Shown here: positions 1 to 64,000 of the stretch, piece after piece
Position numbering within the stretch: the first letter of the stretch is position 1
Layout: each line of letters begins with the position of its first letter
NCBI GenBank assembly: GCA_965248535.1
Contig: CBDFJR010000002.1
Location: forward strand, 2,080,001-2,144,000
DNA from: Phormidesmis sp.
Lineage (GTDB): Bacteria; Cyanobacteriota; Cyanobacteriia; Leptolyngbyales; Leptolyngbyaceae
Length of the DNA: 64,000 nt
Reading direction: 5' to 3'
The notes under the pieces: generated by a model
Seen by the model: the letters and a program-made list of their open reading frames with translations, nothing else
What the model was told of the DNA's origin: nothing
Database searches by the model: none
Translations under genes and position numbers: made by a program

Positions 1-1242
1 CTGGGTTTGAATCCCGGAGTCGTTCATCTCAATATTCCGTTTCGCGATCCGCTCGTCCCGATTCTTCAGCCAGAAGCGCAAGCCCTAGAAGCCGTTTTTG
101 ATCACGAAACCTTTTTTGGTCACGTCCAGCCCCCTTTTGCGCCCTCTGTGTCTGGATCTGAGTTTCCGTTTCCGCTCCCGGCTAACGGCATCATCATCGC
201 GGGATGTGCTCAACCCACCTCACCAGTGCGCTATTGTCGGGCGATCGCTCATCTTTCAAAATCCTTAGGAATGCCTGTCTTAGCAGAAGGGTTGTCTCCG
301 CTTCGCAACTACGCAAGCCTCAATCCTTATCTGATTTCGACCTATGATTTGATATTGCGGAACCCAGATTTAGCCCAAAAGCTAGCTCCCGATGTGGTGA
401 TTCGGATCGGAGAAATGCCCACTAGCCGAGAACTGCGGCAGTGGTTAGCAGCAACGCAGCCGAGACAATGGGTGATTGACCCTAGCGATCGTAACCTCGA
501 TCCCCTGCACGGTCTAACCACTCCTCTGCAAACCTCGATCGAGTCGCTAGCAGAAATCCTCTCGGTTGAGACGAGTTCGATAAGCCCTTATTTAGAGCTT
601 TGGCAAACCGCCGACTCCAAAATCAGACACGCGATCGACCAAACGATGGCGATTTCAGACACCCTGTTTGAAGGCAAGGCCGCCTGGCTGCTGTCTCAGT
701 GCTTGCCCCACGGAACGCCCCTGTTCATCTCGAATAGTATGCCTGTGCGCGATGTCGAATATTTTTGGAAGCCCGGAGATTCTGCCGTTCAGCCCTTTTT
801 TAATCGCGGGGCCAATGGCATTGATGGCACGCTGTCAACCGCGCTAGGAGTCGCTCACCGCCATCAAAGCAGCGTCCTGTTAACAGGAGATCTGGCGCTT
901 CTGCACGACACCAACGGATTTTTACTTCGCCATCATTTTGTCGGACATCTGACGATCGTGCTGATCAACAACAACGGCGGCGGAATTTTTGGAATGCTCC
1001 CGATCGCCCAGTTCGATCCCCCATTTGAAGAATTTTTTGCCACGCCGCAAACCATCAATTTTGCCAACCTGTGCCGAACCTACGATCTGGACTATGAGCA
1101 GATTCACACCTGGAGTCAGTTGGTTGAGCGTCTCAATCCACTTCCGTTTCACGGCATTCGCGTCTTAGAATTGCAAACTGATCGCACGGCCGATGCCCAA
1201 TGGCGGCACAATCATTTAGGCAGCTTTGCCCGATCGCTTTAA
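1..1242 (+). CDS. menD: SEPHCHC synthase MenD (5'-truncated by the window edge)
   Basis: Motifs [30 protein letters not shown] and the ThDP-binding GDLALLHD...NNNGGGIF; lies next to menB. Confidence 0.95.
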
Positions 1243-1261
1243 TCCTTACCCCCTCGTTTTT

Positions 1262-2095
1262 ATGACCGTCGAATGGCATCTCGTCAAACCCTACGAAGAC
1301 ATCCTTTACCACAAAATTGATGGCATCGCTAAAATCACCATCAACCGACCCCACAAGCGCAATGCCTTCCGACCCAAAACCGTCGTCGAACTCTATGACG
1401 CATTTAGCAACGCCCGTGAAGACAGCCGAATTGGCGTGATCTTTCTCACCGGGGCAGGGCCGCACACCGATGGCAAATACGCATTTTGTGCTGGGGGCGA
1501 TCAAAGCGTCCGGGGGCACGGGGGCTATGTAGATGAAGCCGGAACACCGCGATTAAACGTTTTAGATTTGCAGCGATTGATCCGATCGATGCCCAAAGTC
1601 ATCATCGCCCTAGTTGCCGGGTATGCGATCGGGGGGGGTCACGTCCTGCACATGCTGTGTGATTTGACGATCGCCGCCGATAACGCCATTTTTGGGCAAA
1701 CCGGGCCTAAAGTCGGCAGTTTTGACGGCGGATTTGGCGCAAGCTATATGGCGCGCATCGTCGGACAGAAAAAAGCGCGAGAAATTTGGTATCTCTGCCG
1801 CCAATACACAGCCACCCAAGCGTTAGAAATGGGATTGGTGAATTGCGTCGTGCCGATCGAGCACCTCGAAGCCGAAGGACTTCAGTGGGCAGGCGAAATT
1901 TTAGAGAAAAGCCCGATCGCCATTCGCTGCCTCAAGGCCGCCTTTAACGCTGACTGCGACGGTCAGGCAGGGCTGCAAGAACTCGCCGGAAACGCCACGC
2001 TGCTCTACTACATGACCGAAGAAGGCTCTGAAGGTAAACAAGCCTTCCTAGAAAAACGCCGCCCTGATTTCCGCAAATATCCCTGGTTGCCTTAG
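1262..2095 (+). CDS. menB: 1,4-dihydroxy-2-naphthoyl-CoA synthase
   Basis: Crotonase motifs AFCAGGDQ and [18 protein letters not shown] at 1262 (MTVEWHLVK) preferred over the track start. Confidence 0.96.
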
Positions 2096-2179
2096 AATAT
2101 GGAGTCACAAAAATCGCACCTTTAACCAGGGTGCGATCAAAACAAGAGTAGTCAAAAACTCTGAGCTGTTCTTACAGAT

Positions 2180-2485
2180 CTACGCCGTTTTCTCTAAAGT
2201 AGCGGCATAGTCGCCTAAGCCACTCATCTCATAGGTTCTGCGAGAGTCATAGCGGCGATCGCCGCTAGAAACGGGAATTGGCAGCTTTTCTGATGACTCA
2301 CTCTGCAACGTCATGATGCGCTCAAACTGCCAGTTGGGGGCAAACACAGGCAACGCAAGAGAACAAGCTTTCCAACCTCCTTGAACCAAGACGTTAAGCT
2401 GACCACAAGTTCCTCCACGTCGTCCTTCAGGCACATAATGTCTGCAATGCCGACAGGCTGAAGCTGAGGAATCGGGGCGTTTCAT
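2180..2485 (-). CDS. Conserved cyanobacterial hypothetical protein with Cys motif
   Basis: CRHCRHYVPEGRRGGTC...WKACSLA, recalled as a small cyanobacterial family. Confidence 0.7.
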   Translation of the reverse strand: MKRPDSSASACRHCRHYVPEGRRGGTCGQLNVLVQGGWKACSLALPVFAPNWQFERIMTLQSESSEKLPIPVSSGDRRYDSRRTYEMSGLGDYAATLEKTA

Positions 2486-3144
2486 AATGATTAGACTTTT
2501 AGAAAAAGTTTGTATTGTTAAAGACTTTGCACGGGTTCTTAAAAAAGAGACTTGTTGCTAAGATCTGAGATTTATTAAGACTCATTGCGAGATTTAAATT
2601 ATCGCAATCTTCTTGGAATCAGAAACTAGCTTCACAGCCACGCGTTTAGCCTATGGTTCTATTGTGGATCTAAATATTTTGGGGATCAGGGGTCTAAAAA
2701 AGTTGAATTCTTGATGCTGTCAAGGTTTTAAGACTTTTGCTCTAAATCTTGGGTTTAGATTGTCTTTAGATTTGACCTAAAAATCAACGAAATTGATCTT
2801 AAAACTTCAAATTTATAGAGAAAACCTCCTCGGTTTTCACTAAAAACTAGCGGGGATCAATTAAAACTTAAGAATTCCACCCATGTCGATTAATCTAAAA
2901 TTCGGCTAGTAAGTTAGAGAATAAAATTTATATTGAGAAATAATCTTCTGCTTCAAGAGGTAATCAACCAAAGAATGCCGCTCGATATCGCTACAAGTTT
3001 AACGATTAGAAAAGTTTCTATCTCAAACTAGAAAACTTTTGATCACAAGAGCAGATGACAAAAGCACAAGAGTAGTGTAAAAAATTCAGCCCGATTGAAG
3101 GTCAAGATTTCTTCTATAGCGATGCGATTTGTAAAGATTTGACC

Positions 3145-3690
3145 CTACCAGTGCTTTGTGACACAAATAGCACAGGCTGACCAGCGCTGAAGCTCTCCGA
3201 TCGGGGTCGGGCAAGCGCACTGCGGGCACAGAGGCAAGTGCTGGCTGCGTGACTGCATCACTGCTGTCCAATAATCAAACGCGGCTTTGGGGTCTGTCGG
3301 GTTTGGGTGGGGGGGAATGGGTCGATCGTCTACTCGACTGGGGTGCTCTAGCCACAGCCGCGATCGCTCCATCTCATCTAGGGCTTGGCGATTGTCTGGG
3401 CTATGCCAGTGCGTCGTCGAAAATCGAATATCTGAGAGCGGTCTCGTCAGCAGAGCATTTAGCTTTCCTAGAATCTGTCGCCGCTCAAAGACAAGATTTT
3501 GCGCCCATCCTGCATTGGCCGCAGCCACCTTTAACACCTCGCGCTGAACGGTCACCGGGCGAGTTTGCGCTGCCACCGCCGAGCCAACGACATCAGACCA
3601 GTGTCTTAAAACCTGCTGCAACTGCGTTTCTTCAGACGGTCGATATTGAGGTGAGGAGCCTAAAACCCTTTGCAGGCGTTGAAAAGTCAT
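3145..3690 (-). CDS. DUF721/DciA-family protein with C-terminal Zn ribbon
   Basis: WSDVVG..VAAQTRP...L.V....WAQNL pattern; CPQC...CAIC. Confidence 0.85.
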   Translation of the reverse strand: MTFQRLQRVLGSSPQYRPSEETQLQQVLRHWSDVVGSAVAAQTRPVTVQREVLKVAAANAGWAQNLVFERRQILGKLNALLTRPLSDIRFSTTHWHSPDNRQALDEMERSRLWLEHPSRVDDRPIPPHPNPTDPKAAFDYWTAVMQSRSQHLPLCPQCACPTPIGELQRWSACAICVTKHW

Positions 3691-3933
3691 AGAGGGTTAG
3701 AGAATTTTTTACAAAGGGGATGACCCTAAAGAATGCACCGTGCGATCGGGCGCTCTCGGCAAACCCCAAAAGACTGACGAAGTTTCGATCGAGGTTTTTG
3801 ATTCACTTTGAGCGGCGTGAATTACACTAGGAGCGCGGATTCTCAAAGTCGTCTCTCTCTAGATTAGCGCTTGTGAGATTCAGAATTTCAGCAAGCAGTC
3901 TAATCATCGGTTTCAAACGGTAGGAGTCAAAAA

Positions 3934-5211
3934 ATGCGTCACAGTCCGTCGGTTGAGTCTTCCCCTCAGTCTTCTCTTCCCTCGCTTCACCCAAAGCTGC
4001 AACGGGCTTTGGGATGTCTTGACACGCGGCTTGATGAAGAGTTGGCACGCTATCGACGGCAGCGATCCGGGCGCTCTGTGCCCCCCGTCAATGGGCTGAG
4101 ACGCAAACCAGCGGTCAAAGTCGATCTGATGTCGTTTTCGACCGCAGAAAGCGTTGCCCACACCAGCCAGGTGCCGCCCGTTCTCTCAGCAGAGCCGATT
4201 CCGCTCCGGTCAGGTGCGCCTGTGATGGAGCCAGATCTATCTTCAGAGTTAGCGGTGATTGCAGACGATCGTGACTTCGACTCTGCCACCCTCAGTCATT
4301 TGCCACATCATTCAGCCGCCGACTATGGCTTGACAGACACTTCAACCCCGCATGACGACTATTTAGAATCATCCGAAGAACTTTTGCGAAGTTTGGCGAG
4401 AGAAGAAGCCCAAGTGCAAGTCGAGCGCGGCTTTTTAGAGAGCCTAGTGACTCCGCTAGGGGTGGGTTCTATGCTGGTGCTGCTATTGTCGAGCGCCATG
4501 TTTGGCTATGTGATTATGAACCCCTCTAGTCTAAGCGGGTTGAGCCAAATTTTTGCCCGCCGAGAAGCTGCTCCTAGCCCAGCGCCTACTGCCCAAGGGT
4601 CACCCGCAGACATTCCTAATAAACCCCCACTAGATGCCAAAGAGTTTGTCGATTTGGGGCTAGGCAATTTGACCACCTTAAAGACGCGCCCGACGAGTGG
4701 GCTGCCTCAAAACGGCAAGCCTTCCCCCACGCCTGCGGCATCAGCGTTGCCTGCTGCGGCGACCGTTGCCTCGCCGAGTGTGAGTCAGCCCAATTCTGTC
4801 GCTGCCCCTAGCGCCCCTGCGCCTGTGACGGCTGAAAGCGCTCCGGGGCGCTCTGCCCCAGCAGTTAGATCCAATCCGGCTCCAGTGGTCAGCTATCCGC
4901 GATCGAGCTATTCTCCAGCGCCAACGATTCACCGAGTTGCGCCGATCGCACCGTTGCCCACGGTAGCCATTCCTCGCCCTCAAGCTCCGATCGAGCGTCC
5001 CCCTGCGCCTGCACCTTCTTATCACGTTGATACGCCCTACGACAACGATCGCACCTATGACAAGATTCAGCAGGCCAATGCAGGGGCTGAGTTAGTCAAT
5101 ACGCCCGAAGGCGGCTTTATTCGATCGGGGAGCTATCGCAGCGAGGCCGAAGCCAAGGCAAAAGCTGAGGAATTGCAGCGTCAAGGCATTTCAGCCGAAG
5201 TCCGCAAATAG
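3934..5211 (+). CDS. Membrane-anchored Pro-rich protein with C-terminal SPOR-like domain
   Basis: One hydrophobic segment, P/A/S-rich linker, C-terminal GSYRSEAEAKAKAEELQRQGISAEV. Confidence 0.7.
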   Translation: MRHSPSVESSPQSSLPSLHPKLQRALGCLDTRLDEELARYRRQRSGRSVPPVNGLRRKPAVKVDLMSFSTAESVAHTSQVPPVLSAEPIPLRSGAPVMEPDLSSELAVIADDRDFDSATLSHLPHHSAADYGLTDTSTPHDDYLESSEELLRSLAREEAQVQVERGFLESLVTPLGVGSMLVLLLSSAMFGYVIMNPSSLSGLSQIFARREAAPSPAPTAQGSPADIPNKPPLDAKEFVDLGLGNLTTLKTRPTSGLPQNGKPSPTPAASALPAAATVASPSVSQPNSVAAPSAPAPVTAESAPGRSAPAVRSNPAPVVSYPRSSYSPAPTIHRVAPIAPLPTVAIPRPQAPIERPPAPAPSYHVDTPYDNDRTYDKIQQANAGAELVNTPEGGFIRSGSYRSEAEAKAKAEELQRQGISAEVRK

Positions 5212-5284
5212 TCAGAAATCGCAGCTAGAAAGGTACGGTAATATTGAGGGTAATGAGCGAGAGCCGCATTACCGGAGATCAGCG

Positions 5285-6010
5285 ATGGGACTTGTTGACC
5301 GAATTTGGCGAGCGATTCGTGCAAATATTAACCACCTAGTGAGTCAGGTCGAAGATCCAGAAAAGATTCTGGAGCAGACGGTTTTAGATATGCAGGAAGA
5401 CTTGATCCATCTTCGGCAGGCAGTGGCTCAAGCGATCGCGACTCAAAAGCGCACTGAGCGGCAGTGTTCTCAAGCCAAATCAATGTCAGAAGAATGGTAT
5501 CGCCGCGCCCAGTTAGCGCTGCAAAAAGGGGATGAACCCTTGGCAAGAGAAGCGTTGACTCGTCGCAAATCCTATCAAGAGACCGCCGAAGCGATGGAGG
5601 CGCAACTGACTCAGCAGAGAGCGATCGTCACCACGCTTAAGCAAAACATGATGAAGCTAGAGAGCAAAATCTCAGAAGCAAAAACTAAAAAAGACCTCTA
5701 CATCGCCCGTGCTCGTTCTGCAAAAGCCTCTCAGCAGCTTAATGAGATGTTGAGCAATGTGGGCACGGGCAGCGCGATGAGTGCGTTTGAGCGCATGGAA
5801 GAAAAAGTGTTGCAGCTAGAGGCGCAGTCAGCGGCGATCGCAGAGCTAGGCACCGATGATTTAGAAAAACGATTTGAGTCGCTAGGCGAAGCCGATGACA
5901 TTGACGCAGAGCTAACCGCGATGAAAAATCATCTTACCGGAAACTCTGCTCAACTGCCAGAAGCCGATCCAGATTTAGAGAAACTGCGTTCTCAGATTCG
6001 TGGGACGTGA
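5285..6010 (+). CDS. PspA/IM30 family protein
   Basis: EDPEKILEQ, coiled coil, SAFERMEEKV; lacks a long Vipp1-type C-terminal extension. Confidence 0.92.
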   Translation: MGLVDRIWRAIRANINHLVSQVEDPEKILEQTVLDMQEDLIHLRQAVAQAIATQKRTERQCSQAKSMSEEWYRRAQLALQKGDEPLAREALTRRKSYQETAEAMEAQLTQQRAIVTTLKQNMMKLESKISEAKTKKDLYIARARSAKASQQLNEMLSNVGTGSAMSAFERMEEKVLQLEAQSAAIAELGTDDLEKRFESLGEADDIDAELTAMKNHLTGNSAQLPEADPDLEKLRSQIRGT

Positions 6011-6016
6011 TGAGTG

Positions 6017-6524
6017 ATGGAAGGCATCGAAGCGATTTACAACTTCTTAAAGCTGTCTGACTCACATTGCCACAGCCGGACAACCGACTGAGGAACAGTT
6101 TGTGGCGATTAAAGCAGCAGGTTATCAAATCGTCGTCAATCTTGCTCCTTCTGACTCAACGAATGCAATTCCTCATGAGAAGGATATTGTGGAATCGCTG
6201 GGCATGACCTACATCCACATTCCTGTGCCTTGGACAAAGCCAACGTCTGGACATCTCGACCAATTTTTTCCAATCATCACTGAAAACGCTGAGATTCCTG
6301 TTTTTGTCCACTGTGCCAAAAATATGAGGGTGTCTGCTTTTATGTATCTCTATCGTCGTGTGCACGATCGCCTCTCTGATCAGCAAGCGAAATCAGATCT
6401 GCACAAAATTTGGATTCCGAATGAGACGTGGCAAGCATTCATTCAAGAAGCGATTTATTGGTACACACCGCCTAGGACGAATGGCGAACTAACGGATGAA
6501 ATGATCACTGGAGAATTTTGGTAA
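6017..6524 (+). pseudogene. Protein-tyrosine-phosphatase-like (Blh/DSP-fold) protein, frameshifted near 6065
   Basis: ATG 6017 gives MEGIEAIYNFLKLSDS; removing one base continues IATAGQPTEEQFVAIKAAGY into ORF 6102-6524, which has the HCAKNMR (CX5R-like) motif. Confidence 0.75.
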
Positions 6525-6545
6525 GGGCATAGCGTTGCTGTGCCC
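6521..6545. repeat. REP-like hairpin between convergent genes
   Basis: GTAAGGGCATAGCGTTGCTGTGCCC; similar hairpin at 44860-44883. Confidence 0.5.
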
Positions 6546-6581
6546 ATCACCTAGGCGAGCAACCGAGATGCTTTAATCTAT

Positions 6582-7519
6582 TTACAGAGCATTCATCGCT
6601 TCTATCACTCGCTGAGAGACAAACGGGAGAATCGCTTCATTCGTGCTGTGAGATTTGCCTTCAGTAAAGACAACTAACAGATAGGGTTGGAGGTTGGGCA
6701 ACTCTACATAAGCGGCATCATGCCGGACTTGGCTCGTCAATCCGGCTTTTGACCACAGCCGCGCCCCTAGGGGCAGCCCACCGCCCAAAAAGCCCGTCAC
6801 CTGATTTTCTGGGTCAGCGCATTGAGATCGTTTGGGTTCAGCGATCGCCGCATCAAATTCATCATGGTCTGCGATCGGGCAGCCGACACCGCCACGCCGC
6901 CAATAATGCTGTGCAGCAGTTGAGCCGACGCATTAGTCGTGAGCATATTGCGATTCTCGAAGGTGTCGCCGACAAACGCCCGCTCTCGCCCATAGGCTCC
7001 ATCACACCACGTCTTCTGATTCATATTCACCGTAGCTAACTCTGACCAGCCCAACCCTTGAAAATAGCGGTTGACGATATTGCGCTGCTGCTTCCAGGTT
7101 TCAAACGGGGCGGCAGGCAGATCAGGCCCGCTGGTGGTGCCTGTCAAAATGTCCATCACCAGACTGGTAGCATCATTGCTCGAATCAACAATCATGTCGC
7201 GCAGCGCTCGCTCAAACTCTTTTGAAGTCTGAACCATGCCTTTCTCTAGCCATTCTTGGGCGGCCACCAAATAGAACAATTTGACCACGCTAGCCGGATA
7301 AATGCGCTCGACCCCGCGATAGGCAAAGCCTCGCACCGACTGCTGCCAAAACTCATTAGCGTTAATTGCCCCACCCGTGTTGACAAAAACCGGAGGATCA
7401 TAGACCAGCCAAGTGATCGCAATCTGGTTTTGGGCCAAACTGGGAAACTCTGACCAAGTGGCTTCGAGGATACGATCGCCCAAGGTTTGCAAGAGATCGT
7501 CTTTGCGGAAGAAAGTCAT
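6582..7519 (-). pseudogene. Serine hydrolase (class A beta-lactamase-like), frameshifted near 6818
   Basis: YPASVVKL (SxxK) and DSSNDAT in 6797-7519; WSKAG..RHDAAY in 6582-6800; one added base restores AADPENQVTGFLG. Confidence 0.85.
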
Positions 7520-7581
7520 GATCGCTGTTAGAGGCGTGCGCCATTAATAATGAACTTGGTTTACCATCACTCATTTGTTCT

Positions 7582-8250
7582 ATGCAGTATCTCACTAAAG
7601 CTAACCTCAATCTCTATACCTCTGCGGAACTCCATAGCCTGGCAACTCAAGCCGAAACCGGCCGTTTTTTGCAAATTCTCTCAGAGTCTCACCCGTCTGC
7701 GCTGCAAGTTCGGTTGTGTGAAGACGACTATCCAGGTTGGTTAGCGGCTGACGATCGGCAATTTCTAGCGACCGCCTCCACCGTTTATGCCGCGCCCCTG
7801 TGGTCAGAGGCAGAGATTCAACAGCAAATTCCCCAGGTGATTGCGTTTGCTCAAGCGGCGATCGCGGTGCCCAATCACTATCTCTGGGGCGGAACGGTAG
7901 CTCCCCACTATGATTGCTCTGGGTTAATGCAGGCTGCGTTTGCGTCGGTGGGCATTCGGCTACCGAGAGATGCCTACCAGCAGGAAGAATTTGTCAGAAA
8001 AATTGTCCTCTCTGATCTAATACCAGGTGACTTAGTTTTTTTTGGTACGCCGATTAAAGCCACCCATGTGGGACTCTATTTGGGCGGCGATCGCTATATT
8101 CATAGTTCCGGCAAAGACCAAGGACGCAATGGCATTGGCATTGATCAACTCTCCGATCAAGGAGATGCCGTGAGTCGAACTTATTATGCACAACTGAGAA
8201 GCGCAGGACGAGTGGTCGAGAGCTACCAGCCACGAGGATTCTCTTCATGA
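7582..8250 (+). CDS. NlpC/P60 (C40) peptidase
   Basis: YLWGG...YDCSGL, PRDAYQQ, GDLVFF, HVGLY..IHSS. Confidence 0.92.
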   Translation: MQYLTKANLNLYTSAELHSLATQAETGRFLQILSESHPSALQVRLCEDDYPGWLAADDRQFLATASTVYAAPLWSEAEIQQQIPQVIAFAQAAIAVPNHYLWGGTVAPHYDCSGLMQAAFASVGIRLPRDAYQQEEFVRKIVLSDLIPGDLVFFGTPIKATHVGLYLGGDRYIHSSGKDQGRNGIGIDQLSDQGDAVSRTYYAQLRSAGRVVESYQPRGFSS

Positions 8251-8544
8251 CCTGGCTGTCTATTTCAGAAAACCCGCCAAAAACTGTTTCCGGCCCTTGC
8301 CTACGTCCTACTCCTTTCGACACATAAAATCCAACTCCATCAAAAAGCCATAAAACCTTGACAAAGTAACACTTTCTTTTCCCAAAACTAAATAAATCAG
8401 TGCCATACTGGTTGGCTGATTGGTGATCTAAAAATCACTCTTTGGGTAGGTGTCAGATCTCTGAACAACTCCCATAATTCCGTGCCGGATTAGCCGTGAT
8501 TCCGGCAAAAGCTCCCAATCAGCCGTTTAGTTATTGTTATTGAC

Positions 8545-8766
8545 ATGAACGATCGCTTCCACACAGAAGACAGTCAAACTCCTCGCTTTCCTTTCTGGGC
8601 TTATCTCAATCAACCGCTTTTTCACCCTGCTCAACCCTTTTTTGCCCGTCCGCGTCGATTCTGGCGATACTACAACATTCAGCAGCTAGAGCATTGTTGG
8701 CTGCGATCAGAGTTACACCTGCTAGAACACTGCTGGCGACAAGACTTAAATACAGAAGAACAATAA
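8545..8766 (+). CDS. Small hypothetical protein
   Basis: 73 aa with ATG start; RFPFWAYLNQPLF and repeated LEHCW. Confidence 0.6.
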   Translation: MNDRFHTEDSQTPRFPFWAYLNQPLFHPAQPFFARPRRFWRYYNIQQLEHCWLRSELHLLEHCWRQDLNTEEQ

Positions 8767-9178
8767 ATGATAAAGATTAGCCTTTGAAAGGCTCTAGAAA
8801 GCAGGGCAAACGCGCTATGTCAATAAGGTCAAGATTTAGCAGATTACTGCATATACTCTCAACAATCAGTACCTAATCGATAATCAGTTTTCCAGATCTA
8901 GAGAATGTTTGAAGTCTTAGAGCTATGTATATTCTCTACTGGGCTTATACGCATTTGCCCTGCTCCGATTCCCCTATATTCTGGTGCATTTGTTGAGAAA
9001 AAATGCACCAGAATACAGGCTTTCGTTTACAGAACTATCTCACCTTACATCTTTGCACCTATGAGAGAATGCGCCATTCAAGACCTCAGGGACTTCAGCG
9101 TTCAGTAACTGAAACTAGCTGCATTCTCTTGGAGAAAAAGTGCATCAGAACTTCCCCACGGTAAGAAGCAGCAGCAAC

Positions 9179-9213
9179 TAAAAAGCCTCCGTTCTTAGCT
9201 GAAGGGAGGCTTT
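9179..9213 (-). terminator. Intrinsic terminator of the rrn operon
   Basis: AAAGCCTCC...GGAGGCTTT stem with a T-run on the minus strand, just downstream of 5S. Confidence 0.75.
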
Positions 9214-9232
9214 GTTTCGTTTTTGAATATTG

Positions 9233-9350
9233 CCCTGGCGATGAGCTATTTTTGCGGGAGGCTACCCTCCAACTATCTTCGCCGCTGTCACGTTTCACAC
9301 CTGAGTTCGAGATGGGTCAGGGTGGGTCCACGACGCTAGAAACACCAGGA
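9233..9350 (-). rRNA. rrf: 5S rRNA
   Basis: Minus strand TCCTGGTGTTTCTAGCGTCGTGGACCCACCCTGACCCATCTCGAACTCAGGTGTGAAACG...CGCCAGGG. Confidence 0.95.
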
Positions 9351-9436
9351 AAGCTTGGGGCTTTCTCCTATCGGAGGATAGAGCCATGAAGGCTGCATAG
9401 AAACTTGCTTTTGACACTATCGTGTTGAAGATGAGA

Positions 9437-12322
<2,886 letters not shown>

Positions 12323-12544
12323 ACTTCAATCAATCAACATTGGTGTCTGTGATATTTGTGGGAACAACCAACAACTCGCCTTTCAGCTCATCGCTAGTTA
12401 TTCACTACTTTCTACCTGACAAGTTTCTATGCAGTTTTCATGGTTCTGTCTGGAACAAGTCCAGCAGGCTCTCTAATTATTTAGACGAGTTGCTGAAATT
12501 GAATCTGGCTCGGACTACGACAGGAGAAAGCTCTCAGCTTTCAG

Positions 12545-12617
12545 TGGAGGTTAACGGACTCGAACCGTTGACATCCTGCTTGCAAAGCAGGCGCTCTACC
12601 AACTGAGCTAAACCCCC
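12545..12617 (-). tRNA. tRNA-Ala(TGC)
   Basis: GGGGGTTTAGCTCAGTTGGTAGAGCGCCTGCTTTGCAAGCAGG...CTCCA in the ITS. Confidence 0.97.
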
Positions 12618-12630
12618 TCGTTTCAAAAGG

Positions 12631-12704
<74 letters not shown>

Positions 12705-12858
12705 ATAACCCGAACCAATCTCACATAGCTTAGAAGTCAACACTTATTCCTCGAACGACCTTGGGATGACCAGTCTCTTCTCTAATGACTCAATCTTCCA
12801 AGCAATCGAAATTGACTGGACTTTGAATCTTCAAGTCGAAACGGGTAGGTCTCCCTAT

Positions 12859-14349
<1,491 letters not shown>

Positions 14350-14586
14350 TGTTTAATACACGGAGCTTGTTTCAGCTCACGAAATAAGATTCTATCTAGT
14401 CAGAATTAACTGACCAGCAAACCTCTTCGACTCTTTAACCCTTAAAGCACTACCGAAGTAGCTACCCTAAATCAATTTGCTTTGACGAGGTTTAAGTGCT
14501 ATTATGACTTCTAAACTATGCAATTGTCTTGGTTCTACGCGGGAAGAACCTCCGCTTTCGCATCCGTTCCTCTCACCCGCTTGACT

Positions 14587-14615
14587 AATATAACAACCCC
14601 AACTGAACTTGTCAA
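14587..14615 (-). promoter_or_regulatory. Sigma70-type rrn promoter
   Basis: Minus strand TTGACA-17 bp-TATATT about 240 bp upstream of 16S. Confidence 0.75.
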
Positions 14616-14900
14616 GGGGTTCTACAAAAAATGCTCTGGGTCGCTTAAGAGTCTTTGCAGCAGGGTCTTTGGGGCGATCTTACTTCAATAGCTTTTAAGT
14701 TGAGGTCGTGCATTCTATAGCCCGTGCGTCACGATCACGATCTGACAGGAGTAGGCAGAAAATAGTTCTCTTATACATAAGGCAGTTTTTTCAGGAGCTA
14801 CCCAGGTTAATTAAGCGGTCGCCTCTGCTGAAGACCTGATCAGTTTGCCAATTTGAGCGACAATTGATCAGCGAACAGGATAGTAATAGGGCGAGTTGCT

Positions 14901-15785
14901 GTGAATTTTCAGTCGGTGATTGCGACACTGCATCAATTTTGGGGCGATCGGGGCTGTTTAATCGCTCAACCTTATGATACTGAGAAGGGCGCGGGCACTA
15001 AGAGTCCGCATACGTTTTTGAGGGCGATCGGGCCTGAGCCGTGGTCGGTGGCTTATGTTGAGCCGTGCCGCCGTCCGGGAGACGGGCGATATGGAGAAAA
15101 CCCAAATCGCTATCAGTATTATTATCAATATCAAGTGTTGATTAAGCCGTCACCAGATAATATTCAAGAGATCTATTTAGAGTCTCTCAGGGCGTTGGGC
15201 ATTCGACCAGAGGATCACGATGTTCGGTTTGTAGAAGATAACTGGGAAGATGCGGCTGTCGGGGCGTGGGGCGTGGGCTGGGAGGTCTGGCTAGATGGGA
15301 TGGAGGTGACACAGTTCACTTATTTTCAGCAGTGTGGAGGGCTTGACTGCCGCCCGGTGTCAATCGAGATCACCTATGGTCTAGAGCGATTGACGATGTA
15401 TCTGCAAGGAGTGGATGCGATCGCTAAGATTCAATGGAATGATCGGCTGACCTATGGAGACGTGCACCTGCAAGGGGAAATCGAGCAGTCTACTTATAAT
15501 TTTGAAGCGTCGAACCCTGACTTGTTGTTTAACTTATTTGGGCTGTATGAGCAAGAAGCGGGACAGCTAATTGAGCGATCGCTGGTTTTGCCTGCTCTAG
15601 ATTATGTTTTGAAGTGTTCGCACACGTTTAACCTGCTGGATGCCAGAGGAGTGATCTCAGTCACCGAACGCACCCGCTATATCGGCAGAATTCGGACTTT
15701 GGCGAGGCAGGTGGCACAGTTTTATCTCAAGCAGCGTGAAGCGCTTGGCTTTCCGTTGCTGAACCGTCAAAAAGAAGTCAAATAA
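14901..15785 (+). CDS. glyQ: Glycine-tRNA ligase alpha subunit
   Basis: [40 protein letters not shown]. Confidence 0.97.
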
Positions 15786-15788
15786 AAA

Positions 15789-15814
15789 TAGAGATGCAAA
15801 ATATTGCATCTCTA
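15789..15814. terminator. REP-like hairpin or bidirectional terminator
   Basis: TAGAGATGCAA-AATA-TTGCATCTCTA between convergent glyQ and pdhC. Confidence 0.65.
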
Positions 15815-15840
15815 CGAAAGATATTGACTTTAAGGTCAGG

Positions 15841-17130
15841 CTAGAGCGTCAAAGACTGAGGGTTGGTCTCAATCAGCTTCGCCAAGTCTTTGAGAAATGC
15901 GGCAGCATGGGCACCGTAGATAATGCGATGGTCGCAGGTGATATTAACTTTCATTTGCCGACGCACTCCCAACATACCGTCGTTGTTTGCGACAACCTGC
16001 GGACGAGAGGCCCCGATCGCCAAAATCGACCCTTGACCCGGCGGTAAAATTGCGTCAAACATTTCAACGCCAAACATCCCCAAATTAGAGATGGTAAAGG
16101 TGCCTGAACTATATTCGTCGGGCTGTAGCTGTTTAGAACGGGCCCGATCGACCAAATCTTTCCAACTGCGCGACAGGGAATAGAGATCTACTTGATCGGC
16201 TTTTTGCAACACAGGAGTGATCAGCCCACCGTCATCCATCGCCACCGCAACCGCAACGTTAATGGCAGCATTATAGTGAGTGCCCTGATTAACATAGCTA
16301 GCATAGAGAAGTGGATGCTTTTGCAACGTCACTGCAACAGCTTTTGCCAACAGCGCGGTCATCGTCACGCCCTTAGACTTAAGCTGCTTATAGAGACTAT
16401 CTAAATTATCTGTCCCGATCGTGTAGGCAACGTGATAGGTGGGCACTTCTAGACTAGTCAACATATTCCGCACAACCGCATTTTGCAGCGTGGTCATTGG
16501 CGTAGTCTGCCCCGGCAGCGAAGGAACGGGCGCGGGAGTTGCCGGAGCTTTGGGAGCCACCACTGCGGGAGTCATAGAAGCGGCGATCGTCGGCATAGAA
16601 ACCACTGGGGCAGCAGACTTTCCGGCCGCAGCCTCAACATCTTCGGCCACGATTCGCCCGTGGGGGCCACTGCCTTGCAGGGTTGCCAGGTCAACTTTCA
16701 AATCTTTTGCCAGCTTGCGGGCGCGAGGCGACACCACAACCCGTCCATTTTGCTGAGGGGCAGCCCCAACTGAAGAGCTAGCCTGAACCGCAACCGCCTC
16801 TTGTCGAGCCGCTGTCGTTGCCGCAGCAGGAGCCGAAACCGCAGCAGGTTGGGCACTTCCGGCTCTTTGTTTGGCGGTTTCAATTTCGGCTTCGGTCTCA
16901 GCCAGCAGCGCGATCGCGGCCCCTACAGGGGCAGATTCTCCGGCGGGTGTGACAATCACCGCTAAATAGCCCTCATAAAAGGACTCCACATCCATATCGG
17001 CCTTGTCAGACTCAACCACAACCACCGTTTCGCCCTTTTCAATCTTGTCACCCGGCGATTTAACCCAGGAAACAATTTTTCCTTCGGTCATGGTGGAACT
17101 GAGAGCAGGCATGAAAATTTCGTTAATCAT
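15841..17130 (-). CDS. pdhC: Pyruvate dehydrogenase E2, dihydrolipoamide acetyltransferase
   Basis: Lipoyl domain VESDKAD, E3-binding GSGPHGRI, catalytic DHRIIYG. Confidence 0.95.
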   Translation of the reverse strand: MINEIFMPALSSTMTEGKIVSWVKSPGDKIEKGETVVVVESDKADMDVESFYEGYLAVIVTPAGESAPVGAAIALLAETEAEIETAKQRAGSAQPAAVSAPAAATTAARQEAVAVQASSSVGAAPQQNGRVVVSPRARKLAKDLKVDLATLQGSGPHGRIVAEDVEAAAGKSAAPVVSMPTIAASMTPAVVAPKAPATPAPVPSLPGQTTPMTTLQNAVVRNMLTSLEVPTYHVAYTIGTDNLDSLYKQLKSKGVTMTALLAKAVAVTLQKHPLLYASYVNQGTHYNAAINVAVAVAMDDGGLITPVLQKADQVDLYSLSRSWKDLVDRARSKQLQPDEYSSGTFTISNLGMFGVEMFDAILPPGQGSILAIGASRPQVVANNDGMLGVRRQMKVNITCDHRIIYGAHAAAFLKDLAKLIETNPQSLTL

Positions 17131-17341
17131 TGCGGTGGTGTCTGGGTCAACGAGAAGATCAAAGTTTATTGTTAATCGGGCAGGATGGCTAACCGGGAAG
17201 CATTCATGGCTAATGAGAAAGCCTACTCGTCAAATTTTATCGGATTCAACCCAAAAATGCTGGTGCTAGAAAATTAATCAGGGCAAAGCGATCGGGCGAT
17301 CGTCCTCAGCAGGAGCTTGCGTCTAAGCTTTGCCCCGATCG

Positions 17342-17791
17342 CTAAACGTCTCCTCTGATTTCTTCAACAATGCCGTCGCGCAGCAGAATCTCAACCTGCA
17401 TCTTTTCGATCAGGTTATCGCCAGGCTCAATCCGAAAGGTGCTGTTCACCTGCCCTTGACTGACTTCTTGATTGAGTTCTAACATCTGCACTTGTTGAAG
17501 CTGCTGGAGCAGTTGATTTTTTTGCTCTAATAGCTCGCTCTTGCGCTGGTTGAACTGAACCTTGACGCTTTCGATCTGTTGGGCCGCTTCGGGGCCAGGA
17601 GGCTGAATGGTTTGGCGCTGCATTTCAGAAACGACCTGCTGCAACTGCATTTCTAGCTGCTGCAACTGGTTGTCAATCTGATTGAGTTGTGACTGAAGTT
17701 GCTGCTGCGCTTCTTCTTTCCAACGGGGAGTCACGATCGCTTTGACGTTGACATTTCGCTGCAATAACAAATGAGATTTTGAGTCGTCCAT
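17342..17791 (-). CDS. YlqD family protein
   Basis: VKAIVTPRWKEE, Q-rich coiled coil, VEILLRDGIVEEIRG. Confidence 0.85.
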   Translation of the reverse strand: MDDSKSHLLLQRNVNVKAIVTPRWKEEAQQQLQSQLNQIDNQLQQLEMQLQQVVSEMQRQTIQPPGPEAAQQIESVKVQFNQRKSELLEQKNQLLQQLQQVQMLELNQEVSQGQVNSTFRIEPGDNLIEKMQVEILLRDGIVEEIRGDV

Positions 17792-17851
17792 AAATGCTGA
17801 ATTCAGAGAAGGTTGAGAGAGGTCAACTAGCTGTCGGAGAACGATCCCACG

Positions 17852-19752
17852 TCAATCGAACATCTCGTTAATCATACCCTGGTAGCGATCCATCACGACG
17901 TTGCGACGAATTTTTAGGGTTTGCGTCAAGAGATTATTCTCGATCGTAAACGGCTCTGACAGCAAGCGAAAAGTGCCGATGCGATCGTCGAGACGCGCCC
18001 CGGCTCGCTCTTTTACCAATCGGGTCAACTCTTGTCGAAACAGGTCTTGAATCGGTTGGCTATTGAGATCAATATGGGTTGATGAAGGTTGCGTTAAGCT
18101 CCACTTTTCTAGCGCTTCCAAGTTCGGAACGATCAGAGCACCCAAGACTTTTTGGTCTTGTCCGACAATCATCAGTTGATCGATATAGGGGCTTCTCAAA
18201 CAGGCATCTTCGATCGGCTGCGGCTCAATGTTTTCGCCGTTGGTGAGCACGATCGTGTCTTTGGCTCGTCCGGTAATAATCAAGTTATCGTCAGCCGTCA
18301 CCATGCCCAAATCGCCAGAGTCAAACCAGCCCTCAGCGTCGATCGCTTTCGCCGTCGCGGTTGGATTGTTGTAATAACCCTGCATCACCTGGGGGCCTCG
18401 AATCAGCACCAGTCCGCGTTGCCCGGCGATTAGCGGCTTGCGGGTTTCGAGATCGACAATCTGAATCTCGGTGCCCGGCAGAGGTTCTCCATCGGCTCCG
18501 CGAATATTGCGCCACGGGCGACGCACATTGGTGATCGGCGAAGTCTCGGTTAACCCATAGCCGCCCAGAATCTCAATGCCAACAATCTCAAAAAAGTCTT
18601 CTAAATGTTCAGCGATCGAGCCTCCCCCACTGACGACAAACACCAAATTTCCGCCCGTCCCAGCCCGAATTTTTTGATAAACCAACCTGTCTGCCAGTTG
18701 ATGAACCGACCACAGAGCCGACATTTTCAGCGTGGCGGCCGTGCGTTCTAAGGCTGAAGGGTTGGGACGATCGAGGTTTAACCCCGTCGCCGTTCGGCGC
18801 GCCATGATGAATTGCTGACTCGCGTTCAAAAGAAAGTTGACCAGCTTTTGCTGCTTGGCGGGCTGCTCACGAAACTGTTTTTGAATGCCTTCATAGATCG
18901 ACTCCCACAGCCGAGGAACGCCGACCATATAGTGGGGCTGGTGATCTTTGAGATCTTTTTTAACGTGGCGAATCGTTGTGTAGATCTGAGTGCACCCGTT
19001 AGAAAAAATAAAATATTCAAACGCCCGCTCATAGGCGTGCCAGATCGGGAGAATGCTAAGAACTCTTTCCCCTGGTTGAGGCTGCACCACGGCCGCGGCA
19101 CCTGTCACCTGCGAGAGCAAATTTCCGTGACTCAGCATCACGCCTTTGGGGTTCCCCCCGTCCCGGAGGTATACATCAACGTGGCGAGAGTCTGGCGGGT
19201 TTGATCAACGGGCTGAAGCGACTGCTGTTGACCAAGCTCTAAAACCTGCGAGAAGGTCATAATTTTTAGCGATTCATCAGCCGGAGCCTCATCAGACAGC
19301 ACCACTACAAACTGAATCGGCAGATCGGTCAATCCGGCTCGAAGTTTTTTGAGCAGTTCTGAGTCTTGGACAATGAGCGCGATCGCGCCACTGTCTTTGA
19401 GAATAAACAGCAATTCATCAGGGTCTGCTTGAGACCCGCGCACCACGTCAGCAGCGCCCGATCGCATTACCCCTTGATCGGCAACCAGCCAACGAGGACT
19501 GTTATCCGCAAAGAGCGCTACGCGCTGGGGAATTGCATCGGTTGTGGGTTGAAGACCCAACGCCTGCAAGCCGGCCGCAAACTGCTGCATTTTTTGGTGC
19601 AGGTCAGCATAGGTCAGCTTGACTTCTGGCTTGGCGTGAGGGTCATAAACCGCGACGACATTGGCAAACCGTTGGGCCGCGATCGTCCACATTTCAGGCA
19701 GCGACTTTACCGATTCATAGTCTGACGATCTCAGCCCAGCAGCACGGTTCAT
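17852..19752 (-). pseudogene. aas: Long-chain acyl-ACP/acyl-CoA synthetase, split by a frameshift in a G homopolymer near 19155
   Basis: AMP-binding motif YTSGTG(G)NPKGVMLSH is broken between ORFs 19138-19752 and 17852-19141; GYGLTE and DSGDLG present; probably intact in vivo. Confidence 0.85.
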
Positions 19753-19947
19753 GGCAAGTACCTCTTAAAACCTATTAAATAATGATTCCCTAAGTGTCTC
19801 GCACTCTCAGTTCACCCTAGCTTTGTGACCGAGCACAAGGGATGTCAATCAGACACAATTCCTTTTGTCTACTGATCAACCTGTGGCAACAGCCGACCCA
19901 TTTTTTAACTAATATAAAGTCATTGTTTGTGAATCGATTAGTTAGCT

Positions 19948-20232
19948 ATGCCAAAAGCAATTTGGAATGGTGCCGTTTTAGCAGAGAGCGATCGCTGCGA
20001 AGTCGTAGACGGAAACCAATATTTTCCCCCCGACTCGATCAAGCAAGACTACTTCAAAGAGAGCAACACTCACACAACCTGCGGCTGGAAGGGCGTTGCC
20101 AGCTATTACAGCGTCGAAGTAGAGGGGCAGGTCAACAAAGATGCCGCGTGGTATTATCCGACTCCTAAAGAGGCTGCCAAAAACATCACTGGCTACATCG
20201 CCTTTTGGAAAGGGGTCAAAGTCGAAGCTTAA
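19948..20232 (+). CDS. DUF427 family protein
   Basis: AIWNGAVLAES, YFPPDSI, CGWKGVASYY, AAWYYP. Confidence 0.92.
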   Translation: MPKAIWNGAVLAESDRCEVVDGNQYFPPDSIKQDYFKESNTHTTCGWKGVASYYSVEVEGQVNKDAAWYYPTPKEAAKNITGYIAFWKGVKVEA

Positions 20233-20340
20233 ACACCTGAGTTAACGCGTCTCGACAGCGGTTGCCCTCATCTCAAGCCACTCCTATACAAAGGAGGGAC
20301 GAGAGGTGGGGGCTTTTGCATGAGAATCGCAGAGAGTCAC

Positions 20341-20664
20341 CTAGGCAGACTTTTGCACCCGCTTAACTCTGGGCTTGCGCGTGCCAGAGGAGGATGTTTT
20401 TTGAGCCGTCGCTAGATAATGCTTGAGGGTTGAAGACCGAATCTCGATGCCGTTTTCGTTGAGAATTTTGGTCAACTCATCATAGCCATATCCTTTAGCC
20501 AGCGAGGCTTTGAGCGGCTCTCTTAGGGCAGCGATCGCTTCTCGCAGCGACACATTTTCTTGAGGCTTCTCAGGCAGATCGGCAAACAGTGACTCGATCT
20601 GATCAATTGCGGTTGCCTCAACTTTATTGGCGGCAATCGACTTTTTAGTTTTTGCGACTGTCAT
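20341..20664 (-). CDS. Hypothetical small basic, probably DNA-binding protein
   Basis: SLREAIAALR..L..SLAKGYGYDEL..IL..GIEI..STLKHYL with a basic tail. Confidence 0.65.
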   Translation of the reverse strand: MTVAKTKKSIAANKVEATAIDQIESLFADLPEKPQENVSLREAIAALREPLKASLAKGYGYDELTKILNENGIEIRSSTLKHYLATAQKTSSSGTRKPRVKRVQKSA

Positions 20665-20836
20665 TTTTCAATGTCCACGGTGATATCACAATCTTATTCT
20701 AGTGTCTAAACTCCATTCCGACATGATTAAATTGCGTGTATTTTGATCATTCATTTCTGCAATCGTCGGGTTGATGAGACTAATATTCGTTCTATTGATC
20801 AGTTGCCTTTTGGGGATGCCCGGCGATCGCGCATTC

Positions 20837-22993
20837 TCATTTTTGCGGAGCCACCCCAGCCAAATCTCCTAACTTAGGACTCCACCAACCCTTTGCCGTA
20901 TGAAAGTAGACCACATCTTGATGGTTACGATCGTCCCTCGCTTTGGGGTTTGAGCAGCGCAGCAGAACCTTGTCCTGCCCTTCTTTTTGGTAAGCATATT
21001 GCTCTAGAGGCTGCTGACAAACCGGGCAGGGGTAGGCCGTCGTCTGCGGCTTGCCCACCGGAGTTGAAGATTTAGGGTGAGGAGCCTCCCAGCGTTTGGA
21101 GCGATCTGACCAAAACAGCACCACATTTTCGCAGCCCTCGACGCACTTGAGAAAATATTTCTTTTTGACCTTGGGGCTAGGAATCTTGGCTAGCGGTTTT
21201 TCACACTGAGGGCAGCGAGTGCGCGAGAGTTGGAGTGATTTGGACGATCGCACCACCGGGTTTGTCGTCAAATGTTGAGGAATCACTTTCTGAGCTTGCA
21301 GCAGCGCAGGTTCAAAATAGTGTTCGTTCCAACGGGTGAGATAGCGCTGCCAGTCTTGTTTTCCGGCGGCGATTTCATCTAGCGATCGCTCCATTTGCGC
21401 CGTAAACTCTGATTGCAGCAGATCGGGCAGTGCATCAGCTAAGAAGCAATCAACCTCTAAACCCAGAGCCGTCGGCTGCAACACCGCTTTGACCACTTCG
21501 ACATAGAGCCGCTCTTTGAGGGTGAGAATCGTTGGCGCATAGGTGCTGGGGCGACCAATTCCCTGCCGCTCCATAACCTGGACTAGTTTCGGCTCACTAT
21601 AGCGAGGCGGCGGTTGGGTTTGCTTTCGTTCGTGCGCCGATCGCTCTAGGGTCAAAGCCTGAGCCGCTTTCAAAAGAGGCAACTCGACATCAGCGCTCAA
21701 ATTGTTCCAATATTTGCTGTAGCCTTGAAACTCAATCACCTGACCCTTTGCCTGCCAAAAAATCGGGCCCGATTGCGTCACAACGCAGGTTTGTCGAACT
21801 CGTGCAGGTTGGCACTGGGTTGCCAGCGATCGCTTCCAAATCAAAACATAGAGGGCAAAGGCATCGCTCGCCAGTTCTAATCTCAGTTGGGCCGAAGGGC
21901 GATTAACATCGGTCGGGCGAATCGCTTCGTGGGCCTCTTGAGAGCCTTTAATCTGGCGGTGATGGGTGACTTTTTTAGGTACATTTTCGGCATCATGCCC
22001 GATTAGCCACTGCCGCGCTTGCTCCGTGAATTCTTGACTGAGTTCAACGCTATCAGTTCGCATATAGGTGATTAGTCCGGCTTCATAAAGCGACTGCGCC
22101 ACCTGCATCGTTTTCTCAGGGCTGAATTTGAGCCGCGAGCCAGCTGCTTGCTGCAAGGTCGAAGTCACAAAGGGCGGCGGCGATGAGCGACTGACCACTT
22201 TGCCCTCGATCGAGCACACCCGATGAGGAAATGCCTGAGCTTGCTGCACTAAGCGATCGGCTTCTGCCTGACTCAAAACGCGATGAGATTCTTGAACAGG
22301 ACGCTCGGCGGGAGTCGTCGCATCATCTGCGGTTGTCGTCTCTTCGTCAGCCGGGGTTGTGGTGCCGCGATAAAAGGCGCGAAACCCTTCGGCGTAGTCA
22401 ACCCAGACGTTCCAGTAAGTTTGGGGCACAAAGGCTTCGATTTGACGTTCACGATCGCAGAGAATATGCAGCGCCGCACTTTGCACCCGTCCCATAGATT
22501 TCGCACCATTTTGCAACTGCCAGAGGAGCGGTGACCCTTTAAAGCCCACCAATTTATCGAGCACGGTGCGGCACAATCCGGCGTGAACCAGGTTTTGGTT
22601 AATCGATCTCGGTTGCGCGATCGCTTTTTTAACGGCGGCGGGCGTAATCTCAGAATAAACGACTCGCTGAGGCTGTTTGAGATTTAACACTTGCTGAATG
22701 TGCCAGGCGATCGTTTCTCCTTCGCGATCGTCATCGGTCGCCAACACCACGGTTTGAACTTGTTTCACCGCCGATCGCAGTTGTTGAATCGTGTCTTTGC
22801 CCCGGTCTCCTCGCGGCACAAATCGACACTGCACCCGATCGCCCTGCAAGTCAAAACCGAGAGAATCAACGCCATCGCTAGCCAACTCCCGGACGTGACC
22901 CATACTGGCTTTGACAATCCAATCCGATCCTAAAATCTGACTGAGTTTTTTGATCTTTCCAGGGCTTTCGACGATGAAGAGTTTAGTCGGCAT
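20837..22993 (-). CDS. topA: Type IA DNA topoisomerase
   Basis: TOPRIM IVESPGK and ATDDDREGE; catalytic ITYMRTD; AHEAIRPT; GIGRPSTY; C-terminal CxxC Zn ribbons. Confidence 0.93.
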   Translation of the reverse strand: MPTKLFIVESPGKIKKLSQILGSDWIVKASMGHVRELASDGVDSLGFDLQGDRVQCRFVPRGDRGKDTIQQLRSAVKQVQTVVLATDDDREGETIAWHIQQVLNLKQPQRVVYSEITPAAVKKAIAQPRSINQNLVHAGLCRTVLDKLVGFKGSPLLWQLQNGAKSMGRVQSAALHILCDRERQIEAFVPQTYWNVWVDYAEGFRAFYRGTTTPADEETTTADDATTPAERPVQESHRVLSQAEADRLVQQAQAFPHRVCSIEGKVVSRSSPPPFVTSTLQQAAGSRLKFSPEKTMQVAQSLYEAGLITYMRTDSVELSQEFTEQARQWLIGHDAENVPKKVTHHRQIKGSQEAHEAIRPTDVNRPSAQLRLELASDAFALYVLIWKRSLATQCQPARVRQTCVVTQSGPIFWQAKGQVIEFQGYSKYWNNLSADVELPLLKAAQALTLERSAHERKQTQPPPRYSEPKLVQVMERQGIGRPSTYAPTILTLKERLYVEVVKAVLQPTALGLEVDCFLADALPDLLQSEFTAQMERSLDEIAAGKQDWQRYLTRWNEHYFEPALLQAQKVIPQHLTTNPVVRSSKSLQLSRTRCPQCEKPLAKIPSPKVKKKYFLKCVEGCENVVLFWSDRSKRWEAPHPKSSTPVGKPQTTAYPCPVCQQPLEQYAYQKEGQDKVLLRCSNPKARDDRNHQDVVYFHTAKGWWSPKLGDLAGVAPQK

Positions 22994-23075
22994 TTTAAAA
23001 AAGATGGATGGCAAAAACGCTTAATAGAACGCTTATACCATCCATTCTAAAGATTAACGACTGAAATCTTCGATT

Positions 23076-24707
<1,632 letters not shown>

Positions 24708-24831
24708 TCAGAGACCTCGTGCCGATAGATTGGCGGGGCTTGCCCTTGCTAGCTTACTGCGTTTGGCACAGGTTTCAGAGGTCAGAACCGAGTCTTCATC
24801 TGAAACCTGAACCCCTCAGATCTATTGATGA

Positions 24832-25116
24832 TCAGGCTTTGTCAGGCGCGACCCGATCTTTAAAAGATTTGCCCGCAGAAAAAGCAGGTACGCGAGTGGC
24901 AGGAATCTGCATCGTTTCACCCGTTTTGGGGTTGCGGCCTTCCCGCGCTTGACGATCTCTAACTTCAAATGAGCCAAACCCGACCAGAGTGACTTTATCG
25001 CCACTGGCAACCGCTTCTAAAATCGAGTCGATCGTAGCCGTCAAAATCGCGTCTGCTTCTTTTTTAGTCACAGATGCTTTGGCCGCGATCGCGTCAACGA
25101 GTTCACCTTTGTTCAT
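24832..25116 (-). CDS. hup: HU DNA-binding protein
   Basis: MNKGELVDAIA, GFGSF, GRNPKTG, PAFSAGK. Confidence 0.96.
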   Translation of the reverse strand: MNKGELVDAIAAKASVTKKEADAILTATIDSILEAVASGDKVTLVGFGSFEVRDRQAREGRNPKTGETMQIPATRVPAFSAGKSFKDRVAPDKA

Positions 25117-25278
25117 AAAATTTTCCTCTCAAGACAATCGCCGCCATTGTAGTGCAGGGTTTCAGACTGTGCAAGTGTACTAAACTATTAAAATTGCGAG
25201 TTTTGAGGGCGATCGCAGTCAAGATTGTCACCTCTAGCCCCAAAACCTGCGTTCCTCTCCTATAGATTGAGTCCCGAT

Positions 25279-25397
25279 TTGCTATCTACCAGCCTCCTCA
25301 CCCCGATCGCCCCTTGAGGCGACTAACCGTTATGGTTGTAGACGTTGAGAGCACAGGCTACCATCCGTCTGAGGGTCGAGTTATTGAGATGTCGGTC
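25279..25397 (+). pseudogene. Degraded 5' remnant of a DEDDh 3'-5' exonuclease gene
   Basis: From 25332 translates VVDVESTGYHPSEGRVIEMSV, resembling ExoI motif VVDVETTG..IIE; stops upstream and no continuation. Confidence 0.45.
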
Positions 25398-25546
25398 AAG
25401 CCATCCTTGGCAAGGGCATTGAACACCAGCAGACTGATCTGAATAAGTCTTTGTGTTTTGATTCCTAAAAATTTGTGCAATTTGCGGGCATTTCACAAAG
25501 CAGGGTGAATTGTCCAGCGCCCCAAATCAGACACGATCGCCTATTG

Positions 25547-25914
25547 GGGACTTGCGGATAAATAATCTCCCAGTCATTCTAGAAAGTAGGAAGCGTAGGT
25601 CAGCCGCCGCCCCTATCAATCTCTAGAATTGGAATGTACAGAACCATGTTAAGCGACTCCATTCAGTCTACTTTCAAAGATGCTGCTCAGAAACTGACTG
25701 GCAACCGCAAACGAGACTTCATGGCAAAAGTCACCCAAGACTACTTTGAGGGTTCAGCCCGTAAAGCAGAAACCGTTTTAGGCTGGTGTCGCCATAGTGT
25801 CCAACTGGGTTTGCATGAACAGCGCACCGGAATAGTCTGTGTGGACAACTATCAGGCAAGGGGACGACGCAAAAGCGAAGTGGGGTTGCCTAACTTAGAA
25901 GCGGATATTCGTTC
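25547..25914 (+). mobile_element. Truncated ISAzo13-family element (transposase N-terminus only; left end approximate)
   Basis: ORF from 25634 KDAAQKLTGNRKRDFMA...ARKAETVLGW...GRRKSE..PNLEADIRS stops at the IS5 end. Confidence 0.7.
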
Positions 25915-25954
25915 GGGCACCTCGATTAATTGATTTTTAGTGAATCAGGATCTC

Positions 25955-25994
25955 AAATGAGACTGAAGAGAGCTAAATGAGACTGAAGAGAGCT
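25955..25994 (+). repeat. Exact 20-bp tandem duplication inside the IS5 end
   Basis: AAATGAGACTGAAGAGAGCT x2. Confidence 0.9.
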
Positions 25995-26079
25995 ATGTAA
26001 GCCTATCGCTTCTCCCTCATTCACCTGAGCAATATTGATTCATCCAGGCTCCATTCAAGATCACTCCTGCTCCCACTTC

Positions 26080-27108
26080 TTAACCGACTGCTTTCGTTTC
26101 CAAGAAGGTGTACCGCAACAAGTTGTAGGTCAAGTTCTTCAATCCCAATTGTGCCGTTGCCCGCTGAATGCCAATCGAACGCAGCAGTTTGCCACCCATC
26201 TGCATCACCCAACACCCAAACACATGCTCGACTTTAACGCGCGTGGTGGACTTAGTGCGATTAGACTGCTTCTGTTCTTCCGTTAACGGGCGGTTGCGAT
26301 ATCCCCGCTCATGAATCTGACTATCGAACTGCATCAACTTCAACGTTTCCTCAATTGCTTCAGCGCGGTAAGCACTATCTGCCCAAATCTTGTCGCTCTC
26401 ATTGTCGTCATCGAGGAGTTGACCCAAAACTTGAGAATCATGAACCGAGGCATCGGTCACAGCATACTGACGAATCAACCCATGTTGGGCATCAATGCTG
26501 ATGTGATCTTTGTAGCCGAAGTAGCTCTTACCCCCCTTTTTCGTCCATCGAGCATCGCTATCTTTCTGAGAACGTTGATGCGGGTTGTCTTGCCACGATG
26601 GGGGAATCTCTCCTTGCTTAATCTGTTGATTCTCATCCTTGCTGTTGTGCTGCTTGGGAACGGGAATCAATGTAGCATCGACAATTTGTCCTCCTTGAGC
26701 TGCGTAGCCTTGCTGAATCAAATACTCATCGAATTGCTCAAACAATGGTTCAATTAATGCTTGCTCTGTTAACTGCTTACGGAACAACCATACCGTTGTT
26801 GCATCTGGAACCTCATCTGCTAACCCAAAATCGAGAAACTGCATGAAGGATAAGCGGTCACTCACTTGATACTCCAAGGCTTCATCACTAATGTTGTACA
26901 ACTGTTGCAACACCAGCAGCTTAAACATCACAATCACATCCATCGGCTTGCGTCCAGCATTACTCTTGCGCGGTTTGTCATGAATGGGTTCGAGCAAGGG
27001 GCGAAAAGTTTCCCAGGGGACAATCTCATTGAGTCGCACCAGTAAGTCTTGCTTCTGGTTCAGCTTATCTTGGCGCGTTTCCCAATCCCAAAATCCAGGC
27101 TGTGTCAT
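26080..27108 (-). CDS. IS5-family DDE transposase
   Basis: VPDATTVWLFR, IVDATLI, FGYKDH, ADSAY, RVKVEHVFG. Confidence 0.95.
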   Translation of the reverse strand: MTQPGFWDWETRQDKLNQKQDLLVRLNEIVPWETFRPLLEPIHDKPRKSNAGRKPMDVIVMFKLLVLQQLYNISDEALEYQVSDRLSFMQFLDFGLADEVPDATTVWLFRKQLTEQALIEPLFEQFDEYLIQQGYAAQGGQIVDATLIPVPKQHNSKDENQQIKQGEIPPSWQDNPHQRSQKDSDARWTKKGGKSYFGYKDHISIDAQHGLIRQYAVTDASVHDSQVLGQLLDDDNESDKIWADSAYRAEAIEETLKLMQFDSQIHERGYRNRPLTEEQKQSNRTKSTTRVKVEHVFGCWVMQMGGKLLRSIGIQRATAQLGLKNLTYNLLRYTFLETKAVG

Positions 27109-27267
27109 TGCAATTGCCCCATCACTGCTCTATAACTATGATCTCACACTTGTCTCACGTTAAGACTCCTCTTGGCAAATTTTTCGAGGTGCCCTAATGG
27201 CGGTGCCCAGGTGGAGTTCCAAGATATTGCTATTTCTAGCAATTAGCTGATCCACGTAAACAACACG

Positions 27268-27353
27268 GTCTAACAATCCCGTTGCACACCGACCGCTAAG
27301 TTAGTCGGTGAATCCGAGAGGTTGCTAGCGGCGGGTGAACGGGGTCGTTAGAC
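27268..27353 (+). other. Integron attC-like recombination site (solitary)
   Basis: GTCTAAC...GTTAGAC cores; arms CCCGTT[G]CAC[A]CCG[A]CCGC pair with GCGGCGGGTGAACGGG, leaving extrahelical bases; 86 bp. Confidence 0.8.
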
Positions 27354-27377
27354 CGCAAAGTTGTAAGTGAGGAAAAA

Positions 27378-27476
27378 ATGAGTACGCCGCAAGATGGTTG
27401 TAATTTTGGATGGTCTATAGCGATCGCTGTTGTTACTCTTGTGGGTGGTGTACTTGCCCTCGCCAACGCTTCGTGA
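27378..27476 (+). CDS. Putative 32-aa hydrophobic ORF or truncated cassette gene
   Basis: GAGG RBS then MSTPQDGCNFGWSIAIAVVTLVGGVLALANAS, starting 25 bp after the attC-like site. Confidence 0.35.
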   Translation: MSTPQDGCNFGWSIAIAVVTLVGGVLALANAS

Positions 27477-27533
27477 GGAGGGCAATTCATCCCTGCATTC
27501 AGCAACCCCGATTTTCTATGCAGGAGGTCTAAT

Positions 27534-39368: not shown

Positions 39369-39383
39369 ACAGGTAAACAGCAA

Positions 39384-40601
39384 ATGGACTGGCTAGAAAG
39401 CGGAAAAATGGCAGTCAAAACGCTCACAGCAAATAAACTGCGAACTAGTTTAACCATGCTGGGGATGATCATTGGCAACGCCTCGGTGATTGCCATGATC
39501 GGCATTGGGCAAGGCGCACAGAAGTTAGCATCCGATCAGTTTGAGTCTCTGGGCCCCAATGTGTTATTCGTCGCTCCTGGCTCAAGCCAAGCTAGGCAGA
39601 GAACGACGAATGTGCCGAGAACGCTGGTGTGGGACGATGCGAAAGCGATCGCTTCTCAAGTGCCCTCGATCAAAGGGGTCGCGGCTCAACGTCAAACCCA
39701 GCTACCGCTGATCTATGGCGGCCGCAACCGCAGTTCTTTAATCACGGGCACCACTCCAGAGTTTCTGGTCGTGCGGGATTTTAATATTGCCAAAGGGCGA
39801 TTTCTCACCTATTTAGATTTAGAGCGAAATAATCGGGTTGCGGTGTTGGGTGCCCAAGTTGCGACCGATTTCTTTGGGGGAAAAGACCCGATCGGGCAAC
39901 AGATTCGCATTCGCAACGTTAGCTTTGAAGTCATCGGCATCATGCAGGCAAAAGGCTCTTTTTTGGGGAGCAATCAAGATGATGCGGTTTATGTGCCGCT
40001 GACCACTACCGCCAGCGTGCTCACCGGACGGACTTCTCCCTATGGCTTGGATGTCTCGATTATTTCGGTGTCTGCCAAAAACGAGGCTAGCGTCCCGGCG
40101 GCTGAGTTTCAGATCACCAATCTGCTGCGGCTGCGGCACAAAATCATCAACGAAGATGACTTCACCGTGCAAACTCAAAAAGACATTTTGCGAATTGTCG
40201 GCACGATCACAGGCGGGTTGACGGCCATGCTGGCGGCGATCGCAGGTATCTCTCTGCTAGTCGGCGGCATCGGCATCATGAACATCATGCTGGTGTCGGT
40301 CAGCGAACGCACTCAAGAAATCGGACTGCGGAAAGCGATCGGAGCCGCAGAAAGCGATATTTTAGTGCAGTTTATGATTGAGGCCGTGTTGCTCTCGGCA
40401 GCAGGCGGCGTGATCGGCACCGCAGTAGGAGTCGGTGGCATTTTATTAGTCGGAGTCTTCTCGCCGTTGAGTCCCAGCATTTCACCCCTGGCGATCGTGC
40501 TAGCGGTCAGCGTTTCTGGCTCGATCGGGCTAATCTTTGGCGTGATTCCGGCTAGACAAGCGGCAAAACTTGACCCGATCGTGGCCCTCAGAAGCGCTTA
40601 A
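39384..40601 (+). CDS. MacB/FtsX-type ABC permease
   Basis: LTMLGMIIG, VGGIGIMNIMLVSVSERTQEIGLRKAIGA. Confidence 0.93.
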   Translation: MDWLESGKMAVKTLTANKLRTSLTMLGMIIGNASVIAMIGIGQGAQKLASDQFESLGPNVLFVAPGSSQARQRTTNVPRTLVWDDAKAIASQVPSIKGVAAQRQTQLPLIYGGRNRSSLITGTTPEFLVVRDFNIAKGRFLTYLDLERNNRVAVLGAQVATDFFGGKDPIGQQIRIRNVSFEVIGIMQAKGSFLGSNQDDAVYVPLTTTASVLTGRTSPYGLDVSIISVSAKNEASVPAAEFQITNLLRLRHKIINEDDFTVQTQKDILRIVGTITGGLTAMLAAIAGISLLVGGIGIMNIMLVSVSERTQEIGLRKAIGAAESDILVQFMIEAVLLSAAGGVIGTAVGVGGILLVGVFSPLSPSISPLAIVLAVSVSGSIGLIFGVIPARQAAKLDPIVALRSA

Positions 40602-40628
40602 AAATCCCCTAATTCCCCAGGTTTTGCT

Positions 40629-41348
40629 ATGTCAAATCCCGTTATTATTCGCCTCGAAGCGGTCACCAAAACCTATGGTGCGGGTGAAACCGAAGTTCAT
40701 GCCTTGGCCGGAGTCGATCTCATCGTCGAGCAGGGTGAATATTGCGCCATTATGGGCGCGTCTGGGTCGGGCAAATCCACCATGATGAACATTATTGGCT
40801 GCCTCGATCGTCCCACTTCGGGGCGCTACTATCTTGATGGCGCAGATGTCTCGCAAATTGCTGACAAGCAGCTAGCCCACACCCGCAACTTAAAGCTGGG
40901 GTTTGTGTTTCAGCAGTTTCACCTCTTGCCTCAGCTATCGGCCCTAGAAAACGTCATGCTGCCGATGATCTATGCCAACGTCCCCCCCGATGAGCGACGC
41001 AAGCGGGCCACCGAGGCTCTGATCCGAGTTGGGTTAGAAAACCGACTCAACAACCGACCCAATCAACTATCCGGTGGGCAGCAGCAGCGAGTTGCGATCG
41101 CTCGTGCGATCGTCAATCATCCGGTGCTGCTGCTGGCAGACGAGCCGACCGGGGCGCTAGACTCTCAAACCACCAAAGAAATTCTTGCCATTTTCACCCA
41201 ACTCAATGCTAGTGGTATGACCGTGGTTATGGTGACCCACGAACCCGATGTAGCTCGCTGCACCGATCGGGTGATCTGGTTTAAAGACGGTCAGGTGATG
41301 CAGCCCTATCTGTCTCCAGCCGATTTGGGAACCGTGACAGCAGCCTGA
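40629..41348 (+). CDS. ABC ATP-binding protein (LolD/MacB-type)
   Basis: GASGSGKST, LSGGQQQR, LADEPTGALD. Confidence 0.94.
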   Translation: MSNPVIIRLEAVTKTYGAGETEVHALAGVDLIVEQGEYCAIMGASGSGKSTMMNIIGCLDRPTSGRYYLDGADVSQIADKQLAHTRNLKLGFVFQQFHLLPQLSALENVMLPMIYANVPPDERRKRATEALIRVGLENRLNNRPNQLSGGQQQRVAIARAIVNHPVLLLADEPTGALDSQTTKEILAIFTQLNASGMTVVMVTHEPDVARCTDRVIWFKDGQVMQPYLSPADLGTVTAA

Positions 41349-41372
41349 GTTCTCAATTTAACTCCTAGCCAA

Positions 41373-41807
41373 CTACCAGCAGCCAGAATTGACCGAGACT
41401 GATCGACCACTCGCCAGCCCCAAGGTCAGCTTGTTGCAGTGCAATGACTGCGAGGGGTGAGTCGGAACCAACAACCCCCGAACCGTTGTGGTTTGTCGGC
41501 TAGGAGCCACAATCACCGTTTGCGAATAGCTCATTCCCGGCGTAGAGCTAAACCCAAAACTATCGTAGGTCACGGTTGACGGAATAATCACGATCGATTG
41601 CGTCACGCCAAAGGGATCGATGTAGTTGGTCTGGGAGTAAACCGTGGTGTAAGTCGTTGGAGTCGGGACGGCCTTGACCGGGGCACCGCCAATATCAGCC
41701 GATGACGCGATTTCTACAGAATTGCGCTCTGCGCTCATCCCACGGACTGCCCAGAGCGGCGTAGCAATCATCGAACAGGCAATCAGCAAAAACAAACGGT
41801 TTAACAT
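41373..41807 (-). CDS. Secreted hypothetical protein
   Basis: Signal-peptide-like N-terminus, T/S-rich. Confidence 0.55.
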   Translation of the reverse strand: MLNRLFLLIACSMIATPLWAVRGMSAERNSVEIASSADIGGAPVKAVPTPTTYTTVYSQTNYIDPFGVTQSIVIIPSTVTYDSFGFSSTPGMSYSQTVIVAPSRQTTTVRGLLVPTHPSQSLHCNKLTLGLASGRSVSVNSGCW

Positions 41808-42036
41808 AACGCTTGTTGGGTTTGATAATAATTGTGATCCGTTTCACCCTGACTCAAGGCTAGCGCGGTCTAGCGATCGCTGCCACCTCTTTAATGGGGG
41901 TCTTTAGGCAACGCGCCATCATTCCTACACAAAATTTGAACGGCTACGTCTTCAGGATTTGGGTCTTTGCGTGGCATAATCTCAGGCAGAAACGAAACGT
42001 GAAACCCTTTTTTGATGGGAGTGAGGAGCTTAATCA

Positions 42037-42627
42037 ATGATTAATATTTATCTGAATCGATGCAACCCCGCGATCGCTGGCTTTGCCCTAATCGCCATCG
42101 CTGGCGCAGCCACCCCAGCCTTTGCCCAAACCCCCACCGCCGCCCCGGTGCTGACTGGGCAGTGCCGCGAAGCAAAAGTGTCTACCCCGATTTTTAGCCA
42201 ACGATCGTCCACCAGTTCCACGGTTTCGCTCCTGGCTACGGCTCAAAAAGTCACGCTGGCAGAAAACGCCGTCACCGATGGATTTATTCTGGTGAGTGTG
42301 CCGAATAAGGGCTATGTGCAAGCGGTTAACCTCAGACCCTGCTCTGGCGTGCCCACCCCAACCCCCACTCCGGCTCCTGGCGATAAAGGGCTGTGCCGCC
42401 GGGTCACTCAGACCAAAGGGTTAATTATTCGTCAAGGGCCTAACACCACTTCGGCGATCGTGGGCGGTGCCGACTTTAACAGCCAAGTTTTTGTCACCGC
42501 AAACCCCGCAACATCCAGCACTGCCTCAGATGGTCGTGTTTGGGTGCAGATTGCTAAACCCGCAGCAGGTTGGATTTCTAATGGCTTTAAAGACGATCCC
42601 AGCAGCAACCTGGTGTTTTGCCAATAG
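42037..42627 (+). CDS. Secreted SH3b-like domain protein
   Basis: Signal peptide ending AFA; two domains joined by a PT linker; GLIIRQGPNT...WVQI..GWIS. Confidence 0.75.
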   Translation: MINIYLNRCNPAIAGFALIAIAGAATPAFAQTPTAAPVLTGQCREAKVSTPIFSQRSSTSSTVSLLATAQKVTLAENAVTDGFILVSVPNKGYVQAVNLRPCSGVPTPTPTPAPGDKGLCRRVTQTKGLIIRQGPNTTSAIVGGADFNSQVFVTANPATSSTASDGRVWVQIAKPAAGWISNGFKDDPSSNLVFCQ

Positions 42628-42834
42628 AGCAGCGACTGGCTAACTCAGGTAGAAACCTTCGCAAAAACCTGGATCGTCTGCCTGATCCAGGTTCAACTTT
42701 GCCTGTTAGCATCCCTCAATCTCTGCTGTTCGGGAGTAGAAATTGACTTAAAATTTAGTGCAGAGTTTTGTCAAGCTTTTGGAAGCTGTTGTATGAATAA
42801 AACCCTTTTAGAAACGGTTAAAGCAGAGATAGTG

Positions 42835-43119
42835 ATGTCAGTTGCTGCACCCGAAAAGATAAGTCAAACGGTGCAAAAGACCAGCCCCAACTATAAAGTG
42901 ATCGTGTTGAATGACGATTTCAACACCTTTGAACATGTGTCGGAGTGCTTGATTAAATACATTCCTAATATGACGGGCGATCGGGCCTGGAAGCTCACCA
43001 ACCAGGTGCATTTCGACGGGCAGGCAACGGTGTGGGTGGGTCAACTAGAGCAGGCAGAGCTTTATCACATGCAGCTTGGCATGGAGGGTCTTACTTTAGC
43101 TCCTCTAGAAACCGCTTGA
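42835..43119 (+). CDS. clpS: ATP-dependent Clp protease adaptor
   Basis: YKVIVLNDDFNTF, VHFDGQA. Confidence 0.93.
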   Translation: MSVAAPEKISQTVQKTSPNYKVIVLNDDFNTFEHVSECLIKYIPNMTGDRAWKLTNQVHFDGQATVWVGQLEQAELYHMQLGMEGLTLAPLETA

Positions 43120-43158
43120 ACGATAAACTCTAGGGAGGAACGCTAATAAGCACATAGT

Positions 43159-43449
43159 ATGGGAAATTCTAGCGGCAGGTTAGTGCTCAATCACTCCACT
43201 CATATTCCTGGCTTAATTTCCCGCCTAGAGAAGTTAGTCAAGCACGACGAAGTCAGCACCATTACGCCCGGTGTGATTGCCTCGGTGCGATCGCACTCTC
43301 CCCACTTCAAGCTCAAAGTCTCGGTGCCGATTAGAGGCGGCTATAAGCTGATTGCGCGTCAAGGCAAAACGGTGCAAGAGGTGTTTATCTTGACGACGCT
43401 GGCGCAAGACGTGTTAGAAGCGGCGATCGCTCAGGTGATCAAAAAATAG
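43159..43449 (+). CDS. DUF2103 family protein
   Basis: GRLVLNHSTHIPGL, TITPGVI, ARQGKTVQEVF. Confidence 0.8.
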   Translation: MGNSSGRLVLNHSTHIPGLISRLEKLVKHDEVSTITPGVIASVRSHSPHFKLKVSVPIRGGYKLIARQGKTVQEVFILTTLAQDVLEAAIAQVIKK

Positions 43450-43482
43450 CGATCGCACGGCTCTCCTACCCTTCTCTTAAAA

Positions 43483-43800
43483 TTACTCAGTCTGTTTGGC
43501 CCGACTCGAAAATCGGTGAAGCGGTAAACTGAGAGCGCAAGAAAACGTCAGCAAATAGGAAAACACCGCCGTAAACTTCAGGCTCAACGCGGCGATCTCC
43601 CAGTCAGGCGAGACCCACTTTTGGGCAGCGATCGCCATGCAGTGCACAATCCAATAAGCAAACGTCATCGAAAACAGCACCTGATTAGTGTTGTCAAGGT
43701 CATCGCCCTCGTCTGGACTATTCACTAAGATATAGAGACCTGCCACGCTTGCACAGTAGGAAAGAAGGTGTAAATGCTCGTGCCAAACCGGATGCGCCAT
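43483..43800 (-). CDS. Small membrane protein (three hydrophobic segments)
   Basis: 105-aa ORF filling the intergenic gap. Confidence 0.65.
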   Translation of the reverse strand: MAHPVWHEHLHLLSYCASVAGLYILVNSPDEGDDLDNTNQVLFSMTFAYWIVHCMAIAAQKWVSPDWEIAALSLKFTAVFSYLLTFSCALSLPLHRFSSRAKQTE

Positions 43801-43934
43801 GAGTGTTTTGTCGAAATTTATATTGAAAATCAGTCTAAAGGATGAGAGATTTACTTCTAAAAAATTCTTACAAACAGCAATATTTGACCCAGTTTGGTTA
43901 CAAAACTAAAGACATTTCCAAAACTAACGGTTGA

Positions 43935-44852
43935 ATGGATTTACCGCTCATCTATCACTCCGACTACGTTGCGCCATTGCCGATCGCCCATCGCTTCCCG
44001 ATGGCGAAATTTAGAAAACTTTACGAGATGCTGTTAGCCGATGGAGTGGTCGAGGCATCTCAGTTTCATTCTCCAGTGCGCGCTTCTCCAGAACAGATTG
44101 GCTTAGTTCACGAGGCTGACTATGTGCAAGCCTATTGCGACGGCACCCTGGATTTCAAAGCCCAGCGACGCATTGGGTTGCCCTGGAGTCCTGCTTTGGT
44201 CAACCGCACTTGTATCGCAGTGGGCGGCACCGTGCTCACCGCCGAACTGGCCCTTCAGCATGGACTCGCCTGCAACACGGCGGGCGGCACTCATCATGCC
44301 TTTCCTAGCTATGGGTCAGGGTTTTGCATTTTTAACGACTTGGCGATCGCGGCTCGTCATCTGCAAACTACCCAGCTAGTCGAGAAGATCTTAATCGTGG
44401 ATTTAGATGTGCATCAGGGCGACGGCACCGCCTTTATTTTTCGCGAAGATGCCAGTGTGTTTACGTTTTCAATGCACTGTGCGGTTAATTTTCCCGGCAG
44501 CAAGCAGCAAAGCGATCTGGATGTGCCCCTAGCTCAGGGCATGGAAGATGACGAATATTTGCAAACTCTAGCGGCCTATTTGCCAGATTTGCTGTCTCAA
44601 ATTAAGCCTGACCTGGTGTTTTATGACGCAGGCGTTGACCCACATCTGTGCGATCGCTTGGGTAAACTCTCGCTCACCGACACCGGATTGTTTCGCCGCG
44701 AGATGCAGGTTTTAACGACGTGTGTCTCGTTGGGTTACCCGATCGCCTGTGTGATTGGCGGGGGCTATGCCGATGATTTGGATGCTCTGGTCTATCGGCA
44801 TTCGCTTTTGCATCGGGCGGCGAGTGATGTCTATCGTCAATATCGGCTCTGA
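43935..44852 (+). CDS. Histone deacetylase family protein
   Basis: HRFPM, GGTHHA, GFCIFND, DLDVHQGDGT, AGVD, GGGY. Confidence 0.94.
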   Translation: MDLPLIYHSDYVAPLPIAHRFPMAKFRKLYEMLLADGVVEASQFHSPVRASPEQIGLVHEADYVQAYCDGTLDFKAQRRIGLPWSPALVNRTCIAVGGTVLTAELALQHGLACNTAGGTHHAFPSYGSGFCIFNDLAIAARHLQTTQLVEKILIVDLDVHQGDGTAFIFREDASVFTFSMHCAVNFPGSKQQSDLDVPLAQGMEDDEYLQTLAAYLPDLLSQIKPDLVFYDAGVDPHLCDRLGKLSLTDTGLFRREMQVLTTCVSLGYPIACVIGGGYADDLDALVYRHSLLHRAASDVYRQYRL

Positions 44853-44914
44853 TGGGAGAGGGCATGGCGTGCCATGCCCATACGATGGCGGTCTGAATCG
44901 GTTGGGGATGGGTG

Positions 44915-46150
44915 CTATGCTTTGAATCTTTCTGTGATCCGCTTCATGGCTTCGTTCACGTTGTCGCGGCTGTTGAACGCCGAGATGCGAAAATAACCCT
45001 CCCCGGCGGCACCAAACCCAGAGCCAGGAGTGCCGACCACATGGGCAGTGTTCAGCAATTTATCAAAGAAATCCCAGCTTGACAGATTGTGGGGAGTTTT
45101 GAGCCACACATAGGGCGCGTTCGTTCCTCCATAAACTGCCATTCCGGCCTGGGTCAACTGGTTGCGAATGATGGCAGCATTCTCCATATAAAAGCTGACC
45201 AGCGCTTTGATTTGCGCTTGTCCGGCCTCAGAATAGACGGCTTCGGCTCCGCGCTGCACGATATAAGACACGCCGTTAAACTTGGTGGATTGACGGCGGT
45301 TCCACAGCTTCCAGAGTTCGACATCAGAGCCATCGGCAGCTTTTGCGGTTAGGGTTTTGGGCACCACAGTTAAGGCGCAGCGAGTGCCCGTAAAGCCCGC
45401 ATTTTTAGAAAACGATCGGAACTCGATCGCGCAATTTCTCGCCCCTTCAATCTCATAGATCGAGTGCGGCAACTCAGGGTCACTAATAAACGCTTCATAG
45501 GCCGCATCAAAGAAAATAATCGACCCATGAGCATTGGCATAGTCAACCCACGCCTTGAGATGCTCTTTTGTGGCGGTGGCTCCGGTGGGGTTGTTGGGAA
45601 AGCAGAGATAAATTAAATCGACTTTTTGCGACGGAATCTGGGCGGTGAAATTGTTTTCTGCGGTGATCGGCAGGTAGACAAACCCTTCATATTCGCCTTT
45701 CTCGTTGGCTGCGCCTGTGTGACCCGCCATCACATTGGTATCGACATAAACGGGATAGACAGGATCGGTGACGGCGATCGTGTTCTGGTGACCAAAAATA
45801 TCCAAGATATTGCCCGAATCGCACTTAGACCCATCGGACACAAAAATCTCAGACGCATCCACGTCGCACCCGCGAGCCTGAAAATCGTGGGCAGCAATCT
45901 TTTCGCGCAACCACTCATAGCCCTGCTCAGGCCCGTATCCCTTAAACAGCGCCCGATCGCCCATCTCTTCGACCGCTTTGATCATGGCATCGCGACAGGC
46001 TTGGGGTAGAGGCTCGGTCACGTCGCCAATGCCCAGACGAATCATCTTTGCAGCAGGATTTGCGTCAGCAAAGGCATTCACCCGTCGCGCAATTTCAGGA
46101 AACAAGTAGCCTGCTTTGAGCTTTAGGTAGTTGTCGTTAATGGTTGCCAT
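44915..46150 (-). CDS. dapL: LL-diaminopimelate aminotransferase
   Basis: [36 protein letters not shown]. Confidence 0.95.
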
Positions 46151-46322
46151 AGTCGGTGATAGAAAAAAGGGTTGAGTTCTCATTATTCCGCAGACGGGCG
46201 GCAGGGGCGAACCGGATCGGTTGTGAATCGCTAGTTTGGCAAATCTGGCGCTCTTCAGTCTTACCCTTTGGACTGAGACCCGGCGATCGGAGACCTCCTT
46301 AGAGCGCGAGTTAAATCACTTC

Positions 46323-46395
46323 GTAGGTTGGGTTGAAGGATGAAACCCAACACCTCAGCAATTGTTGGGTTTCGCAGAGCTTCTACCCAACCTAC
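46323..46395. repeat. REP/REPIN-like palindromic element
   Basis: GTAGGTTGGGT...ACCCAACCTAC outer arms; inner GAAACCCAACA/TGTTGGGTTTC arms. Confidence 0.75.
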
Positions 46396-46404
46396 AAAAT
46401 TCCA

Positions 46405-46555
46405 GGCGATCAGGCGATGGTCTTGGGATGCCGACCCTTGGGGGCGTGCCCCCAAACCCCCATTGGGGGACGGTTGCCTCCCCCAAACCCCCTGCAAACG
46501 AAATTTTGGTTAAGTGGTTCGACATGACTCCTTAGAGTTAGTTTGGTGGACTACT
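46405..46555 (+). repeat. MITE-like dispersed repeat, copy 1
   Basis: Aligns without gaps to 53896-54046; G/C-run hairpins TTGGGGGCGTGCCCCCAA. Confidence 0.85.
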
Positions 46556-46615
46556 GGATGAAGTGGCTGATCTCGTCTTTCAAATCATTTACGATCGGCT
46601 GATGACAGGACGCAT

Positions 46616-48094
46616 TCAGGTTTTGAGGTGATCTCTGACCTCTGATGATGGTTCGACTTCTGAGCGCTCAAGGGGTGAACTGTCTACGATCGCGGCAGCT
46701 TTTAACAGTCGCGACCCAATTAACAGCGTCAGCAGTGGAATGCCGATCGACACCATCGCCTTTAAAGCGCTGTGCCCTTGCAGGAGATATTGGGCGCTGC
46801 TTGATAGACCAAAAGCCAGACTGGTCAACCCAAACAGCCGAGCCTGGGGAATCAGCGCCGCGATCGTTAGCCCGATCGAGGCATACCACGGCATCAACCA
46901 CGGAGTCGCAAACAGCAGCAGCACTAGAGTCACCCAGCCCATATCTTCAACCAGATCAGACGGCGAATAGTGCAACTGGCGATAGCTGCGCCAAAGAGTC
47001 ACGCCATAAAACCCAGCAAACCCCAGCAAGGTCAAACGGGTAAAGATTAGCAGAATGGTCTGCTGTTGGCTCATGCCGATCGAGCCAGGAATCAAGATTC
47101 GCACCAGATCGAGTCCAAATCGCCCGATCGTGGGCAGTGATGATTGAAACTGTCCCACTACGCCGGGGTTGAGCAAGCTGCCCCAAGCATTAAACCCCGG
47201 AAGCTCTGACGCACTCAGCACTAAAATCAGCCCCAGCGAGGCTAGCGTAGTGTCAAGCAGCAGTTTCCATTGGCGTTGTCTGATCAAAAAAAGCGTGACG
47301 AGCGGCACCCAAATCAATGGAATGGTTTTCGATAAAAACCCACCCCACAAGGCGATAAACGACCCCCAATAACGCCGTTTAGCTAGACTGGCCATGAGAA
47401 CGATCGCGCTGGTGGACACCAGAACGTCAATGTGCGCCGAGCCGACCTGCTCCATTAACAAAAGTGGGTTAACGAGATAGGCGATCGCAATCTGATCGCG
47501 ATTGAACCGGGCATCAGATTCATCACGGGGCAACAGTCGCCAGATGACATAGCCGTTAAAAAGATGCAGCACCAGGCAAAAAACTTTGAAACTGTAAATG
47601 GCTAAAATCGGGTGGATCGAGAGAATCGCAGCGGCGATCGTAAACAAAAACTGTGAAATCGGGCCATAAGTAGAAGTTTGTCCCCAGTCTACAAAGGGCG
47701 ACAACTCAGAGACAAACAAGGCCGCACGAGTGATAAACGGGTTGACACCGCTCAGATTCATCAACCCTGAGTGCAGATAAAGATAGACATCATTGCCCAA
47801 GGGGTAAGCAATGAGCGCAATCACCCAGAAGACAGCGGTCTTTTTAAGAATGCTGCTAAACCTTAAAGTCGGAGGGCGACGATCGCGGGTTAAGAACCAG
47901 ACCAAGTAGACGATCGCCAGCCCTAAATAGCTACCGCCAATGGCGATTTGGCTGACGGGATCTGGAAACGTAGCAAATTTTTTGCCACCCGCAAGAATAT
48001 AGTGAAATTTATCTAGACCTAAATCAACGAGTGCAATGCTTAGATAAGTAGCGCAAAGCAGTGCCGTCGCGATTAGTACTCTAGCCTTTTTCAC
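46616..48094 (-). CDS. GT-C-fold membrane glycosyltransferase (DUF2029/GT87-like)
   Basis: Polytopic; NDVYLY, STYGP, NPLLLME..GSAHID, MPWY. Confidence 0.75.
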   Translation of the reverse strand: MKKARVLIATALLCATYLSIALVDLGLDKFHYILAGGKKFATFPDPVSQIAIGGSYLGLAIVYLVWFLTRDRRPPTLRFSSILKKTAVFWVIALIAYPLGNDVYLYLHSGLMNLSGVNPFITRAALFVSELSPFVDWGQTSTYGPISQFLFTIAAAILSIHPILAIYSFKVFCLVLHLFNGYVIWRLLPRDESDARFNRDQIAIAYLVNPLLLMEQVGSAHIDVLVSTSAIVLMASLAKRRYWGSFIALWGGFLSKTIPLIWVPLVTLFLIRQRQWKLLLDTTLASLGLILVLSASELPGFNAWGSLLNPGVVGQFQSSLPTIGRFGLDLVRILIPGSIGMSQQQTILLIFTRLTLLGFAGFYGVTLWRSYRQLHYSPSDLVEDMGWVTLVLLLFATPWLMPWYASIGLTIAALIPQARLFGLTSLAFGLSSSAQYLLQGHSALKAMVSIGIPLLTLLIGSRLLKAAAIVDSSPLERSEVEPSSEVRDHLKT

Positions 48095-48214
48095 GAAACT
48101 GTATACTTTGTTGAATAAATTTGCCTGAGCATATCATTAAGATTTTAAAACTGCAACCACACTTGCGGCAGATTCTATGTTAGGCATGACACCATCAGCC
48201 TCCACAAACGGGCA

Positions 48215-49258
48215 GTGCAGACGATTAGAGAGAGGGCGATCGTGAGTCAAACAAAGCGCCTATTTTTAGGAGGGGTGGCCGTCGCGACGATCGTGGCCCT
48301 ACTAGTCGGCGCTCATTTTTGGCTAGACCGCAGCATCGCTGCCAAAGTCTCTAATCGCGTCTGCATTCCCTCCTATGCCGAAGGGTTAGTGTGCTATGGC
48401 CAGCCTCAAGCGTTAACGACTGAGCAGACTACCAAGATTGCGGTCACTCTGGATGGCAAGATTTTGGCGAGCAGCACTCATGACATGATTCATCTATGGA
48501 ACCTAGAAACCGGAAAAGAACAGCACACCCTAACAGGACATCGCCATTGGGTGAGCGCCTTAGCCATCAGCCCTGATGGGCGAACCCTCGCGAGTGCCAG
48601 CCTCGATCGCACCCTCAAACTTTGGAGTTTAGAAACGGGCAAGCTCCTAAAAACCCTCTATTCAGGACGGGTGACCACCCTGGCTTTTAGCCCCGATGGA
48701 AAGATTTTGGCTAGCGGCAGTCGCTTGATGCGGTGGGCAGATGGCACCCTAAGCCGACCAGGAGTGCAGTTGTGGAACTTGACCACCCAAACCTGGCAAG
48801 ACACCATCGGCGATCAGCCCGTGGTCGCGATCGCCTTCAGCCCCAACGGGAAGCTTTTGGCTGCTGGCAAACAAAAAACTGATCTCTGGCGTGTCAGCAC
48901 AAAAAGGCTCTTATATAGCGTTAACTCTGGCGACCTGACGGCTCTAGCCTTTAGCCCCGATGGAGAAACTCTATTGACGGGCAGCAGCCGCATGAAGCTG
49001 TGGTCGATCGCTTCGGGGATGCTGCTCCACACGTTTGGCATCGGCGCTTCTGACTTGGCGCTCTCCCCCGATGGGCAAACGCTAGCGGCGGCTGTTGGCG
49101 GCACTGTGCAATTTTGGCAACCCGACACCGAAGATTATTTGGGAATGCTGCGCGGCTCATCCTATAGCGGGCTATCGGTCGCCTTTGGCTCAGGCGGAAA
49201 AACCGTGATCAGCAGCAGCAGTGATGGAATTCGCATCTGGCACCCGATCGTGGAGTGA
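48215..49258 (+). CDS. WD40-repeat protein
   Basis: Repeated GH...LAISPDG..LASAS.D.TLKLW units after an N-terminal TM. Confidence 0.92.
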   Translation: MQTIRERAIVSQTKRLFLGGVAVATIVALLVGAHFWLDRSIAAKVSNRVCIPSYAEGLVCYGQPQALTTEQTTKIAVTLDGKILASSTHDMIHLWNLETGKEQHTLTGHRHWVSALAISPDGRTLASASLDRTLKLWSLETGKLLKTLYSGRVTTLAFSPDGKILASGSRLMRWADGTLSRPGVQLWNLTTQTWQDTIGDQPVVAIAFSPNGKLLAAGKQKTDLWRVSTKRLLYSVNSGDLTALAFSPDGETLLTGSSRMKLWSIASGMLLHTFGIGASDLALSPDGQTLAAAVGGTVQFWQPDTEDYLGMLRGSSYSGLSVAFGSGGKTVISSSSDGIRIWHPIVE

Positions 49259-49355
49259 AGAGGTCTGAACTTGGCTTCTAACTCCCTCTAAAATGCCTGT
49301 GCGAAACCTCTGCAAACAGGTACAATTCGGGGTGATTGGCGTTGAGGGCAGGCAG

Positions 49356-50072
49356 ATGCGGGGAAAAAATCGCCAGAAGCACGCAAACAAAGGGTTTGTG
49401 GTTTTCAAAAATATAGGATTGATGTTGACGGGCAGTGCCCTGATGCTGACCGGGGTGGCCGTGGTCGGAGCGGCTCGATCGGGCGATCACTTTTTTACCC
49501 GCCTCCAAAGTTTTTTCAATCCGCCGCCGCCTCAGCCTAAAGTTGAAGTCCGATCGGTGGTCATTCAGCAAATTCGCAACGCGAGCGAACTCACAACTGC
49601 CGTCTTCACGATGGAGGCTGTGATCCCCACTCAGCAGGATGCTGCCGTCGGCGGATTTGTGGTGGGCACCACTCGACTGCTCTATATCGCCTACGGTGAG
49701 GTGAGAGCCGGGGTTGACCTGAGCGCTCTCACCCCTGATAGCGTCGAAGTGGTGGGTGAAACGCTGCGGCTGCGGCTGCCTCCGCCCAAGATATTAGATA
49801 GCAAAATTGATGTCAACCGCTCTAACGTCTATGACTATAATCGCGGGCTGTTAGGGCTGGGGCCCGATGTTGCCCCCAATCTTCAGTCTCTAGCCCAAAA
49901 AGAAGCGCTCAAAAAAGTCAAAGATGCCGCCTGCACTAATGGCATTTTGCTGCGCGCCAACGATCGGGCCAAACTCACCGTCACTCAACTGATCAAAATG
50001 CCCAATATTAAAGAGGTTGTGGTTGAAACCCAAGCTCCGGCGACCGCTGCCTGTCAAAATTCTCAACCGTAG
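49356..50072 (+). CDS. DUF4230 family protein (start uncertain)
   Basis: SELTTAVF, LLYIAYGEVRAGVDL, LPPPKIL. Confidence 0.85.
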   Translation: MRGKNRQKHANKGFVVFKNIGLMLTGSALMLTGVAVVGAARSGDHFFTRLQSFFNPPPPQPKVEVRSVVIQQIRNASELTTAVFTMEAVIPTQQDAAVGGFVVGTTRLLYIAYGEVRAGVDLSALTPDSVEVVGETLRLRLPPPKILDSKIDVNRSNVYDYNRGLLGLGPDVAPNLQSLAQKEALKKVKDAACTNGILLRANDRAKLTVTQLIKMPNIKEVVVETQAPATAACQNSQP

Positions 50073-50475
50073 CTGACGTTCTCTAAAGCCCTGTTTGGCC
50101 CTGAGATAACGTTTCGCCAGACGAATATTTTTCTCCGTATCTTCACGCCGAATTGCATCAACTGACCGTTTCCTCTTTAGTAGGATGGCAGGTTATGGAT
50201 TGAGTTTTTTGCTTAAGTATATAAGTCCCTAACGTGGGGATCACTCTCTAGACAGGTGATCCCCGCTTTACCCAACCTTAGAATTAGAATAGATAAATAG
50301 CCCGATCGATACTAAAAGCCAATCACCGTAAAGAGACCATTAAAGCTGATGACATCCGTTAAGCCGTTCGGTTAAGTAGTTTTAGATACCCTTCATTTTC
50401 ACCGCACCGATTCGTCAGCTCCTGATAGAGACTGGGATCTGCGGTCAAGGTTTAATAAATTGAGGACTTTTTAAA

Positions 50476-50655
50476 GTGCAAACAGTTCAAAACGTGCGGT
50501 GTCCCAATTGCGGCAGTCACGCCGAGCGACACCAGCTAGAAAGCGATCGGCTCACTCGAACTCAGTGCCCTACCTGCGATTATTTGATGATCACTTGCTC
50601 TAAAACTGGCAGAGTCATTGAGGCTTATGCGCCTGGCATCTACGCCCACCGCTAG
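50476..50655 (+). CDS. 59-aa Zn-ribbon protein absent from the ORF track
   Basis: GAGG RBS, GTG start, MQTVQNVRCPNCGSHAER...TQCPTCDYLMITCSKTGRVIEAYAPGI. Confidence 0.8.
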   Translation: MQTVQNVRCPNCGSHAERHQLESDRLTRTQCPTCDYLMITCSKTGRVIEAYAPGIYAHR

Positions 50656-50732
50656 ACATCGCCTTAGGCTTGGGATGAAAGCCCTTCTTGAGTGTCTGAG
50701 GGTGACTGGCTAATTGATGCAGAAGAAGAAAC

Positions 50733-51788
50733 TTAAACGATCGCCGCCTGAGATGCTCGCAACTGACCACAGGCCGCATCTGCCTCTAGCCCCCGTGGGC
50801 GACGCACACTCACCGCGATATGCCGCTCCTTTAGCGCGTTGACAAACGCTTGAATGCGACGCGGGTCTGGCTTTTGATAATCGACCTCACTGATCGGATT
50901 GTAAGGAATCAAATTCACATGACATTGAAACCCGCGCAGAAGCTCAGAAAGCTCGATCGCGTGCTCGACACAATCATTTAACTCGGCTAGCAAAACATAT
51001 TCAAAAGACACTCGTCGCCCCGTGATCTTGACATATTCGCGACATTCACTGAGCAGCGCTTCTAGAGGATATTGACGAGCACTCGGAATCAACCGAGTCC
51101 GTAGGGCTTGGTTTGAAGCGTGAAGGCTGACAGCCAGGGTTGCTTGAAGCTGCTCTTCGGCCAAACGGAGAATTTTCCCCGGAATCCCGACGGTAGAAAT
51201 CGTGATCAACCGCTGCCCAATGCCCACATCTTCATTCAGCGATCGCACCGCCCCTAAAACGTGATCAGCATTCAAGAGCGGTTCGCCCATGCCCATAAAC
51301 ACGACATTGCTCACGCGCTGCTGAAAGACTTCTTGCACCGTCAGCACCTGATCAACGATCTCGTGGCGCTCTAGATTGCGCTTAAACCCACCCTTGCCCG
51401 TCGCGCAAAAATCGCACCCCATCGGGCAGCCCACCTGAGACGATACGCAGACCGTCAACCGCTTCTCAGTAGGAATGCCCACGGTTTCGACAATCTGACC
51501 ATCTGAGAGCTTTAAGAGAAACTTGATCGTGCCGTCGATTGAAGGCGCTTGAACGTGAATCTGCGATCGCCCGATCGCATAATCAGCCAGATTTTCACGC
51601 CAAGCTTTAGGAAACACGGACACATCACTCAGCGATCGGGCCCCCTTCTCATAGATCCACTGGTGCAGTTGCTTGCCCCGATAAGCGGGCTGCTGCTGCT
51701 GCTTAACCCACTCAGTCAAGTCAGTCAGGGATGCCCCCACAAGCGGCGGGTGCTGGACACGATCGACGGGTTCTAACTGCTGAATCAC
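50733..51788 (-). CDS. rlmN: 23S rRNA m2A2503 methyltransferase
   Basis: [28 protein letters not shown]. Confidence 0.96.
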
Positions 51789-52216
51789 GGTAAGAAGGGG
51801 GTAAATAATCTCTGATAGCTCTCTCAGATTTCTATCTTAAAGGGTCTTGGGCTAACCAGAGTTTTGCCCCAGCAAACTTAACTCTTTAAAGAATTAGCCC
51901 TCTGTTCTCCTAGTGTGTGGCATAATCAGCACCCTCATTAGAAATGCTGACTCACTAAGGTTGATTACGTAGGTAAACACTGAGTATAAACTGCCAGATT
52001 TGTTGAATCCACTGAGCAAGAATCCGTAGAATCCCGGCTTCTTTCACAGCGAACCTAGTAGAAACTTTATAGCAAGTCAAACTTAAGACCATGAGCAAAC
52101 TTGATAGGTCTAAGTCAGGGTGCCTCTTGATGTAGTACGGCTCCATTGCTTTCCTCAATCTCTCAAAACAGATTTTGCTTTGATTCCGTCAGTTAGTCCT
52201 TGATTAACCCGTCATA

Positions 52217-53794
52217 ATGCTGAAACAAGATAGTCTGCTTCACGATCAATTTCTCCGGATTGGCACTGTCGAAATCAGTCTCAGTCAGTCAGAAGAGCTT
52301 TTTCGCGCCTATGTAGAAACCGCTAATGACATGGTGTATACCGTGGATCTAGCAGGAGTCATGACCTACATCAACTCCTATGGGCAAAAGCTCTTAGGCT
52401 GCAAGGAAGAAGAGATTTTAGGACGGTCTTGCCTAGATTTTGTAGCCCCTGCCTACCGAGAAAGAACGGCTCAAGCGTTTAACAACCTGATCAAAACGGG
52501 AGAGCTGAGAGACTTTGACTTTGTGATGCAGCCGCGCACAGGTGCAGAAATTCACCTAGAAGTGAACGGTAAATTGCTCTATCGCAAAGGTGAACTCGTC
52601 GGCGGCATGGGCATCGGGCGCGATATCAGTGAGCGCAAACGCATCGAAAAGCAGTTGCAAATGTTTTCGAGAGCGGTGGAATCGGCCTATGACGCTGCGG
52701 TGATCACTGACTTAAGGGGCGAAGTTCTCTATGCTAATCCCGCCGCTGGCCGAATTTTTAGCTGGCAGTCAGGGGTTTTGCAGGGTAAAAATGCCGATAT
52801 CTTCTACCCAGAGCGGCGACAAACTCAGTGGCTGGTGCAGCAAGCGATCGCAGGGGGCTGGAGCGGAGAAGTAGTTTGCAGCCGTCGCAATGGAGAGCGG
52901 TTTCCGGCCCTTGTCTCAGTTGGGCCGATCTATGACGAAAAGACCAATCCTATTGCGGTGTCACTGATCACGCGAGACATCACCCAGCAAAAGCAAATTG
53001 AGGCAGAGTTAGCTTCTAAAAATATTGAGCTAGAGCGGGCTAGTCGCTTGAAGTCAGAGTTTTTAGCCAATATGTCTCACGAGTTGAGAACGCCGCTCAC
53101 CGCGATTTTAGGATTCTCATCGATTTTAAAACAGCAGATCTTTGGGGCGCTAAATTCTAAGCAACAACTCTATGTGCATCAAATTAATCAGAGCGGGCAG
53201 CATTTGCTGGGGTTGATCAACGATGTGTTAGACCTGTCAAAAGTTGAAGCGGGACAGATGCGGCTAGAGATCAGCCCGATCGCGGTCAACGAGCTATGTG
53301 AAGATGCCTTGGCCTTGGTGAGTGAGCAAGCTGAAGCCCGCAAAATCAAAATTCATCACACGGTGCAGCCCCACTTGCCCTATTTGATGGCAGACGAGCT
53401 AAGAGTGCGTCAAATGCTGCTCAACCTGCTGGCAAACGCCATTAAGTTTTCAGAAGAAGAGGGCGAGATTGGGCTAGATGTCACTATGCAGGCTGAAGAA
53501 GTGCACATAACCATTTGGGATCAGGGCATCGGCATTCCTGAAGATAAGCAGCATCTTTTATTCAAGCCGTTTCAGCAGATTGATGGGTCGCTCTCTCGCC
53601 GTCACGAAGGCACGGGCTTGGGGCTAGCCTTGACTCGCCGCCTGGCCGAGCTTCACTCTGGCACCGTCGAGGTAAAATCTTGCGAAGGGGAGGGCAGCCA
53701 GTTTGTGATTCGCCTACCTTTTAACGCCAGCCTAGCTAGCGACGCGGGAGGATATGATATGCCCCAAGGCTCGATCGCGCCTCACATTAAGTAA
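52217..53794 (+). CDS. PAS-PAS histidine kinase (no regulator adjacent)
   Basis: Two PAS/PAC domains, SHELRTPL, NAIKF, DQGIG, GTGLGL. Confidence 0.94.
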   Translation: MLKQDSLLHDQFLRIGTVEISLSQSEELFRAYVETANDMVYTVDLAGVMTYINSYGQKLLGCKEEEILGRSCLDFVAPAYRERTAQAFNNLIKTGELRDFDFVMQPRTGAEIHLEVNGKLLYRKGELVGGMGIGRDISERKRIEKQLQMFSRAVESAYDAAVITDLRGEVLYANPAAGRIFSWQSGVLQGKNADIFYPERRQTQWLVQQAIAGGWSGEVVCSRRNGERFPALVSVGPIYDEKTNPIAVSLITRDITQQKQIEAELASKNIELERASRLKSEFLANMSHELRTPLTAILGFSSILKQQIFGALNSKQQLYVHQINQSGQHLLGLINDVLDLSKVEAGQMRLEISPIAVNELCEDALALVSEQAEARKIKIHHTVQPHLPYLMADELRVRQMLLNLLANAIKFSEEEGEIGLDVTMQAEEVHITIWDQGIGIPEDKQHLLFKPFQQIDGSLSRRHEGTGLGLALTRRLAELHSGTVEVKSCEGEGSQFVIRLPFNASLASDAGGYDMPQGSIAPHIK

Positions 53795-53852
53795 GGGATC
53801 AGCGCGATCGCCAGCATCAGTCCTCTAGGGTGACCCAAAACTGGCCCATTAA

Positions 53853-54050
53853 CCCTAGTAGTTCACCCATTCAACGTTGACTAGTACTGATCTTTGGCGA
53901 TGAGGCGATAGTCTTGGGCTTCCGACCCTTGGGGGCGTGCCCCCAAACCCCCATTGGGGGACGGTTGCCTCCCCCAAACCCCCTGCAAACAAACTCTTGG
54001 CTAGGTCGTTCGACATGACTCCTCAGAGTTAGTTTGGCAGACTGCTAGGG
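53853..54050 (+). mobile_element. MITE-like element, copy 2, apparently with both ends
   Basis: Inverted ends CCCTAGTAGT / ACTGCTAGGG; interior 53896-54046 matches 46405-46555. Confidence 0.7.
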
Positions 54051-54140
54051 GAATGGCCCCATCAGGGGTGATCGTTATTTATGAGGATGGCGCAAAGTGG
54101 TATCGTTTGGATGCTCGATATGAACATCTTTTGAGTCTTC

Positions 54141-55037
54141 ATGCTCTTTGATCCTGCTATTTTGGCGTTTCAATTTACGTCTCCTGGGCCGATCTTGGTC
54201 GAGTGGGGCCCGATCGTAATCCGGTGGTATGGGCTGCTCATCGCCTCTGCGGTTTTAATGGGGGCAACCCTCTCTCAGTCTCTGGCGGCGCGGCGACACG
54301 TTGACCCTGATCTGTTGAGTGATTTGGCTGTCTGGCTGGTGATTGCCGCCATTCCTAGCGCTCGGCTTTATTATGTGTTGTTTCAGTGGCAAGACTATGC
54401 CCAGCAGCCTCAAAAGATTATTGCCATCTGGGAAGGGGGGATCGCGATTCATGGAGCCATTTTAGGCGGTGTAATTGCGGCGCTAGTTTTTGCCAGATTG
54501 AAGCGAATTTCATTTTGGCAGTTGGCTGATCTGGTGGCCCCGTCACTGATTTTGGGTCAAGCGATCGGGCGATGGGGCAATTTCTTTAATTCTGAAGCGT
54601 TTGGCGCACCGACTGATCTGCCCTGGAAGCTGTTTATTCCTCGCTATGTGGTCGAGGGCGGACGACAGATTGCCCGTCGCCCGGCAGGATTTGAGAACGT
54701 TGAGTATTATCACCCTACGTTTCTCTACGAGTCGCTGTGGAATTTAATGGTGTTTGGGTTGTTGATGACGCTGTTTTTTAAAGATCTGCGAGGCAACCCG
54801 CGTCTCAAGGTCGGCACGGTGTTTTTGGTTTATCTAGTGAGCTACAGTTTAGGCCGCGTCTGGATTGAGGGTCTTCGCACCGATAGCTTGATGTTGGGGC
54901 CGCTGCGGGCGGCGCAACTAGTGAGTTTAGCGGGCATCACTATTGGCACGATCGGGCTAATTTGGCTCTATGGCTTGCGGCGATCGCTCCCTGATGTCGT
55001 GTCTCCTAACGCTGCCCCTTCAGAGCCGTTGGGCTAA
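54141..55037 (+). CDS. lgt: Prolipoprotein diacylglyceryl transferase
   Basis: [32 protein letters not shown]. Confidence 0.96.
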
Positions 55038-55041
55038 AAAT

Positions 55042-55150
55042 AAAAAACCCCCAGAGGGTTACTCCGGGGGTAGTCAGGGTGCATCTACCATACCCCTTTA
55101 CTCAGATTCTCTGCATAAATCCGGAAGAACTGATGTTATAAAAAACTAGT
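55042..55150 (-). ncRNA. Probable PsrR1 (SyR1)-like small RNA
   Basis: Minus strand CATCAGTTCTTCC...GGTATGGTAGATGCACCCTGA, then a CCCCC/GGGGG terminator with T-run; CACAAT -10-like box upstream; family assignment from memory. Confidence 0.55.
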
Positions 55151-55187
55151 TTATTGTGAGCCAGTTCAGTATTTGTGACGAGAAGCC

Positions 55188-56051
55188 ATGCTAAATGCGT
55201 CAGACCCGCCCTGCCTAAAGTCGGCGCTGCCTCTGGCAGCCGGAGTCTATATTGTGGGCGCGGGGCCTGGAGATCCCGATCTGCTAACGGTTAGGGCGCA
55301 GAAGCTCATTGCCCAAGCCGATGTGATTTTGTTTGCTGACTCCCTGATTCCGCCGCAGATTTTAGACGTAGCCCGATCGCAGGCCGAGATCGTTCAAACT
55401 GCCAGCAAAACCCTAGAGGAAATTCTGCCCTTGATGATTGCCCGCGTGCGATCGGGCTGCTCGGTAGTGCGGCTCCACTCTGGCGACCCCAGCCTATATA
55501 GTGCGGTGCAGGAGCAAATGCAAGCTCTCATGAAGGCTGAGATCCCGTTTGAGGTGGTGCCCGGCATCAGTGCTTATCAGCTAGCGGCGGCTCGGCTGCG
55601 GGTCGAACTCACCCTACCCGGCGTGGTGCAGTCGATTATTTTGACTCGGATTAGTGGACGCACCGACGTGCCGATCGCAGAAGAACTCTCAACGCTGGCG
55701 GCTCATCGAGCTAGCTTGTGCCTTTATCTGAGCGCCCGTCACGTCGAAACGGCTCAGGCAAAATTAATGCAGCACTATCCGGCTGAGACTCCGGTGGCGA
55801 TCTGCTTTCGGCTGGGCTGGGCCGATGAAACGATTCGGCTGGTGCGGCTGGATCGGATGGCGATCGTCACCCACGAGCAAGATCTGATCAGAACGACGCT
55901 ATATGTGATCAGCCCGGCGCTGGCGGCAGAAACCGTTCCCCCGGAGTTTGGGGTTGTTGAGCAACGCGAGAAATGGGGAGATCAGCGATCGCGCCTTTAC
56001 CATCCCGACCATAGCCGCCTATTTCGAGAAAACGGGGAGGCACGATCGTAG
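55188..56051 (+). CDS. cobM: Precorrin-4 C11-methyltransferase
   Basis: VGAGPGDPDLLT, RLHSGDPSLY, VVPGISA, SRLYHPDHS. Confidence 0.93.
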   Translation: MLNASDPPCLKSALPLAAGVYIVGAGPGDPDLLTVRAQKLIAQADVILFADSLIPPQILDVARSQAEIVQTASKTLEEILPLMIARVRSGCSVVRLHSGDPSLYSAVQEQMQALMKAEIPFEVVPGISAYQLAAARLRVELTLPGVVQSIILTRISGRTDVPIAEELSTLAAHRASLCLYLSARHVETAQAKLMQHYPAETPVAICFRLGWADETIRLVRLDRMAIVTHEQDLIRTTLYVISPALAAETVPPEFGVVEQREKWGDQRSRLYHPDHSRLFRENGEARS

Positions 56052-56060
56052 CTACCCACC

Positions 56061-56092
56061 AGATCTCCGATTTCTTAAGAAATCGGAGATCT
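56061..56092. repeat. Perfect 32-bp palindrome between convergent genes
   Basis: AGATCTCCGATTTCTTAAGAAATCGGAGATCT. Confidence 0.8.
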
Positions 56093-56095
56093 TCG

Positions 56096-57154
56096 CTAGG
56101 GATAAAAACTCAGCTTTGGCAAGCCCAAGGTTTCTTCCCAGCCCATCATCAGATTGAGACATTGAATGGCTTGCCCTGCCTGACCCTTCATCAGGTTATC
56201 GATCGCAGACATCACGATCACTCGATTAGTGCGCGGATCGACTTCGACCCCGATATAGCAAAGATTGGTTCCCCAAGCCCACTTGGTCTGCGGATACACT
56301 CCTCCCGGCAGCAGCTTCACCCACGGAGAGTTGCGATAAAAAGCATTGTAAATGGTCAGCAGATCTTCTCTGACGAGTCCGGGATCGCGCAGCGTTGCGT
56401 AAACGGTCGCCAAGATGCCCCGCACCATTGGGATCAGGTGAGGCGTAAACTGCACTAAGACTTCGTGCCCTGCTAAGTCGGTGCAAATCTGCTCAATTTC
56501 AGGCGTGTGACGATGCCCCGCGACGCTATAAGCCCCCAGCGAGTTGTCTGCCTCAGCCAGCAATAGACCTGTTTTGGGCTGCCGTCCGCCGCCAGAGGTG
56601 CCAGATTTTGCGTCTACGATCGCCGTTTCGGGCAGCACCAAGCCTTGCTTAAATAGCGGCGACAGCGCCATCAAACTCGCCGTCGGATAGCACCCCGGAC
56701 ACCCCACCAACTGCGCGTTGGCAATGCGATCGCGATATAGCTCCGGCAGACCATAAACGGCAGTCTCCGCCACGTCACGATCGTCTCGCTCCAGCCCATA
56801 CCAATGGGTGTAGGTGTCAAGGTCAGAAAATCGGTAGTCTGCTGACAGATCCAAGACTTTGCAGCCTTTTTCTAACAGCGTCGGAGCCATCTTGCAGGCC
56901 AACCCATTGGGCAGCGAGAGAAACACAGCCTGACAGCGATCGGCAATCTTTTCAAGATCGATTGGCTCGATCATTTGATGCACCTGATGCCCCAAATGCG
57001 GATAAAGGCTCGAAAAGTCTTGCCCTGCGCTGCTGTCGCCGCCCAAATAGGCAAGCTTTAACTTGGGATGGTCAGTCAAAAGTCGGACTAACTGCACCCC
57101 TCCATAGCCCGATGCGCCGACGATACCAACGGGTACACGCTCTAAGTCACCCAT
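56096..57154 (-). CDS. argC: N-acetyl-gamma-glutamyl-phosphate reductase
   Basis: [31 protein letters not shown]. Confidence 0.96.
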
Positions 57155-57622
57155 GTTTCTTGACCTTTACGACAGATGGACTGCTAATCTTCTGCTGCAT
57201 TGTAATCTTCAAATTGTCAAAGTAGAAAACGACTTGAGGATTCTCTAATTCAGCGATCGTCTCTCACTCTAGCGTTAGTCTGAGCTTAACTTTGGCTTCA
57301 TAGGATACGGAGAAACGATTGTTATCCTGAAACCAGATCACAGACAGCGTAATTATTACTTAATTCCTGGAATTTTGGAGCAGAGGAATTTAGAATGCTT
57401 AATTATGAAGAGTAACTTCATAAGACTGTACTCTCACCCTCTAACTCTGCATCTACCTAGTTGATTCTCTCAGCGCCAGAAATCAGTGATTTCTCGGTTG
57501 CTCTCTTCGGTTCAAGCTTTCTGCGTCTATAGAAACCGTTCTCAGGCTCAGTACGCTTCTGAAGTCAGAAGAATTACAATTAAAGATAAAACCGCTTCAA
57601 AAAACTTTACGGTGTTACCGCT

Positions 57623-59311
57623 TTGAACCTCTCTGTCAACGCTCAACCCCTTTCTAACCAACCGTTTCCTTTTGATTTGATTGAGGATGCTCTCGCGGAT
57701 CTGAAGGCAGGGAAAGCGATCGTCGTCGTCGATGATGAAAACCGAGAAAACGAGGGAGACGTGATCTGTGCAGCCCAATTTGCGACTCCAGACATGATCA
57801 ACTTCATGGCAGTCTATGCGCGGGGTCTAATCTGTCTAGCCATGACGGGCACTCGTCTAGATGAACTAGATGTGCCACTCATGGTGCGAGAAAATACTGA
57901 CAGTAATCAAACAGCCTTTACGGTTAGTATTGATGCTTCTCCCAGAGTCGGAGTCACGACAGGGATCTCTGCCGAAGATCGCGCCCGCACGATTCAGGTA
58001 GCTCTCGATCCAGACACTCAACCTGCGGATCTTCGCCGTCCGGGTCATATATTTCCGATTCGAGCCAGAGAAGGCGGCGTTTTAAAACGTGCGGGTCACA
58101 CCGAAGCTGCCGTCGATCTGTCTCGCCTTGCGGGGCTTTATCCGGCTGGGGTGATCTGTGAAATTCAAAACGCCGATGGCTCAATGGCACGACTGCCTGA
58201 GCTTTTAAAGTACGCTAAGATGCACGATCTAAAGATCATCAGCATTGCAGATCTGATTAGCTATCGGCTGCGACACGAGCGCTTTGTGTGCCGCGAAACC
58301 ATCGCTGACCTGCCCTCCCAGTTTGGGCAATTCAAAATTTACGCTTATCGCAATCTGCTCGATAACTCTGAGCATGTGGCGATCGTCAAAGGTGAGCCGA
58401 CAGAGTTTGGCGATCGCCCGGTGATGGTGCGGGTGCATTCAGAATGTCTGACGGGCGATGCTCTCGGTTCGCTGCGCTGTGATTGCCGGATGCAGCTACA
58501 AGCTGCCCTAAAAATGATCGAAAATGCGGGAATGGGCATTGTGGTCTATCTGCGGCAAGAAGGGCGAGGCATTGGGTTAGTCAACAAGCTCAAAGCCTAT
58601 TCGCTGCAAGATTTAGGACTGGATACCGTCGAGGCCAATGAGCGGTTGGGCTTTCCGGCTGATCTGCGAGATTATGGCGTTGGAGCGCAGATTCTCAATG
58701 ATTTAGGCGTTAAGCAAATTCGTCTGATCACCAACAATCCCCGTAAGATTGCGGGACTGAAGGGCTATGGACTAGAGATGGTGGATCGGGTGCCGCTGTT
58801 GATCGAAGCCACGTCCTACAACTCGTCTTATCTGGCGACCAAAGCCGAGAAGATGGGTCACTTGTTTTTGCAAACCTATCTGGTGACGATCGCGCTGCAC
58901 TTTGAGCACGATGAGTCAGTGACCGAACGCTATGAGCGCCTCGAAAAGCTGCGGCATCTGGCGAAGGTTTATGATTTGACGCTGCAAGAAGAAGCGCGAC
59001 CCGTGGCATCGGCGCTGTTTGGTGAGCGATCGCTGATCGTGCACCTGGGGTTTGAGCAAGCTTTGGTCAGCGATGCCGATTGGTATCGATCGCCTGATCA
59101 CCCCTATATTGCGGCGATCGGGCAAATTCTCGACAATGTGACCTGTTGGTCGTCGGTGCAAACGCTGGAGTTTATTATTTCTCCGGGGTCTGACCCGTTA
59201 GTTGGGTTGCAGGTGCAGCTTGATCGACAGACCTTTGAGAGCGAGCAATTGCCCTCCTCGATCTTTGACGCGCTAGAGACTCAAACGATTTATAGTTTTT
59301 CTAGAGATTAA
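57623..59311 (+). CDS. ribBA: Bifunctional DHBP synthase / GTP cyclohydrolase II
   Basis: [41 protein letters not shown]-terminal extension. Confidence 0.96.
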
Positions 59312-59403
59312 AGCCAGTTCACTCTAGGGATCTCTGCCTGCTAACCGATGTGACGACCCAGTCCGATGGGTGACTCTAGTCGGGTAGGTTTTGTGCAGCC
59401 ATC

Positions 59404-60132
59404 ATGCGGGCCAAAAAGTCGCTCACGGTCACCCCAGAGATTCAGCAAAAATTGATTCAGATCCACGATCGGCTTTGTCAGGCTTACGGGTGTCCGATTC
59501 CCTACTTTCACGAGCTAGACCCTCTGAGTGAACTGGTTTCAGCGTTGCTGTCTCACCGCACTCGCAATGCCGATTCTGCCAACGCATTTCATGAACTGCG
59601 GCGACAGTTTCCCACTTGGGAGCTAGTGCGCGATGCTCCTGTTGCCGAAGTTGAACAGGCGATCGCTCGCTGCACTTGGGCAGAGCAAAAAGCTCCGCGC
59701 ATTCAACAGATTTTGAAACTGATCGGCGATCGTCGGGATGGAGATCTCTCGCTAGACTTTCTCAAAGACCTTTCTGTTGCAGATGCCAGAGCGTGGCTCG
59801 AATCGCTGTCGGGAGTCGGGCCTAAAACCAGTGCTGCGGTGCTGTCGTTTAGTGTGCTGCGTCGTCGCGCTTTGCCCGTTGACAGTCATCATCACCGAGT
59901 TGCAATTCGATTGGGGTTGATTGGTAGCACGATCGCGGTTGCCCCTGCCCACGCCATTTTAGAAGCTCAGTTGCCTCTAGACTGGACAGCCCAGCAAGTC
60001 TATGACAATCACGAAGTCTTAATGCTGCACGGTCAGCGCTGCTGCTATTACCAAAACCCTGCTTGTCAGCGCTGCCCGGTGCTTGACCTCTGCCCCTTTG
60101 GACAAGCTCGACACCCTCAGGGAGTTGCATGA
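59404..60132 (+). CDS. HhH-GPD / endonuclease III family DNA glycosylase
   Basis: LSGVGPKTS (HhH), PVDSH, C-terminal Fe-S motif CC...PACQRCPVLDLC. Confidence 0.88.
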   Translation: MRAKKSLTVTPEIQQKLIQIHDRLCQAYGCPIPYFHELDPLSELVSALLSHRTRNADSANAFHELRRQFPTWELVRDAPVAEVEQAIARCTWAEQKAPRIQQILKLIGDRRDGDLSLDFLKDLSVADARAWLESLSGVGPKTSAAVLSFSVLRRRALPVDSHHHRVAIRLGLIGSTIAVAPAHAILEAQLPLDWTAQQVYDNHEVLMLHGQRCCYYQNPACQRCPVLDLCPFGQARHPQGVA

Positions 60133-60195
60133 AAATGAAATCCCAATTTACAAGTTTTCGTCAGCTTTTGGAATTGAAGCGGGTACTTGATCGAT

Positions 60196-60388
60196 CCGTA
60201 ACTCCCTGAGCGCACAGAGCCTGAATTTCAAGCAGGATAATTTCCGAAATAGGGGAGTTATTCTGTGAAGATTCGGTGTAGAACCTAAAAAAAACAGGAG
60301 TTATCCGGTTTCCACACAGCATAATTTCCTTGTGGAGGGCATTTATCCTGTTTGTGAGGAGTTCAAACGGCAGAAATAGTAGTTATGC
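60196..60388 (+). other. Long imperfect hairpin ending in a GTTATGC core (atypical attC or attI-like site)
   Basis: CAAGCAGGATAA (60229) pairs with TTATCCTGTTTG (60343); GGGGAGTTATTCTGTG (60252) pairs with CACAGCATAATTTCCT (60315); core at 60382-60388. Confidence 0.45.
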
Positions 60389-60699
60389 CGCCAGCCCGAC
60401 AAGCAATCAGCCCGGTCTTTTAGAGTTGTCGTTCAACCGAATATCAACGGTATTGAGAACGGGTTGGTGAATGCGAAAGTCAACGGTTGAGACAGTGATC
60501 GCGCGGACTTATCGGTGTTGGCTTTAGCACAGATGTTTCGTTGAGATGGGGAAGTGACAGACCGCATAGGATTTCAATCCGTCCGCGAAGGCACAGTTCT
60601 TCGATTCTTGGCTATCCTAGCTTCGTCTTTTCACGTGACATTGGATAGGGCGAGAGTTGGGCTGGCGAAGTTGCGAGATCATTAGTTGAGTCAAGCAAC

Positions 60700-60787
60700 G
60701 CATAACAACCCGATTGGAGCGGACTGTTGCTCGATCTCAGTGAATTTGCAAAGATTACTCGCAGCCGCTCAATCGGGAACGTTATGC
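60700..60787 (+). other. attC-like site
   Basis: GCATAAC...GTTATGC; CCCGATTG[G]AGCGG[A]CTG pairs with CAGCCGCTCAATCGGG; 88 bp. Confidence 0.8.
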
Positions 60788-60995
60788 CGACCAAGTTGTC
60801 TGGGTGGGTGCAAGCGGAAGATTAATGGTAGGGTGCGATCGCTACGTATGAAGTTTTAGTGAAAGCCACGAATTCAGCTTCCTAGCTTTCTCCAAGCGAT
60901 AAGGCGGGTGTGCAGGGATCAAGCCAAATTCAGTTCTAAATTTCCTCGTCAAAAATGATGCTGACTATTGTTCGTAAAACTGCCCAGGTACTTGA

Positions 60996-61829
60996 ATGAA
61001 ACCAAATTCTGTATCTCAATCACAAAACTCAATCAAGCCTTTATGGTTCAATCGCAAGCGTGTTTTTCAAATAGGATTAATCCTCGGCTTATTTGCTGGA
61101 ACAGGTGTATCTGCGCTAGGAGGTTTTAGCTATTTGCAGCTAACTAAAGATTCTGTATCCATTAGGGATGGTCAGCTATATTTCAGCAAGTCTACCAGTA
61201 CTAATAACACTGTTGCCAGTAATGGTGGTGTTGCCAATAGTGGCAGCAACTCTCAAGTTAGTAGAGATAATTCGTCTAATAATACTAGTAATAGCCCAGA
61301 GATCCGAGGTAATTACAACACAATTACAATTGTGTCTAATCGAGATTTGCCAGGATTTAGCGAGAAAGGATATAGCACACCTCCTCCTGATTTAAGCAAG
61401 TATTCTCAAGCCAGTAATTTTCAACTTGATAAACTGGTATCTGGGTCTTCAGATACAGGTAGGATAGATTTTGGCAAGAAGGAAATTGTTATTTTAGGAA
61501 AACAGTATACTTCCTCCTTTGATGTTAGATATGACGCTAATTCAAGTCGCTTTGTCTTTCAACTGGATGGCACTCAAAAAGCGGCACTCATACAGTTTGG
61601 ACTTCCAGATTTAAAATCTGGAAACGGTAGTACTGGTGCCTACACAGTCAAGATTTACGGTGATGGCAAATTGTTATGGACAGGGGAATGCCAACGAAGC
61701 CGAGATAGTCAGATTATCTCAACCAGCTTATCAATCCCAGCTGTGAAATTATTGACGGTTGAGGTAACTAGCAATGGACAGAATGACAGTAATCTTTTCT
61801 TCACATCTGCACAACTTCTGAAGGAGTAA
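60996..61829 (+). CDS. AT-rich membrane-anchored protein with possible NPCBM/NEW2-like C-terminal domain
   Basis: TM segment, S/N-rich linker, FGLPD..TVKIYGDGKLLW...LTVEV. Confidence 0.7.
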   Translation: MKPNSVSQSQNSIKPLWFNRKRVFQIGLILGLFAGTGVSALGGFSYLQLTKDSVSIRDGQLYFSKSTSTNNTVASNGGVANSGSNSQVSRDNSSNNTSNSPEIRGNYNTITIVSNRDLPGFSEKGYSTPPPDLSKYSQASNFQLDKLVSGSSDTGRIDFGKKEIVILGKQYTSSFDVRYDANSSRFVFQLDGTQKAALIQFGLPDLKSGNGSTGAYTVKIYGDGKLLWTGECQRSRDSQIISTSLSIPAVKLLTVEVTSNGQNDSNLFFTSAQLLKE

Positions 61830-61997
61830 AGAGCGTTCTCTACAAGACTGACTACTTTGCTTCTACATATCTCTAGTAGCAAGACTCTAGTTTTGCAACT
61901 AAAAAACACATTTAGAGAGCAAAAATCAACAAATCTAAGCATCACTACAAAATCTTTCTTCCCAATCAGGCAACGACAATTTACCCGGATTAAACTC

Positions 61998-62333
61998 ATG
62001 ACTCAATTACCTGCGCCTAAAACGACAAAGTTCTGCCAAGAATGTGGAGAATCCATCAATGCCAAAGCCGAAATCTGCCCTAGTTGTGGTGTTAGACAGC
62101 CAGGGATGGAAGTAGAAAGAAAAGGCAAAAAAGATCGAATTACTGCCGCTTTGTTATCGTTTTTCGGAGGTACGTTTGGAATCCAGTATTTTTATCTAGG
62201 AAAAACTCTGGCAGGAATTTTGTGCCTGGTTTTTTGTTGGTTCTTCTTCTTCCCAACTTTCCTCGGTTTTCTTGAAGGAATCATTTTATTGCTCATGAGT
62301 GATGCAGCGTTCGATCGCAAGTACAACAAATAG
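61998..62333 (+). CDS. Zn-ribbon plus TM2-domain membrane protein
   Basis: KFCQECG..AEICPSCG; KDRITAALLSFFGG.FGIQYFYLG; ATG 61998 preferred. Confidence 0.88.
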   Translation: MTQLPAPKTTKFCQECGESINAKAEICPSCGVRQPGMEVERKGKKDRITAALLSFFGGTFGIQYFYLGKTLAGILCLVFCWFFFFPTFLGFLEGIILLLMSDAAFDRKYNK

Positions 62334-62387
62334 TGCGATCGCTGACGAGATTGTAGGGAATGATCGTGGTTGCTGCCTCTATGTGCG

Positions 62388-62476
62388 GTCTAACAACGCT
62401 CATGCACGCCGACCGCCGAGAGTTGATCGGTTATGATGCAAAGGTTGTCTACGGCGGGTGATGGGCAACGTTAGCA
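62388..62476 (+). other. attC-like site
   Basis: GTCTAAC...GTTAGCA; GCTCAT[G]CAC[G]CCG[A]CCG pairs with CGGCGGGTGATGGGC; 89 bp; same subfamily as 27268. Confidence 0.8.
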
Positions 62477-62780
62477 TTCCGTTTGCGAGTCGCCTTTAAA
62501 CAGAAAGAAAAAAGTAAAGAGAGATAATGGAGTCCGGTCAACAGTTAAAAGGGCATGAATAGTCAACTATTCAGACAGTTATGCCGTCACAGACTAGGTG
62601 ACAATTATAGCGGTTCTTCTTAACATGCAGTACACGTTGGACAGACAGAGCAAGGGTTTCAGCTTGTTATCTGTACCGAACCAGATTAGTAACCGCTATA
62701 AGCTTTCTAGAAGCTTGAAAAATCAGAAGATGATTGTAAACCAGAGCTTTGTCCAATCAAGTAGATTAGGAGACAGTTCA

Positions 62781-63146
62781 GTGGCAGAAAATATCAACAA
62801 TGACCTCAGAAACTCAAATATTGCTAACTTCGCAAATGAGGTTTCAGACAATGCGCGACTGCAAGCGAACCAATATATTAGTCAATCTGAGCGCCAGAGG
62901 ACTCTTATAGAAACAGCTAATGAGATTCAACAACTTCTTCGACAATTGGAGCAAACTAATCCCTTAGCGACAGAGCTTGAACAACGAGCTTATGTTAATA
63001 TTGCCACCAGTCCGGATCTTAAAGAACGCGCAATTGCTGCCTTAAAAGAAGGTGGAGAGACCGCTATTGAGGAGTTCTTTTTAGAGAATAAATACCTCAA
63101 AGTTGGTAAATCGGTTGTCAAAGGTTGGCTTCAAGCTAGCAATTAG
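62781..63146 (+). CDS. Hypothetical protein resembling the C-terminal helical domain of cyanobacterial pentapeptide-repeat/LRR proteins (start uncertain; frame open from 62598)
   Basis: AGGAG RBS before GTG 62781; TLIETANEIQQLLRQLEQTNP...ALKEGGETAIEEF..NKYLKV. Confidence 0.6.
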   Translation: MAENINNDLRNSNIANFANEVSDNARLQANQYISQSERQRTLIETANEIQQLLRQLEQTNPLATELEQRAYVNIATSPDLKERAIAALKEGGETAIEEFFLENKYLKVGKSVVKGWLQASN

Positions 63147-63243
63147 AGACTTCGGTGAGTTGCCAGCAGTTTGACAATCTGCTCTGAGGTAGACGAGTTC
63201 CTGGATTAAAATGCAGGGATACAGTTGCAACGAGGTTAAGGCA

Positions 63244-63519
63244 ATGACGGTTCGACAACCCCGCTATCCCAAAGAAGAATACGCTCGCCGTGGCAATGAG
63301 ATTTACGAGTCCCAAGTGCGATCCAAAGTCGAAGAGGGCAACCACGGCAGAATTGTGGCGATCGACATCGAAACCGGAGCCTTTGAAGTCGCTGACGACA
63401 TTGTGACCGCATCAGCACAACTCCTCGCCAAGTATGCGGATGCCCAAACTTGGTTTATCCGCATTGGGCATCGGGCGGTCTACCATTTTGGCGCACGGAG
63501 CCTGAAAGAAACGGTATGA
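63244..63519 (+). CDS. Small conserved hypothetical protein (DUF5678-like)
   Basis: RRGNEIYE..R..VE....GRIVAIDIETGAFEV; stop overlaps the next start (ATGA). Confidence 0.75.
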   Translation: MTVRQPRYPKEEYARRGNEIYESQVRSKVEEGNHGRIVAIDIETGAFEVADDIVTASAQLLAKYADAQTWFIRIGHRAVYHFGARSLKETV

Positions 63520-63893
63520 TGCATGGCTCTGTGAATCAGAACTGTGAGGCAATACTTCCAGTTGTAGTGAAGAACGATACTAAAACGCAACTCGTTGATG
63601 CAGTCATTGATACAGGTTTTTCGGGCTTCTTGACCTTGACTTCTAGCGCGATCGCCGCTCTAGACTTAACCTGGAAAGGGCGTGATGTTGCAACGCTGGG
63701 AGATGGCACGTCTTGTATTTTTGAGGTTTATATCGCGGTCGTCATTTGGGACGGACACTATCGCACGATTGATATCAATGAATCAGAAACAGTCCCTTTA
63801 GTCGGGATGCGCCTATTGCGAGGATACGATCTGCACATTCAGACCATTGAGGGCGGTTCGGTTACGATCAACGCATTGCCGATCGTGGTTTAG
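63516..63893 (+). CDS. Clan AA (retropepsin-like) aspartic protease
   Basis: AVIDTGFSGFLTL catalytic DTG, flap TLGDG, PLVGMRLL. Confidence 0.88.
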   Translation: MMHGSVNQNCEAILPVVVKNDTKTQLVDAVIDTGFSGFLTLTSSAIAALDLTWKGRDVATLGDGTSCIFEVYIAVVIWDGHYRTIDINESETVPLVGMRLLRGYDLHIQTIEGGSVTINALPIVV

Positions 63894-63912
63894 AAGCTAC
63901 TGGTGAGGCACG

Positions 63913-63997
63913 GTCTAACAACGCAGTGGAGTGGACAGTACAGAGTCTTCGCGCTTCGTTTAAGTTTGCTCGCCGCCGCTCACTTTAGCCATTAGCA
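63913..63997 (+). other. attC-like site with degenerate right core
   Basis: GTCTAAC 20 bp after the protease stop; AGTG[G]AGTGG pairs with CCGCTCACT; right core ATTAGCA; 85 bp. Confidence 0.65.
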
Positions 63998-64000
63998 TTC

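Follow-up and report, generated by a model that had tools for sequence, protein, structure and literature searches.

The attC site at positions 27266-27355 of the DNA analysed here is a used junction between two integron cassettes, both of which are now truncated (Table 1). The window, i.e. the whole 64,000-nucleotide stretch that was analysed, is C2:2080001-2144000 of a 5.03-Mb genome (G000) in five contigs, in which the octamer GCGATCGC, presumably the HIP1 sequence typical of cyanobacteria, is abundant. For one of its repeated proteins, the homologues that carry an organism name come from Phormidesmis. Integrons are gene-capture systems of bacteria, whose integrase IntI recognises the folded bottom strand of attC and exchanges it at G|TT; the bases to the left of this point therefore belong to the upstream cassette and those to the right to the next one. 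We are close to certain that the site is a true attC, and it is structurally intact and probably still recombinable, while carrying no whole gene.

Table 1. Features at the attC locus and at the array 33 kb away, in window coordinates.
Feature	Position	Strand	Remarks
HU gene	24832..25116	-	left chromosomal flank of attC locus; presumably HU, named from sequence
RNase T-type exonuclease gene, frameshifted 5' fragment	25240..25543	+	start coordinate approximate; gene intact in congeners
ISAzo13-like element, left 370 bp	25544..25914	+	cut by IS5; 96.5% to C5:1245494-1245853
IS5-family element	25915..27194	-	transposase 26080-27108; NF033581 over cut-off
Upstream cassette 3' stump	27195..27265	+	putative open frame 27196-27246 (NGGAQVEFQDIAISSN*); coding inferred from position
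attC site	27266..27355	+ (bottom strand folds)	R'' 27268-27274; crossover G27347/T27348 (G|TT)
Downstream cassette 5' stump	27348..27468	+	leader and codons 1-30 (from 27378); the gene is 151 aa in intact copies
Repeat-like short piece, 65 bp	27469..27533	.	takes place of remaining downstream cassette; abuts ABC stop codon
ABC transporter gene	27534..29396	-	right chromosomal flank, converges on stump; PF00664, PF00005
attI-like repeat type B	60237..60395	+	heads array 33 kb off; crossover G60382/T60383; no integrase, no module adjoining
Three more attC sites, separate array	60700-60787, 62388-62476, 63913-63997	+	the three sites span 60700..63997

Results

Structure of the attC site and its family

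All of the motifs quoted in an earlier, sequence-only reading of the window were found where it had placed them. The cores of the site conform to RYYYAAC/GTTRRRY (R'' GTCTAAC; R' GTTAGAC, 27347-27353), and folding of its bottom strand gives -27.3 kcal/mol (z -6.72, with 0/200 shuffles as good), compared with -26.7 kcal/mol for the top strand. In this predicted fold the R boxes are paired, three extrahelical bases (27284, 27288 and 27292, i.e. C, T and T on the bottom strand) stand four bases apart on the arm opposite AAC, the central spacer contains one C/A mismatch and the tip is variable. A covariance model that includes the site itself scored it at 71.2 bits. The claim that it belongs to the same family as the site at 62388 is supported, and the perfect complementarity claimed for its cores extends over 9 bp (CGGTCTAAC/GTTAGACCG). 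The outer arm had also been said to covary with that of the 62388 site: three arm pairs are indeed changed on both sides, but the 62388 arm is imperfect, as GCTCAT/ATGGGC leaves a C/A mismatch on the recombining bottom strand, the intact family form being GCCCAT/ATGGGC. Because this pair of the arm is disrupted on the bottom strand, the fold of the 62388 site does not surpass those of shuffled sequences (z -0.16).

The site is the only attC at its locus, with the nearest other attC 33 kb and the nearest intI ~975 kb away in the same genome; no other att site lies inside the 33 kb, so that its description as a solitary attC stands. A DNA search with 27195-27470 gave matches confined to the attC part. 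An iterated profile search of the genome found 55 places, 50 of them with E < 0.01, and a covariance model of 33 sites, applied to 150 of 1283 candidates, yielded 50 different places, among them three ends of an attI-type repeat. In the alignment of these 33 sites, which omits intron-split, weak and unfetched ones, 89.8% of cells were paired and there were 110 double changes vs 36.6 after shuffling (0/500 shuffles reached this number), and sliding the partners lowered pairing to 27-39%; the number of pairs with a double change was, on its own, not above shuffles (258/500).

The inventory of the genome came to 50 attC sites at 26 loci (14 single, 12 multiple), and cassettes are thus scattered over chromosomal loci as the sequence-only reading had supposed. 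Its view that structure rather than sequence is conserved holds across subfamilies, but the subfamily of this site is conserved in sequence too (86-89% identity to three other copies in the genome, and matches in 115/401 genomes of the class, its own counted). Seven attC sites are split at R'' by one same sequence (L045:5920, L045:8863, L046:11020 and four more), and Rfam confirmed group II intron domains at three of the seven.

The array at 60-64 kb has features of its own. The attC sites at 62388 and 63913 are followed by homologous ~110-bp spacers (62470-62580; 63991 onward, L063:7991-8100), both of which begin TTAGCATTCC and hold another GTTATG core; they could be a duplication or another attI-like piece. 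The cassette starts after these two sites mismatch the next R''. One cassette of the array (63211-63893) contains a 102-aa gene and a clan AA aspartic-protease-like ORF (TIGR03698 below cut-off).

The downstream cassette

An ORF does start just downstream of the site, at 27378, as claimed. The first indication of a homologue of this ORF came from a loose end in a public run, and pattern scans found three loci (L155, L156 and L157) with ~80% identity over ~118 bp, starting at G|TT and continuing through the leader and the first 30 codons; as a 30-aa protein the ORF was found in 0/400 other genomes, and these three loci were reached only by the pattern scans. This homology places the start of the next cassette at the G|TT crossover of the site. 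The gene encodes 151 aa in L155 and L157 and contains an early stop in L156; its L157 copy forms the first cassette of a complete integron. The cassette start follows attI-like DNA in all three copies. The L155 and L156 cassettes end in an attC whose R'' (GCGGTCTAAC) is complementary to the cassette start, and TTAGACCG is therefore part of the downstream cassette; the next attC in L157 is not complementary to the start. The pair of 102-aa and aspartic-protease-like genes of the 60-64 kb array also follows the 151-aa gene in L155, and the start of the first of them follows it in L157.

In the window the downstream cassette is cut after codon 30, before its own attC, by the 65-bp repeat-like piece, which matches G006 at 90% over 41 bp and has one weak paralogue in its own genome. 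Run X1 has loose ends at both borders of this piece, and the rest of the 151-aa gene was not found in the genome.

Insertion sequences and the upstream stump

Left of the site the order is HU, exonuclease fragment, ISAzo13 (370 bp), IS5 and a 16-codon frame tail. The sequence-only reading had taken this tail for a reading frame cut by IS5. It does begin directly after the end of IS5 at 27194, but its coding is putative: it is all that remains upstream of the site, and no homologue of it was detected (0/300 other genomes of the class and 0 viral contigs). None of the contigs listed for runs X1-X3 bridges the junction between IS5 and the tail. These runs consist of contigs, and no circular or excised form was seen in them, which is not proof of its absence.

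The flanks of IS5 match neither each other nor the continuation of ISAzo13. Given how insertion sequences generally behave, this lack of a target duplication points to IS-mediated deletion or rearrangement. A second IS5 copy (C2:1675658-1676913), 98% identical, has a 4-bp target duplication, and recombination between the two copies is ruled out because the second keeps it. The ISAzo13-like fragment matches NF033519 only at E 0.007, with a full-length copy in G001, and no copy of the 3' part of the exonuclease gene was found in the genome. A segment of the left flank (25310-25543) is duplicated at C2:1671355-1671124 (~230 bp, 89% identity). There the left hairpin of a 700-bp repeated module (see below) comes ~23 bp on, array-forward and in the same direction as the stump; in the window ISAzo13 begins a few bases past the same point. 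The left-flank paralogue thus abuts a module, which suggests that a module-headed array was deleted here.

Two further observations concern the IS5 copies. The second copy (L046:13607-15557, C2:1675606-1677557) sits in the promoter-side end of a module, and its locus shares IS5, exonuclease fragment and cassettes with the window locus. The window copy contains a 20-bp tandem duplication (25955-25994), absent from the second copy and from the X2/X3 IS contigs, which is either copy-specific or an assembly slip.

The sequence-only reading had suggested looking for an empty HU-to-ABC-transporter locus in relatives. There is none, because HU and ABC are not neighbours in the congeners examined, in which the two blocks lie on different contigs or beside other genes.

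Modules and attI-like platforms in the genome

The genome encodes two intact integron integrases over the TIGR02249 cut-off and without stops (C2:161 kb and C2:1132 kb), each of which heads an array; an integron integrase gene is present in 24/41 genomes examined. The module is a genus-restricted 700-bp repeat with 17 copies in the genome (e.g. L054:2831-3610, L045:2863-3580), and consists of a leader with several conserved stems and free loops, a 123-aa orphan ORF and a terminal hairpin. A same-sense attC lies within 5.5 kb of 12/17 modules on one side and 0/17 on the other, vs 1.7% of random points, the 5.5-kb limit having been set after the distances were seen. Modules head 11/26 attC loci and 30/50 attC sites, and in G006 9/11 modules head arrays. 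One module copy has intI between module and attI; the second intI has no adjoining module.

The 123-aa ORF was found in 7/7 congeners and in 0/33 other genomes, immediately follows intI on five congener contigs, and is under purifying selection (pooled dN/dS 0.13 over 15 intact copies). The protein gave no Pfam or NCBIfam family and no Atlas match; its model is confident (pLDDT 86.8) but has no PDB or viral-library match (E > 0.04; best Z 4.4), from which neither a novel fold nor a function follows. For four loci Rfam gave group II intron matches only, and none for the module leader.

The attI-like repeat of type B has nine genome copies that diverge at G|TT. All of them are followed by an attC within 2.4 kb (9/9) and 8/9 are beside a module, counts obtained with a profile built from those same nine copies. 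The ninth is the window copy heading the 60-kb array, ahead of which tblastn found no intI remnant; a longer attI-like form (60119-60385) is also present in G002 and G007. The genomes G006, G002 and G000 differ at one orthologous module locus, which contains intI in the first, only attI-A in the second and only attI-B in the third. An attI present beside both integrases and in a third copy without integrase (L044:11069-11182, L045:4829-4942, L051:9637-9750) scores ~35 bits with the attC covariance model, i.e. weakly, as if it were attC-derived.

The sequence-only reading had ascribed the dispersal of cassettes to IS-driven fragmentation or to integration at secondary sites. Erosion by insertion sequences fits the present site (IS5 without target duplication, truncated neighbours), but the main cause, the repeated module that heads most arrays, had been missed; other routes of dispersal exist as well, because 15/26 loci are without a module. 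We propose tentatively, and with rather less than even confidence, that in this genus the integron may be a genome-wide network, in which the 700-bp module would distribute docking sites of the attI type as satellite platforms that lack an integrase, these would be served in trans by one or two IntI, intI and attI types would be swapped at a fixed module locus, and platforms would be hot spots of rearrangement that leave solitary attC sites behind when they decay. The 123-aa protein would then be a new accessory or mobility factor.

How the locus may have arisen

The history that we favour, and consider fairly probable as a whole, is that an array grew in place at a module-borne attI and lost its head to ISAzo13 and IS5. 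A small array would once have occupied the locus, extending to the right of the broken exonuclease gene; at its head would have stood one of the repeated platforms (700-bp module and attI), which had no integrase of its own and would have relied on the two chromosomal IntI acting in trans. ISAzo13 would have inserted, followed by IS5 into ISAzo13, and an IS5-mediated deletion would then have taken out the remaining ISAzo13 sequence together with the platform and the 5' portion of the upstream cassette. The downstream cassette would have been cut ahead of its own attC in a separate event. Against this history, no attI or module sequence is left at the window locus; its link to the module is one 230-bp paralogue (89%) that may have been copied in either direction, and the congeners are too diverged for base-exact ancestral junctions.

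The chief alternative is that two cassettes were integrated serially at an attG site without any attI platform, and were later trimmed by insertion sequences. Events of the attG type do occur in the genus. The solitary attC L062:10484-10571 (C5:2166483-2166570), of the same subfamily, is a natural insertion of this kind: homology with the empty G002 allele resumes exactly at the G of R' (GTCCGGTATAC vs GTTCGGTATAC) and R' coincides with GTT of that allele, the left junction not being base-exact. An 865-bp cassette insertion in G006 (L174:5840-6705) starts at G|AT of the empty G000 allele and has an untidy right end. Both, to judge from these alignments, would fit cassette insertion at genomic GWT (attG) sites, which has been described (10.1101/2022.09.11.507474, as far as the available part of that report goes). 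It also speaks for serial insertion that 14/26 loci hold a single attC. At C5:2166483, however, the DNA to the right of the crossover is chromosomal GWT target DNA, which is not the case at 27266-27355, where the right flank is a cassette start that follows attI-like DNA in all three intact copies, and where the left-flank paralogue abuts a module. Serial insertion is therefore rather unlikely. Integration at a secondary site, which the sequence-only reading had offered, is likewise not supported here because the right flank is a cassette start and not chromosomal DNA; the same cassette start rules out a lone cassette at a secondary site as the identity of the attC.

It is distinctly unlikely that the stump is the far end of a surviving array (either the one at 60-64 kb or the complete integron of C2:1.13 Mb), split off by a chromosomal rearrangement. 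In G007 the 3' end of the ABC gene is followed by an attI-like repeat of the 60119-60385 type, and in G002 by a compatibly oriented gene, the one that in G000 lies beside the module of the complete integron, both of which would suit such a split; however, ABC has four different 3' neighbours among six congeners, the repeat has three full copies in G007, and the integron-flanking gene is not beside ABC in the loci of G001, G003, G004 and G006. Nor does the genome contain the remainder of the 151-aa gene. Synteny breaks, found at 20/22 congener module loci and 9/10 module-free attC junctions vs 33/76 other (background) junctions, could favour a split, but this count is inflated because gaps are longer at module loci and ancestry is shared. 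A simple 33-kb inversion joining ABC to the 60-kb attI is unsupported, the G007 neighbours upstream of ABC being different. Three candidate empty-allele comparisons gave no base-exact module insertion point, the intergenic DNA being too diverged.

The perfect cores could also be taken to mean an unrecombined site, i.e. a cassette-circle junction or a newly made attC, a reading that would touch on the origin of cassettes. The 9-bp complementarity is the longest among the 47 delimited sites in the genome, and a relative's site of the same subfamily reaches 18 bp; but the downstream bases come from a different, known cassette whose own attC has the matching R'', and the 151-aa and 169-aa frame ends (L155, L156) are unlike the upstream tail. 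Furthermore, 2/37 other crossover halves would pair over at least 9 bp with R'' of the site, and at least one such match among 29 sites arose in 53% of permutations (P 0.53; these are 29 of the 47 delimited sites, 13 with doubtful borders and 5 intron-split having been dropped). In relatives 2/27 parsed sites (29 loci) reach a 9-bp core pairing. Because the DNA past G|TT belongs to a different cassette, and given the permutation result, we regard the match as chance and an unrecombined site as very improbable. Core complementarity in a linear array, even when perfect, is no evidence of a new or unrecombined attC. The 18-bp site (L137:1497-1600 in G070), whose perfect complementarity is in the outer part, has no tandem cassette copy in its 3-kb locus.

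An ordinary MITE or REP-type palindromic repeat would account for a dispersed imperfect palindrome in 50 copies but has virtually no chance of being correct, as it is refuted by the orientation and flank-repeat tests that the sequence-only reading had itself proposed: attC loci with several sites are one-stranded (12/12, p 6e-8), a co-oriented ORF ends upstream at 27/43 sites vs 11/43 when mirrored (p 0.0025; ORFs of at least 70 aa ending within 100 bp, 7 intron-split sites left out), target duplications are absent, and the two IntI head arrays of attC sites of this same family. Flank repeats average 3.0 nt, the same as at random places (3 nt at best for this site), and reach 5 nt at 2/50 sites vs 8.4% of random places.

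Discussion

Formally the site is a SALIN, being a single attC with no integrase or att site nearby, and with one attC its locus falls short of the at least two that define a CALIN. By origin it is probably a decayed CALIN, and it is an ordinary relic in an unusual system of dispersed platforms. Some surprise had been expressed at a solitary attC; this was overstated, as SALINs have already been described. The site resembles these in that its attC stands alone, without any further att site for 33 kb, and intI is ~975 kb off in the same genome. It differs in that known SALINs, in the part of the literature available to us, are mainly one cassette inserted at a genomic GWT (attG), whereas this attC has a cassette stump on either side, for which an eroded array is the better reading.

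Loss of intI, rearrangement and integration at secondary sites are known routes to CALINs, and Cyanobacteria have been named as integron carriers (Cury et al. 2016, PMC4889954, in its available text). As in the CALINs described there, the genome encodes IntI and has cassettes at a distance from intI; unlike them, only one attC survives at this locus, and many arrays of the genome have retained both an attI-like site and the shared 700-bp module, features that are absent from that description as far as its available text extends. The traits listed for attC sites, i.e. RYYYAAC/GTTRRRY, an unpaired central spacer, a variable terminal structure and extrahelical bases (Nivina et al. 2016, PMC5027507, available part), allow a similar comparison. 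The site shares with those of mobile integrons and the Vibrio VCRs the cores, spacer, tip and three extrahelical bases four apart opposite AAC, but its first extrahelical base is C and not the G given there, and its sequence is that of a cyanobacterial subfamily. Chromosomal attC sites of cyanobacteria are also known and have been modelled (Ghaly et al. 2021, PMC8352920); dispersal over the genome is outside that account in its available part. We found no description of repeated integrase-less attI platforms in cyanobacteria in the literature searched, a search whose scope did not extend to most subscription papers, and supplementary SALIN/CALIN tables may list this genome.

The attC at 27266-27355 is thus of a known kind, and the repeated integrase-less platform is the part worth pursuing. 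The value of the site is as a worked case of how integrase-less cassettes arise, in a genome that shows three sources of them: (i) array erosion (27266-27355), (ii) insertion at a secondary site with an empty allele (C5:2166483) and (iii) repeated attI platforms without integrase (11/26 loci). Should the platforms prove to be mobile and to be served in trans, they would provide an extra route beside those listed for CALINs, together with a testable orphan protein.

Follow-up and report, generated by a model that had tools for sequence, protein, structure and literature searches.

How does a row of cassettes come to lie on a cyanobacterial chromosome with no integrase beside it? This is the question raised by the right end of the window, i.e. 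the whole stretch of 64,000 nucleotides that was analysed, where AT-rich genes alternate with long imperfect palindromes. We consider it very probable that the region is a CALIN, an integron without its integrase, which has kept part of an attI-type head and three cassettes, each closed by an attC site. [quoted passage not shown] A complete integron has intI, attI and at least one attC in one locus, and here intI is absent. The element is flanked by a gene of the endonuclease III family and by a DUF3352 gene and ends at the third attC site, with the following parts (positions are those of the window, or of the contigs C2 and C5 where so prefixed):

59404..60132, plus strand: HhH-GPD DNA glycosylase / endonuclease III family gene, 242 aa, the left chromosomal flank (Pfam HhH-GPD, EndIII_4Fe-2S; NCBIfam NF053634, nth, under their cut-offs)
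60237..60381, plus strand: truncated attI-type leader ("leader B"), 145 nt, ending at the crossover ...GGCAGAAATAGTAG|TTA
60382..60388, plus strand: head core site GTTATGC, crossover between G60382 and T60383
60383..60781, plus strand: cassette 1, 399 bp, no ORF of at least 60 aa
60700-60787, plus strand: attC site 1, 88 nt, GCATAAC...GTTATGC
60782..62470, plus strand: cassette 2, 1689 bp, two plus-strand ORFs, GC 0.38-0.40
60996-61829, plus strand: cassette 2 ORF, 277 aa, NPCBM-like C-terminal part (Pfam NPCBM 23.4 bits, cut-off 23.9)
61998-62333, plus strand: cassette 2 ORF, 111 aa, zinc ribbon and TM2 domain (TM2 37.6 bits, cut-off 27.9)
62388-62476, plus strand: attC site 2, 89 nt, GTCTAAC...GTTAGCA
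62471..63991, plus strand: cassette 3, 1521 bp, a conserved 130-nt leader block (62471-62600), then three ORFs
62598-63146, plus strand: cassette 3 ORF, 182 aa, no family in Pfam or NCBIfam
63244-63519, plus strand: cassette 3 ORF, 91 aa, no family in Pfam or NCBIfam
63516-63893, plus strand: cassette 3 ORF, 125 aa, clan AA aspartic protease type (TIGR03698 51.4 bits, cut-off 57.35)
63913-63997, plus strand: attC site 3, last of the array, 85 nt, GTCTAAC...ATTAGCA
63992..64000, reaching C2:2144121 beyond the window, plus strand: start of the right flank with a second copy of the 130-nt block (85% identical to 62471-62600), then the 3' end of the DUF3352 gene

The three palindromes are integron attC sites. 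They are found where the first-pass annotation had placed them, at 60700, 62388 and 63913, with the ends and the lengths of 85-89 bp that it gave, and sites 2 and 3 start 55 and 20 nt past the stop codons at 62333 and 63893, which are the distances it had reported. It had also described the genes between the sites as AT-rich and all on the plus strand, and this holds for the larger ORFs, with a GC content of 0.38-0.43 between the sites against 0.51-0.56 in the flanking genes. In an alignment of 11 copies from this genome (A2), the AAC and GTT triplets of columns 5-7 and 84-86 vary little or not at all, and columns 8-10 and 80-83 form an unpaired spacer. The G seen unpaired ten bases past the AAC is the invariant column 17, and the further bulging that had been remarked on includes an A six nucleotides beyond it; the bulges occupy columns 17 and 25 on the R''-L'' arm. 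Sites 1 and 2 fully satisfy the core rule RYYYAAC/GTTRRRY, and site 3 has ATT instead of GTT. Across the 11 copies the proposed partners pair in 88.3% of the cells, compared with 25.8-43.4% once the 3' side is shifted by one to three columns; both sides have changed at 10 of the 22 pairs, and none of 500 shuffles reached the observed covariation score.

In canonical attC sites such as attCaadA7 and the Vibrio VCR, the R''/R' cores contain AAC/GTT, the central spacer is left unpaired, and an L box, a terminal loop that varies and two extrahelical bases are also present; the usual extrahelical pair of the bottom strand is T-N6-G, six nucleotides apart on the R''-L'' arm. All these parts recur in the sites described here, but the extrahelical bases of the bottom strand are T and C (T-N6-C) instead of T and G, and of the three families into which the attC sequences fall, the second, that of site 2, has a third bulged base. 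Sites of the T-N6-C kind are described as good substrates of IntI1 in PMC3053210. When the bottom strands are trimmed to their exact ends, the folding that the first-pass annotation had proposed as a check gives the canonical hairpin for site 1 (AAC/GTT pairing P 0.97, -22 kcal/mol) and site 2 (P 0.80), and fails for site 3 (P 0.04, MFE -5.2 kcal/mol). In free folds with 5-nt flanks, sites 2 and 3 show no advantage over shuffled sequences (z of +0.49 and +2.11, respectively) and the canonical hairpin is not obtained. Site 3 is degenerate, its R' box being ATTAGCA with an A in place of the conserved G at the crossover, where the last sites of the related genomes G002 and G007 have GTTAGCG and GTTAGCA. 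As site 3 looks crippled in this way, cassette 3 is probably fixed in place. An Rfam scan of 58000-64000 (E<=10) gave three chance matches only, to miRNA and snoRNA models far under their gathering scores.

A home-made covariance model, R1, was built from A2. In the first MAFFT alignment (A1), of 15 sites, the 5' ends were not in register, and four rows were left out to give A2: C2:1133916, C2:1136860, C5:1939405, in which the R'' box is replaced by an intron end, and C5:2444091, which has a 5-nt deletion. R1 recovers all four, with 74.2, 46.6, 40.1 and 54.2 bits, respectively. The scores of sites 1-3 themselves (86.6, 77.0 and 66.6 bits) are circular, all three being in the training set, and the support for calling them attC rests for that reason on integrase-linked matches, both here and at 80 foreign loci. 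At E<1e-3 the model returns 43 sites for the genome, of which 32 are outside the training set; they are spread over both large contigs, many as single copies. Two intact integron integrases (TIGR02249, cut-off 265 bits) lie on the contig of the array, about 1.01 and 1.98 Mb off, at C2:1131581-1132513 (466 bits) and C2:161487-162425 (467.9 bits), with five and two R1 sites on their respective divergent sides. Among the 80 IntI loci of other genomes, every one of the 52 R1 matches (E<=1e-3) is on the strand opposite intI, and 51 are upstream of its start. Moreover, group II introns of the attC-homing kind sit in the bottom strands of attC sites. The reading of the palindromes as attC sites of a CALIN is thus upheld by anatomy, covariation and kinship to sites adjacent to integrases. 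A whole-genome search with TIGR02249 (E<=10), which is blind to a relic of a few codons, returned four matches, all of them more than 0.7 Mb from the array.

The head of the array tells more about its origin. By its sequence, the segment 60237-60381 represents a shortened attI-type leader, a finding that is new here. It is 79-83% identical to eight other copies in the genome, and each of the nine heads an integrase-less array; in all nine the homology ends at GTTA and an attC match follows within 2.5 kb on the same strand. Even the apparent single sites C2:377165, C5:1939321 and C5:45608 lie behind a leader copy. A relic of the 5' end of intI, 19 codons long (ATGAATCAG...), is kept in six of the eight full-length leaders and is identical at 43-44 of 57 nt to the first 19 codons of the intact intI of the congener G004, and beyond them at 15-20 of 60 nt. 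In G004 leader B abuts this intact intI, a single case, seen on a contig of 1488 nt whose end is the crossover; the integrase is 55-57% identical to the two resident IntIs, and its type was not found intact in the present genome. The supposition that the integrase would be "elsewhere or lost" is borne out in both its halves, by the two intact genes on the contig and by the truncated leader with its relic-bearing sister copies. The other attI block, beside both resident integrases, ends in the same core, GTTATGCCGC, and a third copy of it is present without an integrase. By blastn, leader B was found in none of the 80 foreign IntI loci and the other attI block in two. When four array heads were compared with Rfam, no match reached E<=0.01, a 123-aa repeat ORF has no Pfam or NCBIfam match, and a promoter scan of the array in the window gave 5 sites where 5.4 are expected.

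The first-pass annotation had advised comparing the order of the cassettes among close relatives. The endonuclease-III-family gene and the DUF3352 gene are kept side by side in six congeners and in one other genus. At this locus there are three attC sites in the present genome, two in G002 and one in G007, and the cassettes are mostly unrelated. The homology on the left stops in all three exactly at the crossover, with the continuations TTATGCC, TTAAATT and TTAGCCC, and on the right the flank is kept in G002 and G007 from G|TTAGCATTCC on, although the attC sites before it differ. The three sister species thus have their G|TT junctions in common and the cassettes between them not, and these junctions were probably made by an IntI. 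In four other congeners the flanking genes enclose an unrelated gene of 207 aa, and in G011, of another genus, nth and DUF3352 almost abut, without an attC match; no empty site was found among the 10 related loci, and three genera are without nth within 10 kb. The array had been expected to continue past the window, but it ends at site 3: with the filters of R1 turned off, the best match in the next 16 kb has 10.6 bits (E 0.64), and the conserved genes found there are of the ordinary chromosomal kind, among them DUF3352 and a radical-SAM gene. The 130-nt block occurs in just two of the 41 family genomes searched, the present one and G007, and matches no RNA family.

The contents of cassette 1 tie the array to a complete integron. 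Over its first 225 nt it is 86% identical to the first cassette of that integron, C2:1132942-1134002, of which it is a paralogue, and the attC sites of the two are 83.5% identical. A third copy is first in the array at C2:1675295, and relatives of cassette 1 thus occupy the first position behind three different heads.

That the palindromes could be dispersed REP- or MITE-like repeats, or terminators, with no relation to integrons, is suggested by their scatter over the two large contigs, often singly, and by their three sequence families. This we regard as highly improbable, since no T-run terminator was found, only AAC/GTT is conserved while the stems covary, the attC-homing kind of intron sits in their bottom strands, and the strand and side are strictly tied to intI both here and in the foreign loci; the association with integrases refutes it. 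A second reading is that there never was a platform, and that an IntI put cassettes excised from the two resident integrons into an ordinary chromosomal GTT (attG). Efficient insertion of attC sites into the genome at GWT is reported by Loot et al. (bioRxiv 10.1101/2022.09.11.507474), where it is proposed as a source of small CALINs and single sites, and the clean G|TT of the left junction, the paralogue of cassette 1 in a complete integron and the lack of a detected integrase pseudogene near the array would all fit. In an attG insertion, however, the cassette joins ordinary genomic DNA at a GWT without att-like context, and the left flank here belongs to a nine-copy family of leaders, linked to intI, that always ends at the crossover, that in its full form holds the intI relic and that abuts an intact intI in G004; nor was an empty site found, the congeners without an array having the unrelated gene in its place. 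The attG reading was rejected once the leader family had been found, and being largely refuted it is now improbable.

A third reading is that the CALIN is an inert relic. The array may have been fixed when the integrase was lost and not recombined since, and the species would then differ through ordinary deletion, gene conversion or homologous replacement via the flanks, which are conserved enough for an exchange of the entire array. The degenerate site 3, the lack of an intact integrase of the cognate type in this genome, and G007, which has the array and in whose genome (92% complete) no integrase was found, all favour such an inert state. In all three species, on the other hand, both breakpoints coincide with the G|TT of a core site; on the left three different TTRRRY sequences follow it, and on the right there are three different attC sites, a pattern that is not expected from random ends of deletions and therefore counts against the inert state, as do the related copies of cassette 1 in first position behind different heads and a hint from public sequencing runs. 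On balance we find an inert relic a possible but rather unlikely explanation.

As in integrons generally, the bottom (minus) strand of each attC site would fold into a hairpin with the AAC/GTT R box, the unpaired spacer and the extrahelical T-N6-C. Cutting and strand exchange at G|TT would be the work of a tyrosine recombinase, IntI, letting a cassette leave as a circle or enter at the head site. As no integrase is encoded in the array, any movement must be catalysed in trans, which could be done by either of the intact resident IntIs or by an incoming one. We infer that the array may be recombinable in this strain today. The four public runs that were compared are contigs, and rare excision circles could therefore not be seen. 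One contig of run X2 (depth 54.8) follows cassette 2 for 1023 nt without a difference and continues beyond the core with 21 nt from the end of the leader, omitting exactly the 399 nt of cassette 1, with a short side that is below the 31-nt standard. This is a weak hint, and the joint may derive from a sister array, as its 21 nt are near-identical in the aligned sister leader copies. Two other candidates for circles, a joint at 64000 that goes back 1504 and joints from 62474 to 63244, are explained by paralogous copies.

We speculate further that the genome could hold a "distributed integron", in which the integrase-deleted platform, made up of a repeat of 700 bp, the 19-codon relic of intI and leader B with promoter-like boxes that point towards the array, was multiplied to about nine loci, each with an array and served in trans by two integrases that have a different attI, the cassettes circulating among a dozen heads. 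This is a tentative idea that we hold to be doubtful, but if it is true, orphan attI sites are functional and heritable landing pads for cassettes and not debris.

The array alone is an ordinary CALIN, and the novelty that the first-pass annotation gave to it was overstated: cyanobacterial integrons are already described in PMC2426708, PMC4889954 and PMC8618304, and an attC covariance model specific for Cyanobacteria in PMC8352920. Like the CALINs described in PMC4889954 and for IntegronFinder 2 (PMC9024848), it has three attC sites on one strand, no intI nearby, cassettes without assigned function and complete integrons in the same genome; unlike them, it keeps a head that can be identified as an attI-type leader, and its sister arrays have one common junction of integrase deletion. 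With the sedentary chromosomal integrons with decayed integrases, as described in PMC2426708 and for Xanthomonas (10.1101/2025.06.18.660453), it shares the chromosomal place, a fixed locus common to related species, varying cassettes and the lost integrase, but here the integrase is deleted to 0-19 codons and not mutated, and the platform is present in about nine copies per genome. The SALINs and attC x attG insertions of 10.1101/2022.09.11.507474 resemble it in their small integrase-less arrays and scattered single sites, an IntI elsewhere and the G|TT junction, and differ in that the head here is a specific, repeated attI-type sequence and not an arbitrary GWT.

According to Cury et al. 2016 (PMC4889954), half of all CALINs are in replicons that encode IntI, intI pseudogenes were near just 15 of 279 CALINs, and attI could not be searched for. 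The locus bears on the question raised there, how CALINs originate and whether they exchange cassettes with integrons of the same genome, and its value is that of a well-resolved natural case, with both ends fixed at G|TT in three species, different cassettes between them, and a head that can be traced to an integrase-deleted attI. With nine leader-headed arrays, two intact integrases and attC-homing introns, the genome is also a compact system for trans-recombination at non-cognate attI. As a last observation on the cassettes themselves, the 91-aa and protease ORFs of cassette 3 overlap by ATGA, and paralogues of this pair are found at C5:1397137, C5:200945, C5:358254 and C2:610331.

The three imperfect palindromes that separate the last genes of the window have the following positions and ends:

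60700-60787, + strand: attC site 1, starting GCATAAC and ending GTTATGC
62388-62476, + strand: attC site 2, starting GTCTAAC and ending GTTAGCA, 55 nt past a stop codon
63913-63997, + strand: attC site 3, starting GTCTAAC and ending ATTAGCA, 20 nt past a stop codon

The open reading frames between the sites are on the plus strand throughout, and the GC content is 0.38-0.43 within the array compared to 0.51-0.56 in the flanking genes. A blastn search of the genome (5.03 Mb in five contigs) gave 12 more copies of the three site sequence types, spread across both large contigs (C2, which holds the window at 2080001-2144000, and C5). The first alignment of 15 sites (A1) was misregistered, and four rows, three with an intron end replacing the 5' box and one with a 5-nt deletion, were left out to give an alignment of 11 sites (A2). 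In a hand-drawn structure with a 7-bp R box, an unpaired spacer of 3-4 nt and a 15-bp stem with single bulges at columns 17 and 25, 88.3% of the cells of A2 pair, and shifting the 3' partners by 1-3 columns lowers this to 25.8-43.4%. Both sides have changed in 10 of the 22 pairs, the covariation score was matched by none of 500 shuffles, and invariance is limited to AAC/GTT and a few positions of the stem. The two bulges, 6 nt apart, lie in the 5' arm of the top strand; in the bottom strand this arm is R''-L'', and they read T-N6-C there, while the usual extrahelical pair of an attC bottom strand is T-N6-G. PMC3053210 describes attC with T-N6-C as a good IntI1 substrate. Folding of the bottom strands, proposed as a check in the first-pass annotation, favours sites 1 and 2, where the canonical hairpin has a probability of 0.97 and 0.80 with exact ends, and not site 3, where it does not form (0.04). 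Site 3, in which the crossover G is replaced by A, looks crippled. Folded freely with their flanks, sites 2 and 3 did no better than shuffles.

A covariance model built from A2 (R1) gave 50 matches in the genome at E<=1 and 43 at E<1e-3, 32 of the latter absent from the training set. The search for an integron integrase (IntI), also suggested in the first-pass annotation, found two intact genes well apart from the array:

C2:161487-162425, + strand: intact integron integrase 1, TIGR02249 467.9 bits (cut-off 265)
C2:1131581-1132513, - strand: intact integron integrase 2, TIGR02249 466 bits (cut-off 265)

The two proteins are 68% identical. On their divergent sides there are two and five R1 matches, respectively, and attC sites on the divergent side of intI are the canonical integron layout. 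Since the training set of R1 includes the three sites under test, the model was also run on 80 foreign loci, each with an IntI homologue at its centre. These loci come mostly from Leptolyngbya-, Nodosilinea-, Pseudanabaena- and Phormidesmis-like cyanobacteria, with other phyla represented as well. All 52 matches at E<=1e-3 were on the strand opposite intI, and 51 of them upstream of its start. Among 31 related genomes, R1 matches at E<=1e-5 were found in 30 and an integrase above the cut-off in 17. What the first-pass annotation observed is confirmed.

No attC was found between the stop codon of the nth-like gene (59404-60132, +) and site 1, and the array opens at a crossover core, GTTATGC, at 60382-60388. 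Eight further stretches of the genome are 79-83% identical to the 145 nt that precede this core (60237-60381). Homology among the nine copies always ends at ...GGCAGAAATAGTAG, immediately before TTA, and a same-strand attC match follows within 2.5 kb. Of the eight copies outside the window, one is interrupted and seven reach about 1 kb, a unit made up of a ~300-nt attI-type leader and a ~700-bp repeat. On the opposite strand, the distal leader of six of these eight reads ATGAATCAG..., an integrase relic in which 43-44 of 57 nt are identical to the first 19 codons, followed by 15-20 of 60, with an in-frame stop at codon 7. The reference was the intact integrase of the congener G004, where a leader (75% identical) directly adjoins a divergent 319-aa integrase gene; the contig there is 1488 nt long and stops at the crossover. 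Given the relic in six of eight copies and the intact integrase abutting the leader in G004, the leader is the attI side of a type of integron that has lost its integrase by deletion in this genome. The resident integrases are 55-57% identical to the leader's own type. Four promoter-like boxes, versus 1.0 expected, were found in a full-length leader; they all face the array, and the best is TCGAAA-18-TATAAT. The copy in the window is shortened further, has no integrase relic and keeps these boxes only in part, the best one being without its -35 side, and a promoter scan of the window gave no excess.

The best reading of the array is that it is a CALIN, a cluster of attC sites without an integron integrase, which represents an integron that has lost its integrase by deletion but retains part of its head site. 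This agrees with the first-pass annotation, which had described an integrase-less array with the integrase elsewhere or lost. An array could also be founded by insertion at a secondary chromosomal site, the attG route set out in 10.1101/2022.09.11.507474, but we disfavour this because the array is headed by a particular attI-type sequence, repeated in the genome, and not by arbitrary chromosome. Integrons have been reported in Cyanobacteria (PMC2426708, PMC4889954, PMC8618304), together with a Cyanobacteria-specific attC model (PMC8352920), and PMC4889954 and PMC9024848 describe CALINs, which are small and co-occur with integrons. Full-text searches of the literature on cyanobacterial integrons, attG and extrahelical attC bases gave no account of multiple integrase-deleted attI platforms within a single genome. 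The interest of the array is chiefly in the leader family and in the junctions found in three species.

The nth-like and DUF3352 genes are convergent neighbours in six congeners and in one genome of another genus. The comparison with relatives that had been called for shows different cassettes at this locus in three close species, with three attC sites in the studied genome (G000), two in G002 and one in G007. Their left flanks align up to GTAG/TTA and then split (TTATGCC, TTAAATT and TTAGCCC), and their right flanks align from G/TTAGCATTCC on, after three different attC sites, which points to recombination at the junctions. The cassettes are unrelated, except for a distant relative of a 91-aa gene (71% over 42 residues). 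In four other congeners the spacer holds an unrelated 207-aa gene, so there is no empty site for comparison among the congeners compared. One contig of a public sequencing run (X2) matches 1023 nt of cassette 2 with zero differences and then continues past the core with 21 nt of leader, so that cassette 1 is precisely left out. It gives only a hint that cassette 2 stands directly behind a leader there, because the 21-nt short side of the joint is below the 31-nt standard and near-identical in sister leader copies.

The two live integrons have an attI block other than the leader, which ends ...CAATCGTTATGCCGC and is 100% identical over 180 nt in all three copies:

C2:1132759-1132945: attI-side block
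C2:161065-161244, - strand: attI-side block
C5:797639-797818, - strand: attI-side block, integrase-less third copy

That the block is identical while the adjoining integrases are only 68% identical points to a recent conversion or copying of it. Between integrase 2 and the block there are ~3.5 tandem copies of a 40-nt repeat. The ~700-bp repeat (L129:2415-3120, i.e. C5:938915-939620) has ~17 more copies, 85-92% identical, one of which (C2:1130863-1131571) adjoins the stop of integrase 2, and a palindrome, GTTAGGGAG...CTCCCTAAC, is found at one end. The intact 123-aa protein that it encodes belongs to no Pfam family and has 406 homologues in a large protein collection; those with named sources are all called hypothetical, and single Phormidesmis genomes hold many copies. 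As the repeat flanks both a live integrase and integrase relics, it may have caused the integrase deletion or carried the platform.

With filters off, R1 finds the three sites and one more in the window:

27268-27353, + strand: lone attC site, R1 63.0 bits, bottom strand folding well (-23.3 kcal/mol)

In the 16 kb past the window the best R1 score, with filters off, is 10.6 bits, and the sequence holds the DUF3352 gene (stop ~200 nt beyond the window end), a radical-SAM gene and other chromosomal genes, and the three-site array therefore ends with the window. The first-pass annotation is right in substance, but wrong in letting the array continue further. A transposase-like ORF of 342 aa (26080-27108, -) has its start codon ~160 nt from the lone site, which lies just beyond an ABC-transporter-like gene (27534-29396, -), on its 3' side, and no leader copy was seen beside the site.

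Cassette 1 (60383-60781) is 399 bp long, without an ORF, and a paralogue of the first cassette in the complete integron at C2:1132942 (86% identity over the first 225 nt, 83.5% in attC); another copy, the third, heads the array at C2:1675295. Of the two proteins encoded by cassette 2 (60782-62470), one, of 277 aa, is NPCBM-like in part (Pfam 23.4 bits, cut-off 23.9) and the other is a 111-aa zinc-ribbon/TM2 protein. Cassette 3 (62471-63991) opens with a 130-nt block that has these copies, 79-85% identical:

62471-62600: block opening cassette 3
C2:2143992-2144121: copy after site 3, leaving the window
C5:1169975-1170097, - strand: third copy

In every copy the TT of an attC core marks the start of the block, which has an A/G-rich stretch and a conserved 11-codon mini-ORF (MESGQQLKGHE in the window copy), gave no Rfam match, and is present in only 2 of 41 family genomes searched. 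Cassette 3 further encodes family-less proteins of 182 and 91 aa and a 125-aa protein of clan-AA aspartic-protease type (TIGR03698 51.4 bits, cut-off 57.35), the genes for the last two overlapping by ATGA. This pair (63244-63893) is a multi-copy module with paralogues at C5:1397137, C5:200945, C5:358254 and C2:610331, and since at least two copies adjoin attC sites it is a recurrent cassette cargo.

Some attC sites of the genome are associated with group II introns, at L010:3141-3845 (C2:1133221-1133925) and at least eight further sites, e.g. C2:1136850, C2:1673031, C2:609302, C2:156869, C5:45600, C5:1939411, C5:933048 and C5:793652. The Rfam matches are group-II-D1D4-3 (127.8 bits), D1D4-1 (63.7) and Intron_gpII (43.5). 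This matches the published behaviour of group IIC-attC introns (PMC3001079).
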